In this document: in pieces, positions 1 to 12,877 of the stretch
Layout: each line of letters starts with the position of its first letter
How positions within the stretch are numbered: the stretch's first letter is position 1
Translations under genes and position numbers: made by a program
The notes under the pieces: model-generated
The model's input: only the letters and a program-made list of their open reading frames with translations
Told to the model about the DNA's origin: nothing
Database searches by the model: none
Source: Promethearchaeia archaeon
Lineage (GTDB): Archaea; Asgardarchaeota; Lokiarchaeia; Sigyniarchaeales; SOKP01
NCBI GenBank assembly: GCA_046497275.1
Contig: JAWOFX010000049.1
Span: 1 to 12,877, forward strand
Direction: 5' to 3'
Length of the DNA: 12,877 bases

Positions 1-1020
1 CTTTTAGAAGAACTCCTCTCTAGAGCAAATGAACCTAAAGTAGAAGATTTACTTTTAGAATATGCTCAAAATATCTATTCCAATGATATCGAAGGGAAGC
101 GTACCATTATTCAGGCATTTAATAATTTTGGTGAAAATAACGATTTAGCTCATAAAGAGCAAATAACAGATATTTTCAAAACATATCTCCAAGCCTTATG
201 GCAGAAAAGAAAAGATTCAAACAAAAATAAATTACCAACTGATCAACAGGAATTAGAACAAGAAATTATCAAGATTGGGGCACTTTTAGAGCTTGATCTT
301 GAAGCAGAGACGCTAAAATTCTTGGAACACTTAAACACACCTTTCGCTGCTCTTGATCAAGTCGCAGAGCATTATAAAGAAAATAACACGTTTCAGTCTC
401 TTTTAATGGAAAAATTGGGAAATACAAATAACCAGCGCTTTATTAAGGACATTTTAAAAGCAATTTCTCTAATCAAGGATCAGATCCCTAATTGTCAAGA
501 ACTAGTCATTAAAAAAATAGAGAAGTATGAATTTGCAGATACAGGCTTAATTATGAATTTAATGGAATCTGAACTTTTAAATGAGGATATTCTTGTGGAT
601 ATGCTCAAACAAGGGGAAGAATGGCAACTTGAATTCGTACGTGAGTTTTTGAATTTAACCCCTGAGAAATTAGATGAATGGAGTGCTTTGCATGACGAGA
701 TCAACTCAATTTTAACTTTATTTCCCGATAATGTTTCTGCTAAAGATTCTGATTCTGAATTTTATCAAAAAAAGGAATTTGCATTACAAGTTATAATTGA
801 TCTAAAACATCAGGAATTAGTCCAACATTGCTTAACTAATTTTTCAAAGTTGCAAGATGATAAATTGCGAAAAATGGCTTTATTTGCGATTATTACCTTT
901 GGAGATGATGATCTTTTATTAGATCTCCGGAAATTGATGGAAAAAGACGAAACAACTCAGGAATATGTGAAAAAGTTTTGGAAACAACTTGAACACCGTG
1001 ATTGGAAATTTTATTATTAG
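1..1020 (+). CDS. 5'-truncated alpha-helical solenoid (HEAT/ARM-like) protein, >339 aa, C-terminus ...HRDWKFYY
   Basis: Frame 1 is open from base 1 (LLEELLSRANEPKVEDLLLEY...) into the listed 322..1020 ORF, so the gene starts upstream of the window. It is L/E/K-rich and amphipathic, and the C-terminal segment LRKMALFAIITFGDDDLLLDLRKLMEKD resembles a HEAT repeat. The CDS is well supported; the fold is inferred. Confidence 0.75.
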   Translation, partial: LLEELLSRANEPKVEDLLLEYAQNIYSNDIEGKRTIIQAFNNFGENNDLAHKEQITDIFKTYLQALWQKRKDSNKNKLPTDQQELEQEIIKIGALLELDLEAETLKFLEHLNTPFAALDQVAEHYKENNTFQSLLMEKLGNTNNQRFIKDILKAISLIKDQIPNCQELVIKKIEKYEFADTGLIMNLMESELLNEDILVDMLKQGEEWQLEFVREFLNLTPEKLDEWSALHDEINSILTLFPDNVSAKDSDSEFYQKKEFALQVIIDLKHQELVQHCLTNFSKLQDDKLRKMALFAIITFGDDDLLLDLRKLMEKDETTQEYVKKFWKQLEHRDWKFYY

Positions 1021-1060
1021 AATAATTCCTTCGAAGAAGAATTCCTTATAAGATGGTAAG

Positions 1061-1191
1061 ATATTTCAAGGGAGTTCTTAGGCCCTCTTTGGAGGCTCTC
1101 CCTTATATCTGTGGCTTAAAGAAGAGCATATTAAGACCACAAATCCCTGTTAAAAGTATGTCTTTTGGTATTCCTCACTCCCTTGAAATAT
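1061..1191 (-). ncRNA. Candidate structured non-coding RNA (alternative: MITE-like element)
   Basis: A perfect 15-bp inverted repeat (ATATTTCAAGGGAGT 1061-1075 / ACTCCCTTGAAATAT 1177-1191) encloses three hairpins. One stem has a G-U pair on the minus strand that is a C-A mismatch on the plus strand. A TATA-like TTAAATAT lies on the minus strand at 1220-1213. Confidence 0.5.
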
Positions 1192-1202
1192 ATAATATAA
1201 TT

Positions 1203-1259
1203 GTCGGTAAAAATATTTAACAATTATGCACTTAACAAATTTAACAATTTTCGTCGGTA
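1203..1259 (-). promoter_or_regulatory. Putative promoter with repeated boxes upstream of the structured element
   Basis: On the plus strand, GTCGGTA occurs at 1203-1209 and 1253-1259 and flanks three TTAACAA copies (1217-1223, 1232-1238, 1241-1247). The minus-strand TATA-like TTAAATAT spans 1220-1213. Confidence 0.4.
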
Positions 1260-1330
1260 CCTAAAGACTCTCTAATATGATTATCAACAAAAATATCCTA
1301 ATTAAGCGGACTAATACGATTTTTCTTTCA

Positions 1331-1350
1331 CTCTTGAGTGGATTCAAGAG
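1331..1350. other. Short hairpin downstream of the zinc-ribbon gene (possible 3' end or terminator structure)
   Basis: CTCTTGA-gtggat-TCAAGAG, a 7-bp stem 30 bp past the stop at 1381. Confidence 0.3.
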
Positions 1351-1380
1351 AGTTGTGATTAGGAAAGGGTTTTAAAAATT

Positions 1381-1518
1381 CTATTTTTGAGTCGCTTCAT
1401 ATTGAAGTGGTTCTCCACACTTAGGACAATATTTAGCTTTTGTTAAACAAAGAGTCCCGCAAATCGGGCATACAATTTTCTTGATCTTACTACATTCGAT
1501 ATTTTTCTCTTTATTCAT
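1381..1518 (-). CDS. 45-aa zinc-ribbon microprotein (not in ORF track): MNKEKNIECSKIKKIVCPICGTLCLTKAKYCPKCGEPLQYEATQK
   Basis: ATG at 1518 and TAG at 1383-1381. Strong RBS GGGAGGTG at 1530-1523. Two CPxCG knuckles (CPICG...YCPKCG) typical of zinc_ribbon_2/DZR-type domains. Confidence 0.9.
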   Translation of the reverse strand: MNKEKNIECSKIKKIVCPICGTLCLTKAKYCPKCGEPLQYEATQK

Positions 1519-1605
1519 AAGACACCTCCCTTACATTTGGATAAATGATACTACCCTAATTTACACTAATTGATCGAGGAATAATTATTTTAAGTCCTAA
1601 TAAAA

Positions 1606-2427
1606 TTATTTCTTTTCAGATGATTGAATTTTTTTAATTAATTTTATTGCTCTCTTATAAAAATAGTCCTCTGAAAGATTCATGAAATTCTCGTTAGAAT
1701 GTGCTTCATTAAACTTTTCGAATAAAGATATAGAATTCTCTAAATGGGCTAAAGAATTTTGGGTATCATCCATCGCATGATATATTTTTCCAATATAGTA
1801 ATGGCATAACGCAGACTGTGCTATATCTCTCGATTTTTTATAGATTCTCAAAGCTTCAGTATAAGATTTAAGTGCTTTTGAATATTTTTTAAGTTTATAT
1901 TCCATTTCAGCAATATAGGTCAAAGCCTCCGCCCTTCCGGATAAATTTCCATGTTTGTTATGTAATTGAAGTATTTTTTGATAAAAGTTTTTCGCACTTG
2001 AATAATTTTCTAATTGTTTGTGAACTTCTGCTACAGTATCTAAAAGAAATATTTTGCTTTCAAAAAGTTGTGTTTGGGATTTGCTGTCTAATTTATTGAA
2101 TGTGTTAAGAGCATTTTCATAATATTGAATTGAAGTTTGAAAGTTGTCCATTAGATAATGAATTCTTCCTATAGATGAATAGGTTTCATAAAGTTCATGT
2201 ACATCTCCATTTCCTGTAATTGATAATTGAGCTTTTACCAAGTCAAGGATATGGATATATACATTTAATGAAGAGGCTAAATCATTCAGGATATATAATA
2301 ACTCTGCTTTTTTTTTCAGTGCGGCTATGTTATCTGGATCCTCTTTTAAGAAAGGATGTAACATATCTAAAGCTTCCTGATATTCCCCCGATTCAATAAG
2401 TTCCTCCACTTTTTGAATCCAATTCAA
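1606..2427 (-). CDS. Tetratricopeptide repeat (TPR) protein, 273 aa
   Basis: About 6 TPR-like units, e.g. TYSSIGRIHYLMDNFQTSIQYYENAL, EALTYIAEMEYKLKKYSKALKSYTEAL, LCHYYIGKIYHAMDDTQNSLAHLENSI. TTG start; an in-frame TAG a short way upstream limits extension. Confidence 0.9.
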   Translation of the reverse strand: MNWIQKVEELIESGEYQEALDMLHPFLKEDPDNIAALKKKAELLYILNDLASSLNVYIHILDLVKAQLSITGNGDVHELYETYSSIGRIHYLMDNFQTSIQYYENALNTFNKLDSKSQTQLFESKIFLLDTVAEVHKQLENYSSAKNFYQKILQLHNKHGNLSGRAEALTYIAEMEYKLKKYSKALKSYTEALRIYKKSRDIAQSALCHYYIGKIYHAMDDTQNSLAHLENSISLFEKFNEAHSNENFMNLSEDYFYKRAIKLIKKIQSSEKK

Positions 2428-2442
2428 ATTCTGAACCTTGCC

Positions 2443-2457
2443 CGGCGAAAGTCGCCG
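2443..2457. other. GC-rich hairpin CGGCGA-AAG-TCGCCG
   Basis: Perfect 6-bp stem in AT-rich DNA, followed by TTTT on the plus strand and 15 nt upstream of the TPR start on the minus strand. Confidence 0.5.
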
Positions 2458-2955
2458 TTTTGTCTAATTGTTGATTTTAGGTAAGAATAAAATGATTCTT
2501 ATCTACTAATAATATTTGTCAAATTGTTTTTAAATATGTTTGTATTTAATTTAGTTTTATTAGTTGTAAAATTTTTTTTCTTTCTTTGGCAGATCCTTAT
2601 AAGTTCCCTATCTGAAAATAAAAACTCCTATTTCAATTTTATACAAAAAAAGACTGGTGCTAATCAAATTGAATTGCCACTTGAATATAGCTTTAAACAT
2701 AAATTCTTAGATATTTCAAAAATACAATTATATTAAAAATAATTATAAATCAAATCTTTTCGAACTTGTCTATTCCATAAAAATTTTTTAAACCATTTCG
2801 TCTATTAAGAGGGATTAAGAATCATAAGATTAGGATAAAAATATTTATCTATGAATTACCTATATTCCACAATTTTTAAAAATCTATTTTTCTTATTCTT
2901 TTTTCGCCCTAAAATATTTAGGTACTCGTTCATTATCTAATTTGGGGTAATTAAA

Positions 2956-3450
2956 ATAGCAACTAAAAGTGCTGATGATTTCCGATATTTAATTCCAGAA
3001 CCCTTATTCCAAAACATCACCCAAAAGGCCGCAGACGAATATCCCTTCATTGTTCATGGCTGGCTTTTCGCTGACAGAAGAGAAAACTTTGGGATTTGTA
3101 CTAAATTCGAAGTCAATGACAATATTAATATAAAACACGCGAAAACACATGAAAAGCCCAGCTCTTGGATGCGATACAAGAAATCGAAACTTTATAACAT
3201 GCGGAAGTTTAAAAAGAACCGCGATGTCGATATTGTATGGCAGTGGCATTCTCATCCTACTGACAAGAAAAAATTACACGCGATGGATAAACGTATCCTC
3301 AAATATATGAGCACTGGGGTTATGATTATTGTAATCCCACCCGTGCCGGAAAAGAACCAAAAAGCTCATATCGTTGGATGGTATTACAACAAACGCCATA
3401 GGAGAAAGCCTGAAATTAAAAAAATGGTCTTTGAGATGATCTCTGAATAA
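2956..3450 (+). CDS. JAB/MPN (JAMM-like) domain protein, ~164 aa, probable non-canonical ATA start
   Basis: The frame is open from 2941 (after TAA 2938-2940) to TAA 3448-3450. The upstream part reads IATKSADDFRYLIPEPLFQNITQKAADEYPFIVHGWLFA..., matching the MPN first helix and strand. Motif VWQWHSHPTDKKKLHAMD. RBS-like GGGGT at 2944-2948 is 7 nt before ATA 2956. The listed ORF starting at 3169 would cut the domain in half. Confidence 0.8.
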   Translation: MATKSADDFRYLIPEPLFQNITQKAADEYPFIVHGWLFADRRENFGICTKFEVNDNINIKHAKTHEKPSSWMRYKKSKLYNMRKFKKNRDVDIVWQWHSHPTDKKKLHAMDKRILKYMSTGVMIIVIPPVPEKNQKAHIVGWYYNKRHRRKPEIKKMVFEMISE

Positions 3451-3680
3451 GGTTCTAATCTTAATTTTTATAGTTCTTTTTTATTTTAGAGAAATTTCTT
3501 TAAAATTTCATATCTTTCACCGATATCTTCTTTATCTCTCTTAGATTTTATTCCTAATTCTTTAATGATATCTTGCAAATTCTGATAATGGAAGATTTGC
3601 CAAATAAGCTAAGCAAAAATATGCTTCCATTGTTAATTAGTTTTCCAATCAATTGGGAAAAAAGATTCAAAAAACTCATG

Positions 3681-3717
3681 ATTTATCACAGATAAATATA
3701 AATATTTATATAAATAT
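3681..3717 (+). promoter_or_regulatory. vapBC promoter: TATA box inside overlapping palindromes
   Basis: ATTTATC-aca-GATAAAT at 3681-3697, perfect palindromes ATATAAATATTTATAT (3696-3711) and ATATTTATATAAATAT (3702-3717), and TATA box TTTATATA at 3705-3712. Confidence 0.55.
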
Positions 3718-3752
3718 CTATATACCTAGAAGAATAACAAATATTATCAAAT

Positions 3753-4007
3753 ATGCCTTCGAAATTAATCTCAGTAAGGGAAGAAATATATAGAAAACTG
3801 AAAAAACTGAAAAATCCGGATGAGAGTTTTTCAGATTTATTTGAGAGAATTATAAAAACACAAGAAAAACAGCCTTTAAAACATTTTGGAATTGGTAAGC
3901 ATCTACCAGAAGAATTTCAAGATGAATTTGAAGCGGTAATTTTAGAAGCTAAGAAGGAATTCGCAGAGAATACAAGGCGCAGATTCAATGAACTTTGGGG
4001 AGAATAG
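3753..4007 (+). CDS. vapB: VapB-type antitoxin (archaeal DUF217/VAPB_antitox-like)
   Basis: N-terminus MPSKLISVREEIYRKLKKLKNPDESFSDLFERII matches the family pattern (K.IsV.eevY..L..lK..gESFSdvi.Rl). Acidic C-terminus. Lies directly upstream of a PIN gene. Confidence 0.9.
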   Translation: MPSKLISVREEIYRKLKKLKNPDESFSDLFERIIKTQEKQPLKHFGIGKHLPEEFQDEFEAVILEAKKEFAENTRRRFNELWGE

Positions 4008-4008
4008 A

Positions 4009-4422
4009 ATGATACTAGTTGACACGACTGTAATTATTGATATATGGCGCGGAAGAACCAACGTAAGGAAGTGCTTAGAAAAATACACTGAAGAATCTTT
4101 CGCAATATCTTCAATCACAATTGAAGAGATTTATGATGGGCTCGGATATACAAAAAAAGAAAAAGGAGAAGAACTCTATAAAAAAATTAGGAATCAATAT
4201 GCAAAAATTTTGCATAATTTTCACATCATCCCCTTATCTACAGAAATTTTAAAAAAAACAGGATTGCTTCGGGGAGAACTTAGAAGAAAGGGCGAGATAC
4301 TTGATCTTGCTGATATCATCATAATGGTCACAGCGCAAGAAATTCACGCATCTAAAATCATCACGAGAAATCCGAAGCATTTTGAGAATTCTTCAATTCC
4401 CATTGAATCCTATAATATATAG
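4009..4422 (+). CDS. vapC: VapC PIN-domain ribonuclease toxin, 137 aa
   Basis: MILVDTTVIID...SSITIEEIYDG...DLADIII...IITRNPKHF carries the PIN acidic residues. The start is moved to ATG 4009, 1 nt after the vapB stop and preceded by GGGGAG at 3997-4002. Confidence 0.93.
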   Translation: MILVDTTVIIDIWRGRTNVRKCLEKYTEESFAISSITIEEIYDGLGYTKKEKGEELYKKIRNQYAKILHNFHIIPLSTEILKKTGLLRGELRRKGEILDLADIIIMVTAQEIHASKIITRNPKHFENSSIPIESYNI

Positions 4423-4639
4423 AGTTTGATTGATTAATACTCGAGAAAACACCGAAATGATCATTAGCGATGAAAAAGTTCCATACAAGAGATAAACCAA
4501 TTCTCAAATATATGGGTCAGATAGTTATGATCATTGTATTTCCGTATATTTCAGAAAATCGCCAACAAGATTGACATATTCTATAACAAAATTTAATTAT
4601 TTAATAAATTTCCATCATCGAATCAAAGGATACTTGTCT

Positions 4640-5989
4640 TCAGAGTTCTTTTTCCTTAAGGATTTTAGCCATATCTTGTAAATCTATGCAGGTTACCTTT
4701 ATTCCTTTATATTCTGTAATTTTCTGATAAAAAGATCTTGCAAATATCACAAAATGTTCATTTCTATTTTGCACGTTCCAATCGACATCTTCTTTTTTCT
4801 TTATCAAATCTAAGGAAATTCTTTTAGCATTTACGTTTTTTTGCCACTTACACTCGATAAATGAAATGGAATTCTTAAATTGATTAAATGCTATTAAATC
4901 TATTTCCTTATCTTTCCACCACCATCGCCCGATTTTTGTAATTTTGATTAGATCACTTCTAATAAGAAATTGTTTCACCACTTTTTCGAATATTGATCCC
5001 AAAAATGTTGAATAATTTTCTCGGATTATATTTATATCGAATATTCCCTCCTCAATCGCGCTTAAATTGGGATAGATGAATCTAAACCAGAATTTTAGAT
5101 AATTATCCTTCAAATAATAACGCCCTCTTCTTGAATTTGGTTTTTCTGTTATGGGGACTTCACGTACAATCATATCAACATCGATTAAATTGCTTAAATA
5201 AGAGCTTATATCTGTTCTTTTTATACCCACAAAACCCTTTATATCACTTAAGGTTGTTTTTCCAAATGCTATCGCTTCTAGTATTGATTTATACATACCT
5301 GGTCGACTAAATTCATATCGCATCAAAAAATCGATCTCATCTCTAAAAATGCTACTGGATTTTTTCAGCTCCTTTTCCATCCATTCCCATAACGGAGGTT
5401 CGATAGTATTGATATAGTAAGGTATTCCATCGCTAAAACTATAAATTTCAATTTGTTCCTTAAGATCTAAATCTGGAAAAAAGTGAGTAAAGTCATAAAA
5501 ATCAATTGCTTCTAATTTTATTGAGCCTGTTCGTCTACCATACAAAGGGCTTGTGTAATTTAAGATTTTTGAAGTCATTAAAGATACTGAAGAACCTATA
5601 AGGAATAATTTCATTTTTGTATCTTTTAATTGAATATCTACAATTGATTGCATGAGATGGAGTATATTCTCATCTTCTTGAATCATATTTTGGAATTCAT
5701 CAATAATTATTACCTCAACATTATTTTTCAAAAAGTCAAATATTACATCGTACGTTTGCCGTAATTTGCTAACTTCTGGATATTGCAAACTGCAAGTTTC
5801 ATAAAACCGTCTTAAATTATCTTGTCCTACCGCTAAGTAATATATTCTGTTCATCTGTTTTGTTGCTTGTAGAATTAACTCTGTTTTGCCGACTCTGCGT
5901 CTACCATATAGAATTATAAGCTGGAATTCTTCCCTTTCTAATATTTCTTCTAAATCCTTAAGTTCTTCTGTTCTGTTATGGAATTGCAT
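4640..5989 (-). CDS. Archaeal ATP-binding protein: P-loop ATPase (ATPase_2-like) + wHTH + DUF234/PD-(D/E)xK-like C-terminal domain
   Basis: F.NR.EEL start, Walker A GRRRVGKT, Walker B IIIDEFQ, SPLYGRRT, DNYLKFWFRFIYP, and C-terminal EIDLIA...FIECKW. Confidence 0.93.
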   Translation of the reverse strand: MQFHNRTEELKDLEEILEREEFQLIILYGRRRVGKTELILQATKQMNRIYYLAVGQDNLRRFYETCSLQYPEVSKLRQTYDVIFDFLKNNVEVIIIDEFQNMIQEDENILHLMQSIVDIQLKDTKMKLFLIGSSVSLMTSKILNYTSPLYGRRTGSIKLEAIDFYDFTHFFPDLDLKEQIEIYSFSDGIPYYINTIEPPLWEWMEKELKKSSSIFRDEIDFLMRYEFSRPGMYKSILEAIAFGKTTLSDIKGFVGIKRTDISSYLSNLIDVDMIVREVPITEKPNSRRGRYYLKDNYLKFWFRFIYPNLSAIEEGIFDINIIRENYSTFLGSIFEKVVKQFLIRSDLIKITKIGRWWWKDKEIDLIAFNQFKNSISFIECKWQKNVNAKRISLDLIKKKEDVDWNVQNRNEHFVIFARSFYQKITEYKGIKVTCIDLQDMAKILKEKEL

Positions 5990-5998
5990 TTTAATAAA

Positions 5999-6037
5999 TT
6001 TGTATAATTTTTATTAGTATAATTTTTATTATACAAA
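5999..6037. repeat. Tandem and inverted repeat over the ATPase promoter (putative operator)
   Basis: GTATAATTTTTATTA occurs twice in tandem (6002-6016, 6017-6031). TTTGTATAAT (5999-6008) is inverted with ATTATACAAA (6028-6037). The array lies between TATA TTTATAAA (6043-6050) and the ATG at 5989. Confidence 0.7.
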
Positions 6038-6338
6038 ACATATTTATAAATCTGACCTATAAATTGCATTTTTATTCTGAGACGATAAACAACACCGCAA
6101 AAACGCCTTCCATCAAAAAATGAACCTTGAGATGGATTCGTAATTATTACTTAATTGTAATCCTTAAAGTTGGGAATTTCAAGACCCTAATAGATACTTA
6201 TGGAGATAAGGTATATAGATAATTTTTGGCCTTTAAAAATTGATGAAATTTTTTTCCAATAAGGTTCTTTAAAAAAAGATGATTGCCGCAGTTATTAAAA
6301 TTCATTGATCAAGAAAGAAAAAATAGGAACTTAATCAA

Positions 6339-6737
6339 TCAGTCTGGATTTTGGTTTAAAGTTTTTAAATTTTTTGCCCATATTGCGATTCTTTCAAAGA
6401 TATCCTCCAAACCTTTTTTCTGTTTTGTCAATGAATATTCAACACGTATTGGAATTTCATTAAAGACCTCTCGATGAATTAAACCAAGACCTTCTAGTTC
6501 TCTTAACCTAGAAGTTATAGTTTTTGGGCTCCCACCTAATTTTTCTTCAATTTCATTAAATCGAAGTGTAGTATGTAGTAATAATTCCCTAATGATCGGC
6601 ATTACGTATTTTTTTCCAAATAGGGATAAAACTCTCCTAACACGGCATTCTTCCATGCAATTTCTAACATCATCATGTTTTGAGCAATGCCATTCAAAAA
6701 GATCATCATTATCTTTGGTATTATCATTATCTGACAT
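6339..6737 (-). CDS. HxlR/DUF24-family winged-helix transcriptional regulator with Cys/His-rich N-terminal extension
   Basis: LSLFGKKYVMPIIRELL...LRFNEIEEKLGGSPKTITSRLRELEGLGLIHREVFNEIPIRVEYSLT is a typical HxlR pattern. N-terminal WHCSKHDDVRNCMEEC. Confidence 0.92.
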   Translation of the reverse strand: MSDNDNTKDNDDLFEWHCSKHDDVRNCMEECRVRRVLSLFGKKYVMPIIRELLLHTTLRFNEIEEKLGGSPKTITSRLRELEGLGLIHREVFNEIPIRVEYSLTKQKKGLEDIFERIAIWAKNLKTLNQNPD

Positions 6738-6756
6738 TTTTACTAATTTTTTTACT

Positions 6757-6825
6757 ATACTTCATTTATGGGAAGTTAGTTCAATACTTCACACTTGGAA
6801 GTTTAAATACTTTAGAAAATTAAGT
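6757..6825. promoter_or_regulatory. Three palindromic operator boxes and a bidirectional TATA core
   Basis: ATACTT-N10-AAGT (6757-6776), ATACTT-N9-AAGT (6784-6802) and ATACTT-N9-AAGT (6807-6825). TTTAAATA at 6802-6809 is wedged between boxes 2 and 3. Confidence 0.7.
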
Positions 6826-6865
6826 GTAATAATATTAAACAAAATATAAAATTATGGAGATTTGT

Positions 6866-7015
6866 ATGAGTAAAAAGAAAAAAATAGATCATTGGGAAGA
6901 ATGTGAATGTGATAAACCCGAAATACGTGAAACATTTAAAGAAGGCTGTTCAAGAGAACAAATTATAAAATGCCACGGAAAAGATTATTATGAAAAAGGA
7001 GTTTCTAAAAAATGA
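6866..7015 (+). CDS. 49-aa Cys/His microprotein (not in ORF track): MSKKKKIDHWEECECDKPEIRETFKEGCSREQIIKCHGKDYYEKGVSKK
   Basis: GGAG RBS at 6856-6859 and ATG at 6866. TGA 7013-7015 overlaps the cupin ATG 7012 (ATGA coupling). CxC...GCS..QI..CHG pattern. Confidence 0.85.
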   Translation: MSKKKKIDHWEECECDKPEIRETFKEGCSREQIIKCHGKDYYEKGVSKK

Positions 7016-7320
7016 AAAAGTTTGGAAATTTAATTGATACTGATAAACCATTTGCTGGAAATATAATAAAGGATGATATTCTAACAATTAAAAATGTGAA
7101 AATTTCCATGATAAATATACCTAAGGAACAAGAAATCAAACCTCATCCTGAAGATTATGCGATCCTTTTTTTTATTCTTAAAGGATCTGCTATATTTACA
7201 ACGGGAGATGGCACATATAAAGTTATGAAAAATGAAGCGATTTATCTTGATTTTAATGAAGTAAGAGGCATAAAACCTCTCGAAGATCTAAGATTTATGG
7301 GAATAAAAATTTTAAATTAA
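7012..7320 (+). CDS. Cupin-fold protein (single barrel) with degenerate metal motif
   Basis: ISMINIPKEQEIKPHPEDYAILFFILKGSAIFTTGDGTYKVMKNEAIYLDFNEVRGIKP follows cupin motifs 1 and 2, with H-x-E in place of H-x-H and R in place of the motif-2 His. RBS AAGGAG near 6996. Confidence 0.85.
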   Translation: MKKFGNLIDTDKPFAGNIIKDDILTIKNVKISMINIPKEQEIKPHPEDYAILFFILKGSAIFTTGDGTYKVMKNEAIYLDFNEVRGIKPLEDLRFMGIKILN

Positions 7321-7360
7321 CCAATATACTTAATTCAAATAATTTACTAAGGAGAAGTAA

Positions 7361-8326
7361 TTGATTATGAGTAAATCAGAAATTGCAATTGAAGCCTCAA
7401 ATCTGAGGAAAAGCTTTGGGGATTTAGTTGCGGTTGATAATATTTCTTTTAAAATCTTTAAAGGAGAAATTGTTGGGATTTTAGGTCCAAATGGAGCCGG
7501 AAAAACGACTACAATTCGAATCATAACAGGCTTATTTGAATCTGAAGAAAATACGAGAATTTACATTTTTAATCAAAATTTAAGGAAAAATTTTGAGACA
7601 AATAAATCTAAGTTTGGAATTGTCCCCGAAATAAGTAATGCTTTTAGAGATTTTACAGTTTGGCAGAATTTACTCTTTACAGGAAGAATTTATGGCCTCT
7701 CAAAGCAAGAAATTGAAAGTCGTGCGAAAGTGTTGTTAGATCAATACGATCTTTATGACAGAATTAACACGAAAACAAAATCACTGTCAAAAGGATTACA
7801 ACAAAGGGCAAATTTCTGTTTAGCACTATTACATGATCCTCCTATATTAATTCTTGATGAACCCACAAGTGGATTGGATCCTATATCAGTTTCTATAATG
7901 AGAAAAAGAATTTTACAGATGAAAGAGGAAGGAAAGACTATTTTAATTACAACCCATGACATGCAAGAAGCGCAAAATCTCTGCGATAGAGTGTTGATTA
8001 TGAATAAAGGAAAAATAATAATAGATGCAGATCCCGATACACTCAGGAGAAATTTCAAGCAAAAATCCACTATTCGTTTTCAAATCGTCAATCATATCTC
8101 ACTTAACCAAATACAACAATTAGAAGAAACGTTAAAAATAAAAAAAGAGAAGGGTGGATACTATAGTTTTTTAAGTGATGATCCTCTTCATGATATCTCT
8201 TCATTATCTCATATTATTGAAAATTCGGGTATAGAAGTTAAAAATATCACAATTAAGGAAGTTTCTCTGGAAGATGTATTCATTGATTTAATTAAGAAAA
8301 CAAAAAGGAGAGATAATAATGATTAA
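7361..8326 (+). CDS. ABC-2 (DrrA/NodI-like) exporter ATP-binding subunit 1
   Basis: Walker A GPNGAGKTT, signature LSKGLQQR, Walker B/D-loop ILILDEPTSGLDP, H-loop TTHDM, C-terminal SLEDVFIDL. Start is TTG 7361 or ATG 7367. Confidence 0.95.
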   Translation: MIMSKSEIAIEASNLRKSFGDLVAVDNISFKIFKGEIVGILGPNGAGKTTTIRIITGLFESEENTRIYIFNQNLRKNFETNKSKFGIVPEISNAFRDFTVWQNLLFTGRIYGLSKQEIESRAKVLLDQYDLYDRINTKTKSLSKGLQQRANFCLALLHDPPILILDEPTSGLDPISVSIMRKRILQMKEEGKTILITTHDMQEAQNLCDRVLIMNKGKIIIDADPDTLRRNFKQKSTIRFQIVNHISLNQIQQLEETLKIKKEKGGYYSFLSDDPLHDISSLSHIIENSGIEVKNITIKEVSLEDVFIDLIKKTKRRDNND

Positions 8327-9119
8327 AGAAAAATTGGGCGTCGTATGGGTTCTATGCAAAAAGAATATCTCTTTATATATCAAAAGAGGACCCGTATTAA
8401 TTTTTGGTCTTATGTTTCCGTTCTTTATAACACTCTCGTGGGTAATTGGCAGAGATCTCTCATTTAATCAAATATTTATTGGAATTGTTACTATGACCGC
8501 ATTTTTCACCTCAACAGCGATTAGTCCTGTAATTTTACCACAAGAAACTCGAGAAAAATCATTAGAACGGCAGTTATATTATCCTCTTTCAATTTATCAA
8601 ATTCTTTTAGGGATAGTAATGGCTTCTTTTTTATATTCCACTGTCATAACTCTGATTATTACAACATCTTTTATCTTTATGCTTTCTATCTCATTTTCTT
8701 CAGTACTTCAGATATTCATTCTCATTGTGGGAATCTTTTTAATAACCAGTCTTGGTTCATTATTAGGATTACTCCTTTCTGCTATTCCCAGTGATATGAC
8801 TTCTGATATCATGGTAGTTAGTAATCTTCTTAAATTTCCTTTAGTATTCATCAGTGGCATTTTTATTCCGCTTAATTTGGCTCCCTTCAGCTTATTCGTT
8901 TTATCTCTTTTTTCTCCTCTAACATATTTTACAGATTTAATAAGATTTAGTACCGGCGACAATCCCTTTTTTAATATTGGGCTGGATATACTCATATTGG
9001 TCTTATGGGTAATTGTATTTTTAATAGCTAATGGAATTTTTCATAGAAGAACAATGCCTAAACGATTTTCAGAAAAGAATGGAAGCAAACCAAAATCTAA
9101 GAAAAAAATGAAGGAATAA
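8319..9119 (+). CDS. ABC-2 type permease 1
   Basis: About 6 hydrophobic segments, QETREKSLER (E...G.le-like motif), FPLVFISGIFIP, SPLTYFTDLIR. Overlaps the ATPase stop. Confidence 0.92.
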   Translation: MIKEKLGVVWVLCKKNISLYIKRGPVLIFGLMFPFFITLSWVIGRDLSFNQIFIGIVTMTAFFTSTAISPVILPQETREKSLERQLYYPLSIYQILLGIVMASFLYSTVITLIITTSFIFMLSISFSSVLQIFILIVGIFLITSLGSLLGLLLSAIPSDMTSDIMVVSNLLKFPLVFISGIFIPLNLAPFSLFVLSLFSPLTYFTDLIRFSTGDNPFFNIGLDILILVLWVIVFLIANGIFHRRTMPKRFSEKNGSKPKSKKKMKE

Positions 9120-9205
9120 ATCGTCATTTGAATCAGATGGGTATAATAAACTGCATTCTAATCAAAAGGAAAAAAAATTAAGTTATTATGTTTTAATGAA
9201 AATAA

Positions 9206-10189
9206 GTGAATATGTCCCTGAAAAACGCTGTCAAAGTCTCCAATTTAACAAAATATTATGGAAGTTTACTGGCAGTAAATAATATTAGTTTTAATGTAAA
9301 GCAAGGAGAGATTTTCGGCTTTCTCGGTCCAAATGGAGCAGGTAAGACAACAACAATTAATATGCTCACCAGTATGCTCAAACCTTCATCGGGTACAGCA
9401 GAGCTATTAGGTTATGATATATTACAGCATGCAACCAAGATAAAGAATCTTATTGGGGTGGTGCCAGATGAATCCTTTCTTTATAAAGAAATGAGTGCGT
9501 GGGATAATATTATTTTCAGCGCTAAGCTTCACAATGTTTCTAAGACTCAGAGACAACATTTAGCAAAAAAATTTCTAAAAGACTTTGACTTATTCGAAAG
9601 GCGTAATAGTCGTATTGAAACTTTTTCGAAAGGGATGAAGAAACGAGTAATGCTTTCTACTGCTTTAATCCATGAACCAAGAATACTTTTTTTAGATGAA
9701 CCGACCACTGGTTTAGATGTGAAAAGTTCCAGACAGATTCGACAGATTATTAAGGAATTAAGTAGTAAAGGGACAACAATCTTTCTCACAACTCATTATA
9801 TTGAAGAGGCTGATATTTTATGTGACCGAATTGCGATAATAAAGGACGGCGAAATTGTGATTGTTGAGAGCCCAGAAAAACTAAAACGTCTAACTCGTGG
9901 AGAACAAATCATTGAAATTTCTTTTGATCGTTTCAATGAACAAATACACAAGAAACTTGAGGGTATATCTTCGGAGATGGAAGTGGTTATGATTGATAAT
10001 AAATTTCGATTATTTGTACAAGATCCATCGTTGATCTTAAATGATGTCTTTAACTTTGCGAGAAAAAGCCAATTAACCATAACGTCAATTAATACATTAC
10101 AACCAACCTTAGAAGATGCATTTGTTAAATTGACTGGTTTACAGACTAAAGATATGACAGTTGAAAAGAGAAAGGGGAGTTACCTATAA
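9206..10189 (+). CDS. ABC-2 (DrrA/NodI-like) exporter ATP-binding subunit 2
   Basis: GPNGAGKTT, FSKGMKKR, ILFLDEPTTGLD, TTHYIEEAD, PTLEDAFVKLTG. Start is GTG 9206 or ATG 9212. Confidence 0.95.
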   Translation: MNMSLKNAVKVSNLTKYYGSLLAVNNISFNVKQGEIFGFLGPNGAGKTTTINMLTSMLKPSSGTAELLGYDILQHATKIKNLIGVVPDESFLYKEMSAWDNIIFSAKLHNVSKTQRQHLAKKFLKDFDLFERRNSRIETFSKGMKKRVMLSTALIHEPRILFLDEPTTGLDVKSSRQIRQIIKELSSKGTTIFLTTHYIEEADILCDRIAIIKDGEIVIVESPEKLKRLTRGEQIIEISFDRFNEQIHKKLEGISSEMEVVMIDNKFRLFVQDPSLILNDVFNFARKSQLTITSINTLQPTLEDAFVKLTGLQTKDMTVEKRKGSYL

Positions 10190-10209
10190 GAAGAGAGAGG
10201 AGTAAAGAG

Positions 10210-10959
10210 ATGATTAAAGAAATGGTTGATCATTGGAAGATAAATATAAAAAATGCCCTTTATATTGCGGAAAAAGATGTAAACATATATTTTTTAAAGG
10301 CTCCAAATTTAATATTTGGTCTCTTTTTACCTGTGGTTTTGTATTTTGCATTTGCAATTGGGCGAGCAGTAGAAATAACTATAGCAATCCCGGGTTTAGT
10401 TACAATGGCTATGTTTTTTGGAACAGGCGCAATACAATCTGTTTCTCTCCCCTTAGAACGACGGACAGGAACATTTAAAATGATTCTAAGTGCCCCTCTG
10501 TCTTTATCAACTATAATGATCGGAAAGGTTTTAGCAGGATTCTTTTACGGGCTTCTCCTTTCTTCTATTTATACTGTAATGGTGTTTATACTTGTTCCTA
10601 CCTTCAATTTGTTTATATATATTGTTGCAATTATGTTTTCCTCATTATTATTTTCAGCATTTGGTCTATTGCTGTCTGTTCCTTTCCGTGATATCCCTCA
10701 AGCAATGCCGCCAGCGATTGTCATTAGAATTGCGTTGGTTTTTTTATGCGGTGTTTTTGTCCCCCTGGATACTGTGCCCTTTATTATGCAAGTATTTGCT
10801 TATTTTTTACCGTTGACTTATTCGGTTGATCTATTACGGTGGGCTATAAATGGTGATTTCATATTTACTATACTTTTTGCTAATTTAGGAATACACATAT
10901 TATTCATATTTTTCTTTCTCCTTGTTAGTATTAAATTACTTGAGAAATTAATTCAATGA
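10210..10959 (+). CDS. ABC-2 type permease 2
   Basis: LERRTGTFKMILSAP, VFLCGVFVPLD, PLTYSVDLLR and about 6 transmembrane segments. Confidence 0.93.
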   Translation: MIKEMVDHWKINIKNALYIAEKDVNIYFLKAPNLIFGLFLPVVLYFAFAIGRAVEITIAIPGLVTMAMFFGTGAIQSVSLPLERRTGTFKMILSAPLSLSTIMIGKVLAGFFYGLLLSSIYTVMVFILVPTFNLFIYIVAIMFSSLLFSAFGLLLSVPFRDIPQAMPPAIVIRIALVFLCGVFVPLDTVPFIMQVFAYFLPLTYSVDLLRWAINGDFIFTILFANLGIHILFIFFFLLVSIKLLEKLIQ

Positions 10960-11153
10960 ATGAATACATTTGAATTATAAATGGTAATACATTCATCAAT
11001 ATTCGGAAACTGATTACTGATAAAATCTAACTTGTTTCTTAAATCATTTTACGAGATATCAAATTTCATTAATAAATTATTTCTGAAACATTTTAATAAT
11101 AACCTAATAAAATTTACATCAAAAGGATAAAAAGAGAAAAAGAGGTTCGAAAA

Positions 11154-12605
11154 ATGGAAGACAAATTCAACCTAACCATTCTGCAAATGAATGACAGCCA
11201 CGCTTATTTAGATCTTCATAATGAATATTTTTGGAAAAATGGAGAGGAGATCTACAAAAAAGTTGGTGGATATGGAAGGATTGCCAGTTTTTTCAATAGT
11301 GTGAAAAAGGAAATGGGTTCTAATTCAGTGATCACTTTAGATAATGGAGATACTATTCATGGCACATATCCTGTGGTGAAAAGTAAAGGAAACGTTATGA
11401 TACCGATCTTAAATAAAATGGGATTCGATGCTTGGACGGCTCATTGGGATTTCGCCTATGGTCCAAATTATTTAGTTGAGTTTGCTAAAAAATTAAAATA
11501 CCCACTATTAGCGATAAATGTCTATGATGAATCTACAGATGAATTAATTTTTCCACCATATAAAATAGTAAATAAAAACGGAATTAAAATTGGGCTTATC
11601 GGTATTGCAAACACTACTGTAGATAAGACTATGCCGGATCATTTCAGTAAAGGCGTATATTTAACGATTGGAAAGGAAGAATTGCCAAATACCATTAAAG
11701 AATTACGACAGGAAAAGAATGTTGATTTAGTCGTAGTTTTTGCTCATTTAGGCTTTCCTCAGGAGGTGCATATTGTGAAAGAGGTTGATGGTGTAGATGT
11801 TCTCGTAAGCGGTCATACTCATAATAGACTTTATAAACCGATAAGAGCCAATGATACATTAATCATTCAATCCGGATGTCATGGATCTTTTGTCGGAAGA
11901 TTAGATTTAGACGTTCAAAAGGGTGGGATAACCGACTTTAAGCATGAACTCGTAGTTATAGAGAGCTCTATCCAACCTGATAAAGAGATTCAAGAAATCG
12001 TCGACGAAATAATGAAGCCGCATAGTGAAATGCTTACCGAGGTAGTGGGAGAAACCAAAATAGGGTTAGCAAGAGATAATGTTATGGAAACTACGATGGA
12101 TAATTTACTTTTGAAAACTATGATTCATGTAAGCGGGGCACAAATAGCATTTTCCAATGGTTGGCGTTATGGAGCTGCAGTTCCGCCTGGTAAAATTATG
12201 AAGCAAGATCTATGGAATATCATCCCTGTTAATCCCCCAATATCGGTTTGTGATATCACAGGAAAAGAATTGATGGAAATGATGGAAGCAAATCTAGAAC
12301 ATACTTTCTCAAGGGATCAATTCAATCAAATGGGAGGATATGTAAAACGATGTTATGGAATAAATGTTTACTTTAAAATTGAAAATGCTAACGGATTGAG
12401 AATTCAGGAATTCTTTGTGGGAAATGAAAGATTGCAAGAAGACAAACTCTATAATGCTTGTTTCGTCACCACCCAAGGAATTCCCGCTAAATATGGAAAA
12501 AATCGTAAAGACCTGAATATTCACGCAATCGAGGCCCTAGAAAATTATATTAAAGAAAATAGCCCTATAAACCCAAAAATTGTTGGAACCATTATTCCGG
12601 TCTGA
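11154..12605 (+). CDS. Calcineurin-like metallophosphoesterase / 5'-nucleotidase of the SoxB-like branch, no obvious signal peptide
   Basis: Motifs NDSH, DNGDT, TAHWDF, AHLG, SGHTH, and a C-terminal 5'-nucleotidase-type domain with AFSNGWRYG. RBS GAGGT at 11142-11146. Confidence 0.9.
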   Translation: MEDKFNLTILQMNDSHAYLDLHNEYFWKNGEEIYKKVGGYGRIASFFNSVKKEMGSNSVITLDNGDTIHGTYPVVKSKGNVMIPILNKMGFDAWTAHWDFAYGPNYLVEFAKKLKYPLLAINVYDESTDELIFPPYKIVNKNGIKIGLIGIANTTVDKTMPDHFSKGVYLTIGKEELPNTIKELRQEKNVDLVVVFAHLGFPQEVHIVKEVDGVDVLVSGHTHNRLYKPIRANDTLIIQSGCHGSFVGRLDLDVQKGGITDFKHELVVIESSIQPDKEIQEIVDEIMKPHSEMLTEVVGETKIGLARDNVMETTMDNLLLKTMIHVSGAQIAFSNGWRYGAAVPPGKIMKQDLWNIIPVNPPISVCDITGKELMEMMEANLEHTFSRDQFNQMGGYVKRCYGINVYFKIENANGLRIQEFFVGNERLQEDKLYNACFVTTQGIPAKYGKNRKDLNIHAIEALENYIKENSPINPKIVGTIIPV

Positions 12606-12612
12606 AAAAAAC

Positions 12613-12627
12613 AATTCCTCCGGAATT
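12613..12627 (+). terminator. Small hairpin just after the nucleotidase stop
   Basis: AATTCC-tcc-GGAATT followed by a T-rich stretch. Confidence 0.25.
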
Positions 12628-12816
12628 ACAATTTCATTTTTATCAATCATATCAAAGCAAATGACCTAACAAAAAGTAGAGATCAGATTCCTTTTAAGCA
12701 TAGCAGATATTCTTATACTTAAACTTTCATAATGTTTAAATTAACAAGTTACATATTGATTATTTATCCAATATTTACCAATTAAAAGTAGAATTAAATA
12801 GAAGAGGTCGAATTCT

Positions 12817-12877
12817 ATGGAAGACAAGATAGAAGGTTTCTATAAATTTACTCAGAGAAGGATAGATGAAATAATAC
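12817..12877 (+). CDS. Start of a gene truncated by the window end (MEDKIEGFYKFTQRRIDEII...)
   Basis: RBS GAGGT near 12804-12808, ATG at 12817, open to the end of the window. Confidence 0.65.
   Translation, partial: MEDKIEGFYKFTQRRIDEII

Follow-up and report, generated by a model that had tools for sequence, protein, structure and literature searches.

The window, the whole 12,877-nt stretch of Promethearchaeia archaeon DNA analyzed here, contains a 360-bp gap between two convergent genes, and inside this gap lies a predicted structured RNA element of 131 nt (1061-1191, minus strand, read from 1191 to 1061). The plus-strand neighbor is a 486-aa gene without a Pfam match that ends at 1020, and the minus-strand neighbor is a 45-aa zinc-ribbon ORF (1381-1518) with a TPR gene behind it. 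The 486-aa gene (1-1020 (+) in the window, also present in L057-L061) encodes a protein ending in WKFYY and follows genes for an aldehyde:ferredoxin oxidoreductase, a TetR-type regulator, and a ferredoxin-domain protein, a synteny that is conserved, while its more divergent homologs in congeners have other neighbors. The stand-alone 45-aa ORF is 95% identical between the window and L047, a 10.9-kb metagenome contig that is collinear with the window at approximately 84% DNA identity across the wider region including the neighboring gene; the region 5' of the ORF (to ~1620) is 97% identical and the 486-aa gene approximately 84%. An ortholog of the 45-aa ORF occurs in L060 (6846-6980, 62% aa identity). 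The possibility that this ORF is a truncated larger gene was considered, and the remnant sought downstream of it was absent. Just after the ORF is a hairpin, CTCTTGA-ATCCAC-TCAAGAG (~1315-1334, minus strand), which is conserved in L047 with a U.G change and is probably the 3' structure of the 45-aa ORF. Elsewhere in the window (3753-4422, plus strand), an archaeal VapB-type antitoxin gene (PF02697) overlaps a PIN-domain toxin gene, forming an ordinary VapBC pair.

On the minus strand the element has a predicted minimum free energy of −41.3 kcal/mol, compared with −27.5 ± 3.8 kcal/mol in dinucleotide shuffles (z −3.6), and 1 of 200 shuffles folded as stably. The original prediction had described a 15-bp closing stem enclosing three hairpins, and all of these are present in the window, the stem being perfectly paired. 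The closing stem, P1, pairs nt 1-15 (1177-1191) with nt 117-131 (1061-1075), an assignment based on the predicted fold and on a comparison of pairs among homologs. The hairpins are AAAAG/CUUUU (hairpin 1), a central hairpin at nt 48-85 (1107-1144) with 13 bp, one bulged U, and one U.G pair, and CCUC-CAAA-GAGG (hairpin 3); as an exact arrangement this three-hairpin interior is not conserved across the seven homologs described below. The element also contains 2 invariant stretches. The first is ACCAAAAGAC at nt 23-32 (1160-1169), the same in all seven sequences and mostly single-stranded in predicted folds, and the second is the purine motif GGGAGAG at nt 90-96 (1096-1102), whose GGAGAG core is invariant in all seven sequences of alignment A6. 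The plus strand of the window element folds almost equally well (−38.9 kcal/mol, z −3.5), and for this reason both the strand and the choice between an RNA and a DNA palindrome had to be decided by comparison with relatives.

Six further copies of the element, five of them distinct from one another, were recovered with covariance models R1 and R2, all of them single and all downstream of an orthologous 486-aa gene. The seven syntenic single copies are those of the window, G003 (a congener of the window organism), L047 (to which L054 is identical), L057, L058, L059, and L060. The last four were reached through orthologs of the 486-aa protein that are 58-64% identical, and model R1 matched them with E values of 1e-11 to 1e-18. 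Over 135 genomes of the family, model R1 gave weak matches alone (E 0.015-0.7), which were treated as noise, and model R2 found no additional copies over 41 relatives. A 29-nt motif pattern matched in 2 of 400 Asgard genomes, namely the window genome (G000) and G003. A 19-nt pattern of the 5' motif (up to 2 mismatches) matched in 31 of 154 genomes of the order and was set aside, none of these matches having the 3' partner or ACCAAAAGAC. The element is absent beside the more distant homologs of the 486-aa gene (38-46% identity), and in congeners G004-G006 the homologs of this gene are more divergent and have different downstream neighbors, offering no usable empty-site comparison. In these searches, occurrence of the element was restricted to Lokiarchaeia-type Asgard archaea and, among them, to a narrow group comprising one genus-level clade.

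Within this clade, the element and the block immediately upstream of it are far better kept than their flanks. Between the window and L047, the RNA (1061-1191) is 91% identical and the 56 nt upstream (1192-1247) are 93% identical, as against 73% for the spacer further upstream (1248-1380) and 63% for the spacer downstream (1021-1060). Between the window and G003, identity is 95% over the RNA and 58% over the downstream spacer. This pattern of conservation indicates that the RNA and its promoter are under purifying selection in the window's lineage.

The alternative raised in the original prediction was a non-autonomous MITE, or in our wording a MITE or relic, with the 15-bp stem serving as the terminal inverted repeat. 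The perfect 15-bp repeats (1061-1075 and 1177-1191) bounding 131 bp have this appearance, and 14 nt of the stem are shared with a MITE-like element with 30-bp inverted repeats that is present in two copies (L051 and L056) in an unrelated metagenome, but this likeness ends with that short stretch. A BLAST search of the element's own 3.85-Mb, 98.9%-complete genome returned one copy, its terminal 15-mer (up to 2 mismatches) occurs 19 times versus 28 for the reversed control, and the paired-repeat pattern was found once in ~185,000 species genomes (in G003; the window genome's own records were perhaps left out of this set) and in none of the viral contigs. All seven cases occupy the same locus, the flanks carry no direct repeat in the window, L047, L057-L060, or G003, as the original prediction had noted for the window, a promoter is conserved upstream, and the changes among homologs preserve RNA structure. 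We consider a mobile-element origin very improbable, the reading failing because the element is single-copy and lacks a target-site duplication. The repeat in L051 (2491-2654) and L056 (4016-4165), from metagenome JACLAC01, belongs to an unrelated organism with 38-40% GC; its two copies, with 30-bp terminal inverted repeats, differ by an internal deletion, and it shares TATTTCAAGGGAGT (14 nt) with the element by chance.

The conserved upstream block has the organization of a promoter. A TATA-like box, TTAAATAT (1213-1220, minus strand), starts 29 nt upstream of the first base of the RNA, and this distance between TATA box and start is the standard geometry of archaeal promoters. When the 100 nt upstream were aligned for the six loci for which upstream DNA exists, an A/T-rich TATA-like box was found in the same columns (−30 to −24) in all six, and the start was T|A or T|G (T|R) in all six in surrounding DNA that has otherwise diverged. 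Further upstream, at −56 to −40, the motif TGTTAAAnTTGTTAAGT (1230-1246, minus strand) is invariant in the six loci; it consists of two TGTTAA repeats 10 bp, or one helical turn, apart and is probably a transcription-factor site. Since the box position and the upstream motif are shared by six loci, the earlier claim that the RNA has its own promoter now rests on comparison and not on a local match alone. Genome-wide, the upstream motif is not enriched (18 matches versus 20 for the control). A second, near-perfect copy (TGTTAAAACTGTTAAGT) followed by a TTAAATAT box is located on contig 43 of the window genome (3031-3047, plus strand, equivalent to L101:1501-1517), approximately 160 nt before a gene for a 376-aa NurA-domain (NurA-like) protein, which may be under the same controlling factor. 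The leader of the NurA-domain gene is without strong RNA structure (z −1.75).

Evidence for pairing was sought in the MAFFT alignment A6, which holds 7 sequences (6 distinct), all from one narrow clade. Counted over P1, P2, and one internal helix, 94% of the cells in this alignment are paired, compared with 32-61% when the partners are slid by 1-3 columns, and the observed covariation score was reached by none of 500 shuffles. In P1, pair 1 is A-U, G-U, or G-C among the seven sequences, including G003, where the first base has changed from A to G and turned an A-U pair into G-U, and pair 14, otherwise G-C, is A-U in L057, so that these two pairs covary. Of the 15 pairs, 12 are without variation and are therefore uninformative on pairing; with pairs other than 1 and 14 essentially constant, P1 is conserved as a sequence and not merely as a helix. 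In L047, GUUU/AAAC takes the place of the distal stem CUUAA/UUAAG of the central hairpin, a compensated exchange, and one C-G pair has become U.G; in G003, the loop of the long central hairpin has four substitutions relative to the window and a tetraloop has one insertion. The distant homologs have other hairpins at the central position, two of them in L058 and L059. Hairpin 1 can form in all seven sequences, without covariation, and hairpin 3 is confined to window-type sequences. The conserved CUUU tract has three alternative partners (AAAAG, which gives hairpin 1, AGGG, and the GGGAG tract), each paired in 84-86% of cells, covariation being slight or absent, and none of the three is decisive. 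Taken together, the homologs support the closing stem and a central hairpin, by covariation that is real but thin, with 7 sequences, 6 of them distinct.

The same comparison bears on the strand. The predicted folds of the distant homologs are more stable by 7-21 kcal/mol on the minus strand than on the plus strand (minus/plus −50.5/−43.5, −48.7/−33.9, −56.2/−35.2, and −45.9/−32.2 kcal/mol), and two A-to-G differences between L058 and L059 preserve their pairs as G.U on the minus strand only, which fixes the element's strand as minus. More generally, the compensatory and G.U-type changes are compatible with the minus strand only, in line with the strand first proposed. A palindrome acting at the level of DNA, as a protein-binding site or a cruciform, would account for the near invariance of both P1 arms beyond what pairing needs. 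Such a palindrome is scarcely credible here, with its arms ~100 bp apart, strand-specific G.U pairs, compensated internal hairpins, a kink-turn motif, a well-placed promoter, and the presence of the element in RNA libraries all speaking against it.

The kink-turn motif lies directly inside P1. According to PMC5061560, a kink-turn consists of a Watson-Crick C helix, a three-nucleotide bulge, G.A and A.G pairs 3' of the bulge, and then the NC helix. In the element, the candidate non-bulged strand is G16 A17 (positions 2n and 1n) followed by G18 G19 of the C helix (1173-1176, minus strand), within a UGAGGA sequence invariant in all seven homologs. The bulged strand is C110 C111 of the C helix, U112 A113 A114 as the bulge, and G115 A116 (1b and 2b) (1076-1082, minus strand), from which the strand continues into P1, such that CC-UAA-GA-ACU stands opposite AGU-GA-GG in the window. 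The assignment is therefore a C helix of G18G19/C110C111, a bulge of U112-A114, sheared pairs G115.A17 and A116.G16, and P1 as the NC helix. The 5' strand AGU-GA-GGA is common to all seven sequences, and the 3' strand is CC-U(A/U)A-GA-A(C/U)U in five of the seven; L058 and L059 have GUUC-UA-GA-U instead, with a 2-nt bulge, which is a caveat on the kink-turn assignment. At the sequence level, the definition from PMC5061560 is matched exactly in 5/7 homologs and with a 2-nt bulge in the other 2/7.

Enforcing the kink-turn geometry carries a predicted nearest-neighbor cost of 5.7 kcal/mol in L059 and of 1-3 kcal/mol in each of the other six sequences. At 3b.3n, two sequences have U.U and the others a Watson-Crick A-U pair, and by the folding rules of Lilley, kink-turns with a Watson-Crick 3b.3n pair are expected to need protein to fold. 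The genome of the window organism encodes two L7Ae-family proteins, with an L7Ae homolog on contig 43 (14995-15243). Kink-turn leaders unable to fold without L7Ae are reported in PMC6298567. The element carries a probable kink-turn next to the closing stem, a protein-binding site that may be bound by L7Ae. The original prediction had missed this motif; its overall reading of a non-coding RNA is still supported.

The element is contained in RNA-library contigs of two studies. A 528-nt metatranscriptome contig (study P3) corresponds to 1020-1547, covering both the 45-aa ORF and the element. Another, of 151 nt (study P4), corresponds to 1017-1167, and a contig from a third study covers 1263-1526 only, taking in the 45-aa ORF but ending before the element; each has 100% identity to the window. 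The organism is present in salt-lake and sediment metatranscriptomes. The contigs containing the element are unstranded and give neither a start site nor an expression level, and DNA carry-over is possible. Their ends hint at a 3' end near 1017-1020, at the far side of a poorly conserved trailer (1017-1060, minus strand) that runs from the RNA to the stop codon of the convergent gene. In the window, this trailer contains no run of 4 or more T and no oligo-T terminator after the RNA, and in L047 and G003 terminator-like T-runs (4-7 T) occur within 7-8 nt after P1. The contig spanning 1020-1547 joins the 45-aa ORF to the element and therefore also fits read-through from that ORF, and with unstranded contigs that give no start site, read-through and independent initiation are both possible, perhaps both occurring.

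This contig, which is continuous from 1547 to 1020, is one argument for an untranslated-region reading, namely that the element is the 3'-UTR or terminator of the 45-aa zinc-ribbon gene on the minus strand or, on the plus strand, that of the convergent 486-aa gene. Other contigs connect the element region with the end of the 486-aa gene, and the plus strand folds nearly as well in the window. Against this reading, a conserved promoter-like block stands between the 45-aa ORF and the element, preceded by a poorly conserved spacer, and the ORF has a hairpin of its own (~1315-1334), one RNA contig stopping at 1263, before the element. The 45-aa ORF is moreover outside the examined locus in L057 and L059 and ~1 kb away in L060. 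The G.U pairs and folding energies favor the minus strand, and in L057-L060 a whole ORF lies between the element and the 486-aa gene. We regard either form of 3'-UTR as quite unlikely.

This intervening ORF, distinct from the 45-aa ORF on the other side of the element, encodes a 45-47-aa zinc-ribbon protein (L057:5489-5632, L058:5497-5634, L059:5493-5633, and L060:5492-5635, all minus strand) with the pattern MSPxCxxCG...FCPxCG. It is always directly downstream of the RNA, and its start codon follows the RNA by 36-47 nt. Its Pfam matches are weak and are to RPB9-, TFIIB-, and A2L-type ribbons, and searches of protein sets of 5.8 billion and 1.8 billion sequences returned its own cluster only, which restricts the protein family to this clade. 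The ORF is absent from the window genome, entirely lost in the window and G003, and represented in L047 by a decayed remnant (13 nt are identical, and 19 aa match at 42%).

This arrangement invites the interpretation of the element as a protein- or ligand-binding, cis-regulatory 5' leader of the zinc-ribbon ORF, left in the window as an orphaned, functionless remnant. The short distance to the ORF in L057-L060 is what a leader would show, as is the lack of a T-run between RNA and ORF in 3 of these 4 loci, and L058 has a Shine-Dalgarno-like GAGGA before the ORF. Archaeal leaders in which L7Ae and a kink-turn regulate translation are known (PMC5539422, PMC6298567). An orphan leader, however, is expected to decay, whereas in the window, G003, and L047, where the ORF is gone apart from the remnant in L047, the RNA and promoter exceed the spacers in conservation, and compensatory changes continue in lineages without the ORF. 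The terminator-like T-runs directly after the RNA in L047 and G003 also fit a leader poorly. We therefore consider the leader interpretation unlikely, if deserving of some weight. That the RNA and promoter were kept after the loss of the ORF means that the RNA works without it, which argues for a functional RNA product and not only a leader.

The explanation we favor, and hold to be probable, is that the element is the gene for a structured small non-coding RNA with its own promoter that has survived the loss of the adjacent ORF; the RNA would act in trans through an L7Ae-bound kink-turn. The independently transcribed minus-strand RNA originally proposed is supported by synteny, conservation, covariation, the promoter, and the lack of an Rfam match. 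Under the proposed mechanism, a promoter composed of the TGTTAA direct repeat, a TATA-like box centered near −27, and a start at T|A/G would produce a stable RNA of ~130 nt, with a trailer of ~40 nt possible in the window organism. P1 would run into a kink-turn in which tandem G.A/A.G pairs and a 3-nt bulge of the 3' strand are followed by a short GG/CC helix, and the core beyond it would comprise the invariant purine/A-rich ACCAAAAGAC and GGAGAG together with the variable central hairpin. An L7Ae-family protein may bind the kink-turn and bend P1 against the core, and the resulting small RNP could then display the invariant loops in trans to a partner, either a protein or an RNA. In the ancestral state, the 45-47-aa zinc-ribbon gene would have followed the RNA, probably in the same transcript, making the mini-protein a candidate partner; in the window's lineage this gene has decayed while purifying selection has retained the RNA and promoter.

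A bolder version of this mechanism, which we regard as a long shot, is that the RNA and the ancestral TFS/RPB9/TFIIB-like zinc-ribbon mini-protein together make up a dedicated Asgard RNP that regulates archaeal RNA polymerase in the manner of 6S RNA or 7SK. If this were true, the invariant helix, the kink-turn, and the large A-rich internal loop would constitute the docking surface, and the combination of an element at approximately −50 with a TATA box at approximately −27 would foreshadow the layout of eukaryotic type 3 Pol III small-RNA promoters.

Among known prokaryotes, Asgard archaea are the most closely related to eukaryotes, and to our knowledge their RNA biology is almost unexplored. 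In the literature searched, we found no description of an Asgard-specific non-coding RNA outside the universal families. The element described here is a testable case, a single-copy RNA gene with a conserved promoter, a 15-bp helix that hardly varies, two invariant loops, and a probable L7Ae site, which selection has retained despite the decay of the adjacent mini-protein gene. It provides a defined substrate for the biochemistry of Asgard L7Ae and kink-turns and a candidate new RNP, and the conserved upstream element of its promoter could be used to identify a transcription factor. Being confined to one genus-level clade limits its value.

Comparison with known RNA families began from Rfam 15, against which the whole window gave no match at gathering thresholds; at E ≤ 10, the matches to 900-1400 are noise from unrelated snoRNA models, in agreement with the earlier judgment that this RNA is undescribed. 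The one C/D-type match overlapping the element is on the plus strand, scores 15.7 bits against a gathering score of 70 bits, and is noise like the others nearby. ARAGORN found neither a tRNA nor a tmRNA. Y RNAs of Ro RNPs resemble the element in being RNAs of ~100-130 nt whose ends form a long, sequence-conserved stem around a variable interior, but the stem feature of the element is a kink-turn and not a bulged-C Ro site, and there is no match to a Y-RNA model in Rfam. As no TROVE/Ro60 gene (PF05731) was found in the 98.9%-complete window genome, a Y-RNA-like reading is unsupported. Archaeal MITEs share with the element its size and perfect terminal inverted repeats, but the element differs in being single-copy and syntenic, in lacking a target-site duplication, and in accumulating changes that preserve promoter and structure.

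Riboswitches built with kink-turns or k-junctions (SAM-I, TPP, T-box stem I) resemble the element in having a closing helix, a kink-turn at or next to a multi-helix junction, and a length of ~100-140 nt, and in the distant relatives (L057-L060) the element likewise lies just upstream of an ORF. Unlike these, it has no Rfam match, shows no sign of a ligand or an expression platform, and is selected without a downstream gene in three lineages. A riboswitch or cis-leader position was rejected on the last count, a downstream ORF being present only in L057-L060 and not in the window, G003, or L047. H/ACA sRNA was also rejected, as the kink-turn directly adjoins the terminal stem without a pocket beneath it and ACA follows the stem in 2/7 sequences only. 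Box C/D sRNAs resemble the element in that their terminal stem adjoins tandem G.A pairs, and the GUGAGGA of the element agrees with box C (RUGAUGA) at 6 of 7 positions. The orientation is the opposite one in C/D sRNAs, however, whose terminal stem serves as the C helix and whose bulge belongs to the box C strand; in addition, the 3' motif of the element is (A/U)AGA instead of CUGA, and the element has no C'/D' boxes and is approximately twice as long. With GUGAGGA and (A/U)AGA in place of boxes C and D, and the terminal stem forming the NC helix, assignment to the box C/D class was rejected.

There is a general likeness to the L7Ae-bound kink-turn RNAs of archaea (C/D and H/ACA sRNAs, RNase P RNA, and mRNA leaders with kink-turns; PMC5539422, PMC6298567, PMC5061560), with which the element shares, at the level of sequence, a simple kink-turn, along with a host that has L7Ae-family genes. 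Unlike them, the element has a 15-bp terminal helix that serves as the NC helix and bears the kink-turn on its inner end, with the bulge on the 3' strand, and it carries neither guide-RNA boxes nor an ACA box and matches no family. That no described family matches, combined with the probable kink-turn, points to a new small RNA and a new structured sRNA family, probably an L7Ae-type RNP, and this new family is assembled from known parts: a terminal helix, a kink-turn, and an archaeal promoter.

Follow-up and report, generated by a model that had tools for sequence, protein, structure and literature searches.

A JAMM-fold protein family of Asgard archaea with zinc ligands retained, the catalytic glutamate missing and histidine at the serine position

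Here we describe a hitherto uncharacterised family of JAMM-fold proteins, in which the catalytic glutamate is missing, the oxyanion serine is substituted by histidine and the zinc ligands are retained. The analysis started from a gene located at 2956..3450 (+) of a 12,877-nucleotide stretch of archaeal DNA, which as a whole is called the window below. The hallmark of JAMM enzymes is an E...HxH...S..D site. All MPN proteins that we know to be devoid of the Glu have been treated as dead scaffolds. The Glu-less JAMM family, as we call it, departs from this pattern, since both Glu and Ser are lost and yet the residues that bind the metal, plus two additional His, stay constant. It is found in nearly every genome of an order that includes cultured Asgard archaea, and because cultured members of this order carry it, the family is directly testable. 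If active, these proteins would represent a second design of the JAMM active site, probably with a new substrate class; if inactive, they would be MPN scaffolds of an unusual sort that keep their zinc, in the closest prokaryotic relatives of eukaryotes.

Fold and active-site residues

The reading frame of the window gene is open on the + strand from 2941, right after an upstream stop (2938-2940), to the TAA at 3448-3450, and all residue numbers given here come from reading through from nt 2941. Translation, homologues, the fold and purifying selection upstream of M77 together delimit a coding sequence of 164 aa counted from ATA 2956 (2956..3450, +), with a G+C content of 38% vs 31% across the window. 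The product has a pI of about 9.9 and a net charge of about +16, with 34 K+R vs 18 D+E, and contains the basic runs RYKKSKLYNMRKFKKNR and NKRHRRKPEIKK. The string YPFIVHG occupies residues 34-40 (nt 3040-3060) and the metal-site block H103-S104-H105-P106-TDKKKL-H113-AM-D116 lies at 3247..3288 (+), H113 taking the position of the JAMM Ser. The strings quoted by an earlier, sequence-only reading of this DNA (YPFIVHG, HSH-PTDKKKL-H-AM-D and the basic runs) are all present in the frame 2941-3450.

The AF2 model of the window protein, for which a 47-sequence alignment served as input, had a pLDDT of 88.1 and a pTM of 0.82, and showed the topology beta1 (15-19), alpha1 (20-32), beta2 (39-47), beta3 (50-58), helix 76-92, beta4 (98-104), helix 114-123 and beta5-beta7. 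By VIA-align it was superimposed on P. furiosus JAMM1 (5ld9) with Z 13.4 and rmsd 3.0 over 128/129 aligned residues (model residues 14-167), and on the Caldiarchaeum Rpn11 homologue, BRCC36, CSN5 and Rpn11 with Z 11-13. Foldseek matched Rpn11, CSN5, CSN6, BRCC36 and JAMM1 at E about 1e-7, with a probability of 1.00 for Rpn11 and CSN5; structures of Mov34 (Rpn8) stood beside those of CSN6 among the matches, and the neighbours in the ESM Atlas were "JAB domain-containing" clusters. With the Pfam profile PF14464 (Prok-JAB) the window protein scored 19.5 bits (E 9e-4), below the cutoff of 25, and an E below 0.01 was reached by 19 of 47 members of the Glu-less JAMM family (best 1.4e-4). PF01398 (JAB) had no match in the Pfam scan of the window protein, and phmmer against PDB sequences returned no match to it either; profile matches in PDB to SAMTOR and an aldolase (E>0.01) were discarded as spurious. 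In our judgement the window protein almost certainly has an MPN/JAB fold and belongs to the Glu-less JAMM family.

In the model H103 and H105 are placed at the end of beta4, and D116 on the following helix 114-123. The arrangement HxH-x7-[H]-x2-D of the window protein fits the JAMM motif spacing HxH-x7-S-x2-D (PMC300881), and the retention of the H, H and D ligands, as claimed before, is borne out by H103, H105 and D116 at this canonical spacing. A short JAMM of canonical type (L084:1462-1956), encoded in the same genome, carries YPNEACG and HSHPSGNYPSGVD. According to hhalign (probability 82%) its YPNEACG lies over YPFIVHG of the window protein, and its HSHPSGN over HSHPSGN of the Glu-less JAMM family consensus, for which the window copy has HSHPTDK; the string HSHPSG is common to the family and to the canonical JAMM of the same genome. 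From this overlay it follows that the canonical Glu is represented by Ile37 (3049..3051, +; in beta2), the Cys by His39 and the Ser by His113. Together with the fold of the model, this overlay shows that the match to the JAMM motif is no chance resemblance. Both substitutions that the sequence-only reading had pointed out, Ile for Glu and His for Ser, were confirmed in this way in the window protein.

They are also a property of the family. A homologue search provided 144 relatives, mostly of about 160 aa, the full-length ones being 54-82% identical, and columns were counted over 116 full-length representatives. At position 37 the residues are I (96), V (13), L (4), M, F and S (one each), with an acidic residue in 0/116; position 113 is occupied by His in 115/116 and by Asp in the remaining one (P0124). 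These counts support the proposal of a distinct MPN subfamily with family-wide Glu-to-hydrophobic and Ser-to-His changes. Twelve residues are invariant in 116/116: H70, H103, H105, P106, D116, R15, Y16, P73, W76, Y122, W147 and E165, and the metal-site block is the best-conserved stretch of the protein in the family alignment. The relatives are named only "hypothetical" or, automatically, "RPN8/RPN11" ('proteasome lid subunit RPN8/RPN11' for some of them at JGI). A word-indexed profile search brought up, among the matches listed, mainly already known relatives and a few family members of 48-50% identity, and among those matches (120 of 180) there were no intermediates with the canonical motif.

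One proposal of the sequence-only reading found no support, namely that the His of "VHG" (H39) is an essential extra ligand. This position is H in 100, N in 10 and S, K, R, L or G in the other 6 of the 116 relatives. The carrier genomes form two families, f1 and f2, within one Asgard order (Lokiarchaeales-type), and in all five f2 sequences read position 39 is Ala, with H70, HxH, H113, D116 and E165 kept; H39 is therefore dispensable. The invariant extra His is H70 (3148..3150, +), which that reading had not remarked on and which the model places in the Ins-1-equivalent region, within the loop that connects beta3 to the basic helix. The basic helix itself (residues 76-92, from W76; 3166..3216, +), assigned as helix by DSSP in the AF2 model, is near-invariant among the relatives, and the pI of the family is 9.5-10. 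The invariant acidic residue Glu165 (3433..3435, +) belongs to the last strand and is situated outside the Pfam Prok-JAB match.

Comparison with known proteins and possible modes of action

In AfJAMM zinc is bound by H67 and H69 (beta4) and by D80, while E22 (beta2), braced by the Ser between the two His, holds the water and serves as acid-base catalyst, and S77 flanks the oxyanion hole, its hydroxyl being located where thermolysin has His231 (PMC300881). In the Glu-less JAMM family the bracing Ser (position 104) is S in 76, T in 36, V in 2 and I in 2 of the 116 relatives, a relaxation that fits the genuine absence of Glu.

The archaeal JAMM1-type proteins (PfJAMM1, 5ld9/5lda; AfJAMM, 1R5X; the Caldiarchaeum Rpn11 homologue, 6fju) are the best structural match, being single-domain MPN folds of similar size with HxH ending beta4, Asp on the next helix and the JAMM spacing. 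The Glu-less JAMM family differs from them in having no Glu in beta2 and His (or Asp) for the oxyanion Ser, and the window protein in being strongly basic, with a sub-threshold Pfam score and no SAMP/Ubl link. Where AfJAMM has a disordered loop (PMC300881), the window protein is predicted to have an extra ordered basic helix together with H70. Rpn11, CSN5 and BRCC36 share with the window protein the fold (Foldseek E about 1e-7, Z 11-12.4) and an insertion at the Ins-1 position beside the active site, but the window protein is devoid of the Glu, the Ser and the C-terminal helical extension for lid/CSN assembly. The MPN-minus proteins (Rpn8, CSN6, eIF3f/h, Prp8 MPN, Abraxas/KIAA0157) likewise combine the MPN fold with the lack of a catalytic Glu; they have, however, lost the metal ligands, which in the Glu-less JAMM family are invariant and accompanied by two further His. 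A likeness of chemistry, and not of homology, links the family with thermolysin-type zinc proteases, in which His231 flanks the oxyanion hole where JAMM has Ser (PMC300881), the same position being taken by His in our family; the fold of thermolysin is unrelated and its general-base Glu is still present.

In the Glu-less JAMM family the general-base Glu of beta2 has given way to a hydrophobic packing residue. The explanation we favour, to which as a whole, with the mechanism included, we give a little less than an even chance, is that H103, H105 and D116 still form a working metal centre. Water activation or transition-state stabilisation would then be shifted from the Glu/Ser pair to His113, possibly aided by His70, and the protein would be a metal-dependent amidase- or isopeptidase-type hydrolase of altered chemistry. 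With a net charge of about +16 and a near-invariant basic helix, it would work on, or next to, a polyanion, be it RNA or an acidic protein. The window copy would be expressed as a monocistronic unit from its own TATA-like box and the SD-like GGGGT, with translation from ATA 2956. The placement of H70, H113 and E165 relative to the metal is derived from the model topology and is to be taken as a prediction.

Particular elements of this explanation deserve different degrees of trust. It is probable that the metal site is retained and functionally required, whereas continued catalysis is plausible but, on balance, we lean against it. The interchange of His and Asp at the Ser position (P0124) fits a role of this residue as a base or as a ligand. 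It could, however, make a fourth protein ligand that saturates the metal and turns the site into a structural one, which counts against catalysis, and we know of no active JAMM without the Glu. The Glu is required in every characterised JAMM enzyme, for example Csn5, in which E56A and also S128A are inactive (PMC300881), which counts against catalysis too. The sub-threshold Pfam score and the lack of linked Ubl, E1 or E2 genes likewise speak against the explanation as a whole; the strong constraint on the core copy speaks for it. The most far-reaching version, in which a thermolysin-like His (with His70) substitutes for the Glu/Ser pair and defines a new mechanistic class of the JAMM fold, encoded by a core Lokiarchaeales-type gene and directed to a non-ubiquitin polyanionic substrate (tRNA, rRNA or an RNP protein), is rather unlikely.

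Nearly as likely as our leading explanation is that the protein is a non-catalytic MPN module, in which H103, H105 and D116 with H113 or H70 would hold a purely structural metal. It would then be an MPN-minus protein with its zinc preserved, and RNA or a large complex would use it as an adaptor or a binding subunit; we regard this as a serious, if tentative, possibility. The indispensable Glu is lost across the family, the gained His/Asp would be within reach of the metal according to the model topology, and a pI of 9.5-10 with a near-invariant basic helix suits a binding role, as does conservation equal to that of proteasome alpha, which is typical of proteins mostly buried in a complex. In the inactive state of CSN5 a Glu of Ins-1 is the fourth zinc ligand, which also supports such a module. 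It is harder to reconcile with the fate of known MPN-minus proteins, which lost their ligands, while here these are invariant along with the neighbours P106, K111 and L112, and with the absence of an adjacent partner MPN+ gene or complex subunit, the gene being monocistronic between tRNA genes.

Distribution and genomic context

Among the 301 genomes of the phylum searched, the Glu-less JAMM family is present in 68 of the 75 genomes of one order (f1, 61/68; f2, 7/7) and in 0/225 genomes from 28 other families of the phylum. An exhaustive phmmer search over 1.84 billion representatives matched only six clusters, one of which (P0127) is spurious, a low-complexity repeat artefact. Most carrier genomes have one copy. 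The mean identity of this core copy over 1035 locus pairs is 86.2%, and for the same pairs proteasome alpha gives 87.4%, SBDS 83.3%, Rrp41/42 83.5%, TFB 83.5% and L2 82.9%; in conservation the core copy equals proteasome alpha. Near-identical sequences (L048, L060, L061, L067 and others) are labelled at NCBI as Promethearchaeota, Odinarchaeota, Hodarchaeota, Thorarchaeota or Hermodarchaeota, and for this reason the phylum labels of that MAG series look unreliable; the GTDB-based search puts all carriers in one order.

In f1 genomes the core copy is preceded by GatE, GatD, L2, TFB(-), two HisKA-receiver proteins and a tRNA(-), and followed by tRNA-Ser(GCU) (joined by tRNA-Val in some genomes), DUF2110(-), a profilin-like protein, proteasome alpha, SBDS, Rrp4, Rrp41, Rrp42 and L37Ae. 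It is monocistronic; the spacers on its two sides, about 440 nt and 290 nt long, hold the tRNAs, and tRNA-Ser(GCU) follows on the same strand after about 120 nt. The tandem HisKA and receiver proteins upstream (L030:5412-7551 and equivalents) have acidic N-termini and no detectable HATPase. At L030 (tRNAs at 7601-7676 and 8760-8844), L049, L018 and L026 the core copy sits within a tRNA cluster, made up of opposite-strand tRNA-Lys(CUU) or tRNA-Ser(UGA) upstream and same-strand tRNA-Ser(GCU), with or without tRNA-Val(UAC), downstream.

In f2 this synteny is gone and only the downstream tRNA-Ser(GCU) recurs, in one genus only. Since the synteny with proteasome and exosome genes is absent there, we give it no functional weight. 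No Ubl, E1, E2 or other candidate substrate gene was linked to the family among 80 loci, no MPN gene adjoins the family genes in the examined loci, and the region downstream of the G210 homologue had no Rfam match. The genomic context yields no function for the Glu-less JAMM family.

The tRNA genes are of importance for one more explanation, improbable in our opinion and overlapping both of the above, according to which a JAB/cytidine-deaminase-like fold would act on, or bind, tRNA or rRNA through the basic helix and a basic beta6-beta7 loop. The net positive charge and the conserved basic segments would be in keeping with it, the f1 core copy is wedged among tRNA genes, and adjacency to tRNA-Ser(GCU) recurs in one f2 genus despite the lost synteny. 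This adjacency is, however, missing in four other f2 genomes and at all paralogue loci, and such adjacency is weak functional evidence in any case. The protein has no RNA-binding or deaminase motif, and no JAB protein acting on RNA is known to us. The JAMM fold does superimpose on cytidine deaminase (PMC300881).

As for other proteins of this kind, the genome that carries the window gene encodes five further, longer, canonical JAB proteins elsewhere. Three canonical JAB/MPN frames of 317, 528 and 454 aa lie within about 5 kb of contig C118 of G000 (about 88.3-93.4 kb; L088, L091-L093), and further long JAB/MPN proteins are found on C128 and C185, the organism being rich in eukaryote-like MPN proteins.

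The window copy and its start codon

Located in a variable region, the window copy evolves faster than the core gene, of which it is an accessory paralogue. A second copy in the same genome, 70% identical and with a TTG start, is placed at the end of contig C156. The clade of the window gene comprises seven distinct loci, which share an insertion of two residues and an R-R-K-P segment and sit on long branches, and is nested in f1 beside the core copies L099 and L020 (SH-aLRT 91, inner node 97), a placement that comes from a quick tree and not from a careful search. The seven paralogue loci have no conserved neighbours, each locus being different.

Directly downstream of the window gene, at 3753-4422 (+), are overlapping genes of a VapB antitoxin (PF02697) and a PIN-domain VapC toxin. 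Toxin-antitoxin genes adjoin two of the seven clade loci, VapBC in the window and DUF3368 (PIN-like) at L007. Right after the VapC gene, about 1 kb downstream of the window gene, there is a decayed fragment of a second paralogue-type copy (4467..4580, +), which matches residues 108-144 with E 3.8e-4 and 54% identity, has one in-frame TGA and in translation shows ...KKFHTRDKPILKYMGQIVMIIVFP...; it points to a past duplication, or a rearrangement, around the toxin-antitoxin genes. PADLOC gave only weak JAB matches and no defence system.

Between the stop at 2938-2940 and M77 the window gene has no ATG, GTG or TTG. The first canonical start in frame is the internal ATG of M77 (3169..3171, +), used in the public annotation (P0143), and its 93-aa product would be deprived of beta1, alpha1, beta2 and beta3. 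The same holds for the clade, as in six of the seven loci ATG, GTG and TTG are absent from the stretch that runs from the upstream stop to the conserved FRYLIP. Eight codons ahead of its Phe, where L007 has ATG, there is ATA in the window (2956..2958, +) and ATA, ATT, ATT, ATC and ATA in L004, L005, L006, L008 and L009, respectively. A Shine-Dalgarno-like GGGGT (2944..2948, +), recognised by nucleotide conservation across the paralogues, lies 8 nt before ATA 2956, and this spacing fits the 6-10 nt between GGAG and the start at other window genes. At 5/6 of the paralogue loci with an ATH start the nucleotides (G)GGGTAATT are preserved, and L009 has AGGGGAATA. The only 16S copy found in the genome is partial (model positions 4-828). 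Further upstream, about 41 nt before ATA 2956, the A/T-rich TATA-like element TAAAATATTTA (2910..2920, +) occupies the same place in all seven paralogue loci and is a putative promoter.

Comparison of the seven species of the clade gave pN 0.09-0.24 vs pS 0.56-0.99 between the ATA and M77, and the C-terminal half behaves alike. Because pN is well under pS, as in the C-terminal half, this segment is translated, and from the alignment the window gene most likely starts at ATA 2956, the position at which the sequence-only reading, too, begins it. This start is the reason why only the C-terminal 93 aa are kept in the public annotation; the relatives P0022, P0115, P0116, P0118, P0120 and P0121 have also been truncated by gene callers. 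ATT 2950 was rejected as a start, being only 2 nt after GGGG, and it is ATA 2956 that aligns with the ATG of L007.

The missing canonical start before M77, the 93-aa annotation and the truly decayed fragment 1 kb downstream might be read as signs that the window copy was once a canonical JAMM gene and is now decaying as a pseudogene, with its start lost and active site degraded, but this is very improbable indeed. The frame is open over the entire domain, and strong purifying selection acts on the N-terminal half in seven species whose synonymous sites are saturated. The same 'degraded' motif is essentially constant over 116 relatives, and an ATH codon stands at the L007 ATG position behind an SD-like motif in 6/6 loci without a canonical start. 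A check for decay of this kind had gone along with the sequence-only reading, and no close homologue with the canonical motif was found, the window copy itself being under purifying selection.

A minimal upstream ORF, TTG-GGG-TAA (2942-2950, +), overlaps the SD-like motif, and L004 and L006 have ATG-GGG-TAA at the corresponding position. This ORF, which part of the clade lacks, may be a regulatory element of the start-stop type. As a general mechanism, reinitiation from it or a -1 frameshift was dismissed, since L005, L008 and L009 have no ORF in a consistent frame. Among the core copies, L064, L074 and L076 (ATT) and L071 (ATH) also have no canonical start at the aligned position, and the SD sequences before these starts are of the AGAGGT or GAGGTGG type; near-cognate starts recur within the Glu-less JAMM family.
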